Below are positions 1-64,000 of a stretch of 64,000 bases of DNA, piece by piece (the stretch's first letter is position 1; each line of letters starts with the position of its first letter). The notes below the pieces were generated by a model. The model did no database searches and had not been told where the DNA came from. It worked only from the letters and a program-made list of their open reading frames with translations. This stretch comes from Camelus ferus (taxonomy: Eukaryota): assembly GCF_009834535.1 (NCBI RefSeq), contig NC_045720.1, positions 32,364,001 through 32,428,000 on the forward strand. The letters run 5' to 3'. A program made the position numbers and the translations under genes.

Positions 1-135
1 GAATTACAAATGGTGCTCTAAAGATATTACAGTTTTTGAGACAAACATCAGATTTCCAACTGTAAAAGTCAAGTATACGCCTAGACATGAGGTTTTGGAG
101 ATGAGAGGAATGGTCCAGTTACCACAGGCTAATAT

Positions 136-316
136 AAAGTTATTCCCATTATTTGGGGAATTCCACATCAGCCAATTCACTTACTCACTAAAATTTATTT
201 CTAATGCCAAAATCAATACTTGTCATTCTCGGACATGCACAGAGCTGTGAAAAAATCTGAGTCATCCTAAAGGCGCATTTCCAGGCCATGTTCTGCCTTC
301 TTGTTTTAGCTCTCAT
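136..316 (+). mobile_element. TcMar-Tigger family DNA transposon fragment (subfamily uncertain)
   Basis: CTAAAATTTATTTCTAATGCCAAAATCAATACT...GGACATGCACAGAGC...CTGCCTTCTTGTTTTAGCTCTCATA resembles Tigger-family consensus. Confidence 0.6.
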
Positions 317-353
317 AAAAAATATAAAATAAACATATGAAAAATAGAGACTA

Positions 354-455
354 GGTGGGATGGTACAGCACAGTGATGGAGTGCATGCTTAGCATGCACA
401 AGGTCCTGGGTTCCATCTCCAGTACCTCCATTAAAAAATAAAATAAAATAAAATA
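354..455 (+). mobile_element. Vic-1-type camelid tRNA(Ala)-derived SINE
   Basis: A-box/B-box-like body (TACAGCACAGTGATGG...GGTTCCATCTCC), (TAAAA)n tail, TSD AAAAT(G)AGAGACTA at 341-353 and 456-468. Confidence 0.9.
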
Positions 456-464
456 AAATGAGAG

Positions 465-985
465 ACTAACTCCAGCTAGGAAACTAGAGAAGGATTTACA
501 GTGAAGGTAGCAACATAGGTAGCTGGGTGTTGAATGATAAGTAGATATTGGTAGAAATACAGAAAGAAGGGCTTCTTAGAAGAAATAACATGAATAGAAG
601 AAAACAATATGAATAAAGAGACACAGAAGTCTAGCTAATGGTAACATCTTAGGAGTAATGATAAGAGATAAATCTAAGATGGGGTTAGATCATGAAAAGC
701 CTTGAGTGTCATGTCACAGACTGAATTTTATTCAATAGGTGATGGGGAAACTACTGAAAAGATGTGAACATGAAAGTCACTCAATCAGAGTTGGGCTTTA
801 AAAGATTTAACTGGCATGAGTGGGTCGAAAGGATTGGCAACAAAGGGACTGGGAAGCAGGAAAACCAGTTAGGATGCTGTTAGAACAGCCTAAGCAAAAG
901 GTAATAGAGTCCAAAAGTAGGGCAGTGGCAGTGAAACTGGAAAAGTAGTAATGAACTCAGAAGACACTGTGTACTAGTAGAATGG
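465..985 (-). mobile_element. L2 LINE fragment (old, degenerate)
   Basis: Purine-rich L2 antisense hallmarks: TTAGATCATGAAAAGCCTTGAGTGTC, GGAAAACCAGTTAGGATGCTGTT, GGGCAGTGGCAGTG. Confidence 0.7.
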
Positions 986-2004
986 TTTGTTGGCTGTAGA
1001 AAGATGGACCTTACAAAATTTTAGCCAGATGAGGCAAACAGCCATTTTCCACTGTAAAAATAAAAAGGTGGCTCATATGGCTGTCAACTAGGCATGAAAA
1101 ATAGAAATGAGTTGCATAAATACTTCAGTGGAACTTCTTACTATATTATGCATTTAATAATTATTGAGTGCCAAGTACTGTGCAAGGTTATACAGCAGCA
1201 AACAAGACAAGACACTACTCTTTTATTTACTGAGATTATAGACATTAAGAATTGCACTAGGGCGAAATCTTTAAGAAAAATTCTTACACTAATATAAAAA
1301 CCACCTGTTCACTAAAATGAAATTTCTTTGACAATGATCTTGGTCATGTGCTTCCAGCTGAAATTGAAAGCAACAATTGCTGAAGACCAGTTACCTGACA
1401 TCTCACATCCATCTAAATCATTGCACAGATGAAGTGAAAAATACTTACCAAGTGCCTATTTAATACTCACAATGAACTAGAAGTCTTAAGAAATACATAT
1501 AAGAGAACAATGATTTCCAAAAAGGCTAGTAACTAAGCCCAGTGAAAAGTGCCACCCCCTTCACTTTTAACAGGGGAGCGAACTGCAATTTATGCCCTTG
1601 AAGACCTATAGCTAAGATATTAGGGGATAAAAACCAAACTGACAAAAGAATTTTTAAAAAATGCTTATGAATAGATTTTAAAAAGCTAAATAGCACCTAC
1701 TCTACAAATAAATACAAGAAACTAGAAACAAATTTTGAAAATTCAACTTGTGAAATTGGCAATGATTTAAGAGAAAACTAAAAAGAATGGACTAAAAGGA
1801 TGAAAATAAAGTATTTAAGCAAATATAGTTTCAAAAAAACTACAGCAGTTTACATCACTTAACTCACGTGCATCAGAATTAAGTATATCCCAAAATGTTT
1901 ATCAGGATGATGTAGAGATGGATTATAGATTGAACACAACCCCAGTTCGAAATTTCTTATACAATGGATCTTACGGCCCTACTGCAGTGAGTGATTTTTC
2001 AAAC

Positions 2005-2162
2005 AGATAAGCAAGGATTTACTACAGGAGCTTGTTAAAAATGCAGATTTCCCTGGACTCAGTTCCAAAGATTCTGAATTTATAAGATGTGCAGTGGGAC
2101 TCAGGAATTCACATTTTAACACACATTCAAAGTAACTACTGCAAATAGGGTTAACACTGACA
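2005..2162. mobile_element. MER5-like hAT-Charlie MITE
   Basis: GGAGCTTGTTAAAAATGCAGATTTCCCTGG...AGATTCTGAATT...CAGGAATTCACATTTTAAC. Confidence 0.7.
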
Positions 2163-4677
2163 AATCCCGCAGTGTTTTAACCCAACTAAGATACTCAATT
2201 TATAAACAAGATAAGCTAAGTGGAGCAAGGTTAAATGCTTTACTCAAGTTTAGAGTTCCCAATTCCTGCCAGGTTGATGGGAGTTAAGGCTTTCCCCTGC
2301 CAATCGTATTCAGCGCCTTTGCTTTCTTCAGCCTCTCCCACTATCCTACTCCTACCCACTTTCATAGCTGAATCCTGTGATAAGGTCTTTTACAGTCACC
2401 TGGGCCCACACTAGGATTGCATTGTTAATTTTTTGATATCTCTTTCCACAACTGGAATGAAGAACTCCCTGGGGAGAAACTGAGCTTTTAGTTTTTTATT
2501 CCTTTCACTGTGAGACATATGAATATTGTATTCCTTTTTACTGCCTTCAATTTACAAGCAGTATCCTGCTTTTCTCCAAGTAAATACTTAGCACAGTGCA
2601 AAGCATATGAGTCCCAAATAAATGGCAGTTTATACTTCTTAGCCCTAGAAAACAATGTTTTTCTAAGTGCTGGTCACTCTTTGCAATCAAATGTGAAACC
2701 AATTTAGTGAGTCATAAGTATTGTTAAAGAAAAACAAACAGAATAGTTTGATATGTGTGTGTGGGGGTATTGTAATGGAAAATGTACTTTTTACTCTAGG
2801 GTGCAGTCAAAGACGTTTGAAAGCCACAATTTTGCAAATGTTGATAAACTTCTCCAACATATCTTTACCTTTAGACAGACAAATACTTTCTTTCACACAA
2901 TTAACATTCAACCACTCCATCAGTCTTCCCATTCTCCACTAGATACTAGATTTATTTATTTATTTCCCTGGTCCTTTACTCAAATGAAATGGAGAAGGCA
3001 TAAGTCCTAAGTTTGACGAGCATTTTTCACAGTACAAGTCCGTCGGAGTCTGCCTGAGTTCCTTCTTCTGATGGGTCATGTAAGTGTTGCGATGCACTTC
3101 AGATGGGCTCTTGGAGCACTTGCCTCTTGACTCAAGTCTATCTGAACTTCCAGACGTCCCAAACAGGGCTTTGAAATTTTCACAACCTGCTTCATCCACA
3201 CAGAGCCTAGGCTTATTAACTTCTGTAGTTTTTAAGACCACTTTTTTTTTTTCCTATCTTGGAGCCAGGTTCTTTATTTCCACCATAACATTATTTTCTG
3301 GTAATCCTTGATGCTCTCTACAAATTTAAACATAATTACGCATGTCCCAAATCAGTTCTATCTTCTCCTAACTTAAGGTAGTATTCATACTGACAAAACT
3401 GTATCCTTTTCTAGGCCTTGTATCTCACATCTTCTTCATCAGCGAGTCTAACCTAGGCCTAACAATGCAGTAACTGTAACCTGTCACGTCTCTAATATAG
3501 CCTTATTCTTTCTACTACCAGCAATACTCTCAAAATCCCACTTTCTCCAATAACTTTCCTAAATCCCTCCAACAGAACTAGTCTCCACTCTCCAGACCTC
3601 ATTACACTGCTCACACCTCTACAGCAGCTACCAGTCTATAAAATAGAATTATTTATGAATCTGTCTCCTACATTAGTTTCCACGACTAACTCCTATGTGT
3701 GTATCTCCCACTGCCCAGCAAACACCAGAGGGCATTTCACATAGTACTTTATCCTACTAGAAAGGTGAAGAGCTTAATTCAGTGGATATAAAAATAGGTG
3801 AGGAGCGGTTTCTAATTCCGCACGCCCTCTATACTCTGCTCAACTGTAAAGTATTTTTAAAAGATAGAAACTATGAAAGCTATAAGAGAAGAACCAGGGG
3901 GAAACAGCAATAAACAATGTAGAAATAAAACAGAAAGGCGTGATACAACGGATGTGATGCTCTCTGCATTTCCACACGTGGTCCGGTAAAGCGTGCCTGA
4001 ATCCCGTTCTCAGCCTGCACCATTCTGCTCTGTCATCCCTTTACTCGATTTCAAAACCTCCCGCACCACTTCGCTGAACTTGCTTTAGCGCTCTCTCAGA
4101 GGGCCAAGTATCCCAAAGCGTATCAAAAAAAGACTCCCTCTTGCCTTTCTCCTCTTCCGGCCTCCATTGGCCACATTCATAAGAATGAGAGTGGGCAACC
4201 ATTTCCCTTCAACAGTCCCAACTAAAATGGAAGCACGTCTAGACCTGCGTACCTTTAATCCTTAAGTAAGCCCCAGAGTTTCTAGGTCACCGTATATCGC
4301 CTTCACTACCTGCCACTTCAATGGGACTGAACTAGTAGGCTCTGTCTTCCAGCCGCGGTCTTGCCACAACTTCCCACCACCACATTAAGGTCCCATTACC
4401 CTCCACACATCGCAGCCTACCCCGTAGGCCTCAAGGAGGGTTGGCATGTCATTCTGGGGTCAAGGTTCCCGAAAACGGCTTGACCTCTGAGCGCTTTTAT
4501 TTAAACATGCCTCATACCTTCTAACTTCCTTCCTCGAAACTGATCTCCCCCCACCCGTCTTACACTTCCTGACTTTCCACCATTCTTCAAGTAACGTGTC
4601 CCCCGATCACCTCCTTCCCCTGGGGAGAACTGCGTTCCGGCTCTCGACTAACCTCGCTCTTTTCCTTTTCCATGCCC

Positions 4678-4712
4678 GGCTGGGGCGGCTGGGGCGGCTG
4701 GGGCGGCTGGGC
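4678..4712. repeat. 9-bp tandem repeat (GGCTGGGGC) x ~4
   Basis: Units start at 4678, 4687, 4696 and 4705. Confidence 0.95.
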
Positions 4713-4787
4713 TCGGCCGCCCGCTCGCTCGGGGGACTCCACGCCGGCCCCTCGCCCATACATCCCGCCGCTCCAACCCCTACTCAC

Positions 4788-5168
4788 TTTGGGCTTCTCG
4801 GGCAATTTCTTCCGGCTCTTCTTCTTCTGCTCCTCGCTCCTGAGATTCTTCAGCAGAGCTAGGTCGTCAGCGGCCGGGGCCGAAGCGGCCGCCGCCTCCT
4901 CCCGTTTGCGGGGCGGGTTCCTCCGCTTCTTGCGGGCGCCGGCGCAAGCCGCGGCCCAGCTGTAGCCGAGCAGGAAGATCAGCAGCAGCCCGAGCGCGCC
5001 CGTGCCCACCAGGATCACCCAGCCCNNNNNNNNNNNNNNNNNNNNNNNNNNNNNNNNNNNNNNNNNNNNNNNNNNNNNNNNNNNNNNNNNNNNNNNNNNN
5101 NNNNNNNNNNNNNNNNNNNNNNNNNNNNNNNNNNNNNNNNNNNNNNNNNNNNNNNNNNNNNNNNNNNN
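4788..5168 (-). CDS. MTDH: Metadherin (LYRIC/AEG-1) coding exon 1, codons 1-127; codons 1-48 lie in the N-run, so the ATG position is inferred
   Basis: Minus strand reads (P)GWVILVGTGALGLLLIFLLGYSWAAACAGARKKRRNPPRKREEAAAASAPAADDLALLKNLRSEEQKKKSRKKLPEKPK. This matches the MTDH N-terminal transmembrane segment and basic NLS region. It is followed by a canonical phase-0 donor AAA|GTGAGT at 4788/4787. With V51 at 5018-5016, counting back 50 codons puts ATG at 5168-5166. Confidence 0.95.
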
Positions 5169-5263
5169 NNNNNNNNNNNNNNNNNNNNNNNNNNNNNTGA
5201 CGCTGGGGCGCAGAGACGCCGTGGAAGAGTCAAGGGAAGCAAGGGAGGGCCGGCCGGACCGCC

Positions 5264-5278
5264 TCAGGCCGAGCGCAT
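5264..5278 (-). other. Upstream ORF (MRSA*) in MTDH 5'UTR
   Basis: ATG CGC TCG GCC TGA on the minus strand, G at -3. It is the only ATG in the visible 5'UTR. Confidence 0.75.
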
Positions 5279-5471
5279 CGCGGCCGCCCCTCGCGCCGGA
5301 GCCGGGGATCGGCCGCTGCCGCCGCCAGGATAAGGGGCTCTCAGTTCCCCCTTGTCAGCCTCACTCCGCCGCCGCCAGGAGGAGGGGGGCGGCGGGAGGG
5401 AGTGTCTCCAGTGGCGGCCGCTAAGCGGCGTCTCGGCGCCAGTGCCAGGCCCCGCTGTCCTCCCTCGGCGG

Positions 5472-5483
5472 AACAATGGCGGC
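5472..5483 (+). promoter_or_regulatory. YY1-like site (AACAATGGCGGC) at the approximate TSS
   Basis: Close match to the YY1 consensus AANATGGCGGC, in a position typical of TATA-less CpG promoters. Confidence 0.45.
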
Positions 5484-5528
5484 TCCGGCCGCGATCCACG
5501 CCGCGCGCGCAGACGACGACTGGGCCGC

Positions 5529-5592
5529 GGGTCACGTGTGCGCCCGTGGGCGGGGCTAGGGTCACGTGGGTGCGGGCGAAGCCGGGCGGGGC
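5529..5592. promoter_or_regulatory. Two GGGTCACGTG E-boxes (5529-5538, 5559-5568) plus GC boxes GGGCGGGGC (5548-5556, 5584-5592)
   Basis: Motifs read directly just upstream of the 5'UTR. The human AEG-1/MTDH promoter is known to use two E-boxes bound by c-Myc. Confidence 0.75.
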
Positions 5593-7459
5593 GGGAGCCG
5601 TTGGGCCGGAGCCGTTAAGGCGAGAGCGCGGCGGTGGCGGTTGGCGGTGACCCTCTTGGGCCTGGTGGAGGCGCTGAGGCTTGGGGGCCGGTGACTGTGG
5701 ACGGGAAGCTGGGAGGGGTTAACTGGAGGAAACCTTTGCCGGGTGGCTGGTGGCCCGGAGCTGGGAGACGTGGCACTTTGAATGAGTCCCGGGGAGGGGC
5801 TCTCGAGGAAGCCTGGGAGCTGGGAGGGGGTGTGGAAGAGGGCAAAGAGCGGGGAACCGAGTCTTGGGGTCGAGGTCAGAGTCGCCCTAGTAGGTGTCTG
5901 GTTTTTTTCTTCTTCTTTTTTTTTTTTTTTTTTTCTGGGAGTGGTGTTGGGGTGGAAGCGGCTTTTTCTCCCTGGGTCTGCTAGATGCTTCCAGAGTGGG
6001 CTCAGCTAAGTCTAAGCCGGCACTCTTCGTCCAGGGCCTAGTTTAGCTCACAAACTGGGTCTCTGTTCAGGGCCGCTTACCCGTTGCGCACCGACCGTTT
6101 ACCTGCCTGGCTGGGGCGCTTTCGCGTGGTTTCGCACCTTCCCAGAATTCAAAAGTTGGAAAGCCCGTGGGCAGCATTATTCTCCTACTCATTTGTAGCT
6201 TTAATAAGAAATGAGAAGAGAGGCACATTAGGTTGTGTTTTACACGTAGAGGTAGTTTCGTCTTTGCGTTTTAAGTTTTATGCAAGACCACAAGGACTTT
6301 CCAAAGATTCTATTTTTATATCCTGTGTTGACCGTATCTGGGTAGCGTTAGGAAGAAATGAATTTTTAAATTTAAGTTACAAAGATGATATTTGGAGGCT
6401 GCCTTAGGGTTTTGAAGTTGTATTTCCCTATAAGGAAACTGTTTTATCATTAAGTGATAATTAATATGTAAGCAAGTGTCTTAAGTGAACTAAATACAGG
6501 CTTTCTCAAAAGAATAGAAAGGGGGTAACGTTAATAAGTACCGAATGTCAAAAATGTATTTAGGAGTATTTTGACCTACTTTGCAACTGTGTTGTAAAGC
6601 ATGTTGTGATTAATGGGTGGAAGGGAGTTTTGTAAATAATAATAAACTGCTACTCTTGCTAAGCTTTATACAGACTTATAATTAAAGACACTGTAAATTA
6701 CAAGGCCAAAAATTTAGAAGATGTCATTGGAACTACTTCATCTCTTAAAGGTTCCAAATTCCACTTATATTTATGAAAGTAGATTTATAATTCTACATTT
6801 ATGTTTTGGTTCCAGAGACATGAAGGGTGATGATTTTTCCTAAGAAATTCCACTGCCTATTCTAGGTTAATACCTATGGATTTATGAATTAAGCTATTAC
6901 ACATGTAGTAATAGTAGCTGGGTTTGCCTGTTCCTTTTGCAGCCTAGCAAGTATTGATTATGTAAAATCCTATTACCTTCTTTTTTTTCTGTGACTCTTT
7001 AAGCTTAAAAAATTGTTTACTGTATTTGGTAATACAGATAAAATCATTTTTCGTATGTAACTTTGTAGTCATCTTTTCAAGTATTTTTATTTTAAAAACA
7101 AAAATGGAGTCATACACTGTTTACTGTTTTGCATTTAATGCGATCATGAACATTCGTGTCAATTGATAAAGCTCACCAGGAACATACCTGTAGCTAACAA
7201 AGTTGGGTTCATTAACTTGCAGCAGAATGAAGTTTAGGTGAAATTTAAATGAAGCAATGCTTTGAAAAGCTCAAAGAACACTGTCTAAAAGAGTTAATAT
7301 TAGGTCTGGCGTAAATGGACTCAGAATCCTAATTCCTTGAAAATGGCAACGTTAAGAGAAATGTGAAATGTCGTTTCTGAAACCTCTTTCCTTGAAGCAA
7401 CTGGATTGAAAATGAATACTACTTATTGTGAGAGTCAAAGTGACCCATATGATGAGATG

Positions 7460-7810
7460 CCATTAGGAAATAAAAAGGAATGGACTATAAATACATACGC
7501 AACAACATAGGTGACTCTCAATTACACTGAAAGAAGCCAGACAAAAAAGAGTATGTACTGTATGATTCCATTTGTATAAAAGTAGAAAATGCCAACTAGT
7601 CTGTGGTGACAGCAAATCAGTGGTTATGGGGGGCGGTTGGCGGGGGAGCAAGGAGAGGTGGGAGCAAGGAATTACAAAGGGACACCAGGAAACTTTGGGG
7701 AATGATAGATATGTTATCTTCATTGTTATGGTTTTATGAGTCTATATGTATGTCAAAACTTGCCAAATTGTATGCTTGTTGTTTGTTAAATATACCTCTA
7801 TAAAACAGTT
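7460..7810 (+). mobile_element. Old L1 (L1MC/L1ME-type) 3' end
   Basis: GAAAGAAGCCAGACAAAAAAGAGTATGTACTGTATGATTCCATTT...GTGACAGCAAATCAGTGGTT...TATGTCAAAACTTGCCAAATTGTA. Confidence 0.8.
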
Positions 7811-8397
7811 CACAGGAGTTTTTAAAAAAGTGACCCACGTGGCTCAGATGTTTATAGAAGTGGCATGCTCCATTCTCATTGATAGGATTTCTAACAAAGT
7901 TTTTGCCTTTCTATGATTTTAAAAAACAAAGTTTCTCAACACTATATCCTTGATAATTAACAAAAAATTTTTTTAACTTACAGGTTTGCAAATATTCACC
8001 TCTTGTCTGGCTCTGCTGTACTTTAACATAGTTTATTGTTGGACAGTCAGGTTATTTACAGGTTACTTTGCTTTTTGCCGTTAAATGCAATTCTATCATG
8101 AACATACTTGTAACTAAGTAGCTTTGTGAATATCCCCGATAACTTCTTGAGGATAGAATCCTGTCACTGTTTTTACCTGAGCCATAGCCCCCAGTATGTG
8201 ATAGAATGCTTTTAGTTTGGAAGTGTCAAGGGACCCGAAGAAGTTCTACCTAAAGCCTCTCCTGTCATAGAAGAGAAAAGAAGCTTCAAAGGGTTAGAGC
8301 AGCTGAGCTCATAATAGAACCCAATCTTCTCTGCTCTGGATCCCTTGGTTCCTCCTCTTTTTCAGTGTGCTCTGTGATCAATTCTTGGGATTACTGT

Positions 8398-8774
8398 GTG
8401 CATTTATTCACTCAGATTGCCATAACAAAATTCCACAGAGTGAGTAGCTTAAACAACTGAAAGTTATTTTCTAATTCTGAAGGCTGGAAGTCCAAGATCA
8501 GGGGACCAGCATGGTTGGGTTCTGGTAAGGGCTCTCTTCCTGGCTTACAGATGGCCACTTTCTTGCCGTGGCCTCACATGGTGGAGAGCAAGCCAGTGAG
8601 CTGTCTGGCATCTCTTAAAAGGATATTAATCCTATCAGATCAGAGTCCCACGCCTATGACCTCATTTAACCTTAATTACTTCCTTGAAGGCCCTGTCTCC
8701 AAATACAGTCATAGTGGGGTCAGGGCTTCAGCATATGGATTTGGAGGAGGAACACAAACAGTCAGTCCATAACA
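8398..8774 (-). mobile_element. MLT1A-type ERVL-MaLR solo LTR
   Basis: GCCATAACAAAATTCCACAGA...GGCTGGAAGTCCAAGATCA...ATGACCTCATTTAACC...CAGTCCATAACA. Confidence 0.85.
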
Positions 8775-9179
8775 ATGCAGGAAGCTTCCACTCAAATAGC
8801 TTATCTTTGAGGGCTGATGAAAGAAAAATGTTGACTTTGGTCTTCAAAATGTAGACTATTGACATAAACTCCTGGATTACAGGATTATACACCTAGAAGG
8901 ATGATTTCACAGTAAAGCAATGAACAACAGTTGAGTGTGCTTAGAACTTGGAGATATGGAAAGGAAAGAGTTATCCTCAGAATAAATCTAGTCAGAATTA
9001 GTAAATAAAATTCTCTGCAGACGTATCCTAAGCTGAAAGATAGTTTATAAATGTGTTGTTGAAAGGGCCAGGATACTTCTGTGCCTCTTTAAAAGGTTGG
9101 AAGATACGCTAAGAACCTGTATGGAACGTGTACGGATGTGTCAAGGATACTCATTCCCATACCATGCATGTAAAGTTTA

Positions 9180-9410
9180 AAAAATTAGTTTATAGATAAA
9201 AATGTAAAACCATGCATGAGAATAATGAACACCAAGTTCAGGACAGTGCTTATTTGCAGGGGAGGGACAGAGGGGATTAGGGGAAAGTATGGAGGGGGCT
9301 ACAACTGTATCCACACTTTTTATCTATTAGACTAGGTTATGGGTACAAGAGTACTCCTTATATTATTTCTTTCTGGTTTTTCTATGCCTGAAATACTTTG
9401 TAATTAAATT
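9180..9410 (+). mobile_element. Old L1ME-type 3' fragment
   Basis: ATGAGAATAATGAACACCAAGTTCAGGACAGTG...GGGGAAAGTATGGAGGGGGCTACAACTGTAT. Confidence 0.55.
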
Positions 9411-9722
9411 TAAGTGACAAAAATTAAATGACAAAAGCAATAGTTTTCACTGAAGCTAGGCCAAATAATGGAGGCTTCCCTGACTATACAATTCTGAGGT
9501 TGTTATGGTCTTATGGTGGGGAAAAATATATTGGACCATAACAGTAAGATATCCCTTAAGGTCATTTAACCCCCTCTGCTCTGATTTCATGCTCAGCACA
9601 CCATACCCACCTTGTGATGAGCATCTCCTGTAGACTTCTCTACGTAAGATAGAATGGGTTGAAAAGCTGACTTAAGTAATCTGACCTTCTTAGCAGTTAC
9701 ATTTATTATTATAAATCATGCA

Positions 9723-9922
9723 CTCAGTTGGGCAATATTGCTCCCATGAGGGTGAAAATTACTGGTTTTGGAGGCAAAGCCCCCTTTTTAATGTATGAAG
9801 TACAGATATAATACACTACATTTACAGATATATAATGTTCTGTGGCATTAAAATTTCATAGGAAAAAAATACCTAAAAAGGCCCTTAAAGGGGTGATAAT
9901 GAAAAATGGTTGAGAAACGCTG
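9723..9922. mobile_element. hAT-type non-autonomous DNA transposon relic
   Basis: CAGTTGGGCAATATTGCTCCC...GGTGATAATGAAAAATGGTTGAGAAACGCTG, a Charlie-like TIR end. Confidence 0.5.
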
Positions 9923-10129
9923 GTACAAAGGAAGAAATTGGCACTCTGTTTCATCAGTTAGCCTCCTGTGTTTTCAATTAATATTTCCTTGGGTTATTTA
10001 TTCAGTCATTTCTTCCCTGGACTTTTATTAAATCCCAACTCTTTGATTTAAATGCATGCTATCTGTCCTCAAAAATCCTCAATTAGTAAGGACAATGGAC
10101 CCTTTCTTAAATAGCCTTAGTACAAGAGA

Positions 10130-10390
10130 GTATTTTCCCCACTATGTCCAGTGACTCAGCCTGGGGTTACAAATTCCTGGCCTTCTTGCCCCATCTTGGG
10201 ATGATTTTGAAAGACCATCCCAGCTCCAGAATACTGTTTGGCTGAGGACTGTTGGTGCTGTATCTCAGTCCAGTTCTCCCTCTGCTCAGTCCCACTTCTT
10301 TTTCCTCCTACTGGCATTGGTTCCAAGAGCACTTCCTCATATGCTGATCTATCTCAAAGTTTGCTTCCCAGAGGACCCAATCTGTAGCAC
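10130..10390 (+). mobile_element. LTR16-family (ERVL) LTR 3' part
   Basis: GAAAGACCATCCCAGCTCCAGA...GGCTGAGG...TTCTCCCTCTGCTCAGTCC...CAAGAGCACTTCC...TCTCAAAGTTTGCTTCCCAGAGGACCCAA. Confidence 0.65.
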
Positions 10391-10489
10391 GGATGATGAG
10401 GAATTACAAAGTTTTTGACATCACCAAATAGGGAAAGGTTATTTCTGCATAGGGGCAGTGGAACACTTCAAATATGTATGTTTAGATTA

Positions 10490-10885
10490 AGTTTGGAAGG
10501 ATGAGTAAGATGTTGCTAAGAAGAGAAGGGAGAGAGGAATTTTCAAGCATGGGGACCAGCAAAAGTGAAGGCTTTGTGACATGAGAGAACATGTTTGGAT
10601 TATGGTGAGCACTGTTCTGTAACTAGTGATAAAGTCCTTAAGATTTTGGTAATTGAAGATGAGAGAATTGTCAACAGTGACTCCTTGGTTTCTCACTTCC
10701 AATTGGACAGATGGTGGTGCTATTTGTTGAAATGGGGAATATTGGGAAAGCACTAAGTTTGGCAAGTCAGGATTAGTAGCTTGGTTTTACACACATTGGT
10801 TTTGAGGAGTTCAAACTATCCAAATGAAGATATCAGATAGGCAGGTATACATGGATGTGGACTCCAGAGGAGAGATGAGAGTTGC
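10490..10885 (-). mobile_element. L2 fragment
   Basis: GACTCCTTGGTTTCTCACTT...GATGGTGGTGCTATTTGTTGAAATGGGGAA...GATATCAGATAGGCAGG. Confidence 0.7.
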
Positions 10886-10959
10886 TGGTACCCCTTGGTT
10901 TCCTTGCTCTGATCACACTTTTAGTTCTGTATCATTTTCTACTTTCTACTCTCACAATC

Positions 10960-11290
10960 TCCTTTCACTGGCTCTTCCCAGTGCATAGAATTCATTTGCT
11001 TGCTTTTCCTAGTTAATTCCTGCTCATTCTTCACATCTCAAATGAAATGTTGTTTTCTTCCAGAGGCTGTGCTGGCCACTCGATCAGGTCACTTCTTCAT
11101 GTTACGTATTTTTATGGCACTACAAATTTTCATAGTATTTGTCAAAATTGTTATTTCACATTTATTCATGTAATTGTTTTCTTTCTCACTCTGATGATAA
11201 TTTCCATGAGAACAGGAACTGTGTCTACTTTTGCTCATCATTGCACCTAGCATAATGCCTAGTACATGGTAGATGCTCAGAGCATATTTA
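10960..11290 (+). mobile_element. L2 3' end
   Basis: TCCATGAGAACAGGAACTGTGTCT...CACCTAGCATAATGCCTAGTACATGGTAGATGCTCA. Confidence 0.7.
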
Positions 11291-11408
11291 AAAGAATATT
11301 TGATATTAATGTGAATTTAAAAAAATCCCAATAGCTATTTACACATGGTGACAACAGAGATGTATCCCTAAAATGGGATCATCAGATAGGATGAAGGCAT
11401 CAGTATTT

Positions 11409-11925
11409 TGTGGAGGAGAGACTCTAAGATGTTCCTGCCACCTCCTGCTCCACCAGATTATCCTGCCTCCTGAGAGACCTGTGACTTGCTTCTAACCAAT
11501 AGACTCTGGCACAGTGTCATGGGATGTCCCTTCCATGATTACGTTACATAAGTTTGTAGCTTCCATTTTGCTAGTAGACACTATTTTCTCTTTCCTTTGC
11601 TGGTTTTGGCAAAGTAAGCTTCCCTAAGGAGAGGCCCATGTGGCGAGGAATTGAGGGTGGCTTGCCACCAGCAGCCACAAGAAAGCAAGACCCTCAGTCT
11701 GACAACCCAGACAGAACTGAATCCTGCCAACAGCCGCAAGAGTTTGGAAACAGGTCTTTCCCTGGTTGAGCATTAAACAATTCTGGCCAACACCTTCTGA
11801 GAGACCCTGAAAGAGAGCAACTAGTTAAGCTGTGTCCATATTCCTGACCCAGAAACTGAGATAACACATGTATTTTAAGTTGCTAAGTTTATGGTAGTTT
11901 GTTATATAGCAATAGAACTAATACA
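11409..11925 (+). mobile_element. MLT1F/G/H-type MaLR solo LTR
   Basis: GACTTGCTTCTAACCAATAGA...AGAGGCCCATGTGGCGAGGAATTGAGGG...GAACTGAATCCTGCCAACA...TTGTTATATAGCAATAGAACTAATACA. Confidence 0.8.
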
Positions 11926-11934
11926 TTTATAATA

Positions 11935-13325
11935 TCAAAGTTGGGAAAGTTGGGCAAAATATGGTTTGCAAGTCTGTGGGGGAACAGACATTCTCATACA
12001 GTGTTGATGAGAATAAATAGGGACATAACATTCCGAAGGCAGTTTGGCAATATAGATTTTTTTTTTAAATCAAAAGCTCAAAAGGCTAATAATTATTTGA
12101 ACCAGCCAAGTTCACAGCTAAGAAATTGTCCAAAGGAAATAATTGGACAAATGCGCAAAAGTGAAATCACATAGTCCTTACGTTGTAGTTTACAATCTGA
12201 AAAAATTGGAAGCAACCTAATGAGGTGATCGTTTGAATACAGTATGACATATACAAGGATAGGAATATTATGAAGTCATTAAAAATGTGTCATATATCTG
12301 TGTATTTCAGTTATTCCTAAAGCCACACTGTGAAGGGAAAAAACCAGGTTACAAAATAACATGCTGAGTATTAGATCACTAAAATTTTAGAATATGTATA
12401 TGTGTATACAGAGATAAGAATCTGGAAAGATATTCCCCCAAATCTCTACAATAGGTTGTAATAGCCACAAATGGGAACTAGGATTTTGAGGTGTTTTTAT
12501 TTTTTAATTTTTTTCTATATACTCTTCTGAATTGCTTGAATGTTTTATATGAATATATATTATTCTTTTTTTAAAAATCTGCATTTTAAAATTGAAGTAT
12601 AGTTGATTTACAATGTTGTGTAATTTCAGGTGTACAGCAAAGTGATTCAGTTATTTATATATATGTGTGTGTGTGTGTGTGTATATACATACATAAATAT
12701 ATATATATATATTCTTTTTCAGATACTTTTCCATTCTAGGTTATCACAAGATATTGAAGATTGTTCCCTGTGCTATACAGTAGGTCTTTGTTGTTTATAG
12801 TTTAACTTTTACATATAGTACTATGTATCTGTTAATCCCAGACTCTTAATTTATCACCCACTACCTTCCTATTTGGTAACCATAGTTTGTTTTCTATGTC
12901 TGTGAGTCTATTTCTGGTTTGTAAATAAATTCATTTGTATAATTTTTGTTTAGATTCCAAATATAAGTGATATCATATATTATTTGTCTTTGTCTGCCTT
13001 ACTTCACTTATGATGATCTCTAGGTCCATCCATGTTGCTGCAAATAACATTATTTTTTATGGCTGAGTACTAGTCCATTGGATATATACCACAAGTTCTT
13101 TATCCAGTCATCTGTTGATGAACATTTAGGATGCTTCCATGTCTTGATTATTGTAAAGAGTGCTGCTATGAACATTGGGATGCATGCATCTTTTTGAATT
13201 AGAGTTTTCTCCAGATTTTGGGATTTTGTTTTGTTTGGTTTTTTTAACTTTTTTTCTATACAATCTTCTGAATTGCTTGAATATTTTATATGAATATATA
13301 TTATTCTTTTAATCAGAATAAAATA
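11935..13325 (+). mobile_element. Old L1ME-type 3' fragment, interrupted by a younger L1 at 12570-13216
   Basis: GGGAACAGACATTCTCATACAGTGTTGATGAGAAT...GGCAGTTTGGCAATAT...GGAAGCAACCTAA. Confidence 0.65.
12570..13216 (-). mobile_element. 5'-truncated cetartiodactyl/camelid L1 3' end with (TA)/(TG) microsatellite
   Basis: Poly-T, TTGAAGTATAGTTGATTTACAATGTTGTG, and antisense ORF2 C-terminus (GGTCCATCCATGTTGCTGCAAAT). Flanked by a long direct duplication ending at TTTT/AA. Confidence 0.92.
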
Positions 13326-14735
13326 AAGCTTTTGTTTTCATTTCATTTTTGTTTACTTTGTTGAAACTTTACCTACAGGGTGATTGTGTAGCACATCATA
13401 TAAACAACCTCAAAAATCAAAGAAACAGAATGGCACAGCTGTGTTCATGTGCCCAGAGAAGCTACTGAGTTTTGGTGACATTTTAATTCTGAACAGTGAC
13501 TAATGGTGCAAGTGGGATATAAACTCTGAAGCATACAATGTCATTAACTGTCTCTGTACCCGGTAAATCTGAAGCAGTGGGAAGTATTTTGTGTGGTATA
13601 TGTATGGGCTTCACATGTGAGCAGGGTTATTGAAGGAATCTGTCCAGACAGCTTCCTTCTTCCTAAAAGAAATTTTTATTCCTCTTTCAAAAATTGGAAA
13701 GTAGATTATTATTGACCCATAAAAAATTTTCTCCTAGGAGGATAATCATTTTTGTAGTAATATATTTTAATTAGTATAATTTAAATTTGAATGCCTCCCT
13801 GGGAAATGCTTCCTAAGGGCTGTAATATTTCTTTAAGTGTTCTGTTTCACTGAGGCCCATTTTGCTGGATAATGCCACCACTAAATTTTAAGATATGCCA
13901 ATCTGTGTCATAGCCAGTGGCTTCTAAGGTTTCAGTTATATTTTAAGATGCATTTCTGAACCTGTGAAACCTTTATTAGTAAAAGGAGAACTTCTTTAGA
14001 AGGTGATAAGTCGCCTCTGCTGGATGAGAGGAAAAAAAATACTTCAAAACTCATTTAAGACCTAATGTCTGTAAAAATGAGTAGCTAGTCTGGTGACTGA
14101 GCAGAAAGGAAAGACACAGGTGTCCTTGCTGGGAAAGACCAAAGTGCTTATGTAAATCAGTAGCCTCAGATACTGAAAAGCTGACTGGAGAACTGATGCT
14201 GTAATCTAAAAGGGGAACTTGGCAGATACTAAGTTTATTGCTCCAGTGTGGCTTTGCTGCATCTAATAAATCATAAATTTGATGAGTTTCTGGTCAAGAT
14301 AATTGTCAGCTTTGTACTCTCCTGTGAGCGTCAGATGAAGTCTAGGCACGTGAAAGTGCTAAGCAGATGCTCACTTAGGAAGCAGGCAATCACTTTATAT
14401 TTATGATTCCTGTTCTTACGAGGCTGCTTAGTTCCCGGTGTGTACTTTGTCTGCTGTCAAAGGAAGAAAAGCCCCACTAGTGCTTTAGGTGTAGCTTCCT
14501 CTTCCAGATAGATTTCCATCATAGGTAGGAGGATCTAAAGAGAGAAGAATAAACTTTGTCTATAGTTATGCTTTAAGAAAGAATGGAGTTCTTTATTAAA
14601 ATAGTCAGGAATATTGATGAGGAGGAGTTACATGGGCAAAGGTTTAAAATAGACAAGACGAGGTGTGTCTTTAGAGAACTGTCCTTCGTGGGAGCTGAGA
14701 ATAGTGCCTGTCTGGTGGGAATAAGAGTAACAGGA

Positions 14736-15139
14736 TGTCTTAGTCAGCTTGCACTGCTCTGTNNNNNNNNNNNNNNNNNNNNNNNNNNNNNNNNNNNNNN
14801 NNNNNNNNNNNNNNNNNNNNNNNNNNNNNNNNNNNNNNNNNNNNNNNNNNNNNNNNNNNNNNNNNNNNNNNNNNNNNNNNNNNNNNNNNNNNNNNNNNNN
14901 NNNNNNNNNNNNNNNNNNNNNNNNNNNNNNNNNNNNNNNNNNGGGGAGAGAAAAATCTCTGGCATTTCTTCCTCTTCTTATAAAGATGACAGTCCTACTG
15001 GATTAGGGCTCCACCCTTATGACCTTATTTGACCCCAGTTACCTCCTTAAAGGCCATATCTCCAAATGCAATCACACGGGGGGGGGGGTTAGGGGTTCAA
15101 CATCTGAGTTTTAGAGGGGACACAGTTTAGTCCATACCG
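14736..15139 (-). mobile_element. MLT1A-type MaLR solo LTR (contains a 180-N run)
   Basis: TGTCTTAGTCAG...TTAAAGGCCATATCTCCAAAT...TAGTCCATAC; 5-bp TSD CAGGA at 14731-14735 and 15140-15144. Confidence 0.88.
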
Positions 15140-16494
15140 CAGGATAAGATCTGGGCTCGTTCTGTACTCTTTAAAGACAAGAATACCATAAAATTGATTT
15201 GCTGGTATCCCTTGATGGAACATAAGCTCCATGGGGGCAGGAGGAGTGTCTGATTTGTGTATTGTGGTACCCCTGGCACTTACTGCAGTGCCTTTTAATA
15301 TCAATATTTGTTCAACTAATGAATAACAAATATGGTGATTGAAGAGTGGGGTGGCCTGGAGGCTGTTTCAGTGGTCTGAGATGTGAGGTACCAAGTGCCT
15401 AAACACAGTAGTGGTGGAAATGGAGGGTGATAGTGTGACAATGAGTGACAAGAGCAGTGAAAATAAGAGGATGGGATAAAGGGGAGGAAGAATCATGGAT
15501 GACTGATGTTCTGGTTTTGAACAGCATGGTGGGCACTATTCCATTCGTGAAAATGGAGAATTTGAGAGACGTTAACTTATTACCACAAATCCTCATTTTG
15601 AGATGAGATATCTCTTAAGACTTATTCATAGCTTGTAAAACTGAAAGTCCTCATAGCTTTTCCCAGACACTCCAAAAGGCTTCTCTGAAGGCATGTGATT
15701 TCTTTCTTATCCATCAATAGTTAGGGCTTCTATTCTCTGACTTAATCTCTCACCTAATTTTGGTAGCCCAAGGAGAATTAGGAAGACTAGAAACACACGT
15801 TTCTTCTCTCCTAATATTTCTTCTATCTTTCCTGTCTTTTATTTGTGGTAGCCATAGCAGAAACATAAATAATGGTCATATTGGGCATCACAGTGAAATA
15901 AAACTTCTAGCACAAGTGCTCTTTATATCAAAATTGTTTCTCTTTTCCTGACTGCTTCCTTCCTTGTCTTTGTAATTCTCAAAACTTTCTTTCTCACTTA
16001 GTTCTCTGAGTTATTTATGAGTGCAAATTTGCATCTAATAGCAACCTACTTTCTGAAATTTGCTTGTAGTTACAACAATCTGAGTTTATATCTGAAACTT
16101 TTTGAACATGGCCGTTATCTCTTCTGAACAAACTATTCTTGGACAACTTTAAAACTGAAACTTAAAAGGTTGTTAAATATAGATTTAGAGTAATTTGTTT
16201 ATACCTGCTAAGATGGATTTAGCAACAGGAAATCATTTATCTTGAGTGAATGGAATACTTTATTCTAGCTTGTAGTAGAATTTGCTCCAAAAAGAACCAG
16301 GCTCAATATCCAGGCACACTTTCCCTATCAGATGATGTCAATGTTCTTTATGGGTAGACCGCACTGTCCATCACCTTGAGAACAGGGTTTGTTCACTAAA
16401 TTTGGATTTTTATAATTAGCTGATAAAATGAGCATTTTGAACTACTGCATGATGTTAACATCCACCATCTTTAGCAAAGTCACCATCCCTCTTT

Positions 16495-16531
16495 TTAAAT
16501 AATTAATTTTTACTGAAGTATAGTTGATTTT
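16495..16531 (-). mobile_element. 37-bp extremely 5'-truncated L1 insertion
   Basis: Reverse complement AAATCAACTATACTTCAGTAAAAATT... is the L1 3' terminus. Perfect 12-bp TSD CCATCCCTCTTT at 16483-16494 and 16532-16543. Confidence 0.8.
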
Positions 16532-16789
16532 CCATCCCTCTTTGTACATACATGTGTATAATTCTTTCAATGTTTTATTGCTCCTGGATTTAAATACTCT
16601 GCAACAGCTAGATAAAATAAAATAGCAATTAGGAGCCAAAAGCATAAATTCTAAATGTAATACAACTGAAATTGTAACAGGTTTCACTTAGGATACAGAG
16701 TAAGGGGCTTTAACAAAGACTTACAGGGTTTTAAACAACATAGAACAATATAGAGTTTAACAGTCTGACTAATTTCATATAGAATATTG

Positions 16790-17030
16790 ACATGTTGGTG
16801 CCTTCCATCCTGCAGCTCTACCAGTGGCCCTAAAATATTCGCCTCATCTGCTTAGTCCCAGATGGCTTGTCACCATGTCTAACTTCTAGGCACTAAGATG
16901 CGAGAAGAAGGAGTAGAATAAAAAGACACATCTTCCATTTAAGGGGCACAACCCAGAAACTGCATATGTCACTTCTGTTCACATTCTGTTGGCCAGAACT
17001 TAGTCATATGGCCACACTTAGCTACAAGTT
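16790..17030 (-). mobile_element. MLT1J/K-type MaLR LTR fragment
   Basis: ACCCAGAAACTGCATATGTCACTTCTGTTCACATTCTGTTGGCCAGAACTTAGTCATATGGCCACACTTAGCTACAAG. Confidence 0.7.
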
Positions 17031-17061
17031 TTACGAGCTAAAACTCAGGGTTTTACTTCTT

Positions 17062-17229
17062 TTTTTGAGGGACGGGGATTAGGTTTATTTATTAAAAATT
17101 TTTTTTAAAATGATGGTACTGGGGATTGAACTTCCCCTAACAGATGGTGGTAATGTTCTTCCTGAGGTCTTCCAGGACCTCAAGCAAGCTAAGCATGCAC
17201 TCTACCACTGAGCTATACCCTTTCCTCTC
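17062..17229 (-). mobile_element. Vic-1-type SINE carrying a 40-bp internal insertion
   Basis: SINE body and tail; perfect 16-bp TSD CAGGGTTTTACTTCTT at 17046-17061 and 17230-17245. Confidence 0.92.
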
Positions 17230-19310
17230 CAGGGTTTTACTTCTTGAGGGAACATGAGAAGATGAAGCTGGCGTGCCAAAAGTTGTGACACTTCAGTCTC
17301 AAGTGAATGCTCACTGGACTAAGCTGGTTGACTGCGGATTCAACTATGAGGGAAAAAAGGAAAGGCAAAATCATACATGATAAGCAAAATATTGAAAATA
17401 TGTTGTCAAAAATCAAGTCTAGAAAATGAAGTTTATTTAGCTATTTTATATATTTTATGAGTCTCAGCAATGGAACCTGTCCTAACTTGCAAGCCTATTG
17501 TTTGGCTTTCAAAGACTTGGCCTTCGAATTTACTTAGAGTAACATATTTTGTATGGAAACAATGAGTAACCCATCTGTATGGAAATTTCTAGCTTGTCCT
17601 TTGTTCTGAAATGTGGTAGAATTTGTCTTACTGAGGAAGCCAAATGCTTTGAGTAGCTAAGTTTTAGTTAAAGAATATAGTGTTGTGGGTTTTACTAGCT
17701 GAGGCTTCTCTACTGAACCTGAGAAAGTGCCTTGACTCTGTGCACAGGGAAGACTGGCCAGTGCTCTGCCGTGGTCCTGTGAGTCTGCCTGGGAAGGGGA
17801 AGCAGACAGCCTCAGAGCAAGTGAAAAGCCAGGAAACACGGGGCTACTGCCGCAGCCTAGGGTCCAAGTAGACCAGAGAAAAAGATGATTGCAAAGGTCA
17901 GTGGTCCCACCTCAGTAGGGAGAAGAGTCACATGATAGCTCTTTGCTCTGGTCCATTTGGGAGCATCAAAAGCTCAGCAGGTGGTGAGAGGATGACCAGG
18001 GCTGGCCATCTCCGGGAACACCAAGTCACGATGGCCAGACAGGAACTAAGTAGCCATACGCTTGGGCTTCTTTGCAGAGTCCTCCAAGTCTTCCTCAGAC
18101 AATTTCACTTAGTCTACCACAGCCCTTATGGACCTCTGAGAAATCCGAGATGCTATAGATTCCTTCTGGCTCCATGAATTTTCTATCACTGAAGGCATTC
18201 CTTTAGGTTAAGCAATAGAGCTGAGGATGTGGTCTCTGAAAGCCACATTCTCATATGTTCTCTGGGAAGGCAAGGAAGTGGGATGTTGTATCTCTGGTCT
18301 TCTTTAGCTCATAACCATTTATAACTGACCTGTTAATCTCATTAACTGCTTGCTACATCAGGAGTAAGAGAAGTTTGAATAAATATGTCAGCAGCTCTAC
18401 AGTCTGAATGACCAGGGCTCTCTTGAGGATGTTAAGCTAATGAGGGTAGGGTTTAAAGGTGAGTACCTGGTGACTGTGCACCAGAGAAGCAGGAGTGGTT
18501 TTGTCCAGTGAAACAGATTCTCCAAGGCTGCTCCTGCTCTGACTTCTTCTAGGCTTAGAATGTCTGGGCTGGAAGCAGCATACATTATCATGATAGTCTG
18601 AGTCACTGTGGCTTAATATACTAAATATTTTTTTCTCTAAGGATTCATAATTTCTTTTAGCTAGTGACATCACTGCATTTTCAGTACCATGATCTTTAAG
18701 ATCTTTTTTTAATATAAAAGATATGAATTTGGGTAAAACTTTTACAGTGGACAAGAGCAAGCCTTTGATGAGTTTAGTGTGTCTGTATGAGAGACCTGTG
18801 TCTTATGAATAGTACAGATCTTTAATATGTCTCTTTATACAAACTAAACAAGTTTAAAAACCCCAACTACATTTATTTATGTATAAATACTTTTATAAGC
18901 CTTCACAGGATAAAAGATAGTTTAATAATGTGAGAGAAGCTGTCAATCAAGGGAAAGCTCCCTGGACCTAGCTTCAGAGTTCCCAGTTGTTGTCAAAGGT
19001 CTTGGTGAAATGATTTCGTTGTGCTCGTTGTGTTTGTTAATCAATAGTATACCTAGTTAATAATTTACAATGAGAAATGCACCTTCAGGACATTCAGATC
19101 TGTTGACCAAGAGTCTAATCAGGGTATTTGGGAATAAGTATGATACTATTTCTGATGTAATTTCTCATGATCTTAACTCAGTTTTTGTAACATTAGAGGT
19201 CTAGCTAAGATAACCTATAAGGTTCCTTTCAATTCTTAAAACTCCTATTGTATGTTCTGCATCATGGAAAGGAGAAGCCCCACATAGAACTTAGGCAGTA
19301 GATTGTTCAG

Positions 19311-19510
19311 TACCAGGCACTGTGGCAAGTGCTTAATGTGCATTATTTTATTTAATCCTTGAAATTTATGAAGTAGGTATTATTGTCATCCCCCTTTTAC
19401 AGATAAAGAAACTGAAACTTTACAGGTGTTACATAACTTGCTCAGTGTCCTACAGCTAGTGAGCGGCAGAGTAGAGATTTGAACACAGTTTTGTGGGACT
19501 CCAGAGTTTG
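19311..19510 (-). mobile_element. MIR SINE
   Basis: Core TTTTACAGATAAAGAAACTGAAACT...AACTTGCTCAGTGTCCTACAGCTAGT. Confidence 0.85.
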
Positions 19511-19613
19511 GGGACTGGAATCTATGCCTGTTAACTATCATACAGTAGCAGTTCTAAGGAATGTTTAACTACCCAAGAGCACTCAAATGGTATGACCAAA
19601 AATTTTTACTTTT

Positions 19614-19727
19614 TTGAGGGGGGGAGTGGGGGAGATAATTAGGTTTGTTTGTTTGTTTATTTATTTAACGGAGGTACTGGGGATTGAACCCAGGACCTCA
19701 TGCACTGAGCTATACCCTCCCTGCAAG
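19614..19727 (-). mobile_element. Vic-1-type SINE with internal deletion
   Basis: GGAGGTACTGGGGATTGAACCCAGGACCTCATGCA|CTGAGCTATACCC; TSD AA(T/G)TTTTACTTTT at 19601-19613 and 19728-19740. Confidence 0.9.
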
Positions 19728-19799
19728 AAGTTTTACTTTTTAGTAAATTATTTTAACAGCAATATTTTTCTAGATATTTTCTCTCCATATATTATTATA

Positions 19800-21720
19800 A
19801 GTTTTTAAGATTTGAAAACAGAAAGGGTAAATTGACCTCTGAATACAATGGCAAAGTAGATCCAGATTAAACAATCTTCCTCTAAATCAAATGAAATGAA
19901 CAGAAGTAGTGAAAAAAAAAAAAAGGCAACAATGCATGAACAGCATCCAAATGAAGGCGAACAATTTTACATCACAAGCTTCAGAAAGTGATGGCCAAGG
20001 AGATTGAGAGACGTTTTGGGGTAGCTTCTTTCTTCACGCCCACCCCCAGGAATAGTATTGAGAACTCTGATAATTTTTCTTAATGCTTTCTGCTTGGCTT
20101 TGGACACACACAGTGTGAGGGAGTGCGTAGGTAGCCCTGGGAAAAGTAAAGGAAAATGCCTCAAGGGTAGCCAACCCTACTTACTCCTCGGGGGCCTTGA
20201 CAGAGGCATGAAGGGCCTCCGCAGGCTTCCGCACTTCCAGGTCCCCGTGGAGAGCTGGATGAGTGAGGGAAATGTACCCCCAGCTGGGTGGGGTGGGCGC
20301 TGGTGCAGGATGTTTCACTGGGCTTTACAGGGGAAATCAGGCTCCCGCGATCCAGTGTGGGTCTCCCCTCACATACCTCCCACCATGTCCTCAGACTAAA
20401 GTAAGTGGATTGAAAGCACATTACATTAACCCCAAATGGGGCAGGCTGTTATAATGGAAGCATTATAACAGACCAAATAGGAAGTCAGGACAGAGCCAAT
20501 GAAAAATGAAAAGAAATGGCATGGCCAATAAGCAAACACATTAGAGCAAGAAAAAGAAGGAAGACAAGAATGAGAAGAAGAAAAAGAACAGAAGATGGTA
20601 TAAAAAAACAGATGTTTTAAGGGTGATGGGGAATGGGTTTTAAAATAAGGAAAATATACCCTCTCCTCACAAAAAAGATTTCCTGTGAGTGTTTTAATTT
20701 TATGATACTATTATTTTTTTAAAACAACAGAATGAAATGAACACAGAAATTTCTAAGCTAAGGAAACTGAGACCCCAAAGAGCACCATTATAGAGTTAAT
20801 AAATAATTTAGGAAGAGCAAGGAACAGAATGGACAATGGTGGGAAAGAAAATCGATGACATGGAGGAAATGCTTGCAATAATCAGTGAGTGCAGAGAAAA
20901 AGGACAGAGATTAAAATATGTAGAAGACAACAACAGGGGGGACAGAAACCATCCAAGATAGACAACAAATGGAAGAGGAAAAGTAACTAGATGCATAATA
21001 AAATGAACTTTCTCTGAAATTCACAACCTGAATCCTTAGCTATAAGGGCACAACACAATGTATGCTAGAAAAAATTGGTGCAGCACCATAAACATCAAGG
21101 CATACTTTGATTAAGCTATTGACATTCAAAGATAAGAAAAATTTTTAGCTGTTCAAGAAGAAAAAGTAAGTCACCTATAGGGAAAATTAGGTTTGCCTTA
21201 GATTACCATATCCAAGACCAGAATGCAACTGAGAAATATTTATAAACTTCCAAGGAAAAGAAAGTGTGACCCTGCCATGTAATTGTTTGCTTATAAAGTC
21301 AGTACGTAGATTTTCTCAAACATGAAAAAACACAGGGAAAATAGTGTTTAGAATCTACTGTGTAAGTTATAAAACTTGTGAGCCCTTCTTGGGGGAAAAA
21401 AAAGAAACACTTGACATTAAAATTCAGCCAAAGAAACGAATAGAGATCAAGAATTTAAAATTGGTAAAAGAACCGGAAACAAGCACTGGATCCATTTTAA
21501 AAAAGAACAGAGACTAAATTACTAGGACTAACACTCTTACAGAATACAACATGATGGTTTATAACCTGGCAAAGTAAAATGTAATATAACCATTGAAAAA
21601 GGGAACGAGGGAAAGTGTAAGCAGGAGAAATAACAAGAGTGTATCACTTCATCTTTAACAGCAGAGAGTCAATTCATACTATCTAAAATTTAACCTCGTA
21701 GTTAAAAAAAAAAGTGTTTC
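19800..21720 (+). mobile_element. Old L1 ORF1-derived element, HAL1-like
   Basis: Degenerate ORF1-like text (AAAAGTAAGTCACCTATAGGG, TGAGAAATATTTATAAACTTCCAAGGAAAAGAAAGTGTGACCC) followed by GAGCCCTTC...AAAATTCAGCCAA and no ORF2. Confidence 0.55.
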
Positions 21721-22759
21721 TAAACCTTTGGTGATTTTTATAACCTGAGGGCCAGTGAGACAAGCCTGTATATGTGTGACATAGTCACCTGTGGCTGTAT
21801 TTTGGCTTTTTAAGGCCAGTTCAATGTTTTAAAATATTTTAAAATCTGAGTATCTTTAGGAGGGGGTAAACTTGCCAGTTAACCCTTATTTTCCACCTTC
21901 TTCTTTTACACGTTTAGAGGCCTGCCTGGAGACTCCTGTTGGAGGACTCTTGGTGAAGAATCATTTATCTGAAGTTCAGTAATTCCTAGAGTAAGATGAA
22001 ATAATAATTGACCAATAGAGACATTCCTCTCAATTGCTTTGTAAACATATTTTCCTCTGGCATAACAAATGGTATTTTCCCTACTTTATAATGACAGAAA
22101 TCTGTCTCCTGGCAAATGGAGACACTGCTGTCCCACTTTTTCCTTAACTGGGCTGTGACCACACCTTGGACTCCAGTGCAATCACGAGTGATACACAGGA
22201 GTGACTTTGGTGAAAGGTCCCTTCCAGCATGTAGGAACACTCCAGGGAAACGTCTCCTTATGCGGTGCCTCACTCTGTTTAAAGCCGTGGGGGCTTAGCT
22301 GCTATCACCTCCTAGCTATTTCTTTGGCTTAGTTTTAACTTTCAGTCCTTTAAATAGAGTTCGGATTGAGACTGAAACAGAGCCAGAAGAAACAGCTGAT
22401 TGGCTGTGAAGGCCCCCGTGGAAGGTTCTGGCGCTGGCCTTAAAGGCTGAGCTGGTCATTGTAAGGAAAACGGCGTGGGCAGCCCCACGGTCTACTCTGA
22501 CGGATTTAGGAGGGACGTCTGATGGACTCTGGAAAGACTGGTACTCCAGCAGGAGACCAGCGATTAGGCGCTGAAAAAGAACTGCAGAATTCTCAAGTTA
22601 GAATTTCCACATACAGGCAATGTAGTAGCTCCACAGCAATCTGTCAAAGATACTACTTTTGAAAAGCAAAACTAGCCTTTTATTGAAATTAAATCCGGCA
22701 GTAATCGAGAGAGAGGCCTCCCATACTTAGGTTTTGAACTTCTAAATATTTCCGTATTT

Positions 22760-23200
22760 TTTCCTAAGTTCATTCATTTAATTTATTTTTTAATTGAAGT
22801 ATAGTGTTTACAATGTGTCAATTTCTGGCGTACAGCATAATGTTTCAGTCATACATATACATACATATATTCCTTTTCGTTATAGGTTACTACAAGATAT
22901 TGAATATAGTTCTCTGCACTATACAGTAGAAACTTGTTTATTTTATATGTAGTAGTGTGTATCCATTAATCCCAAACTCCTAGTTTATCCCTTCCCACCC
23001 ACTTTCCCCCTTGGCAACCATAAATTTATTTTCTATGTCTGTGAGTCTGTTTCTGTTCTGTAAATAAGTTCTTTTGTGTCTTTTTTTTTTTTTTTTTTTT
23101 TTTTTTAGATTCCACATATGGGTGATATCATATGGTATTTGTCTTTCTTTCTGGCTTACTTCACTTAGTATGACGATCTCCAGGTCCATCCATGTTGCTG
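22760..23200 (-). mobile_element. 5'-truncated camelid L1 3' end
   Basis: ORF2 C-terminal peptide (W)MDLEIVILSEVSQKE plus 3'UTR; degenerate 18-bp TSD (15/18) at 22742-22759 and 23201-23218. Confidence 0.9.
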
Positions 23201-24499
23201 CTGAATGTTTCCATATTTAGAAGGCATTGATGGGAAGGAGGGAAGGCTGGGGCTGTAGTGGTGGCTGTGAGAAAGGGGGGGTAGGTTTGAGCCCCACCCC
23301 GCTCTCACTGCCTTCATCATACAGTAATAACATGTGAAAGGAAGAACCAAAGGCTCATACCATGTGAAAGACGCATTTTATATCAAAGGAAGAACCAAAG
23401 TTTGTTTCCTGATTGGATATGGGAACAGAGAAGGAATCTAGCTTGACCACTTGAATGGCAGATAATATTAACCATGGGCACGTTGAGGGCTTTAAACACG
23501 ATGTATTCTCACTTGCATACTTACTGCTTTTGCAGGTAATACCATTATAATCGGAGCGTTTCCTCTAATGAGATGAATTTCCTCTGTCTTAGCAGTGCTT
23601 ACAATGACAAGTCTTTTAGGATGAAAGCACCATGACAAGTTATCTAGCGCAGATGGGCTTCTTGTATATAACAATTCTGTTAAGGAAAAAAAGTTCATGA
23701 ATTTGTGTAAAGCTTATCACCAGTAACCTACTGATTAACTTCAAAGTTCAGCCCTGAGAAAGGTAAACTGCATCCTACTACAATATTTCAGGCATATATA
23801 GGCAATGAGGGATTTTTTTTTTAACTGTTTAGATCCTGAGAAGAAATCTCAATGGAAAAAATTCCCCCATTCTGCATGCCATGCAATGACATCCTTTCAG
23901 TTCATATCTGAGGGTGATAATGTGCATAGACAGTACTATCCACATTTGCTTGTATTTAATTAATGTCCAATTTATTATAATTGTAAATGGGGAAAATTTA
24001 TTTTTCTTAAGCTCCTAGGTCCAATTTGTTATTTTGTTAATAAATCTTGTGAATTTTTGTAGAAGTTAAGCAAAATTGCTTTCTCTTGCTTTTTAAATCA
24101 ATGTTCCATTAACTTACAAATTCAACAGATTAAATTCCCCTAGCTAAAACTAGTTTATTGAGTTTCCTGAAACATTTCAAAGTGCTATTACAAGTTTAAT
24201 ACCATAGCATCACATCTAAGATACCATCAATTGTAAGATGCACCATTATTTCATGTAGTGTCATGAAAGGAAAAATACTGCCAATGCTATCTTACCACAT
24301 TGATCGTAAGTCACTCTCAGGTGGCAGATTTGTTAAAATGAGAAGAAAAATGCATCTTGGACTTGAAAAACTATTGTATATCTGAATATCTTAAGTAGTG
24401 CAAATGCAGGGCATTTTGTGTGTTAGGTTTGAACCAGACAAAATCCTTCTAAGCATTTAAGCCACTCTTGTAAATCTAAATACATTAGATTAATATACA

Positions 24500-24863
24500 T
24501 GCTATGGCCTGAATATTTGTTATCCCCTCCTTATTATTCAGATGTTGGAATCCTAACTCCCAAGGTGATGATATTAGGTGGTGGGCTTTTAGGAGGTGAT
24601 GAGGTCATGAAGGCTGAGCCCTTATGAACAGGATTAGTGCCCGTGTAACGGAAGCCTGAGAGTTCCCTTATCCCTTCCCCCTGTGAGGACTCAGCAAAAA
24701 GACGGTCATCTGTGAACCAGGAAGTGGTCTTTTACCAGACAATAAATTCGCTGGCACCTTGGTCGTGGGCTTTCCAACCTGCAGAACTGTGAGAACTGTG
24801 TCTGTTGTATATGAGCCACCCAGAGTGGTATTTTTGTTATAGTAGCGTGAACAGATTAAGACA
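24500..24863 (+). mobile_element. MLT1A-type MaLR solo LTR, full length
   Basis: TGCTATGG...AAGACA termini; TSD ATACA/GTACA. Confidence 0.9.
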
Positions 24864-25261
24864 GTACAGATTTCTAAATGTAGTCTGTCTCAAGTGTTTA
24901 AATACTGTTTATAAATGTAGACAAATTCAGTTATACTTTCTAAAATAATTAAAAAATGAGATGGAAAATTTCAGTAACTCATAGGGCTCATGGGTCAGTT
25001 TCTGTAATATGTCAGATTCTCTTAAACATTTCGAACACCTAAGGTTGCAAATGGACCAATATTTTCTTGATAGTTATAAAACTTATTCCTAAACTTAACA
25101 CAAAAGAATTAATAATGGGTTTGGTTACTTCATCATCATTATTCTTATTTCAATGCCTTCTTAGTGTTACTGAATCACTTATCCAATGAGCATACTTACC
25201 ATCTCATTTGGGCTGGGGTCACTAGTTCCTAGACACCCCTCCACTGGACTGTAAATTAGAT

Positions 25262-25773
25262 CAGTGGGTCTTAAACTTTTTGGTGTCAAGACGCTTTTAT
25301 ACTCTTAAAAATTATTGAGAACCCCAAAGAGATTTTGTTTATGTGTTTATAACTATTAATATTCACTGTAACAGAAATTAAATGTGAGAAAATTTTAAGT
25401 GTTACTAACTAATTTAAAAATAATAGTCATAAACCCATTACATATTAACATAAATCATACGTTTTTATAGATAAAGCTATTTTCTCCAAATCATAAAAAA
25501 ATTTCTTTAAAAAACTAGTGTGAAAAGTGGCATTGTTTTACATTTTTGTAAATCTTTTAAATATCTGCTTTAATAATGAAAATTGGATTCTCATACCTGC
25601 TTCAACAGCGATATCCCAGGTCATGTAGCCTCTGGAATATTTCACTGTATTCTAGTGAGAGATTGAGAGAGAAAAAGGCAAGAATGTACTAGTTTTATTA
25701 TAAAAAGTTTTGACGTCATAAACCCCCCTGAAAGGGACTCAGACACCCCTGGACCACACTTTGAGAACCACTG
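25262..25773. mobile_element. hAT-Charlie non-autonomous DNA transposon (Charlie4a/MER119-like)
   Basis: TIRs CAGTGGGTCTTAAACT and ACTTTGAGAACCACTG; degenerate 8-bp TSD AATTAGAT/AGTCAGAG. Confidence 0.8.
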
Positions 25774-26479
25774 AGTCAGAGAATAATGAGTTAAATGGTC
25801 AGGCCGGGAGCTGGGTGCTACGTGCCGGGATAATTCTACCCAGGCCCCAGGTTAACACGCAGAGCTTCCTCTCACAGCAGACTTGTCTGCTGTGCCAACA
25901 GGGGCCAGTCCATGCCTTTCATCATGCGTCCCCTCCGCGTCTTTTAATTTTCATCCTTAATTTTTTTTCAACTTTTCATCAGTTGATTTAGGAGGATGGG
26001 ACTCTTTTGACTGCATGATTAGGATTCACTGGACCCTGCAGTCTCTCATCTAGGTTGTAACGCTTTGCTCTGCCGTCTAGTTGGACTGTGCCTTGTTTTC
26101 ACATTTTTCTTTTCCAGCTCTTGACCATAATTCTGTAGTCAATTTACTGCTAGGGCCTAAAGTCCTATTCTGTTGCCTATAGCAGTCAAGCCTCCAAGCA
26201 CCACTGTGCTGTCTGTAATCAGCAGAAGCTGGACGATCGTGTGTTAGAGAAACTGTAGAAGTAACTCCCTCATTAGACAGGGGATTGGACAAGCCCGCCG
26301 AGCTCAAAGTTCTCTTTTCATTCAGAGAGTCTACGCTGCTGCTCTTTTTCCTCTCAACCCTGAAAACCTGCAGACTGCTCTGAGGACCACTCGAGGTCAA
26401 GCTGTCTGTTCGCTTTCCTGATACTCAGTCTCTTCTTTTCTCTTTGTCACAGAAACCCAACTGTGTTAGTGTCCTGTGT

Positions 26480-27020
26480 CCAGTTAAAAAGACACAATAC
26501 CCAGGAACTTTTGGTCACGAGGGATGGCCTTGTGCCTGATTCTGGCCAAGAGGTATAAGCAGAAGTCCAGAGGTGGGGGTTCTGGGAAAGTGAGTATTTC
26601 TCATACATATATAAAAATATGTTTATATATATATAAATATAATATAATATATAATACATAATATAATATAAAAGTATATTATATAATACACATTATATAA
26701 GATATAAATATATAAAAGTATTTTATATATATGTATAAGAAGAGCACACTTAGAAAATATGTGTGTTTTGACTTCTCCCTATCTGGAATGTAGATGTAAT
26801 ACCTGGAGATGGAGTAACCCTCTATGACCATGAAGAAAGAAGAGAACCACATGCTGAAGACTGAGCAGGAGGCTAAAGGACGCCGAGGCCTTGATGACAT
26901 CTGCGAATAAATGCATGAGGCCTGGTCTACCTGCTTTTGGACTTGTTACACCAGAAAAAGAATCCTTCTTTAAGATGCTGTAATTGAGTTCCTGTTACAT
27001 GCAGGCGAAATGTACCGTTA
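26480..27020 (+). mobile_element. MLT1J-type MaLR LTR interrupted by an AT-rich tract
   Basis: TTCTGGCCAAGAGGTATAAGCAGAAGTC at the 5' side; GAGGCCTTGATGACATC...CTGTTACATGCAG at the 3' side. Confidence 0.65.
26605..26735. repeat. Degenerate (TA)n / AT-rich low-complexity tract
   Basis: Almost entirely A/T with TATA/TAATA periodicity. Confidence 0.9.
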
Positions 27021-27119
27021 ATTGTCTAACACATTTTCTGCTCACACGTTGTGGCAGCTAGTGCATTCTGCTGGTGCTTTAGCCTGTCGTTTGGCCACTG
27101 GAAGTGGATGTTAATAACA

Positions 27120-27260
27120 TGGTACAGGGCAGAGCGGCTTCAGGGTCAGCTGGAAGAATCCTGGCTGTGTGGCCTCAGGCAAGTTATTTAATCCCCTGGA
27201 GTCTAAGTCTTCTCATCCACTGAAATGAGACTAAGATTTAATGTCTCTTGGTTCTGGAGT
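27120..27260 (+). mobile_element. MIR fragment
   Basis: GGCTGTGTGGCCTCAGGCAAGTTATTTAATCCCCTGGAGTCTAAGTCTTCTCATC. Confidence 0.7.
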
Positions 27261-27619
27261 AACAAAAACATAACAGGGTTTGGGTCTGCTAATGCTTAGG
27301 CAAATATTTGTACAGTAAGTGAGGTAGGGTGGGGTTGCCTGTGACAACTGTGGGGCTGTGCAGACGGCAAAGGTGGTGTCCTGCTGATCTATGGAAACCC
27401 TGAAGGGTGACCCTGGAAGGGAAGATCAATCAAGATGATGACAGTAGCTAATATATCTTGGGCACCTACTACGTGCTAGTCACTGTGGTGAGCACTTCGT
27501 ATGCATTGTCTCATTTTGAACACTCAAGAACTATATGGTAGCTGCCGTTATGATCTTCAGTTTACGGATAAAGAAATGGCACTACTACTGCGTGTCTCTT
27601 TCCAACTCAACTCTAGCCT

Positions 27620-28240
27620 CCGTGTACCAGGAGGTCACATTGGTAGCTTGAAACTGGCCATGGTGCTCCCATGGAAATTTAGACTGCAAAATCTGCAAAT
27701 GCTACCAATTAGGGCCTGACTGATTGTTTTGACTTCCAGGGATGGAGAAATGATTAATAACGCAGATCAAACTTAAAATTGTTGTGACTGTAATGGTTAC
27801 ACTGTGACTAGCACAAAAAATGGAGGAACTATTTTTCTAGTATTCAAAAACTATGATCTTATTTAGCAAAGGACTGATTGACGCCATTGATGAGTGGATC
27901 AAATTCTGACATGTCTTCGTTGTTTCACTTTCATGCTTCATAAATGAAAATATCCGCCAACATTCATACTGGAAGTACAGTCTTTCCTCCGTTGCAACCA
28001 TACCTGGGTTACAGATACGAGTTCACCAAAATGCCAGCAAAAACATTCTGTAGGAATCAGTTGCCCACATGGAGTTTTTAATAAGTAATATTGTAATTTA
28101 TTTATTGTAATTTATTTGAATAAATTCAAATTTATTGAATTTTCAGTAGAGAATATTGTATATTTATTATTATTTGTAAATTGTGTTACACATCCTTATG
28201 TCAGTAATTTATAACAAATGTATGTGCCCATATATACACA
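27620..28240 (+). mobile_element. MER63-like hAT (Blackjack) DNA transposon
   Basis: TTGGTAGCTTGAAACTGGCCATGGTG...ATGGAAAT...CAAATGCTACCAATTAGGGC...TTGTAAATTGTGTTACACATCC. Confidence 0.7.
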
Positions 28241-28623
28241 AATAGCTTTGCAGTCATAGCTCAAGAACGAAAGATGTACTTTTAAAATCTAATGTCCATC
28301 TTCCCTGATCAAACTATAAAACTACATAAAGGCAAGAACACCTCTAGCTTATCCATAGCTGTTTTCTCAGAGCCTAGCCCAGTGTCTGGCGTGTGGTAGA
28401 TACTCAACAAATATTTCCTGAATGAATGGATGGATGAATCAGTGAATCCAAATCCTAACTTTCATTTTCCTGCTGCCCGAGAGTCCATTATATATTCTCT
28501 TACATTTAGCACTATTTTCATGGCAGTTTTTGCAATTTTTTTGGCATCTAAAAATTAATCCAGTGATGCTGCTAATACTGTTTTTTTTTTCTGATAACGA
28601 AGTCTGATTAAATGGTATCATTT

Positions 28624-28740
28624 AGGAGGGAGGTAGGTATAGCTCAGTGGTAGAGCATGTTCTTAGCATACACAGGGTCCTAGGCTCAATCCCCAGTACT
28701 TCTATTAAAAAAATTGAAAAAAAAAAAGTACAAATTAAAA
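28624..28740 (+). mobile_element. Vic-1-type SINE
   Basis: GGTATAGCTCAGTGGTAGAGC...TTAGCAT...GGCTCAATCCCCAGTAC plus A-rich tail; partial TSD TAAATGGTA. Confidence 0.88.
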
Positions 28741-29364
28741 ATAAATGGTAAAAAATCAATTATTTAATGCATCCACTTCATTAGTATTTTCATATTGTTT
28801 TATCTAAATGACTCTGTAAATAACTCATTGTGCAATGTAAGGCAGCATAATGCAAACATTTTGTCTGTAAGACACGGTAAGAAATAAATTTAGATGGCAA
28901 CTCTCTAATGCATATGTACACATTTGTATTTGTATGCCTAATGCAATATATTTGTGTATGTGTATTTATTTTGTAAACTTTTAAACAATTGAAGTATTTG
29001 TTTTTTATCTATTTTATGTGTGTGTATTTAAATAAACGTTTCCTAATACTTAATACATGGAATGCACTCTGATATTTTCTACCCTGGAGTAGTCTGTTCT
29101 ATTTTATTTTTTGAAAATTTCTAGTTGTGCCCCAACAGATTGATTTTGGAATTAGTGGGTCTCAGCCTGTTTTTGAAAAAACACCTGTCTTTGAAGATAG
29201 CTCTCACCCAGAAGGCAGGATGTCCTGTTTCATGACTAATTTTAGACAACTCACTAACTGTTCCATATCTTCATTTCTCCATTGATAAAGTGGAAAGAGG
29301 TCATGAGATTAAGCATAATTTCTGTGAGGAGGTGGCAGAGGAAGACTAGGCTTGTTGAAGTGTT

Positions 29365-29680
29365 GAATGAACCTCTGAATCTCAGTGGCTTAGCACAATG
29401 TGGTCAACCTTTTGCTCACAGGCAGTTTGATGAAAGTTGGGTGACTTTCCAGGGTACCTGTCCTCCTTGTCATGACCTACCACTCCAGGCTGCCCCTACC
29501 TTGTGAACCATCTTGTCAACACGTGACTTCCGTGACTTTCAAGGCAGGGAAGGAAAGAGGTGGATGGTGGCACTGTCTCTTACATGCTTCCTCCTGGAAG
29601 TAACACTTTTCTCTTCCCAGCCCATTGGCCAGAACCAATCATATGACCCTGTCTAATTGTAAGGTAGGTTGGAAAATTTG
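29365..29680 (-). mobile_element. MLT1K/L-type MaLR LTR
   Basis: CTCAGTGGCTTAGCACAA...CCCATTGGCCAGAACCAATCATATGACCC...TGTAAGGTAGGTTGGAAAA. Confidence 0.65.
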
Positions 29681-31877
29681 GGAGACAACATGGATATTCT
29701 ATCAATACTAGATATCTCAGGGAGTTTCCTGGTAAATAAATAAATAAAATAAATATTCAAATTTAGGTTCCACTTTTATATTCTCTCATAGCACCCTATA
29801 GTTTCCTTTCTAGGAGTCTTCAGAATTGTAGTTACATTAGTTCCTACTTTCTTATTATGGTCAAATTATCTGTTTAGTTACTTGTCTTCATGTCGGCAGG
29901 TACCATCTGCTTTATTCATGGTTGTATTCCCAGTGCCTAACACAGTGCATGGCATATAATATGGTAGTTTGTCAAATTTACTGCTGTATTTGTTACATGA
30001 ATGAGTAAATACATAATCTACCTTACTAAAGGAAATATACATAATCTACATTTCCTATAGTAGGGAAGAGAGTTATGTAAGAGCGTGATGAGTACGTGCT
30101 TTTAAAAATTGCAAATAAGGATGACAGCATCCACATTATCAGTAATCCCATGGAGTGATGGTGGACTTGATTTGCTTGATTTGTTGTTTGCTTTTCTGTT
30201 AACAATTTGATGTTTATTATTCCTCTGATTGCATACAAAACAGTGACACATTCTCCTTCGGTGGAAAACATTGATAAAACAGAAAATCTACAATAACAAT
30301 TTTAGATGTCCTAATTTACCTACATTTATGTTACTATATATATTTTCTCAGTTTTCATTATTCTTTCTTTTTTTTTTTAACCCCTTTGGGTATTATTAGA
30401 GAATCTATGTGGGGTTTTTTCTTCTCAAGATTTTTATTTTTTACAAAGAGTATTTGAATTAAACAGTGATTGATTCTGAATTTTCTCTACTCTTTTAATT
30501 TTTTTACCTTTATTACCATGTAATAGGTTTGGAATTCAGTAAAACTTTGATAAAACAACTTTGGTTGTTATCTTTCATGATGGAGAAAGGGCTATTGAAA
30601 ATCTATACTGCAAAGGATTTCTCCATGAATCTAACAAGATTTAAAAATTACCTTTTTAAATGATCAAGTATTTTATCTCTGGTGTCTGAGGAATCCTTGT
30701 GAATACTGTATCTTTGTTTCTTTGAAATGAGTAGAGAATTAGGCTGGTTTCTTGCTGTATAAAAAGCGATTTCCACCCAGAACAGAATGTTTAGGAGAGA
30801 TAACAGTTTTCATCCTCAAAGCTGTATGTTCAAGTCAGAGACTTAATGTCTGGGTTGTTAGATACAAGCAGAATCATAAAGATAACTTTCCTGAGTTACA
30901 TTCAGGGGAAAAGATAATATTGGCTTTAAATTAGACCAAGGATAAACTCCAGACCAATTTTTAAAAACTTGGTAATAAGTCATTCTAAGCTTGATTCATT
31001 CTGTTTCTGAAAACCCTCTTTACTATCCAACGAGACACTTTAATTCCTTTGAAGCTGTGGGTGATTTGGAGTTGATGTCGCTCCACGTTAAGCTTACTAG
31101 TTGTTCCCCAGGTACTATAAAGACGGACAAACAATCCAGTGCTGGTGTCAGCCTGACCAGTGTGTGGCCGACACTACTCTTTCTTCCAGATGGTCTCACA
31201 GGCGGGCCAGCTGGACCACTGCCAGCATCCCCTGATTGCTGTTGGAAGTGGACCAAACTTCATCATACATCAGGAGATCTAAGAAGCAGACTGTTCTCCA
31301 TTGTTCAAGTTTTTCTATTCAAATTCATATTCCCTTAAGGACCATATGTCCTTTTGCCTGTCTACAAGTATTATGCCTGCTTTTTCATTCCCTGAAAGGC
31401 TGGGTAATACTTTTGAGGGGATAGTGTGTTGGCTTAAATAGGCTTTTTACTGTGAAGAGAAGTAGTGATACATTTTCCTTGGCATGGCTTGGACATGCTA
31501 TTGTTTTCCCAATTGTTTTTTGTTATGTATTTTGGAGATTTCAAAGTTTTTAAATGACTGAAACCCAGATGCCAACTGTCCCCAGGGACTGCTTCTGTTC
31601 TCACTTCATGCAAACCTAGACACAGGACTCAGCACCATTATACAGTCTTTAGAAAATCCACAATAGGATGGTGGTTAATAAAGTGAACTCAATCTTTGTT
31701 CTGGCTGTGGGACCTTCAGTATGTTAATTACCCTCCCATTCTCCTTACCGCAAAAATGGAGATGATGGCAATAGTATCTAGCTCACAGTGTTGTTGTCAA
31801 CATCAAATTAAAAAATTCATGTCAAGTGTCTAATAAATTGCGGGTGTCTATTAGTGGGCAGTATAGAGTTTAGAAAT

Positions 31878-32590
31878 TTTTTATTAAAGAAAATTTGAAA
31901 CGTATAAAAGTAGAGAGAAAAGTACAATGTACCCTCTTGTACTTATTTCCTAGGTTTGGTGATGTTTACCTTGTGGCCAATCTGATTTCATCTTATTTCC
32001 CATTCCTTTCCCCAGTATTCATCTGAAGCAGATCTCAGATATCATTCCTTTTTACCTCTAAATATTTTAGTATATGTTTCTAAAAGATAAAGAAAAGCCT
32101 CAAGTTTTAAAATATTATCGGTGCCCTCATAAGGTGATGGGGAGCTTGATTGCCAGCTGTCATTCTTTTAGCAGCTCAACACCTATTTTCTCTCTGCATG
32201 CAAAATATTGACATGTTCTCTTCAGCAGAAAAAAATGGATGAAATAGAAAATCTATTTTCTGTTTAAAATAAAAACCACAATACCATTATTAATATTGGT
32301 CAAAATTTATAAATTTTAAAATCTCATTAAATTAATAAAAATTTCAATGTCACCATCGATTAATCCACTGTTCAAATTTCTAATTTGAAGTCATAATTTT
32401 TGAAAAAAACCTGTTTACTTGTTTGAATCTGTATCCAATTAAAGTCTACACATTGTTATTGTTGGTATGTCTCCTAAGTCCTTTTAGTCCCTGGTATTCC
32501 TCACCCTCCCTTTGTTTTTCCCCTTGCAATTTAATTGTTGAAGAATCTGGTCTTCTAAGTTTTGCTAACTGCTCACCCATAGTGTATAAC
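31878..32590 (-). mobile_element. Old L1MC4/5-type 3' end, left part
   Basis: TTTATTAAAGAAAATTTGAAACGTATAAAAGTAGAGAGAA...GTGGCCAATCTGATTTCATCT. Confidence 0.65.
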
Positions 32591-32595
32591 GTGTG

Positions 32596-32596
<1 letters not shown>

Positions 32597-32629
<33 letters not shown>
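32597..32629. repeat. (TG)~16 microsatellite
   Basis: Read directly. Confidence 0.95.
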
Positions 32630-32631
<2 letters not shown>

Positions 32632-35600
32632 TGTCTTTGGTTTCGGTATCAGGGAGATGCTGGCTTCGGATGATAAATTTAGAAGGGTTCCTTCCTCTTT
32701 AATTTTTTAGAATAGTTTGAGAAGAATAAATGTTAACTCCTCTTAAATGTTTTGTAGAATTCACCTGTGAAGCTGTCTGGTCATTGATTTTGTTTTTTGG
32801 ATTTTTTTTTAAAAATTACTGATTCAGTTTCATTACTGATAATTGGCCTATTCATGTTTTCTATTTCTTTCTGATTCAGTCTTGGAAGATTGTATGCTTC
32901 TAGAAATTTACCCATTTCTTCTGAGTTGTCCATCTTATTGGCATTTGCTATTTCATAGTAATCTCTTACGACCCTTTATATTTCTGTGGTGTTGGTTGTA
33001 ACTTCTCTTTCATTTCTGATTTGATTTATATGTGCCCTCTTTCTTTTCTTCTTGATGAGTATGGCTAAAGGTTTATCAACTTTGTTTTTTTCAAAGAACC
33101 AGCTTAGTTTCATTGATCTTTTCAGGGATTTAAAAAATCTTTATTTCATGGATTTCTATTCTTATCTTTATGACTTCTTTCTTTCTACTACCTGCATTTT
33201 GTTTGTTCTTCTTTTTCTAGTTCCTTCAGGTTTAAGTTTAGATTGTTTGGGATTTTCCTTCTTTCTTGAGGTAGACTTGTGTTGCTGTCAACTTCCCTCT
33301 TAGAAGTGCTTTTGCTGCATCACACAGATTGTCTGCAGGTACTTTTTGATTTTCTCTTGATTTCTTCAGTCACCCATTGGTTTTTGATAAGCTATTGTTT
33401 AGACTCCACGTTTGTGTTTTTTACATTTTTTTCCTTGTAGTTGATGTGTAGTTTCATACCATACACTTCTAGTTTCATGTCATACTTTTTCTAACCATTG
33501 TGGTTGGAAAATAGGCTTGATCTGACTTCAGTCTTCTTAAATTTATTGAGACTTGTTTTGTCACCTAGCATGTAATCTGTCCTGGAGAATGTTCCATGTG
33601 CACTTGAAAAGAACCTGTATTCTGCTGTTCTGGAATGGGATTTTTTTAATATATTAAGTCCATCTGTTCTAATGTGTTGTTAAAGGTCACTATTTTCTTA
33701 TTGATATTCTGTCTGGATGATCTGTCCATTGATGTAAGTGGGGTTTTAACCCCCTCCTAGAATTATTGTATTATTATCAGCTTCTTCCTTTCTGTTTGTT
33801 AATATTTACTTCATGTATTTAGGTGCTCCTATGTTGGGTGCACATGTATTAATAATTGTTTTTACCTTTTTGATTTAATCCCTTTATGATTAAGTAATGA
33901 CCTTTTTTGGCCTCTTATGATAGTCTTTGTTTTAAAGTCTACTTTGATATAAACGTTTCTACCTCAGTTTTCTTTTTGCTTCCATTCATATGGACTACCT
34001 TTCCCCATCTCCTCACTGTCAGTTCTGTGTGTGTCTTTAGATCTGAAGTGAATCTACTGTAGGCAGCATACAGATGCATCTTTAATTTTTTTTAAATCCA
34101 TTCAGCCACTCAGTGTCTTTTGATTGAAGCATTTAGTCCAGTTACAGTTAAAGTGATTATTTATAGGTAAGTACTAATTGTCATTTTATTAATTGTTTTT
34201 GTAGTTCTTTTTTTTCTTTTCTTCTTCTTTTCCTCTCTCCTCTTATGATTTGATGACTATCTTAAGTGTTATAATTGGATTCCTTTCTCTTTTTTGTGTG
34301 TTTATATGGTTTTGGTTGGTGGCTACTATGAGAGTTATATAAAACTACATATGTGTATATATACATATATATGATTATTTTAAGTTGATCTCTTAAATGT
34401 AAATACATTCTAGCTGTCCTGCATTTTTACTACCCCCACCGCACGTTTACTCGTTTTGACATCATATTTCACATCTTTCTGTTTTGTGTAGCCCTTAACT
34501 GCTTATTGTGGATGTTGATAATTTTACTACTTTCGTCTTTCAAGCCTCCTTCCAGCTTTATAAGTGGTTGATCTGCCTTCACTGTATGCTTGCTTTTACT
34601 GGTGAGACTTTTCCTTTCATAATTTTCATATCTCTAGTTGTGGCCTTTTCTCTGCTGCTTAGAGAAGCCTCTTTATCATCTCTGGTAAAGCCGGTTTAGT
34701 GGTGCCGAACTCTTAGCTTTTGCTTGTCTGTAAAACTCTCTATCTCTTCTTCGAATCTGAATGATGAACTTGCTAGGTAGAGTATCCTTGGTCGTAGGTT
34801 TTTACCTTTCATCATTTTAGATATATTATGCCACGCCCTTCTGGCCTGCAAATTTTCAGCTAAAAAGTCTGACAAAAGTCAGCTGAGAGTCTATTGGGAG
34901 TTCCTTTGTACAGAACTAGTTGCTTTTCTGTTTCTGCTATTAAGATTCTCTCTTTATCTTTAATTTTTGACATTTAAATTACAGTGTATCTTAGTATGGC
35001 TCTCTTTGGGTTCATCTTGTTTGGGACCCTCTGTGCTTCCTGGGCCTGGCTGTCTGCTTCCTTCCCCAGGTTGGGGAAGTTTCAGCTATTACTTCTTTGA
35101 TTGCTGCTCCTTTCCTCTGTATCACAGGATCTACTGTTGATTCCTTCTAGGGTATTTTTAATTTCAGTTTATTGTATTCTTCAGCTCTATCTGCTTCTTT
35201 TTGTTTATTTTCTAACTTGTTGAAATTCTCACCGTGTCCATCCGTTCTCCCCAGTTCAGTAAGCATCTTTATGGCCATCCCTTGAACTCTTTATTGGGTA
35301 TTGCTTATCTCCACTTCACTTAATTCTTCTGGAGTATTGTTTTGTTTTTTTTTGTTTGGAACAAAGTCCATTTTGCCCTTCATTGTCTCCTCATTTTGCC
35401 CAATTATCTTTGTTTATTTGTGCGTGTTACATTTGGCCACATTTCCCAATCTTGGAGAAGCGGCCTTATGTACGAGAAATCCTGTGGGGCCCAGCAGCAG
35501 GTTCCCCTCTGATCACCAGAGCTGTATGCCCGCGGGGTGCCCTCTGTGTGAGCTGCGTGCACCCTTCTGTTGTGGTGGGACCAACTACTGTGGGCGCACT

Positions 35601-35876
35601 GGCAGGCAGGGCCAGCCCCAGCCCAGCTGGCTGTGAGGCTGTGCCCTGTCGGGTGGCTGCGGGCCCACTGGAGAGCAGGGTTGTCTTCCTGCATGTTTGG
35701 CGGCACAGCCCTGGTTCTGGAGTGGGGCATAGGGCTGCTGCTGGCCTGTTGGTGGGCAGGACAGGGTCCTGGGCAGCTGTCTGTGCGGCCCTGGGAGGGC
35801 TTGGGGCTGGCGCCGACCTGCTGGAAGGCAGGCCTGGGTCCCTGCGTGGCTGTCTGTGCAGCCTTGGGGGCCACAG
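32630..35876 (-). mobile_element. L1 5' half (part of 5'UTR, ORF1, spacer, ORF2 endonuclease and start of RT), heavily mutated and lacking its 3' end
   Basis: Antisense ORF2 around PGPDGFTGEFY/SITLIPKP (CACCTGTGAAGCTGTCTGG, GGTTTCGGTATCAGGGAGATGCTGG), EN region near 33.5-33.9 kb, ORF1-like at 34.7-35.3 kb, GC-rich 5'UTR-like at 35.44-35.88 kb. Confidence 0.85.
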
Positions 35877-37090
35877 TGGTAGTTAGATTTTGAGGCTTTG
35901 TCAGGTTTAGGTTAGAGTTTTCAGCAGGACCACTTCACAGGTCTTACGGCCCCTCCATCCGGAAGTACAGATGTCTTGTTGCCTTTCTTTGGGGTGATAC
36001 TGACGGTGAGTCCCTAGGTCCCTTAGTTCACTTGGAGTTGCAGAATGGTGATGTTCTATTTCTGTCATTCATTCTTCATTTCTTAATTGGAACACTGTTT
36101 GGTTACACAGTGGTACAGCTTACACAGGAAGGTCAGGACAAATGCCGATTCTCTCTCTTTATCAGGATTCAAAATAATGAGCCAGTTCACCAGTATCTTC
36201 CAATAGCGACCAACACATTTTATTTTGCTTTACTATCTTTACAGACTCATGAAGTAACATATCTGATGTATTTAAATCCTTTGCCATTATGATTCGTATT
36301 GATGCTCAGTGGTTCCAACTTTGGTCAAGTTGAGGCCTGAGCCCCACTGACATGACTCTAGTCTTTGACGACTTCTCTGTTGTCTGGTATGACAAGATGT
36401 TCCAAGCTCCTCTTTTATTTCTCTGGCCCTAGAATTAGTCCTTTCTAAGATCCTTTCTAAGGACTAATTCTTTGTTCATATTGATACTTTATATTCAAAT
36501 TCATGACTATAGGATTTTTATTTAATCTCGTCTATCTAATTTATTGATTTCCTTCCTTCTGTCCATGCCAAGAATTCCAGTTCTCAACAAGGCTGGATAT
36601 AAGAGAATTTGAACATCACATATTAACCCATTTGCTTAACCCCAAGTTATACACACAACGACCTCAGATACTGAGATTTCATAACCCGAGACTTCAGAGA
36701 TTTTCTTATTAGTTTTTGTTTTTAACAGTTCCTTCTACCCCTAGACTGTGTCCCACGTGGGATGTCAGTCAAACTACTGTGTTTTAAGTCAGTTAGAGTA
36801 GTTCCTCTCTGGTGGTTATGCCACCATCTAGACATACATTTATGTTCATCTGTTTCCTTTCATTTTTTTAAGGATTGCTTTTTCTTAATTTAAGTATAAA
36901 TTATTTAAATATTTATAGGACCCCAAAGTGAAATCTACCAAACCAGGCACATCTAAAGAAGCCTAGTTTGTGTTCGTTTCTTCTCTACCTCATCTCCTCC
37001 CTCTCTCATAGGTAGGTATTATTATTTTTATTTTATGGTTATCCTTGTGTTGTTTTAAACTATAATCACATGTATTTTAAAAATGTAAGC
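35877..37090 (-). mobile_element. Old L1MC4/5-type 3' end, right part
   Basis: TGGTAGTTAGATTTTGAGGC..., TTGATGCTCAGTGGTTCC..., GTCTGGTATGACAAGATGTTCCAAGCTC. Confidence 0.6.
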
Positions 37091-38005
37091 AAATGTATTT
37101 TTATACTGGATTCTCATGTAAGCCTAAATATATATATCCCAGAGCTTATGACAGATTTCTAGAAATAGGGCTGCTAGATATAGGAAATATAGATTGATAA
37201 GCAGAAGACAAGAGGTTTTATTTCATTATCCCCTTCATTATTTCTCTTCTCTCTGGTACCTTTCTCTACACCAACAGTCTCCAGGCTCCCCCCTCTACAT
37301 GTGCTCTTTTTATCATACAGAGCTCTCTAGGGGTCACCCCCTCCTCCCTCTAACACTCCTGACCCCCTCAACCCCCCAACTCAGCAAAGACTAGGGTATC
37401 AGGACACTACCATTGGAAGCCACTGGGAAAATCAATCAATCAATAAGTAAACAAACAAAAAATATATATTTCAACAGGATATATCATATATTTCAAACAC
37501 ATTTTTGATCTTTAAGATGTACAACCGCAAAACTCAAATTGTAAGACTCATGTAAATACCAGGTGGAGAGAGATAAACCCCTCTCCCGTTTAAATCTTCT
37601 GTGTTCAGCCCATTGACATCTGCGGCCTTGGCTTATACAGAGAAAAAGTTATTTGTAAAAAAAAGTCTAGTTGATTGGGAAGTAAGAATATGGTCCTTTA
37701 AACAAACTCCATAGAAAGAAACCCAGTTGAGAGTGACCACCCACATCAGCAGGTCTCAGCGCTGAGCCCTCTTGGGAAGCTCCCTCGGGCTGAGCTAGCC
37801 TGCTTGCCAGCCTCACTATGAATTACTTGCTCGTCTCAATTTCAGGGCTGCAGACACTCACTTCCCGCATTTGGAATGTCTTCTGTTTCCGTCCACTGCT
37901 GTCGTCAGGCTTAGCACTCAGAACGTGGCTTAGCACTCACGTTCTCCAGGGAGCTTATCTGACCAACTATTAGCATCCTTTCTGTACCCCACATGCCTTA
38001 AATTT

Positions 38006-38189
38006 AGGATTGCTAGATTTAGAAAATAATAACACAGGATGCCCAGTTAACTTGAATTTCAGATAAATAATGAATACTTTTTCCCTCCTCTTTTTAGCAT
38101 GGGACATGCTTATATGAAAAACGATTTGTTATTTATAAAATTAAAATTTTAACTCAGGGAGGGGGTCTTGCAATTTTATCTGGCAACTC
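38006..38189. mobile_element. MER53 palindromic hAT MITE
   Basis: AGGATTGCTAGATTTAG...ACAGGATGCCCAGTTAA...GGGACATGCTTATA...TTTTATCTGGCAAC. Confidence 0.85.
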
Positions 38190-39766
38190 AAGTGTGAAGG
38201 TCTTGAAAAACAATCTCCAAACATTGTTACACTTGATTATTGCTTTCAAAATTTGCTTGCTTTCAAAATTTTCCTTGAGTTACTTTATGTGTATGTTTTT
38301 ATCTCTAAGTAGATTACAGAATCCTTGAAGGTGAAAACTGTGTCTTCTGTTTGGAGCTCACTTCTCCACTCCCTTCTTCCCCCTGTGCTGGTCATCACTT
38401 CTGAGCTAATGTTTGGTGAATGAATAAATCCTCAAAGTGAGCTGTGTTTTTGATTAAAGAGAGAAATCTTTTGATTTAAACATAAAAGTACTATAAAACC
38501 AACTTGAAAAGTATTTTTAAGCCAATCTAAATTTCTAAGGTTGATTTAGAATAAAATCAGAAATTATTATTATTACTATTATTTATTTTTAATGATCTAC
38601 ATTCTGAGATTGTTACCAATGAACTTACGAACAATTATTTAACATATTTATAAAAGTTGGGTAAAGTTGTGAGTTCTTTGTGTGAGCAGACGTTATTTTC
38701 ATGTACAGTGTCTTCTCCTTACACGGTTGTACCATTATCTTACCTGCAATATATATTTATGTTAGTTAAATTTGGTAGCTGCTTCTTGCTTCACTAAAGA
38801 CATTGTAGTAACAGCTGGTTCCAATCACTTTAATCACTGAGCCAATGCAAGAAATTGCCTCATGTGGAAATCAGTGTCTGCCTGTCATCCTCTCAGCGTC
38901 AGCAATGCTTGGACCTTTTTGAATCAGCAGAGGGAGCCAACTTCAGTTTTGATTTCTCTCTGCGGAGAATTGGCTGACTTCTCCTTCCAAAGCTATAAAT
39001 GTAGAGGCTACCATCTGAAGGCCATTTATTTGTTCTTAGCATCAAGGATGAGGACAGAAGTGAAAAAGCTAACTGAGATAACGTCATAAGCAGTAGTAAG
39101 TTTATGTTGGTAATTGAGGTGCAGTTAAAGCTAATGCCATGAGTAACAGTAATGAAAGCAGTTTAATTTGCTGTTAATTCTCTCTACAAAACGTTCTGGT
39201 GAATGTCAGGATTTTTGACACTTTAATCTTGGTTTCTGAAGGAGCTGGTAGAGTTGTAAAGAAAGAATCTGAGGGGAGGCGGCTGAGGAATGTTTCATTG
39301 CTGGGATGCGGGGTACAGAGCAAACAAAGAAAAAAGGAGGAGGGGTCTTAGGGTTAGGTGGGTGGGTGGAACAGGAGAGGAGCTCTTTTCTCTAAAAGGA
39401 ACGAAAAGGGAAAGGGTGGTATTAAAAAACCCAAAACCCTAAAACCAACCAACCGACCAACCAACAAAACACAGAGAGTGGCTTAACGCTCACATTATGC
39501 CAGTCACACTGTGACTGGAGGGAACCTAAGTTTTGTGAACAAGGAGTCCTTGGGCTTTGCAGGAAGAGGAAGCAGGCACAGGACTGGAGGAAGCCTTCTT
39601 AGTCCTGGAGGGCTGGTGGGGGCAGTGGGTGGGGGTGGAGGTGGTGGAGGCCGGCTTGGGGGAAACAGCACAGCCCAGCCAGAGCAGGAAGCAGTGCTGG
39701 CTGCCGCTCTGGACCAGCCTGTGCTTGGGGGGAGCCTGGCAATAATCAAGAATTAAGGGCAGGTTC

Positions 39767-39848
39767 AGAAGGTGGTTATAGCTCAGTGGTGGAGTGCCTG
39801 CTTAGCATGCATGATGTCCTGGGTACCTCTCTTTGGAAAAAAAAAAAA
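39767..39848 (+). mobile_element. Vic-1-type SINE lacking most of the B-box
   Basis: TATAGCTCAGTGGTGGAGTGCCTGCTTAGCATGCATGATGTCCTGGGT|ACCTC plus poly-A. Confidence 0.85.
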
Positions 39849-40249
39849 GGAAGGGTGGATATGAAGAAGTGTTCAAAACAAGTACTGGTGAGGTGAGAGA
39901 TGGACTCAAGTTCCTTTAAAAGAAAGGAAAGTTATTAGAGAGGTACATTATAGACTGTATTTTAAAAAAGCAATTTTTTTTGTTATGAAATAAAAATTGA
40001 AAAAATTATTTTTTTTCCTAGAAATCTGGTTTGGAAGGTTAGAGTTACAGATCTCCATGTATCTGAGCATGTAGAGCCATTGTCAGAATTTTTTCCTGAA
40101 ATTACTAAGAACTTTAATTAAAATACTGTCTGCAATCTCATCACCCCAACATTAGACTCATTGATACATTTTGATATGCTTTGTTCTGGAAAATGCATGT
40201 GTCCACATACAGATATATTGTATGTTAAAAAAAATGGTATCACATTGTA

Positions 40250-40480
40250 TGTAATAATGGTAGCTAATACCTGCTGAGAGCTTAGTATATGCTAAGCACT
40301 GTTGGCAGAGCTTTCCTGGTACCACTGCATTTAATCCTTATTACCTTCCCCAATCCTGATGAGGTAGTAATATCATTCCTATTTTGTAAATGATGCCCAG
40401 AGAGGTTAAGAAACTTGCTTAAAGTCACACAGTTAATTGTTGGTATTTGACCACTGACCATCTATCTGACTCCAGAGGCT
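40250..40480 (-). mobile_element. MIR SINE
   Basis: CCTATTTTGTAAATGATGCCCAGAGAGGTTAAGAAACTTGCTTAAAGTCACACAG. Confidence 0.8.
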
Positions 40481-40861
40481 TTTAATTATAACAAATTATC
40501 TTCCATAACAGTATTGGGTAATCTGCTTTGTTTTCACTTAAAAAAACATAAACTGGATATCCTTCCATGTCAATACAGAACTTCATCACTAATCAGGTAC
40601 TATGTTGTATGTACTCAATCCTTCACTGATGGACAGTTTTGGTGGTTTCACATTTTTTGCTATTGTATAGATACATCTTTGTTCATTTATTCTATTATTT
40701 TAGTAATTTAGTCCTAAAAGTGGTATTTATAGGTTAATTTTGTTTTGGTAACATTGTGAAATCATTTTGAGAAAGAATTTCAATGAACATTCCACCAGCT
40801 TTGAGTTCTGCAGGCTTTGCATGGGAACCCTGAAGTTGGACTCACATGTCAGAGACTCCCT

Positions 40862-40896
40862 GTTGCCACCCAGTGGCAGTATCTCTAAATTGCAGT
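40862..40896 (-). promoter_or_regulatory. Candidate CTCF site with upstream motif
   Basis: Minus strand CTGCAA-TTTAGAGATACT-GCCACTGGGTGGCAAC; core matches CCASYAGRKGGCRS at 12/14. Confidence 0.4.
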
Positions 40897-41955
40897 GGCA
40901 TCAGCCTGAGATCACTCAAGAAAGCTTCAGGGAAGGCTGTTGAGAAAAATGTCCTCAGTTTTTCACTATTTTAAATAATACGGTAATGATTAAATTTTAT
41001 TCATGTTTAAAATCGCTTCCTTAGGGAATAGAGTCATAGAAATTCTATACATTGTCAAAAGGTATAAACATTAATTTTTGGTCTTATAAATGTAATATGT
41101 ATTATAAATATAATAAATAATGAAAATTACGTTAAATTATAAGAAAAAATAAAGCAAGCTGTCATTTCATCAGCTAGCAAAACCACTTTTTAGGGAGCAT
41201 TCAGGTAAATTTTATTTTAATATTTTTAAAAACAAAATTAGTATTATAGGTACATACACTTTCATAGCCTGCCTTTTTTTTAAGGTTATTTTTTGGGGGG
41301 TGGTGGTTATATCTTAGTGATCTGTCTTCCTCTTGGGGCCCTTAAGAGCAAGAACTTTGCCTTATTTACTGTTGTGTTATTAACACCTACAACAGTGCTC
41401 GGAACATACTGGTTGACCAAGCAAGTTTTGCAAGAGCTGTAATTAGTGTGTGTCTTTTTCTTTCCACTTTTTCCCTCCCCATTTTTATGAGGTTATGTCT
41501 TCCAGGCTATGCAACTCTTGATCCCACCTTAAGGGGAAATAGTTTGAATGTTTTCGTTTGCTGATTATTTTAGGCTATCCTTTTCTCTGTTCTCCCACCT
41601 CCTCCTCCTTTTCTCTTACTGCTTTCTGTAGTCAGGTGGCGTGAGAGACAAAAGGAACTCCCAGATGAGTGTAATTAGAAAACTTGCTGTGAGAGAGAAG
41701 AGGGCAGCCTGGTGACTCAGTGGGGAGAGCCCCGGGCTGGGGGTTCAACCAGTATGTCCTCGTGGTTGCCCCTTAACCAACCCCTTGGCTTCCTGGGGTG
41801 TGAAAGGAAAGGGGTGGCCTCTGGGGTCCTTTGCAGCCTGAAGAGTGTGGGAGTCTCTGATCCTAATGTCTGTGTGGGGGAGGGGGGGATGAGTGTTGTC
41901 TTGAACACAGAGGCAGATGGGTGAGGAATGAGGCACCAGCAGGGCAAGGGAGGGG

Positions 41956-42121
41956 CAGGGCTGGCGGCATGGGTGTGACCCCCGCTGTGGCACAGGCCCC
42001 CGCCATCATTGGTTTAACTTAAGTTCTGCTTTGGTCATCTTGAAAATTTTTAATAATTGTTGAGCAAGGGACCTCACATTTTCATTTTGCTATGGGTTCC
42101 ACAAATTATATAGGTGGACCG
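41956..42121 (+). mobile_element. MER45A hAT-Tip100 MITE
   Basis: CAGGGCTGG...CATGGGTGTGACC...CACAGGCCCC...TTGGTTTAA...CATTTTCATTTTGC...CAAATTAT. Confidence 0.8.
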
Positions 42122-42839
42122 GGGCAGGGAACAGGATGGAGGTGGGGAGACAGAAGACAAGACGGACATGGCATTGAAGGGAGGAAGAGCAGAATGTGAG
42201 AAGGAAGGGGCGTGGTACCTCCTACCTAGTGGCTGCCGCCCAGGTGTTGAGTCCCTGACGTCTCCCTCCAAATGCTCCACCCATCACCTGAATCCTGGGG
42301 TCCCTATCAGCCTCCTTCATGTCCCCCAGAGCCCCCAATTACCCATACTTCCCAGTAATACCGTTCTCCCCTTCACAGAAAATTATTATTAGGGAGCCTT
42401 CATTGAGAGTAGCCAGGTTTTTTTTCCTTGTGAATTCAGCAAATTTTCACCTTAATACACTAAATATTTTGACTTATAGGCTTATGTCTACCTTGCCCGA
42501 CACTGAAGAATCGGGAATTCAGAAAAAATCAAGTGTGTGGGCCTCGGCTGGGGGCCGCGTGGCCTCTCCTACCTGCTCAGGTGTTCTTTTGTCTTCCAGA
42601 CACAGGAAAGCTGGAGAGTACCCAAAGGCATCCTTCCAAGAGTTAGTGGCAGCTGGCTCTGCAGAGGGAGTGAGGCCGTGGTGGCTGGGGGCAGCAATCT
42701 GGAAGTGAAAGGAGGCCTGGAAAGACATAAAACATAATCTCTAAATGTAGTCAGTCATCTTTAACGGAATCCCAGACATTCAGCTCTCATAGTGGAATTG
42801 ACAGATTACATGTGGGCATGAAGGGTAAGGTTCCACGAG

Positions 42840-43030
42840 GTAACTTACTAAGTATTATTTATTTATCTTAAACAACATGCCAGGTGCTGTGATAAGAGCT
42901 TTAAATGTATTATTTCATATAATCCTTACACCCAGGGTGGTACATAGTTCCTGGTCTCCTTTTACAGATGAGGAAACTCAAATACAGAGATTAAAGCTAT
43001 GTATTATTTCTCAATGGTAGAATCAATATG
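42840..43030 (-). mobile_element. MIR SINE
   Basis: TTTTACAGATGAGGAAACTCA core. Confidence 0.8.
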
Positions 43031-44261
43031 CAGAGAGTTTTTTGAAAGTGGCCCTTAAAGGAAACACAGAAATAGCTAAATTCCCATTTACTCGATTCAT
43101 TCCTAGCCATAAACAAAATGACTTATTCAAGCCTTCGAAGTCCTATTCTGGCCGTTGGGTTTCCTCTGACATTATGTGCCCTGCCTGGGAGTCAGGGGCC
43201 TGGGGGCCACGCTTCCTAGACCTCTCGTCTTAGACTTCTCAGATTGCCCCATCCGAGACGTCCCATCTGTAAAAGGAACAGGTACAACAAGATGGTCTGT
43301 AATGGGAGAGCATGACCACATCTTTTCTAGCTGAAATCTAGCATTTCCTTCAGTCACAAATCCAGGCAACAAACCAGTTTATTAGCAGTATCTGAGGCTT
43401 GCTCATCACTACAAATCACAGGTATTTTTCATCTCATACTCTGATTGTTGTATGTATCTCTAAATATCGTTTATTCTCTCCCTGCTTTAGATTTACAGTC
43501 GTGATGAGACTCACGGCTGGATCCTGTTTTTAATATATATTTTTATAGCACACATTTTAAATATTTTGTTACTGTCATAAAACACATATAATCTGCCATT
43601 TAAAAATGTATACTTCAACGGCATTGATTGCATCCACATTGTTGTACAACTATCACCAGGTTTTAAAAATATTTTGATAGCTATCATTTAATGTAATAGG
43701 TTTCCTTGTGATTCCATTTGTTTATACACTGAAAGGCATTCATCTCAGAAGGGGTATATTAAGTGTATTAGCTTCACCAGTCTTCTAAAGGGCTCTGGGG
43801 CACAAAAAGGGTTAAAAATCCCTGGTCTGTAGGGTCTTTCCACTCTTAACAGCCTATGAGTATGATTCTAAACCAGTCAAACGTTCAGTTAATAAATGGG
43901 GGTTATGGCGTTTCTCTGCTCCCCCTACCTTTGGGGATCGCCACTTAAAGAGCTTTTGTCGGTGCTGTAGGATACGCAGCAGGGACTGGCCCTGCCTTCA
44001 GCACATCATTAACGGGAAGACCTTGGAGGCTCAGGGTCACCCGGGACAGGCAGGAGCCCTCCCTGAAAGCCTCCTGTGAATGTCGCTGTCAGGAGGGGCC
44101 CACCACTTCACCTCTGTGCCAGAATCTGGCCAGGGAGCCAGACTCCAGCAGGCATCTCTTCCCTGGGCCGCTCCCAGGGTGAACCCTGTTAGCGGGTGAG
44201 TGTGAATCATTCACCCAGTGGTATCAGACTTTGGTAGAGCTGGGAAGCTATTCGGTTCAGT

Positions 44262-45050
44262 CCTTTGTTCAATTATTTGTTCAGTCATTTAGTAAATATT
44301 TCCTGAGTGCTTATGTATGTGCCAGGATGCTTTAGGAAAAAAAAAAAGACAGAAGGTTTTACTCTAATGAAGCTTACGTTCTAGTAGAGAGGAGGGAAAG
44401 AATAGATAGCAACCAAAGTAAAAGAGTACATTATGTAACATATGGTGATGGTGAATTTGGGGAACAAAGGAAGTAGGAAAGGGGTACATGGAGAGCTGTT
44501 GGGAATGGGTTGTAATAATGGCTAGGGTGGCCAGGGAGGGCCTCATGGAGAAGGTGACGTTTGATTAAAGACTAGAGTGAAGTTGAGAGAGTGAGCAGGG
44601 CAGACATCTGAGGCCAGATATTCCAGGCAAAGGGAGCAGTGCAAAGGCCCTGAGGCAGGAGCAGACCTGGCATGTAAGCAACACCAAGGAGGCCAGTGGC
44701 TGGAACAGAGGAGTGAGGTAGAGATAGGTAAGGGATGACAGACTGGTTACAGGGGTCAGTTCCTGAAGGGCTTTTAGGGCATTGGGCTTTTACTTTGAGT
44801 AAGATGGGATGTTCCTGGAGGGCTTTCTGGTGCTGCAAATGACAATATCTGCTTTAAGTGTTTGCAGGATCAGTAGAGGGACAAGGTCTGAAAGCGCAGA
44901 GACTAGAAGAAGGCTGTTGCAACAATTCAGGAGAGGTGATGGTGGCTCAGACCAGGATCGTGATGGAGGAAGGGATAAGAAGTGGTCAGATTCTGCATCT
45001 ATTTAAAGGTAGAGCTAATGGGATTTGCTAATGGCTGCGATGCGGGATGT
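44262..45050 (-). mobile_element. L2a/b LINE 3' portion
   Basis: TTCAGTCATTTAGTAAATATTTCCTGAGTGCTTATGTATGTGCCAGG...GGAGAAGGTGACGTTTGA...AGTGCAAAGGCCCTGAGGCAGGA...AAGTGGTCAGATTCTG. Confidence 0.9.
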
Positions 45051-45149
45051 GAAAGAGGAAGAAAGGACGGAGAGAGTTACTTGATGGGAGTCTGCGTTAT
45101 GTCAGGCAAGGGTTAAAGCTCAGGGAGGCAACAGTGAAAGGAGCACAGT

Positions 45150-45420
45150 TCCTGTCTCTGAGCAGCTTGCAGCCCAGTGGGGAAAGGCAGAGAAACCCGA
45201 AGCTCTCATCACTCTCATAAGCTTGGGGGTGACTCCTTGGACGACCGTGACAAGTTACTGAATGTTCCCACGTCTCTTATCCTCATCCGTAAAATGTCAG
45301 TAACAGTGCCTATAATGGGCTGCTGTGCTGAATAAAGGCAGTAAGACATGCAGAGCACTTCGCACAGCGCCTGGGACATAGTGAGTGCTCAGTAAACGCT
45401 GGCCGCTGAGCAGCATCATT
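45150..45420 (+). mobile_element. MIR SINE
   Basis: GACCGTGACAAGTTACTGAA...CCTCATCCGTAAAATG...GTGAGTGCTCAGTAAACG. Confidence 0.75.
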
Positions 45421-46232
45421 GCACCTTAGCAATCTCTGGGCATAAATTTTATTTGATGCCTAAAGGGCAACTGTATTTCTGAATTATAACCGCTTGGTTG
45501 GAATTTTATCAGCTGAACAGTAATTTCTTGCCTCTTGTTAGCTGCTGGAGTCAATAAGCTAAAGTAGGAGGAGCTTCTGAAAGGAGAACTGACATTTTTA
45601 TCGCAGTTCAAGTAGACGGGGGGTGTGGAAGGATGCTGGAAAAAATCATAGGGACATGTTTTACTTTCATGAGATTTAGAACAAAACCATAAGCAGCACA
45701 TGCAATTTATATTATCAGTTAAAAGAGAATTCATGCCATAAGGGTCTCCCTTTCATCTGTTCTGCTTAGAACTCCTTGCCTGTATTATTTCCAAGGGTTC
45801 AGACATCTGGATTTGAGAGTGCAGGGAATTATCTATTGATTTCTTTGGCAAAGAGGAGCTGGATTTTTATAAATGTTAGTTTAAGTAGAGTGTATGATGA
45901 TTGACTGATCACCGTCTTTGAAAGACATAGTTGTGTCCACCCGAATGTGATCACAGCAGAGCCTGGTTTTCTGTTCACAGAGCTACTGAGGTTACCAGAG
46001 GCCCAGGGCTGTAAGGGTTCTCATTTCCTACTTCTGCAAGCCAAAAGATCAGCTGACAAATATCAAAGCACCTGGCATAGTCCTTTCTGCCTATGGTCAG
46101 CTCTTAGTTACTTCCTGGATGAATGAATGGGGTTGGGGAGGGCTAAGGGCTGACTTAGGCAGGAACAGACACAAATCTGTGTTAGAGAAAAATAATGACA
46201 TTATTTTAAGCCTTAAAAATTAAAAAAAAAAA

Positions 46233-46372
46233 TAGAAGTATAGTTAATTTACAGTGTTGTGTTAGTTTCTGGTGTACAGCAAAGTGATTCAGTTACACAC
46301 ATACATATATATATTCTTTTTCAGATTCTTTTCCATTATAGGTTATTATAAGATATTGAATATAGTTCCCTG
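46233..46372 (-). mobile_element. Short camelid L1 3'UTR fragment
   Basis: GAAGTATAGTTAATTTACAGTGTTGTG...TTATAAGATATTGAATATAGTTCCCTG. Confidence 0.85.
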
Positions 46373-47143
46373 ACTACACTGTGCATTTTAAGAACAAGGT
46401 GCTTTTTTACCAAGTGCTTTCACTGACTTACGCCCCGTGATCCTGACACCTGTTTAGTGAGCGGCCCAGTGGACATCACGAACCCCATTTTACAGCAGAG
46501 GCAGTTGAAACCCGATCACTCACTCCAGGTCGTCCTCCGAGAAAGTAGTGAGTCTCCCGAATCCTAATGGGAGGCCCTGCCACCACCATGAAGCTGCTTT
46601 ATGCAAATGGGACACCAACACTTGGATTCTGAAATTCCAACCCTGCTTGAAACAAGGCTTACAAAGCACTTGGTGGTCTACCGTCCTGAGATTAGGTGTG
46701 ACCCACACTTCTTCTCCTCCTGCTGTAGCTTCTTACCTGTTCTCACTTGGTGCCCAGAGTCTCGGCCTCTCTGCCGAGCGTGAGTCCAGTTCCTCACTAT
46801 GGGGAGCAGGACGGGCACTCTTGAGCCCTGAGTTCTTGGCCTCGGCATCAAGTCACCTGCTGGTGGCTCTGCCCTGACCCTGGTGGCCCTGTATTTGAGG
46901 GCAGGTTTTGGTCCTAGGTAACCCAGTCTTGGGACCCTGATTTTTAGCAGTTGGGTCCATTTTTTTGTCAACTACCCACCTCCTTCATGGCTGTCTCTGC
47001 TCCTGACACATTGATCTGCTGGGTTTTGATGTTTCCTGTGTTTCTCACGCCTTGTCTTTGAGTGTAGCTGCTCAGGATCCCTTCTCCAGGATCTGTGGAT
47101 ACCTTACATCTGCCCCCCAGGCGTGAAGGACCCTGGGCACCAA

Positions 47144-47176
47144 CCATGGCTCTGCCATGGCTCTGCCACGGCTCTG
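47144..47176. repeat. 11-bp tandem repeat CCAYGGCTCTG x3
   Basis: Units at 47144, 47155 and 47166. Confidence 0.95.
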
Positions 47177-47574
47177 GACTTTGTGACTCCCACAGTCTCA
47201 GAAATCCTCCCCACCTGACTGAGAGCAGGTGAGGTCTCCCTGTACCCTCCATCACTCCGGCACAGAGCAACTTGGGCTAGAGCCAGTGCATCTGAGGTCA
47301 GTCACCAGTGCCCTGCTGAGCTGTACTGGGGCCCGAGGCAAAGGAGAAATGTGGGTTCCCACATACACTTACCAAAATGTCCTCCCATATTTGGAATAGT
47401 CCCCAGACATGACGATATACATACGCATACATGTTGCTCCATCTGTGGGTGTGTCATTGTCAACTCTCATAAACCCACCCGGCAGGGGACACTACAGGAG
47501 GGACATGGGAAGAGAGGACTGATGGGGAATGACTGTTCGCATTGCACAGTGATGCAAAGTCATAAAGCAAACAG

Positions 47575-47757
47575 CCTGTCTTTATTAACATGTTTGCTAT
47601 TTTGCTCACCATGGTGTTTTGGGCATTAATTTTGGTCTTTAAAATTTTGCATTAAAATGTTATTTATGTTGATTTATAATGAGCTTTGCAGGGGCATCGC
47701 CTTTAAGTTTGTGCCTTGGGCAAGAGCTTCACTTGCTTCATCCTCATCCCAGCCTGT
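47575..47757 (-). mobile_element. hAT-Tip100 family MITE fragment (MER91/MER96-like)
   Basis: TTTAAGTTTGTGCCTTGGGCAAGAGCTTCACTTGCTTCATCCTCATCCCAGCC terminal motif. Confidence 0.5.
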
Positions 47758-48539
47758 CAGTCACTTCCACCTGGGTCTCTCCTCTCTGCGGTCCTTCATC
47801 ACCAAAAAGCGAGGGCCACCTTCTCCCCTCGCCCCTCGCCTCTGCTCTCCTGAGCTCTCTGCACCTCTCCTGTCTTCCTGTTCTGTATTTTCTCATCCTG
47901 GGTCCTCCTACTTTTGTCCTCTGCACAGTGCGCACATTGCAGCATTGATTCCCTTGTTAGCAAACACCTGGACGACATCCGTATTCTCAGATGCCTTTCT
48001 TCCCCCTCCTGACCCAAATTGAAAGTCTCGCTAAATCCTCAAAGACACTACTTCTGCAGTTCTCAGTCTCCCACCCACGGACCGTCGGTGGAGGAGGGGT
48101 AGGTAGAGATGTCTGCTTCCTCCTGGCTCCCCGCAGCCACGACTTGGTTGTGATTCTCTAGTTTCACGTAAAAGAACATCTTCCTTTGAGGATCAGGTGT
48201 CTAGGTGGACCTCCTGCTCCTTCTCCGAGTCCCCACTGGCCACCGAGGCTCATGCCCCTCGTTCACTGAAGACCCTGAGATCGAGGTCCTCTTCCCACTG
48301 AAGAAGCCTCCCACACTCTAGGTGTTTTGGTATCTTGTGAAGCTCCCAGCCCAGAACTTGGCCTTGCTGCTCTTGAACGTCCTCTGACATTTCACTTGTA
48401 ATTCTTTACAACCCCGTGCTTCCTGGACCGCATCTTCAGTTGTGCTGTCAATGGGAACAACCACTAAAGTTTCACCTTCTTTCCTGTTCTTTCACCCAGC
48501 CATCTGTCACCCCAACCATCATTCCCATGGCCTCATTCG

Positions 48540-49140
48540 CACTTCACCACCTTCTCCACTTTCTCTGGCCTGGATCACGTTCTTCTGTCTTTTCAGCCCT
48601 TGAGGCATCCTCCATCCCCCATCTGGCCATTTTATGATGATTATCTACCAATTCCTTTGCACCCTGAGCCTTTCCTCACACTCACCCATATATTCAAACC
48701 CGGAATCGATCTTTGCTCCCTGTAGCCCAAAGGTTGGATTTGCTGGTGAAGGACATAAGTTGGGGCAGCCCTTTGCTCCACTGTCAGCTCGGTCCTCTGC
48801 TGGGGTCCCTCTCCCCATGGTATAACCACAGTCTCCCAGGGCATCAGGAAAAGGACTGAGGTCAGACAGAAGTTTGTCCTGCAGATCCCCGGTCACGTAA
48901 CCGAGCACTCGACATCCCTGGGAACCATGGCTGTGGACATGTGCTGTTTCGAGGCTAGCTCGGGAATAAATGCCGACAGGAATGTAGACGGTATACACTA
49001 CAAATCTGCCGTAAGCACCCCAGGTCAGGGTGCTCAGAATAATCTAAAATGGCCAGGTGGGGGATGAAGGATGCCTCGAGGGCTGAAAAGCCTGGAAGAA
49101 TGTGATCCAGGCCAGAGAAAGTGGAGAAGGAGATGAAGTG
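48540..49140. repeat. Long inverted repeat: arms 48540-48634 and 49045-49140
   Basis: Manual alignment gives 8 mismatches and 1 indel over ~96 nt, including a 28-nt perfect stretch. Confidence 0.95.
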
Positions 49141-50049
49141 GGTGCCACAACCCATGACTCATAAAACCAGTGCTGGGGAGGACAGTCCAAGTGGGCTCAG
49201 AGGGCTTATCTGATTGTTTTTATTGTTGCCACCCCTTCAAGGCTTTGTCCCCAGAGGTCCCACGGTGATCCTCACTTCTGTGTCTGTATTCTGTGTATAA
49301 ATAGCACCTGGGACACTCCTCAGATAGAAATTGGGGCTAAAGTATCACTTTGAACCGTATAAATCTCTTCAGGTCTAATAAGCCAAAAATTTCATGAATA
49401 TTAAATCTCTCACCTGGTAAGTAAACCTGGGGATATCTAACTCCATGCCATTCAGAAAAGGAGATGAACATATTTTGGGCTGAAAGGGAACATTGGGCTT
49501 TACTAAGTAGTGAATTACCATCACAAAACTACCAGCCAAGTTTGAAAGAACTGCTGGCTAAGAGCTATGTCCCTTAAGCCAAGGGTCTAGTACAAGCCAC
49601 CCCTGTTTCCTTTGTGGCCCCATCTTCCCATTTCTGCTGAATCGAGAGCCAGGAGAGTTGCCCTGGGGCCTGCCACAGCAAAAGGCGAGGGGACCCTGAG
49701 TCCTGGGCGGAGAATCATTGGAAGGACCTCAGCACCTGAGCAAGTCCAGGTGGATGTGCAGGCAGGGAGGCAGGCCAGTCTGAGGTGTCGGAGCCCAAGC
49801 AGAAGGAGGCGGGCATACATGGGGGGCGGGGCCACATGGGGTGTAAGATCCCAAGCTAAGTGGGACACATCCTGTGTAATGGGGCCATGTAGCCCAGTAC
49901 TTGCTATCAGAGTCCGCATGAGATGAACAGGGCATCTGTGTGAGGCAGACCCACCCTGGCACTGTGTGCTGGATCCCAGTTGGGTAAGAGGGATATTCAC
50001 ATGTGAGGCGACCTGGTGGGGGAGCCAGGGCCTGAGAGGGGGAGAAGTA

Positions 50050-51250
50050 AAATACATTGAAGATCATGAGAGCAAAATTTCTCATTGTCAGAGAAGGGGG
50101 TTACAAATACGGAAAGGGAGAAAACGGCTGAGCTTCTGTTGTTAGTTTGGAATTAGAGATATCGCTGTGAGTTCATGGTGTTCATTACACACAGACGGAT
50201 AGAGAATTTCTGGGGGGGCAGAGCCAAGATGGCGGAGTAGAGAGACCCAGAGCTCGCCCTCTCCCACAAATACACCAAGAATTACGTCTACAAACCCACT
50301 GAACCACACAGAACACCTACTGAACACTGGCAGAGTGTCTCTCGTTTCAAAATACAGGAGGATTCTCACAAAATCCGATAAACAACAAGTTCATACTGTC
50401 TAGCACAGGGAACTATATTCAATATCTTGTAGTAACCTATGGTGGGAAAGAATAGGAAAATGAATATATGTGTGTTCCTGTATGGCTGACGTATTGTGCT
50501 GTACACCAGACATCAGCACAACATTGTAAACTGACTACACTTCATTGACAAAAGGAAAAAAAAATAGATGGATAGAAATNNNNNNNNNNNNNNNNNNNNN
50601 NNNNNNNNNNNNNNNNNNNNNNNNNNNNNNNNNNNNNNNNNNNNNNNNNNNNNNNNNNNNNNNNNNNNNNNNNNNNNNNNNNNNNNNNNNNNNNNNNNNN
50701 NNNNNNNNNNNNNNNNNNNNNNNNNNNNNNNNNNNNNNNNNNNNNNNNNNNNNNCCTGTCACCTGAGAGGGCCTGAGTGTAGTACACTGATTATATTTAG
50801 TGTAATCTCCACTAAAAGGATCCAGGACCACTTGGAGAAAAGGCTGATTCCAGAGTAGAGGAAGGAAAAATACAAGATGAGCCCCAAATGCCTTCTTGTG
50901 CCAAAGAATTCAACGCCAGCTTGATAATAATGGATTAAGGTCCATTGAATAAAATAAAACCATGAATCAATATCATATAAATAAGTGAATAAATTGAAAT
51001 ATTAATGAGGAACAAGATCTCTACATAGTCTCAAGGTGTTACAAAACAGGCAGTCATTACAAAGGGGAAGGGCGTAGCCTCGCAGTGGACGAGCCTGGCA
51101 GACACCACCTTAACCTAGTGATGAAAGGCAGTTATCACCAGCGATAGGTCCTGATGGGCTGCAGTGACAACAACTCGGCATCACGTCTGTGACATTCCTG
51201 CCAAATGGTGTCAAACCCAGATCTCATCACCAGAAAGCATCCGAGACTGA
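50050..51250 (+). mobile_element. Old L1MC1-3-type 3' end (host of the mini-L1)
   Basis: AATACATTGAAGATCATGAGAGCAAAATTTCTCATTGTCAGAGAAGGG...GGACCACTTGGAGAAAAGGCTGATTCCAG...CCTGGCAGACACCACCTTAACC. Confidence 0.75.
50212..50564 (+). mobile_element. Internally deleted mini-L1 (5'UTR start fused to 3'UTR end plus poly-A)
   Basis: GGGGGGGCAGAGCCAAGATGGCGG L1 5' terminus; junction at ~50377; L1 3'UTR; A-tail; TSD AGAYGGATAGA at 50193-50203 and 50566-50576. Confidence 0.85.
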
Positions 51251-51889
51251 CATTCTCTCTCTCTTGATCTTTCTCTATTTCTATCTCATACGCACCTTGG
51301 GAAATTTGTTTTTGTCACTGAATTCTTTTGATGTATTAAAGCATTCCAACTCTAGAACCTAATCTTATAGAAGGTTTGAAAGGATCAGGTTCCAAATATC
51401 CATTATAACTACCTGTGAAGACTGTTGTTTTAAAAAACTTGCTGAGTCCAAAACTCATTCATGAAAGAACTGTTCAGATATTTATTTTCTTCAAAAGTGA
51501 GACAAATGACAAAAGTATTGCTTTCACTTGTAAGAAATCAAAACGAGTCCTGACAGGAGGGAGCCAGCATTTCCCCAATAAATGTAAATGTACATTTCAT
51601 GACATGTATTAATGTAATTTGCAGCATAATCAAGTGACCATAAAAAAGCTAAACCCTTTATTCATACTCAACACTGTCGGAACTAAATCCTCAAAGTGGC
51701 CAAGATCGGTTACAGACAATTGTGTACCTTTCCCTTTTTTTAAGTTTGTGAGACTGGGTAGCTCTCAGACCTCTTTCACGCATCAGACATGATGAGTCTG
51801 AGGCAGGGGCTGAAAAGGAGTTCTTTGTTATGTAGAATTCCTTGATAGACGATTTCCACCCGGGAATACTTTATGCTCTAGGTGTCCGA

Positions 51890-52660
51890 CACACCCACTG
51901 TCCTGATGGCCTTCCTTCTTCACTGGTCAGTAGGTCTTCGTTTCTTTTGCTGACGCCTCCTCCTCCAGCTGATGTTTAAAGGTGAGAGCTTCCCGGGGTC
52001 AGTCCTCATTCCTCTGGTCCATCTGCACCTCCTGCTGGCTGGCATCCTCCAGCTCATGGCTTTATGTACCATCTCTCTGTTCATGGCATTCAAGTTGTGA
52101 TTGCCAGCCTAACCCTCTCCCTTCATCTCCAAACTTCTATATCCATATTTTGAATTAATTTCTCCACTAGGCTACCTAGAAGCATGACAACTATAGAACT
52201 ACTGATCTCTGCCTCGCCGCCTACCCGTGCTCTCCCTCCACAGAGCCTTCCTCATTTGAGTTAAAAGTACCATCCACCAGTTTTAGTCTGGTAGCTCTGG
52301 CTAAAAACTCTGGAGTCCTTAATTCTGCTTTCTAACCATCCTTCAGTACTCTGATCTTTGCCTCTAAAATAGGTCCTAAATCTGCCCACTTTTCACTCTT
52401 TCCAATGTTGTAACCCTAGTTCAAGACACCTGGACTATTGCAGCAGACTTCCAACTGCTTTTCTGGTCTCCATTCTCTCTACACAGCAGAGTAATTTTTT
52501 TGAAACGTAAGTTAGAAAATACCACTCCTCCATTTAATACCCCCCATGGCTTCGCACAGCAGCCAGAATAAACCTGAAGTCTATCGTGACCTCAAGGGCC
52601 AGCATAATCTAGCCGTTAACAAACTCTGGGACCTCGTCTTTCACGCTCTTCTTGTTTACA
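51890..52660 (+). mobile_element. L2a LINE internal fragment
   Basis: CTCCAGCTCATGGCTTTATGTACCATCT...CACCTGGACTATTGCAGCAG...TACACAGCAGAGTAAT. Confidence 0.8.
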
Positions 52661-52667
52661 CTGCTCG

Positions 52668-52945
52668 TGTTAGTTTCCTGCTGCTGCTGTTAACAAATGA
52701 CCACCAACTTCAGCAGCCTAAACAACACATATCTATTCTCTGGAGGTCAGGAAGTCCCCAAATCAAGATGTTGGTAGAGCTGCATTCTTTCTGGAGGCTC
52801 CAGGTGAGACTCCATTTCTTTGCCTTTTCTAACTTCCAGGGGCCATCTCTACCTTTGGCTTGATTCCATCTTCCTCCTTCAAAGCGAGCAGTGTAGCATC
52901 TTCCATTCTCTCTCTCTGATCCTCCTGCCTCCCTCTTATAAGGTG
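52668..52945 (-). mobile_element. MLT1C/D-type MaLR LTR fragment
   Basis: TTAGTTTCCTGCTGCTGCTGTTAACAAATGACCACCAACTTCAGCAGCCTAAACAAC...GCTGCATTCTTTCTGGAGGCTC. Confidence 0.8.
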
Positions 52946-54539
52946 ATTATATTGAGGTGTTGGTTGAGGTTGGAGACCACCACTCTGCAGGGACTGGTTT
53001 CTGAGATGCTGAGTTAAAGCTACAGGCAGGGGACATTAGTGTCCTATTTGGTGACTGCTTGTAGCCACTAAGTGGGTGGAATTCAGCACCCACTGGGTGT
53101 CCCAGAGATGGCAAGACAGTCAGTCCTGGGGCACAGCCAGGGCCAAAGCGGGGATCAGCTGGGGTGGGGAAGGAATAGCAGGACTTGAGTGCTCCCCTTT
53201 GACCACCATGGATGTCGAGAGGTTGAACCTGGTCACACTTGGATTCTAAGCATATTATAGAGCAAACAAGAATTGTCTTTTATCATGATGTGATCTGAGG
53301 ATAAATTCAACCGTAAGACCTCATTCCAAATGGGATCAGTTTTTATTTTTAATGTATTTATAGAATTGAGGTTCAGGCTTCCAAGGGAATGAGATAAAGG
53401 GATAGAGGTCAAAAGAAGGGGTGAGAAAAATAGCTCAAAATAAGCCAAAGGGCATTCCATTTTAAACGAAATGTGTCTGTGGCCAGCCAGAAAATGATCG
53501 TAATGTTGTAAACAGTCGTAAGAGAAAGATTTAAGTAACTTTCCATTACTTGGCAATGTTTTTAAGTTGGCTATATCCGACACCAAGAGGTGAGGGAGAA
53601 AGCTAGCCCATGATTCTAAAATGAAATTAAAACTGCTCTTGAGGCATCTGAAGATTTTGATCTTGGAGAGTACTTGTTTTTTGTTTCAGTTCACACAAGT
53701 CAGCAGGCAGGGTGAAAAAAAGGGCTGACCTGCAGCAAACCATTAGCCTTCCAAGCAGTAGGTCTTGGTTTTCCCGAGTGCAGTGCAGGAAACAGCTCTA
53801 CAGACCTCCTGCATCTAAGCTGGATGTGTGCTGTACAATTTAAATGTGCAGGAGCCTCTGCCGACATGCAGTTGGCAGGGGTCCAAGGGTACCAGCCGCT
53901 CACGGTCTTGACTGGTCGTGGAGGACAGGGTCATAGCACACCCCAAGAGAGCTATTTATAGGACACCAGAGCATGTCATTTTCTTTAACTATCATCTAAT
54001 TGATCTGGATGTTTGGGGCACCACCATTTATTTCAACATTAAATTACAGGTTTTTAAAACTAGACCATTGTGCCTAGCTGTCCAGTGGTTTCCCATTACT
54101 CACCTGCCACTGTTTGGGAAAGTCATCGGAGGAAATGCAATGAGATCACTGGGGCAACCCCTTTTCCAGGCTAATTGTTCTGCACACTCTGTATTGCGTT
54201 GTTATTTTTAACATACTAACATTAGCTTTTTTTTTCTTCCTAAGGAGACTTGAGTCCACTCAATTTCCCTGACTGTCAAAAACGCAAATTGCAATTTTAT
54301 CTCTTGTTTCTTATTTCCTGGGAAACTGTAAGCCTCACGTCCAGCCCCATTTTCTCTTTTCTTTTCTGATTTGCTTACAGAGCAGGGATGACGTCTGATG
54401 ACTGCAAGATGACGGCTGGGCACACTTCCCAGTGGCCGGACCTTTGCGGGCGGCGGGGGGCAGGCTGTTGGGAAGGGTGGCTTCCATTCAGTGGGGCAAC
54501 AGCTCTTAACTCCTCCTCCTGCTCTGGCCCTGACACTCC

Positions 54540-55075
54540 TCCAGGATGATCTCAGTCTAGCAGCCGGGGTGATCCTGGTAAGACATCAGTGGATCGTATC
54601 AGTCCTTTACCCAGATCCCTACCTGATCTGTCCTCCCACTCCCTCCTCTCCCCACTGTATTCCCTCCCTCCTCCCACCTCCCCCACGGACTTTCTTACCG
54701 GCCCTCCAATGCGCCAGGCACGCCTGGCCCCGGGACGTTGCCCCTGCTATTTCCTCTTCCCAGAATGCCCTTCCCCCAAATGTCCATATTCTTTGCTTTC
54801 TCATGTCCTTAAGGTCTTTACTGAGACCATCTTGACCGTCCTATTTTAAATTACAGGCCCCTCCCCCAGCCCCCATCTAGAAATTCCTCTTTCTATCCCC
54901 GTGTACTTTTCTCTCCAGTGCTCATCACCATCCATCTTATTATGTGAATTTCTTCTTCATTTTTTCATGTCTGTTTCTCCCCACCAGCATACAAACTCCA
55001 AGATGAGAAGACATTTAATGTATTTTGTTTATTACTTTATCCCTACTGCTAGGAAGAGCACCTTGAATGAATCAG
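54540..55075 (+). mobile_element. L2a 3' end
   Basis: TGCTATTTCCTCTTCCCAGAATGCCCTTCCCC...CTGTTTCTCCCCACCAGCATACAAACTCCAAGATGAG. Confidence 0.75.
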
Positions 55076-55249
55076 TAAGTGTGTTGCCTAACTAGCGACA
55101 TGTTTCAGGAAGCCTACCGACATTTTATAGGGTCATCCCTTAATACTGCTTCGAATCTCCCTTCGCCGTGGTGACTGGTAATATCCTTCCACAAATAGAA
55201 ACCACAAATGCCCATAACAAATCCCAGAAAAGTAACACAGGAACATAAT

Positions 55250-55704
55250 GAATTTTTAATGTATGTTGAAGCTCTAACACTCTAGAACTTCAGAATGACA
55301 TTTGGAAATAAGGTCACTACAGGTGTAATTAGTTACATTGAGATGAGGTCATCCACAGGAGGGTGGCCCCTAATCCAACATGACTGGTGTCCTCATAAGA
55401 AGAGGAGAATTTAGATACAGACATGCAGAGAGGGAAGGTGACATGAAGACACTTGGGAAGACGTCATGTGAAGATGGAGGCAGAGATCGGAGTGATGCAG
55501 CCATGGCCAGGGAACGTCTCGGGCTACCAGCTTGTGCAGGAAGCCAGAAAGGCTCCTTCCCTGGAGGATTTGGAGGGAATGTGGTCCTGCTGACACTTTG
55601 ATTTCAGATGTCTAGCCTCCAAAATTGTGAGAGGATACGTTTCTGTTGTTCTGAGCCACCCACATGGCGGTACCTTGTTACATCAGCCCTAGGAAGCTAA
55701 ACAG
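55250..55704 (+). mobile_element. MLT1B/C-type MaLR solo LTR
   Basis: TTTGGAAATAAGGTC...GTGAAGATGGAGGCAGAGATCGGAGTGATGC...CCCTAGGAAGCTAAACA. Confidence 0.85.
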
Positions 55705-55879
55705 CTTTTTTTTTTTTTGGAGGTGATGTTATTTGTAATTGTCTCAAAGTTTGCATTAAAAACTCAGAATAGGTAAACACTGATATAAGACTTATGAAGC
55801 ACAACTGACAGCTCATTTCTAGAAAGAGTTGGTCAAAGAGAAGATCCGTGAGATAAAATGATAAGGAACACGAGGTGAC

Positions 55880-56070
55880 ATCACGGAAGGCTTGTGATGG
55901 CCCACACTCCTCTAAGTGCTTTATGTGGATTAATTCATCTACCCTGTTAACAACTCCTCTGAGTTAGGTATCGTCATTGTCTCTGTGTTACAGATGGGGA
56001 AACTGAGGTGCAGAGAGGTTAAGTAACAAGACTGGGATATAGAACCCAGCAGCCTGGGTCCAAAGCTCGT
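55880..56070 (-). mobile_element. MIR SINE
   Basis: TTACAGATGGGGAAACTGAGGTGCAGAGAGGTTAAGTAAC. Confidence 0.85.
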
Positions 56071-56261
56071 GCTCGTAACTGTGACAGTGCTGGAGTCCTT
56101 TACCTGGACTTCGGGGACGGGGAAGGGACATAGAACCACCAGCAGTGCCCTCTGCTGTCCTCTTCCCTCAGACCCACGGATGTTCCCTCCTCGGCTGCTG
56201 CCCTCAGACTCTCCCTGCAAACGTCCCCTGATGGTGCCTCTTCTTTTCTTACTCTTCAACT

Positions 56262-56825
56262 GTTTTTTTTTTTTAATTGAGATGAATTTCACAAAACATA
56301 AAATTAATTTTAAAGTGAATGCAGTGGCATTTAATAAATTTGTAATACGGTGTCACCACTACTTCTGTCTAGTTCTGGAACGTTTCTCCTCCAAAAACCC
56401 GGTCCCCGGGAGGCAGCCACTCCCCGATCACGCCTCCTCCAGCCCCGCCCTCACCAGCCTGCTTTCTGTCTCCATAGACTCACCTGTTCTAGGTGTTCCA
56501 CACACACGGAATCTTACAAGGTGACCAGTTTGTGTCTGATTTCTTTCGGCTAGCGTGCTGCTTCTGAGGTTCACCCAGCACCTCCAGCACCGGATCTTTC
56601 TGATGGCTGAATAACACTCCCTTGCAAGTTGGTACCACAGTGTATTCAATCCATTCAGCTGCTGATGGACATTTAGGCTGTTTTTAACCTTGGGCTATTG
56701 GGGTTAGTGCTGCTATGAAGACCAATGGATAAGGTTCCTCTGAGTGTCTGTTTGCACATCTTTTGGCTACGGACCTGGGAGTGGCATTGCTGTGTCATGT
56801 ATTATTTCTATGTTTAACTTTTTGA
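56262..56825 (-). mobile_element. L1MB/L1MA-type 3' end
   Basis: Poly-T, AATTGAGATGAATTTCACAAAACATAAAATT...GATGGACATTTAGGCTGTTT...GTGCTGCTATGAA. Confidence 0.85.
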
Positions 56826-57919
56826 CCTGGTGTTTCTTCTTGTTTCTCATTTTCCATGCTGATCCCTCAGCACAAAAGCCTACGCCGAGTGTGGGGAAGT
56901 GGAAAAACCTGAAACGGGCCAAAGAGTAGGGTCAGGATTAAGGAAAGGCTGGGAACATGCCCACATCAGTCGTCCTTTCTTTCATTGGTCACACTTATTA
57001 TGTGGGGCTATTTCCAAGTTTGGAGAAAACAGACTGCAAGTCTGCTCTTTCATGTTGAACCACAGAGCTTTCAGGCGGGAAGACGCTGTACAGACTGTCC
57101 AGTTTGGTGAATTCTCCGACTTTCCTTGGCCGACTTCTCTCAGACCTCACAGGGAGGGCCCTGCATTGCTTGGTTTTCATGTCTTCCATTTTGGGTTTGT
57201 GGGTAAGATTTCACCCAGAGGGATGATATTTTAAAGTCTAACTTTTTTGTTTGTTCCCAGTGTTTCCTCATCCCCCGGGGTCTCTGACCCATTCCATGAG
57301 CATGGCTCTCTGTGCTCACTGTCTTAGGAGAAGGTAACTCAGAGGAAACAGAGGGACGAAGGAAGGAAAGCATTCTTGGGTTGCAAATTTCAAAAGCTGG
57401 ACTTCCAAAAGGGCAGATTCCTGTGTGTGGAACGGAGACTTGGGAACTGAGGAAGGGCAAAGACTCCTGCCTTAGGAAGGACTTTACTGGGAGGGAGGGG
57501 AAGACGGGGCACGTGCATAGTAGGGAGGTCCGTGGGGCCAGGGGAGGGACCAGACTCTGATAGGGGCAGAGTTAGCACCTAGCGACCGCCAGGCCTCCCT
57601 GGCGCATAAGCCATTGAGAAATGGCTCACCTGTGTTGAGTGTCAAAAGAACCAAGTCTCCAGTGGAGTGAACACTATATCCACTACAAGGAGGAGCTCTG
57701 GTAATGGATTTCTTGGTGTTTGGCAAGAACTCCCTTTTAGACAGACATCTGCATGTCATCCAATGACTGGCGTGAGGGCCTCCATCTGTGCCCCATTACC
57801 TTCTCATTCCTGTGGCATCTGCAGCTAGCAGCCCTGTCACGCTCCACTCACCTCTTGCCTCTCTCTCTCCAGTTTGGTTCAGGGGGCAACATGCCCATCA
57901 AGAAATTCCTAGGCTTCCC

Positions 57920-58285
57920 TCAAGGTCATGCAGATGGTTGTGGCCAATGAGATGTGAATGAAAGTCTTCCATCTTCCACTGGGTGAGGATTCTAGGAAAG
58001 TTACTGCTTTCCTAAGAAGAATGGACAGACTCAGCTCGTGTGGGCTCCTGGCCCTATTCTGTTCCTTCTGTCCCTTCTGTTCCTGCCTGAAATGGAGACA
58101 GGATGTCCAGAGATGCTGCCCACACCTTGTGACCACTTGCTGAGGATGGCTGAGCAGAAACGTAGGAGCCTGGTCCTGGAGTGGCCACATGAGGGCTGGC
58201 TCCCTGCCTCTTGGTTTCCTTGTTATGTGAGAGAAATAAACCCCTCCCTTAATCTGCTACTTAGCTTCTGAAACACATAACTGAG
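57920..58285 (+). mobile_element. MLT1I/J/K-type MaLR LTR
   Basis: TGTGGCCAATGAGATGTGAATG...GAGGATGGCTGAGCAGAAACGTAGGAGCCTGG...TGTGAGAGAAATAAACCCC. Confidence 0.7.
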
Positions 58286-59529
58286 CACTCTTGCGCCCCA
58301 TGACTCTTCATGCGGACAACTACAGTGGGAACACCTGTCCTACATGCATAAGCCTCACCCCCATGACTGAAGGGGGATGTGGTTCTGGAGACCTGGAGAG
58401 AGGGTGCAATGTGGAAGGGAAAACCTCCTGTACTGGGGTGAATCCAAGTGGAACGTATCTGCTATCTCCCTAGAGCCAGGACATTGATAGAATATTCCCC
58501 TTCTATTGCAGAAGAACGGGTTCCCTTAAAAGTAAAATCCTCTGCTCCAGCCCAGCCCTTTCTCATTTTACGAGGGAAGAGGATGAGGTTCAGGGACAGG
58601 AAGTGACTTGCCCAGGATCCCACAGGTAACTGATGGCTAATGGGGACTGGAAGGTGGGTCTCTCCCACCCCTCAGGTTTTCCCACCGTCAAAGTGGTCCC
58701 AGTATAATAAGTTCCTTTATCTTTTGTTTTGTTTTCTAAGGCGATTAGCTGACTGTCTGGTGTGCCAAATTAGTGAAATTTGAAGCCTTCTGAGTGAAGG
58801 TAAACAAGAATTAAACAAATCAAGTAATTTACAAGAAATCCAGATGGTAATTAAAAGGATTAATCCTGGTGTTTCTAAATGACAAACAGTTATCTTAATT
58901 ATTAATTGCTAAATTAAATGTGCCAGCCTCATATGTTCTCATATTGTTCTGATTTACTCATCATCACTGTACAGAAGAGAAGTGGAAAACATAAACTAAC
59001 CACATGTAAGTTTCTATATTCATGAGCAGATGCAAGAATAGGACAGGTCCCACGAGTGGAAAAGGGTCACTGACACAGAACTCCCTCCAGCCTAGGGCAG
59101 CGCTGAGCCTGTGTGACCCTCTGCCTCTAAGAAATGGTGTCCTGATCTGAAAATCCAGAGCTGAAGATACAGTGCTTTTCCATGGAGCTCAGTTTATGGA
59201 GAATTGGTTGGAAAAAACAGCCATGAAAGCCTTGAGACTGCCCCCGGTAGGTCTTCAGTATCTGAGCGTTTTATAGGGACCTTACTGAGGGAGTTCCTTT
59301 GGATTTTGGTAGACCACCCTCTGGTGGCCAAATATTTTCCTGCAGGCTTTCCCGCAGGAAAACAAAACGAAACAAAACCCAGTATGAGTGGAGTAATTTA
59401 GGAACCACCATTTTTCTGGCGTTTCTGTACCTCTTTTAGGAAAGCATTCTACTGCTTCACACATTTTATGTTCAACAAAATTTTACTACGTCTCAACCTG
59501 GATTACCTTTGATGCTGCTTAAATTCTTT

Positions 59530-59629
59530 TTTTTTATATTGAAGTATACTCAGTTTACAATGTTGCGTCCATTTCTGTTGCACAGCATAATATTTCAGTC
59601 ATACATGTACCTAAACACATTCCTCTTCA
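59530..59629 (-). mobile_element. 100-bp 5'-truncated camelid L1
   Basis: Poly-T plus TTGAAGTATACTCAGTTTACAATGTTG; TSD CTG(C/T)TTAA(A/G)TTCTTT at 59515-59529 and 59630-59644. Confidence 0.85.
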
Positions 59630-60595
59630 CTGTTTAAGTTCTTTACTTGATATTTCTTCAGTTAGTGATGCTTTTCCTTGCACCCGAAATGCACACTTTC
59701 AAATTCTGCATTTAAAGACCCAATTTGGTGGACCAATTGGAAGGAAGGAGACAGCTTCTCCTAACCTCAGTCAGTGTAAAAGGTGAACTTCCTAATGCTC
59801 CTGTGGGCAAGGTGTATTTTTTGGATTAATTTTAAAATTATATTTTAAGGTACGGGAGAATACTTGGAAAATTGTAAAGTTCTCCACGTATATAAGTCTT
59901 ATCTGCATCTCTGTCATCTGTCTCGAGAGAACAGGAAACAGTCATTGAGCTCTGTTATAAAGGCAGAGAATCCTCAGCCAGAAGGTTGGAAGATCTTTCT
60001 TTCATTCCCTCTTCAAACATTTATTAAGCACCTGCAGTTAGCAAACACAAAGACATTCTTAAAGGGTAGACAGTCTAGTGGGGAGAGAGAAACTTCTGGA
60101 AATAGTCACAGTGGATGAGTGCTTTTGTAAGACAAGTCCTTTTACATTAACTATAACACAAACCAGCTTAACCCATGCAGTTAGGACATATTGTCTAAAG
60201 ACACATACCACTTGGTAACAATTACACATATATACCATATAAAGGAAAAGAAACTCACATCTGTCAATCATGGAAAGACTCATTGGTTTAGATGGTACCT
60301 TAAAATTTTCTTCTATCCTGTCATTTTCTGAAATAACAACAACAACAAAAAAGAATGATGACATATGAAAGAAAAAGAAAGGAAGGAAGAAAGAACAGAA
60401 GAAAAACTGAATGTTTTAGTGGCAAAAACAGTGTCTGGCTCAATAAATATTTGAGAAATGAACAAATACATTAATAGCAAGATAGGGGAAGGGATTTACC
60501 AATTTCTTATGTGAGTATCCTAGCTATGCACATGTTAATATCTATACACCCTTCTATGATTCAGTGGGAAAAAAATTGAGGTTCATGAGCCAGAT

Positions 60596-61005
60596 GCTGT
60601 GGCAGATCACAGTGCCATCTTCCTCATAGCTTGGAGTGCCCAGTGAGTTGGAAATGGAAGTGTAGAGTGGGGATTCCAGGTCATTTTCTTACAGGGAGTT
60701 GACTCAGGTGGAACTTAGATTCTTTTGCCCTACCCTTTCTTTGTTTGTCTGGAACACATATATAATTACTGGAGCTCCAGCAGCCATGCTGGGCCATGAG
60801 ACAACCTGGAGGAAGAAAAGGATGCTAAGGATGATGGGATGTAGAAAGACAGAGGAAACTAGGTCCCTGGTGATCATGGAGCTGCCAAACCAACCTTGGA
60901 CTGTCAACCTCTCGACTTTTCTTTCCTGTAGGAGAAATGAAACCTTTATTTTGTTTGAGCCTAAGATGGGGTCTTCTGTTATATGCAGCTGAACCAAGTG
61001 CTAAT
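60596..61005 (+). mobile_element. MLT1J-type MaLR LTR
   Basis: GGAGCTCCAGCAGCCATGCTGGGCCATGAG...GGTCCCTGGTGATCATGGAGCTGCC...CTGTTATATGCAGCTGAACC. Confidence 0.8.
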
Positions 61006-61116
61006 TTATACACAGCCATTTTGCTGTTCTTCTCAGGGGCTTGAGTCAGTAATTTCCTGCCTTTTATCTCCTTTCGAAGCTTCCCTTGCTGCAGCCCTTC
61101 CAGCTATCCTAAAACC

Positions 61117-61335
61117 CAGGAATTGGGGAACTTTTTCTTTACAGATCTTTAGGAAATATTTTAGGCTTTGCGAGTAATCTGGTATCTGTTGTGCACACAG
61201 ATGGAACTGAGCTCTGTCTGGTGCAAGAGCTGTCGTGACATCATGAAAACAATGTGTGTAGCTGTGTTCCAGGAAAACTTTATTTATAAGAATGTGCAGC
61301 TGGCCTGCAGGCCCTTGTTAGCAGACCCTTCTTTA
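61117..61335. mobile_element. MER58A hAT-Charlie MITE
   Basis: AAATATTTTAGGCTTTGCG...TAGCTGTGTTCCAGGAAAACTTTATTTATAA...GCAGACCC. Confidence 0.8.
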
Positions 61336-62281
61336 GTCCACAAACCTCGGGGAAGGGAAAAATAGCTTTTGTTCACAAAGTGAACAACAGCAACAAAAAA
61401 TGTCAGCCTATTGTTCAAGGGTCTCCCCTCTTGGACCATGACATTTCCAAGGAAGGGACCGTGTCTAATTCATGTGTTTATTCTCCTCACCTAGCACAGC
61501 ATCTGGCACATAATAACGAGCTCAGTAAATATTTTCAAATAAATAAATGAGAGTAAAGAACCAAGTCAAGGAGGTGATGAGTCCTTTGAAGGCTGAGAGG
61601 TTGTGGCGGCGAAGAGCTCTGGTTTAAACGAAAATCCTTTTAAGCGAAAGCTGCTTGAGTGGTTGTGAAACCTGAATGTACCACAAATACCTCTTCTTAC
61701 TTTCTGAGCAGATGAATGCGTGTCTTCTATAAAACCTTCTGCACATTAAACAACAGGGTAAAACCCTCCTCTTTCAATTCCCCTGCTTCTCACACATACT
61801 GAGGGGAGAACCCAGACCCAGCAATGGAGGGGATGGATGGTCATCTCCATCCAAGGTACTGGGCTGGATGGGCATGAAGGAAGTGTGAGAATAGAGCCAG
61901 TGAGCTTGGTGAGTGGTGCCGGGTCCCTGCTGGGGGTGCTGGAGGGAAACACCACTTTCTGCAGGGGCTGCAGAGAGAGACTGGGTCACAGCTGTGACCA
62001 GAAGCCCTTTGGAGAAAAGGTTTGCCCCTCTCCCAGTGCGGTGGGTGCAAACAGTCACTGGTGGTCTTTGGACAGGGGCTACGTGTGCTGAGTCAGAGAC
62101 ACAGTTCACGTGACCCACATGCAAACTCACACACCCGTCTTTCCACATTGCTCTCTTACAATAAGCTCAGTTTTCCTGGCCTGTACCAGGTGCAGATGAG
62201 GATCAATGACTTTGGGGTCATTGATTCTGGGGTGAGGGTGTAGCTTCTGTGTTGCTCATTTCCCTGATAATTTACAAAGAC

Positions 62282-62628
62282 CAGGTCCAGAGTCCCTTAT
62301 TCAAAACCCTTGGGCTGTCTGCAAACTGGCCTTCAGAATACTGTGGGTTCAAGAAAGGTAATGCAGTGCACATGTTATGTATAATTCAAAGCCCTCAGCA
62401 CAGTCTGGGGAAGTACCCTGTGACCAAACACATTAATATTTGCCAAAAAATATGAATATTCACACTCAGCAGGATCGGGAAAGAATGCATAAAGCCTCAT
62501 TCATTGTCAGGTCAGGTTTTGTCACCAAAGGGATTTTGATATCAAATGTGTGAAAAAAAAAAAAAAAGGAAAAAAGAAAATTTTCAGAGTTTTTGGATTT
62601 CATAAATGTGAAGAAGGTTGTGGGCCTT
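62282..62628. mobile_element. MER46C TcMar-Tigger MITE
   Basis: CAGGTCCAGAGTCCCTTATTCAAAACCCTTGGG...ACACATTAATATT...CAGGTCAGGTTTTGTCACCAAA...TTTTCAGAGTTTTTGGATTTC...TTGTGGGCCT. Confidence 0.85.
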
Positions 62629-62839
62629 AAAACTGCCACCTTCCAAAGACTCAGTATTAATGTCACCACAGAAGCACATCCACATGGTGCTTTGTGCTCT
62701 TCATGATAATTTCATGTTCTGACGCGTTTGTTCCGTGGACGTGTCCTCACCACACAGTATAACACATAATCGGTGCTTACTGAGTTCTTGTTAATTAAGC
62801 AACCAACAGTTTTGCAATTTAAAAGTTATGAGAAGAGTG

Positions 62840-62975
62840 ATTTAGCAATATCTGGAGGTGTTTTTGGTTGTCTCTACTTGCTAGGAGAGATTTTGGCATC
62901 TAGTGAGTGGAGGTGAGGGAACAGCTCAGAATCCTACAATGCACAGGACACCCTGTCCATGGATCAGCCAGTCCT
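62840..62975 (+). mobile_element. MER20 fragment
   Basis: GCAATATCTGGAGGTGTTTTTGGTTGTC...TGGCATCTAGTGAGTGGAGG...ATCCTACAATGCACAGGACA. Confidence 0.75.
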
Positions 62976-62994
62976 TGACAAGGCCTTACCTTCC

Positions 62995-63981
62995 AGAATA
63001 TACCAACAGCTCATACAACTCAGTAACAAAAAAACAAACAACCCAATTCAAAAGTGGGCAGAAGACCTAAGCAGACATTTCTCCAATGAAGAGATACAGA
63101 TGGCCAATAGGCACATGAAAAAATGCTCAATATCGCTAATTATCAGAGAAATGCAAATCAAAACTACAATGAGGTACTACCTCACCATCATTCAAAAGTN
63201 NNNNNNNNNNNNNNNNNNNNNNNNNNNNNNNNNNNNNNNNNNNNNNNNNNNNNNNNNNNNNNNNNNNNNNNNNNNNNNNNNNNNNNNNNNNNNNNNNNNN
63301 NNNNNNNNNNNNNNNNNNNNNNNNNNNNNNNNNNNNNNNNNNNNNNNNNNNNNNNNNNNNNNNNNNNNNNNNAACTGTAATTTGATAAGNNNNNNNNNNN
63401 NNNNNNNNNNNNNNNNNNNNNNNNNNNNNNNNNNNNNNNNNNNNNNNNNNNNNNNNNNNNNNNNNNNNNNNNNNNNNNNNNNNNNNNNNNNNNNNNNNNN
63501 NNNNNNNNNNNNNNNNNNNNNNNNNNNNNNNNNNNNNNNNNNNTGCAGCAACATGGGTGTTCCTGGAGAATGTCATTCTAAGTGAAGTAAGCCAGAAAGA
63601 GAAAGAAAAATACCATATGCTACCACTCATACGTGAAATCTTAAAAAAAAAAAAAAAAGGACACAAATGAACTTATTTATAAAACAGAAAAACAGGGACA
63701 GACTCACAGACATAGGAAACAAACTTATGATTACCAGAGGGGGAAAGGGGGTGAAGAGCGAGAAATTGTGAGTTAGGGATTTGCAGATACATACTACTAT
63801 ATATAAAATAGATAAACAACAGGGTCCTACTGTATAGCACGGGGAACTGGAACTATAGTCAATACCTTGCAATGGCTTATAATGAAAAAAACCATGGAAA
63901 GAAATATTTATGTACGTCTAACTGAATCACTATGCTGTACACCAGAAACTAACACAGCATTGTAAACCGACTACACTTTAA
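62995..63981 (+). mobile_element. 5'-truncated camelid L1 (ORF2 C-terminus plus 3'UTR), containing two N-runs
   Basis: Translates [62 protein letters not shown], and after the gaps ATWVFLENVILSEVSQKEKEKYH. Possible decayed TSD at 62980-62994 / 63982-63996. Confidence 0.92.
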
Positions 63982-64000
63982 AAGACTCCGCCTTCCCAGG

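What the first reader, a model, noticed from the sequence alone, without database searches (positions are those of the whole stretch)
50193..50579. Mini-L1: L1 promoter end joined directly to the 3'UTR/poly-A, with its own TSD (candidate spliced or non-autonomous L1 derivative)
Seen: the ~350-bp element starts with a typical L1 5' terminus (G-run, then GAGCCAAGATGGCGG with a YY1 site at 50225-50235). After ~165 bp of 5'UTR-like sequence it jumps at ~50377 into the last ~185 bp of the L1 3'UTR and an A-tail. It is flanked by AGAYGGATAGA on both sides, so it looks like one retrotransposition product with ORF1, ORF2 and most of both UTRs missing. In the L1 copy at 63810-63820 the same 3' segment (ATAAACAAC) begins immediately after an AG, as a splice acceptor would. 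Known: spliced integrated retrotransposed L1 elements (SpIREs) exist in primates, and the L1 internal promoter uses the YY1 site. Inference: this is either a spliced L1 mRNA mobilised in trans or a microhomology deletion (AAAAT..GATA occurs on both sides). If the junction recurs genome-wide, it is a Pol II-driven, SINE-sized L1-derived family that keeps both promoter and tail. I cannot tell whether it is already catalogued.
Basis: partly seen in the sequence, partly recalled or inferred. Interest (0 to 1): 0.75.

Follow-up and report, generated by a model that had tools for sequence, protein, structure and literature searches.

The report
ORF-less mini-L1 retrotransposon family copy
This 350-base element is one old copy of a repeated family of stripped-down L1 jumping genes that keep only the L1 start (promoter end) and the L1 tail, so they must borrow the proteins of complete L1s to spread, which is unusual for mammalian L1 but known for similar elements in trypanosomes.

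Summary
An L1 5' terminus (G-run, GAGCCAAGATGGCGG with a YY1 motif, 156 nt in all) is joined at 50376|50377 to the last ~186 nt of L1 plus an A-tail. The whole is flanked by AGAYGGATAGA.

Contigs of three DNA runs (three coded organisms) and one RNA run were laid on the stretch. Fifteen listed records at 84-90% identity, with unrelated flanks, bridge the same junction, two of them without any gap. Other records match the 5' segment up to 50374-50376 and then continue differently, as a full-length L1 5'UTR would.

This is therefore a multi-copy, ORF-less 'mini-L1' family, not a one-off deletion or an assembly artefact. The copy here is old (CpG decay, degenerate tail, about 4-6% private changes).

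Not resolved:
- whether the founding junction was a splice, a reverse-transcriptase template switch or a DNA deletion; I never obtained the parent 5'UTR sequence after ...AAAATCC(G);
- whether copies come from mini-L1 master copies or from repeated splicing;
- whether the retained 156 nt act as a promoter.

Another first-reader note (s1-149409) reports a second mini-L1 locus on other DNA of this genome.

The parts
50193..50203 (+). 5' copy of the target-site duplication, AGACGGATAGA. It may extend to 50207 (GAAT against AAT on the 3' side).
   Evidence: It matches 50566-50576 at 10 of 11 positions, and the mismatch is CpG/TpG.
50204..50211 (+). Eight bases (GAATTTCT) between the core duplication and the G-run. 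They are either the continuation of the duplication or untemplated/5'-extra bases.
   Evidence: This cannot be decided, because the 3' copy runs into the N-run at 50580, which was not looked up.
50212..50220 (+). G-run plus CA (GGGGGGGCA) at the 5' end of the element.
   Evidence: In one search few other copies align here (the 50202-50222 bin is shallow), and most alignments begin at 50219-50223.
50221..50376 (+). L1 5'UTR start segment of 156 nt. It holds a YY1 consensus motif, CAAGATGGCGG, at 50225-50235.
   Evidence: many contigs in all four runs match from 50221-50223. Several continue unlike after 50374-50376 (X17 record 12 for another 225 nt, X2 record 22 for another 51 nt). The YY1 motif is as in PMC7974901 and the YY1 consensus oligonucleotide of PMC4763200. 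That this is an L1 5'UTR rests on the canonical L1 start motif and on these copies. No full-length L1 was obtained.
50376..50377 (+). The junction, a CpG (TCC G|ATAAAC or TCC|GATAAAC). The G could belong to either side.
   Evidence: Loose ends of ordinary L1 3' ends start at 50377. C>T at 50376 and G>A at 50377 each occur in about a fifth to two fifths of the depth there (CpG decay). Fifteen records bridge the place.
50377..50549 (+). L1 3' terminal segment: the last about 8 codons of the extended ORF2 frame, or the first bases after the ORF2 stop depending on subfamily, plus the whole 3'UTR.
   Evidence: 72-83% identity to five L1 3' ends in the window. (position of the ORF2 stop). (78-83% identity to L1 3' ends of other laurasiatherian hosts).
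50550..50564 (+). Degenerate poly(A) tail (AAAAGGAAAAAAAAA).
50566..50576 (+). 3' copy of the target-site duplication, AGATGGATAGA. It is followed by AAT and then the N-run.

Best explanation
The element at about 50212-50564 is an old, fixed copy of a multi-copy family of ORF-less L1 deletion derivatives ('mini-L1').

Shown:
- It consists of the first 156 nt of an L1 5'UTR, from the canonical L1 start with its YY1 box, joined at a fixed point to the L1 3' end from about the ORF2 stop to the poly(A).
- It is bounded by a target-site duplication of at least 11 nt and an A-tail, the marks of L1 target-primed reverse transcription.
- The same junction is present in many other loci with other flanks.
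- It has no reading frame with a start codon.

Inferred:
- Because it encodes nothing, it was copied in trans by ORF1p/ORF2p of complete L1s.
- One founding event created the junction. I judge an RT template switch or a deletion somewhat more likely than a splice.
- The product kept the L1 transcription start region and the L1 3' end with its poly(A) signal. It therefore acted as a master that was transcribed from base 1 and amplified as a parasite of L1, as RIME and NARTc do with ingi and L1Tc.

The confidence of 0.55 is for the whole statement including the master-copy part. For the core alone (a recurrent, ORF-less L1 derivative family mobilised in trans) I put it at about 0.9.
For: - Structure.
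- Recurrence (table 8): records X1 1, 4, 5, 6, 7; X2 18, 19, 23; X9 30, 31, 32; X17 9, 14, 15, 16 each have at least 31 nt on both sides of 50376|50377, at 84-90% identity to this copy. Records 7 and 23 have no gap. Records 1, 4, 9, 18 and 19 carry 460-490 nt of further sequence beyond 50221 that does not match this locus's flank. They are therefore separate insertions, not a segmental duplication.
- Constant 5' end: bridging records 1, 9, 18 and 19 end at 50221 and record 4 at 50226. This is as expected for RNAs that start at the L1 transcription start.
- A second class of records matches 50221-50376 and then diverges (X17 record 12, X2 record 22): the parent-type 5'UTR.
- Age: CpG decay at the junction, and six positions in the 5' segment where about 90% or more of other copies differ from this copy (table 3).
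- The locus is held by 20 runs of 10 studies and three coded organisms. X9 record 25 covers 49950-50276 with one mismatch.
- Not derived from a small RNA: no Rfam match and no tRNA.
- Precedent for deletion-derived LINE parasites that keep the two ends: PMC3820030.
- Against a splice origin: the acceptor context in parent L1s is pyrimidine-poor (...ACTACTATATATAAAATAG), and a better-looking TTTGCAG lies 25 nt upstream unused (loose-end consensus).
Against: - No transcript starting at 50221 and crossing the junction was shown. The bridging contigs of the RNA run include one (record 9) with 486 nt of upstream sequence, so it is read-through, intronic RNA or DNA.
- In human L1, 5'UTRs reduced to the first ~97 nt plus distal parts keep only weak promoter activity, and SpIREs are judged dead ends (PMC5860796).
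- L1 proteins prefer their own RNA in cis (PMC5860796), so an ORF-less L1 RNA should be a poor substrate.
- An identical junction in all copies is equally expected from repeated splicing at fixed sites. An AG does precede the 3' segment, and a G ends the 5' segment, as at real splice sites.
- I could not compare mini copies with full-length 5'UTRs on a tree.
- The copy number is not established; the tool warns that depth is not a copy number.
Confidence: 0.55

Rival explanations
1. Recurrent splicing, like SpIREs. Full-length L1 RNAs of one subfamily are spliced from a donor just after ...AAAATCCG in the 5'UTR to the AG at the ORF2/3'UTR boundary. Each mini-L1 copy is then an independent retrotransposition in trans of such a spliced RNA, and the copies themselves do not propagate.
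For: - All bridging copies share exactly the same junction.
- Parent L1 3' regions read ...AAAATAG|ATAAAC.
- The 5' segment ends in G, the commonest last exon base.
- SpIREs with a 5'UTR donor are documented in human (PMC5860796).
- Other first-reader notes in this genome report ORF1-only L1s with splice-like junctions (s1-178537 and s1-149571; unchecked).
Against: - The acceptor is weak (8 pyrimidines in the 19 nt before AG), and a stronger CAG 25 nt upstream is not used.
- An RNA lacking both ORFs needs both proteins in trans for every event. That is inefficient (PMC5860796), yet bridging records make up about half of the longest pieces listed for the 5' segment (table 8).
- The donor GT could not be checked.
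Confidence: 0.3
2. Composite SINE-like family whose head is not an L1 5'UTR. The 156-nt head would come from another Pol II-transcribed repeat or gene start that merely shares the YY1-type start motif, and it would have acquired an L1 tail.
For:
- The window holds no other copy of the head.
- The identification rests on the GGGGGGGCAGAGCCAAGATGGCGG start motif and on my recollection of artiodactyl L1 5'UTRs.
Against: - The head begins with the canonical L1 start, a G-run followed by GAGCCAAGATGG, also found in human L1 (established knowledge; the YY1 motif was checked).
- It occurs in many more contigs than the junction does, and these continue into other sequence after 50376, as a longer parent element would.
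- There is no match to any Rfam family or tRNA.
Confidence: 0.08
3. One-off event or artefact: a single internal deletion of a full-length L1 at this locus, a segmental duplication of it, or a collapse of a 6-kb L1 by the assembler.
For: - An N-run starts four bases after the 3' duplication.
- The listed pieces do not include a contig of this very locus across the junction (X9 record 25 stops at 50276).
Against: - Fifteen bridging records with different mismatch patterns and unrelated flanks in four runs.
- 14 runs hold at least 80% of the sampled words of 49600-50579.
- The element has its own duplication and tail.
- A second locus was noted independently in the same genome (s1-149409; unchecked).
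Confidence: 0.03

Closest known systems
RIME/ingi and NARTc/L1Tc pairs of trypanosomes
   Same: Short non-coding elements derived by internal deletion from the autonomous LINE. They keep its first tens to hundreds of bases (an internal promoter in L1Tc/NARTc) and its 3' end with poly(A), and they are mobilised by the long element's machinery (PMC3820030; PMC3383444, abstract).
   Different: They belong to a different LINE clade (ingi, not L1) in a protist host. Their promoter function is demonstrated, which is not the case here. L1 of mammals has strong cis-preference, and no such pair is an established textbook case for mammalian L1.
SpIREs (spliced integrated retrotransposed elements) of human L1
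   Same: L1 copies with an internal piece missing between fixed points, starting at the true L1 5' end, with target-site duplication and tail. The donor lies about 100 nt into the 5'UTR (PMC5860796).
   Different: The SpIREs reported in that paper are intra-5'UTR or 5'UTR/ORF1, so they keep ORF2 (and mostly ORF1). They make up about 1.8% of full-length L1s and are considered dead ends. Here both ORFs are gone, the 3' point is at the ORF2/3'UTR boundary, and splice sites are unverified.
HAL1 (half-L1)
   Same: A non-autonomous L1 derivative that arose several times in mammals by loss of internal L1 sequence (PMC5753468).
   Different: HAL1 encodes ORF1p. This element encodes nothing and is SINE-sized (about 350 nt).
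SINEs with LINE-derived tails, and processed pseudogenes
   Same: They are mobilised in trans by LINE proteins and are short. The tail and poly(A) are shared with the partner LINE.
   Different: SINE heads come from Pol III small RNAs. Here the head is the LINE's own Pol II start region, and there is no tRNA, 7SL or 5S match.

Membership tests
L1-mobilised retrotransposed insertion (TPRT product) | Target-site duplication flanking the insert | tested here: met
   AGACGGATAGA at 50193-50203 against AGATGGATAGA at 50566-50576, 10 of 11 matches.
L1-mobilised retrotransposed insertion (TPRT product) | 3' poly(A) tail directly before the 3' duplication | tested here: met
   A-rich stretch at 50550-50564, degenerate.
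L1-mobilised retrotransposed insertion (TPRT product) | T-rich/A-rich L1 endonuclease target (TTTT/AA type) at the insertion point | tested here: inconclusive
   The pre-insertion site reads ...TTACACAC|AGAYGG. It is not a clean TTTT/AA site, but the consensus is loose and the insertion is old.
Non-autonomous deletion derivative of a LINE (RIME/NARTc type) | 5' end and 3' end of the autonomous element joined, with the coding part missing | tested here: met
   The 3' part matches L1 3' ends. The 5' part has the L1 start motif and occurs in copies that continue into longer sequence. There is no ORF with a start codon. Caveat: no full-length L1 of this genome was in hand.
Non-autonomous deletion derivative of a LINE (RIME/NARTc type) | Multiple copies sharing the same internal junction at different loci | tested here: met
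   15 bridging records with other flanks (table 8).
Non-autonomous deletion derivative of a LINE (RIME/NARTc type) | Copies descend from non-autonomous masters (own lineage), transcribed from the retained internal promoter | not testable with these tools
   This needs all genomic copies plus full-length L1 5'UTRs on a tree, and 5'-end-resolved RNA data. Contigs cannot show starts (header).
SpIRE (spliced L1) | GT directly after the 5' breakpoint in the parent L1 | not tested
   The parent 5'UTR sequence was not obtained. Searches were all dead ends.
SpIRE (spliced L1) | AG directly before the 3' breakpoint in the parent L1, with a usable polypyrimidine tract | tested here: inconclusive
   An AG is present if the junction G is assigned to the 5' side. 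The tract is poor, and a stronger CAG 25 nt upstream is unused.
SpIRE (spliced L1) | Retains at least ORF2, so that the first round can occur in cis or with ORF1p alone in trans | tested here: not met
   Both ORFs are absent.
HAL1 | Encodes ORF1p only | tested here: not met
   There is no ORF1 sequence. The motif scan found no L1 ORF1 or RT motifs, and the element is 350 nt long.
SINE (Pol III head) | Head derived from tRNA, 7SL or 5S RNA | tested here: not met
   No Rfam match at E<=1 and no tRNA in 49900-50579.

The most novel reading that the evidence does not exclude
A laurasiatherian L1 lineage spawned a self-transcribed, ORF-less parasite of itself. This would be a 350-nt 'promoter-plus-tail' element that starts at the L1 transcription start, is polyadenylated at the L1 signal, and overcame L1 cis-preference well enough to reach tens to hundreds of copies. 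It would be a mammalian counterpart of RIME/NARTc, and a natural minimal definition of what an RNA needs to be taken by L1 proteins in trans.
Probability: 0.4. Interest if true: 0.7.

Novelty: new variant of a known kind. Interest (0 to 1): 0.55.

Why it matters
Mammalian L1 proteins strongly prefer the RNA that encoded them. The known L1 parasites use tricks (Alu at the ribosome, SVA) or still encode ORF1p (HAL1).

A family that consists only of the first 156 nt and the last ~186 nt of L1, and still multiplied, would have two consequences. First, it marks out in nature which L1 RNA parts suffice for trans-mobilisation and for transcription initiation. Second, internally deleted L1s would not always be dead ends, as was concluded for human SpIREs.

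There is also a practical point for annotation. Such copies are easily mislabelled as two separate L1 fragments (a 5' end and a 3' end). That inflates counts of 'full-length 5' ends' in this genome.

Tried and rejected
Attempts to obtain the parent full-length L1 5'UTR, needed to test for GT after ...AAAATCCG. All failed.
1. An exact 19-mer from 50352-50370 was scanned in JGI metagenome contigs. It gave six hits, all chance 19-20-nt matches.
2. A 28-nt degenerate 5'UTR pattern was scanned in viral and GTDB contigs: none.
3. A 20-mer of the L1 start was scanned in GTDB and viral contigs. The three hits were bacterial chance matches.
4. The antisense open frame 50145-50390 was used as a protein handle: no candidate.
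5. An L1 ORF2 C-terminal fragment of the window (22983-23216, minus strand) was searched in viral contigs: none.
6. The same fragment in the protein collection gave 658 hits, nearly all from ENA metagenome assemblies, at most 72% identical. Contigs of two of them (L007-L012) carry laurasiatherian L1 3' ends. L007 carries ruminant-type SINE sequence, so I took it for non-human. None of these contigs has a match to the 5' segment or any ORF1/RT motif.

Other checks that gave nothing:
- The called-gene coordinates of L007 did not translate cleanly.
- The Rfam and tRNA scans of the element were negative.
- The bacterial-type promoter/terminator scan is irrelevant here.
- The RNA fold of the element is no better than shuffles (z -0.12).
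- The search of earlier findings by sequence was blank, which means nothing.
- HAL1 paper PMC2923044 is not held.

Considered and dropped:
- Estimating copy number from summed depth, because the tool states that depth is not a copy number.
- Fetching the orthologous site from sister species through flanking ORFs. The protein collection evidently lacks this species' genome contigs, and a wide flank would have exposed the masked N-run.

No letters of any N-run were looked up. Loose ends beyond 50579 were not used.

Full report
**What is there.**
Reading left to right:
- AGACGGATAGA at 50193-50203;
- eight bases, GAATTTCT;
- a run of seven G at 50212-50218;
- from 50221, GAGCCAAGATGGCGGAGTAGAG...

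CAAGATGGCGG (50225-50235) is a YY1 consensus site. The same 11-mer is the ChIP- and reporter-validated YY1 site of the MRPL42 promoter (PMC7974901). A standard YY1 consensus probe carries GCCAAGATGGCCG (PMC4763200).

After 156 nt the sequence passes at 50376|50377 (...CACAAAATCC|GATAAACAAC...) into an L1 3' end. This runs to an A-rich tail at 50550-50564 and is followed by AGATGGATAGA at 50566-50576. The two 11-mers differ only by a CpG/TpG change. The N-run begins at 50580 and was left alone.

**The two halves.**
BLAST of the element against the window finds five other L1 3' ends that match 50377-50563 at 72-83% identity. It finds nothing that matches the first 185 nt.

Aligned to those copies, the homology starts at GATAAACAAC. 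Ordinary L1s read ...TATATAAAATAG before it.

Translating the L1 copies of the window and two L1 3' ends from other hosts places the ORF2 stop in one of two positions:
- about 45 nt upstream of the junction (...GRDKLGVWD* in the copies at 22.9 kb and 12.8 kb and in L007 and L012);
- where TAA has become TTG, 24 nt downstream (...DLQI..YKIDKQQGPTV*, in the copy at 63.8 kb and in the majority reading of the loose ends).

The retained 3' segment is therefore the whole 3'UTR, give or take a few codons. It is not just the end of the 3'UTR.

The element has one open frame across the junction but no start codon. It encodes nothing. It has no similarity to any Rfam family or tRNA, and its RNA folds no better than shuffled sequence.

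**Does the junction recur?**
Twenty public runs from ten studies and three coded organisms hold the locus. I laid the contigs of three DNA runs (one per organism) and one RNA run on 49950-50579 at 80% likeness.

Fifteen of the 32 pieces listed have at least 31 letters on each side of 50376|50377:
- X1 records 1, 4, 5, 6 and 7;
- X2 records 18, 19 and 23;
- X9 records 30, 31 and 32;
- X17 records 9, 14, 15 and 16.

They differ from this copy at 8-16% of positions, each with its own numbers of mismatches and gaps. Two (records 7 and 23) cross the junction without any gap.

Where the contig is long enough, the match stops at 50221 (50226 in record 4) and 460-490 nt of unrelated sequence follow (records 1, 4, 9, 18 and 19). 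Overlapping contigs of one assembly are different loci. X1 alone therefore shows at least five further copies among only eight pieces printed.

These copies have the same internal junction, the same 5' end and different flanks. This is a family of separate insertions. It is not a segmental duplication, a one-off deletion or an assembler's collapse of a 6-kb L1.

A second class of contigs matches 50221 to 50374-50376 and then either ends or runs on unlike the element (X17 record 12 for 225 nt, X2 record 22 for 51 nt). That is what the 5'UTR of the longer parent element should do.

The contigs of ordinary L1 3' ends leave the element at 50377 with the consensus ...TTGCAGATACAAACTACTATATATAAAATA (545-908 loose ends per DNA run, 225 in the RNA run).

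An independent first-reader note reports a second '~350 bp mini-L1' on another piece of this genome (s1-149409). I did not see that sequence.

**How many, how old.**
The tool warns that summed depth is not a copy number, so I give no figure from depth. Counts of distinct contigs carrying a decayed junction CpG are 21-46 per DNA run with T at 50376 and 17-45 with A at 50377 (15 and 12 in the RNA run). These suggest tens to perhaps a hundred or more loci, but some of them may be parent-type 5'UTRs that merely reach the junction base.

This copy is old:
- its tail is degenerate;
- the duplication has a CpG change;
- at six of the 156 head positions about 90% or more of the other copies carry another letter (50247, 50250, 50256, 50286, 50304, 50326).

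The locus is shared by all three coded organisms. X9 record 25 covers 49950-50276 with one mismatch. The listed pieces do not include a contig of this very locus across the internal junction, but 14 runs hold 81-94% of the sampled words of 49600-50579.

**How it most likely works.**
Shown: the anatomy, the TPRT hallmarks, the lack of coding capacity and the recurrence.

It follows from established L1 biology that such an RNA can only have been reverse-transcribed by ORF1p/ORF2p supplied in trans (PMC5860796).

Two things are inferred: how the junction arose, and how the family grew.

For the origin, three routes fit:
- a splice;
- a jump of the reverse transcriptase from the ORF2/3'UTR boundary to the 5'UTR of the same or another L1 RNA. 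Template switching by ORF2p is the standard explanation for U6/L1 and similar chimeras (bioRxiv 10.1101/2025.02.02.635956);
- a deletion in a genomic L1.

The splice model gains from the AG before ATAAAC and from the G that ends the head. It loses from the pyrimidine-poor acceptor and from the unused, much better TTTGCAG 25 nt upstream.

The two sides share AAAAT, then one or two bases, then G (CACAAAATCCG against TATAAAATAG). That favours a homology-assisted jump or deletion only weakly, because only the G lies at the junction itself.

The test is the base pair after ...AAAATCC(G) in the parent 5'UTR, and I could not get that sequence.

For the growth of the family, I favour amplification from mini-L1 masters (0.55) over repeated splicing (0.30). 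An RNA without either ORF is a poor substrate each time it has to be made anew from L1. Yet bridging copies are about as frequent as parent-type copies among the longest pieces of the head. This argument is soft, because short elements are rarely 5'-truncated and are therefore over-represented among copies that still have a head.

**Promoter.**
The head keeps the L1 start and the YY1 box, and bridging copies begin at the same base. This fits RNAs that start at the L1 transcription start.

It does not show that the mini copies themselves are transcribed from it. Spliced RNAs of full-length L1s would start at the same base. Human 5'UTRs that keep only the first ~97 nt plus distal parts retain weak activity, about 7-fold over a promoter-less vector (PMC5860796).

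The RNA run has bridging contigs. One of them carries 486 nt of upstream sequence, and the library may hold DNA or intronic RNA. I count it as no evidence of autonomous expression.

**Comparison with what is known.**
In function and anatomy the nearest things are RIME and NARTc. These are short non-coding elements made by internal deletion of ingi and L1Tc. They keep the first bases (an internal promoter in L1Tc/NARTc) and the 3' end, and they ride on the long element's proteins (PMC3820030; PMC3383444, abstract).

Within mammalian L1 there are two near relatives, and the element fails a defining feature of each:
- SpIREs are internal deletions at splice sites, but they keep ORF2 and are regarded as dead ends.
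- HAL1 is non-autonomous but encodes ORF1p (PMC5753468).

My literature searches found no description of an ORF-less head-plus-tail L1 family in a mammal. Dfam and Repbase could not be consulted, and automatic repeat libraries may already hold a consensus under an L1 label.

I therefore rate it a new variant of a known kind, of moderate interest. Other unchecked notes of this scan describe ORF1-only L1s with splice-like junctions in the same genome (s1-178537 and s1-149571). That hints that internally deleted L1s are a wider feature of this L1 lineage.

**Limits.**
- The organism names are coded.
- No full-length L1 of this genome was seen.
- Read laying could be called only once, and it prints 32 of about 77,000 pieces.
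- Contigs L007-L012 were judged non-human. L007 carries ruminant-type SINE sequence, and all have the laurasiatherian L1 tail. They were used only for the comparisons cited.
- No N-run was filled or looked up.

Noticed in passing
window 50221-50300, seen through loose ends at 50300: A small, very uniform set of contigs in all four runs (9, 8, 14 and 3; agreement 0.74-0.98) follows the L1 head only to 50300. It then continues CAGCCAACCAGAGCACCTGCGGAA... This is either a second 5'UTR variant or a second class of rearranged L1 head.
   Followed up: no
window 50055-50138: This stretch of the flank is itself repeated. It has depth in X1, X2 and X17 where the neighbouring flank has none, and in X9 the depth rises to 72-141 against 39 beside it (table 2). 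The repeat was not identified.
   Followed up: no
window 63544-63860, 22900-23230 (-), 12740-13200 (-): The L1 copies differ in where ORF2 ends. The copies at 22.9 kb and 12.8 kb have ...VWD* with TAA. The 63.8-kb copy and the genome-wide majority have TTG there, so the frame runs 20 codons further to ...KIDKQQGPTV* (and loose ends). This looks like a subfamily-specific C-terminal extension of ORF2p.
   Followed up: partly
window 22983-23216 (-): An L1 ORF2 C-terminal fragment holds a run of eight or nine lysine codons (an A-run) inside the frame (...MWNLKKKKKKKKRHK...). Shorter K-runs stand at the same place in the 63.8-kb copy.
   Followed up: no
window 28633-28704 (+): The only Rfam match in the window at gathering score is a tRNA, 32.4 bits. 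It is probably the head of a tRNA-derived SINE rather than a gene.
   Followed up: no
window 4001-6000: A GC-rich block (GC 0.57 against about 0.38 around it) with long open frames on both strands and an N-run at 5026-5197. It looks like a CpG island or promoter region.
   Followed up: no
window 5026-5197, 14763-14942, 50580-50754, 63200-63372, 63390-63543: There are five N-runs of 154-180 bases. One starts four bases after the element's 3' duplication and hides any continuation of the duplication.
   Followed up: no
window 26603-26732: An AT-rich tandem array, period about 34, about 3.8 copies.
   Followed up: no
other pieces of the same genome (notes s1-178537, s1-149571, s1-149774, s1-149461): Unchecked first-reader notes describe ORF1-only L1s with splice-like ORF2 deletions, and 'two L1 promoters fused face to face with both bodies missing'. 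Together with this family, they suggest that internally deleted L1s are common in this genome.
   Followed up: no
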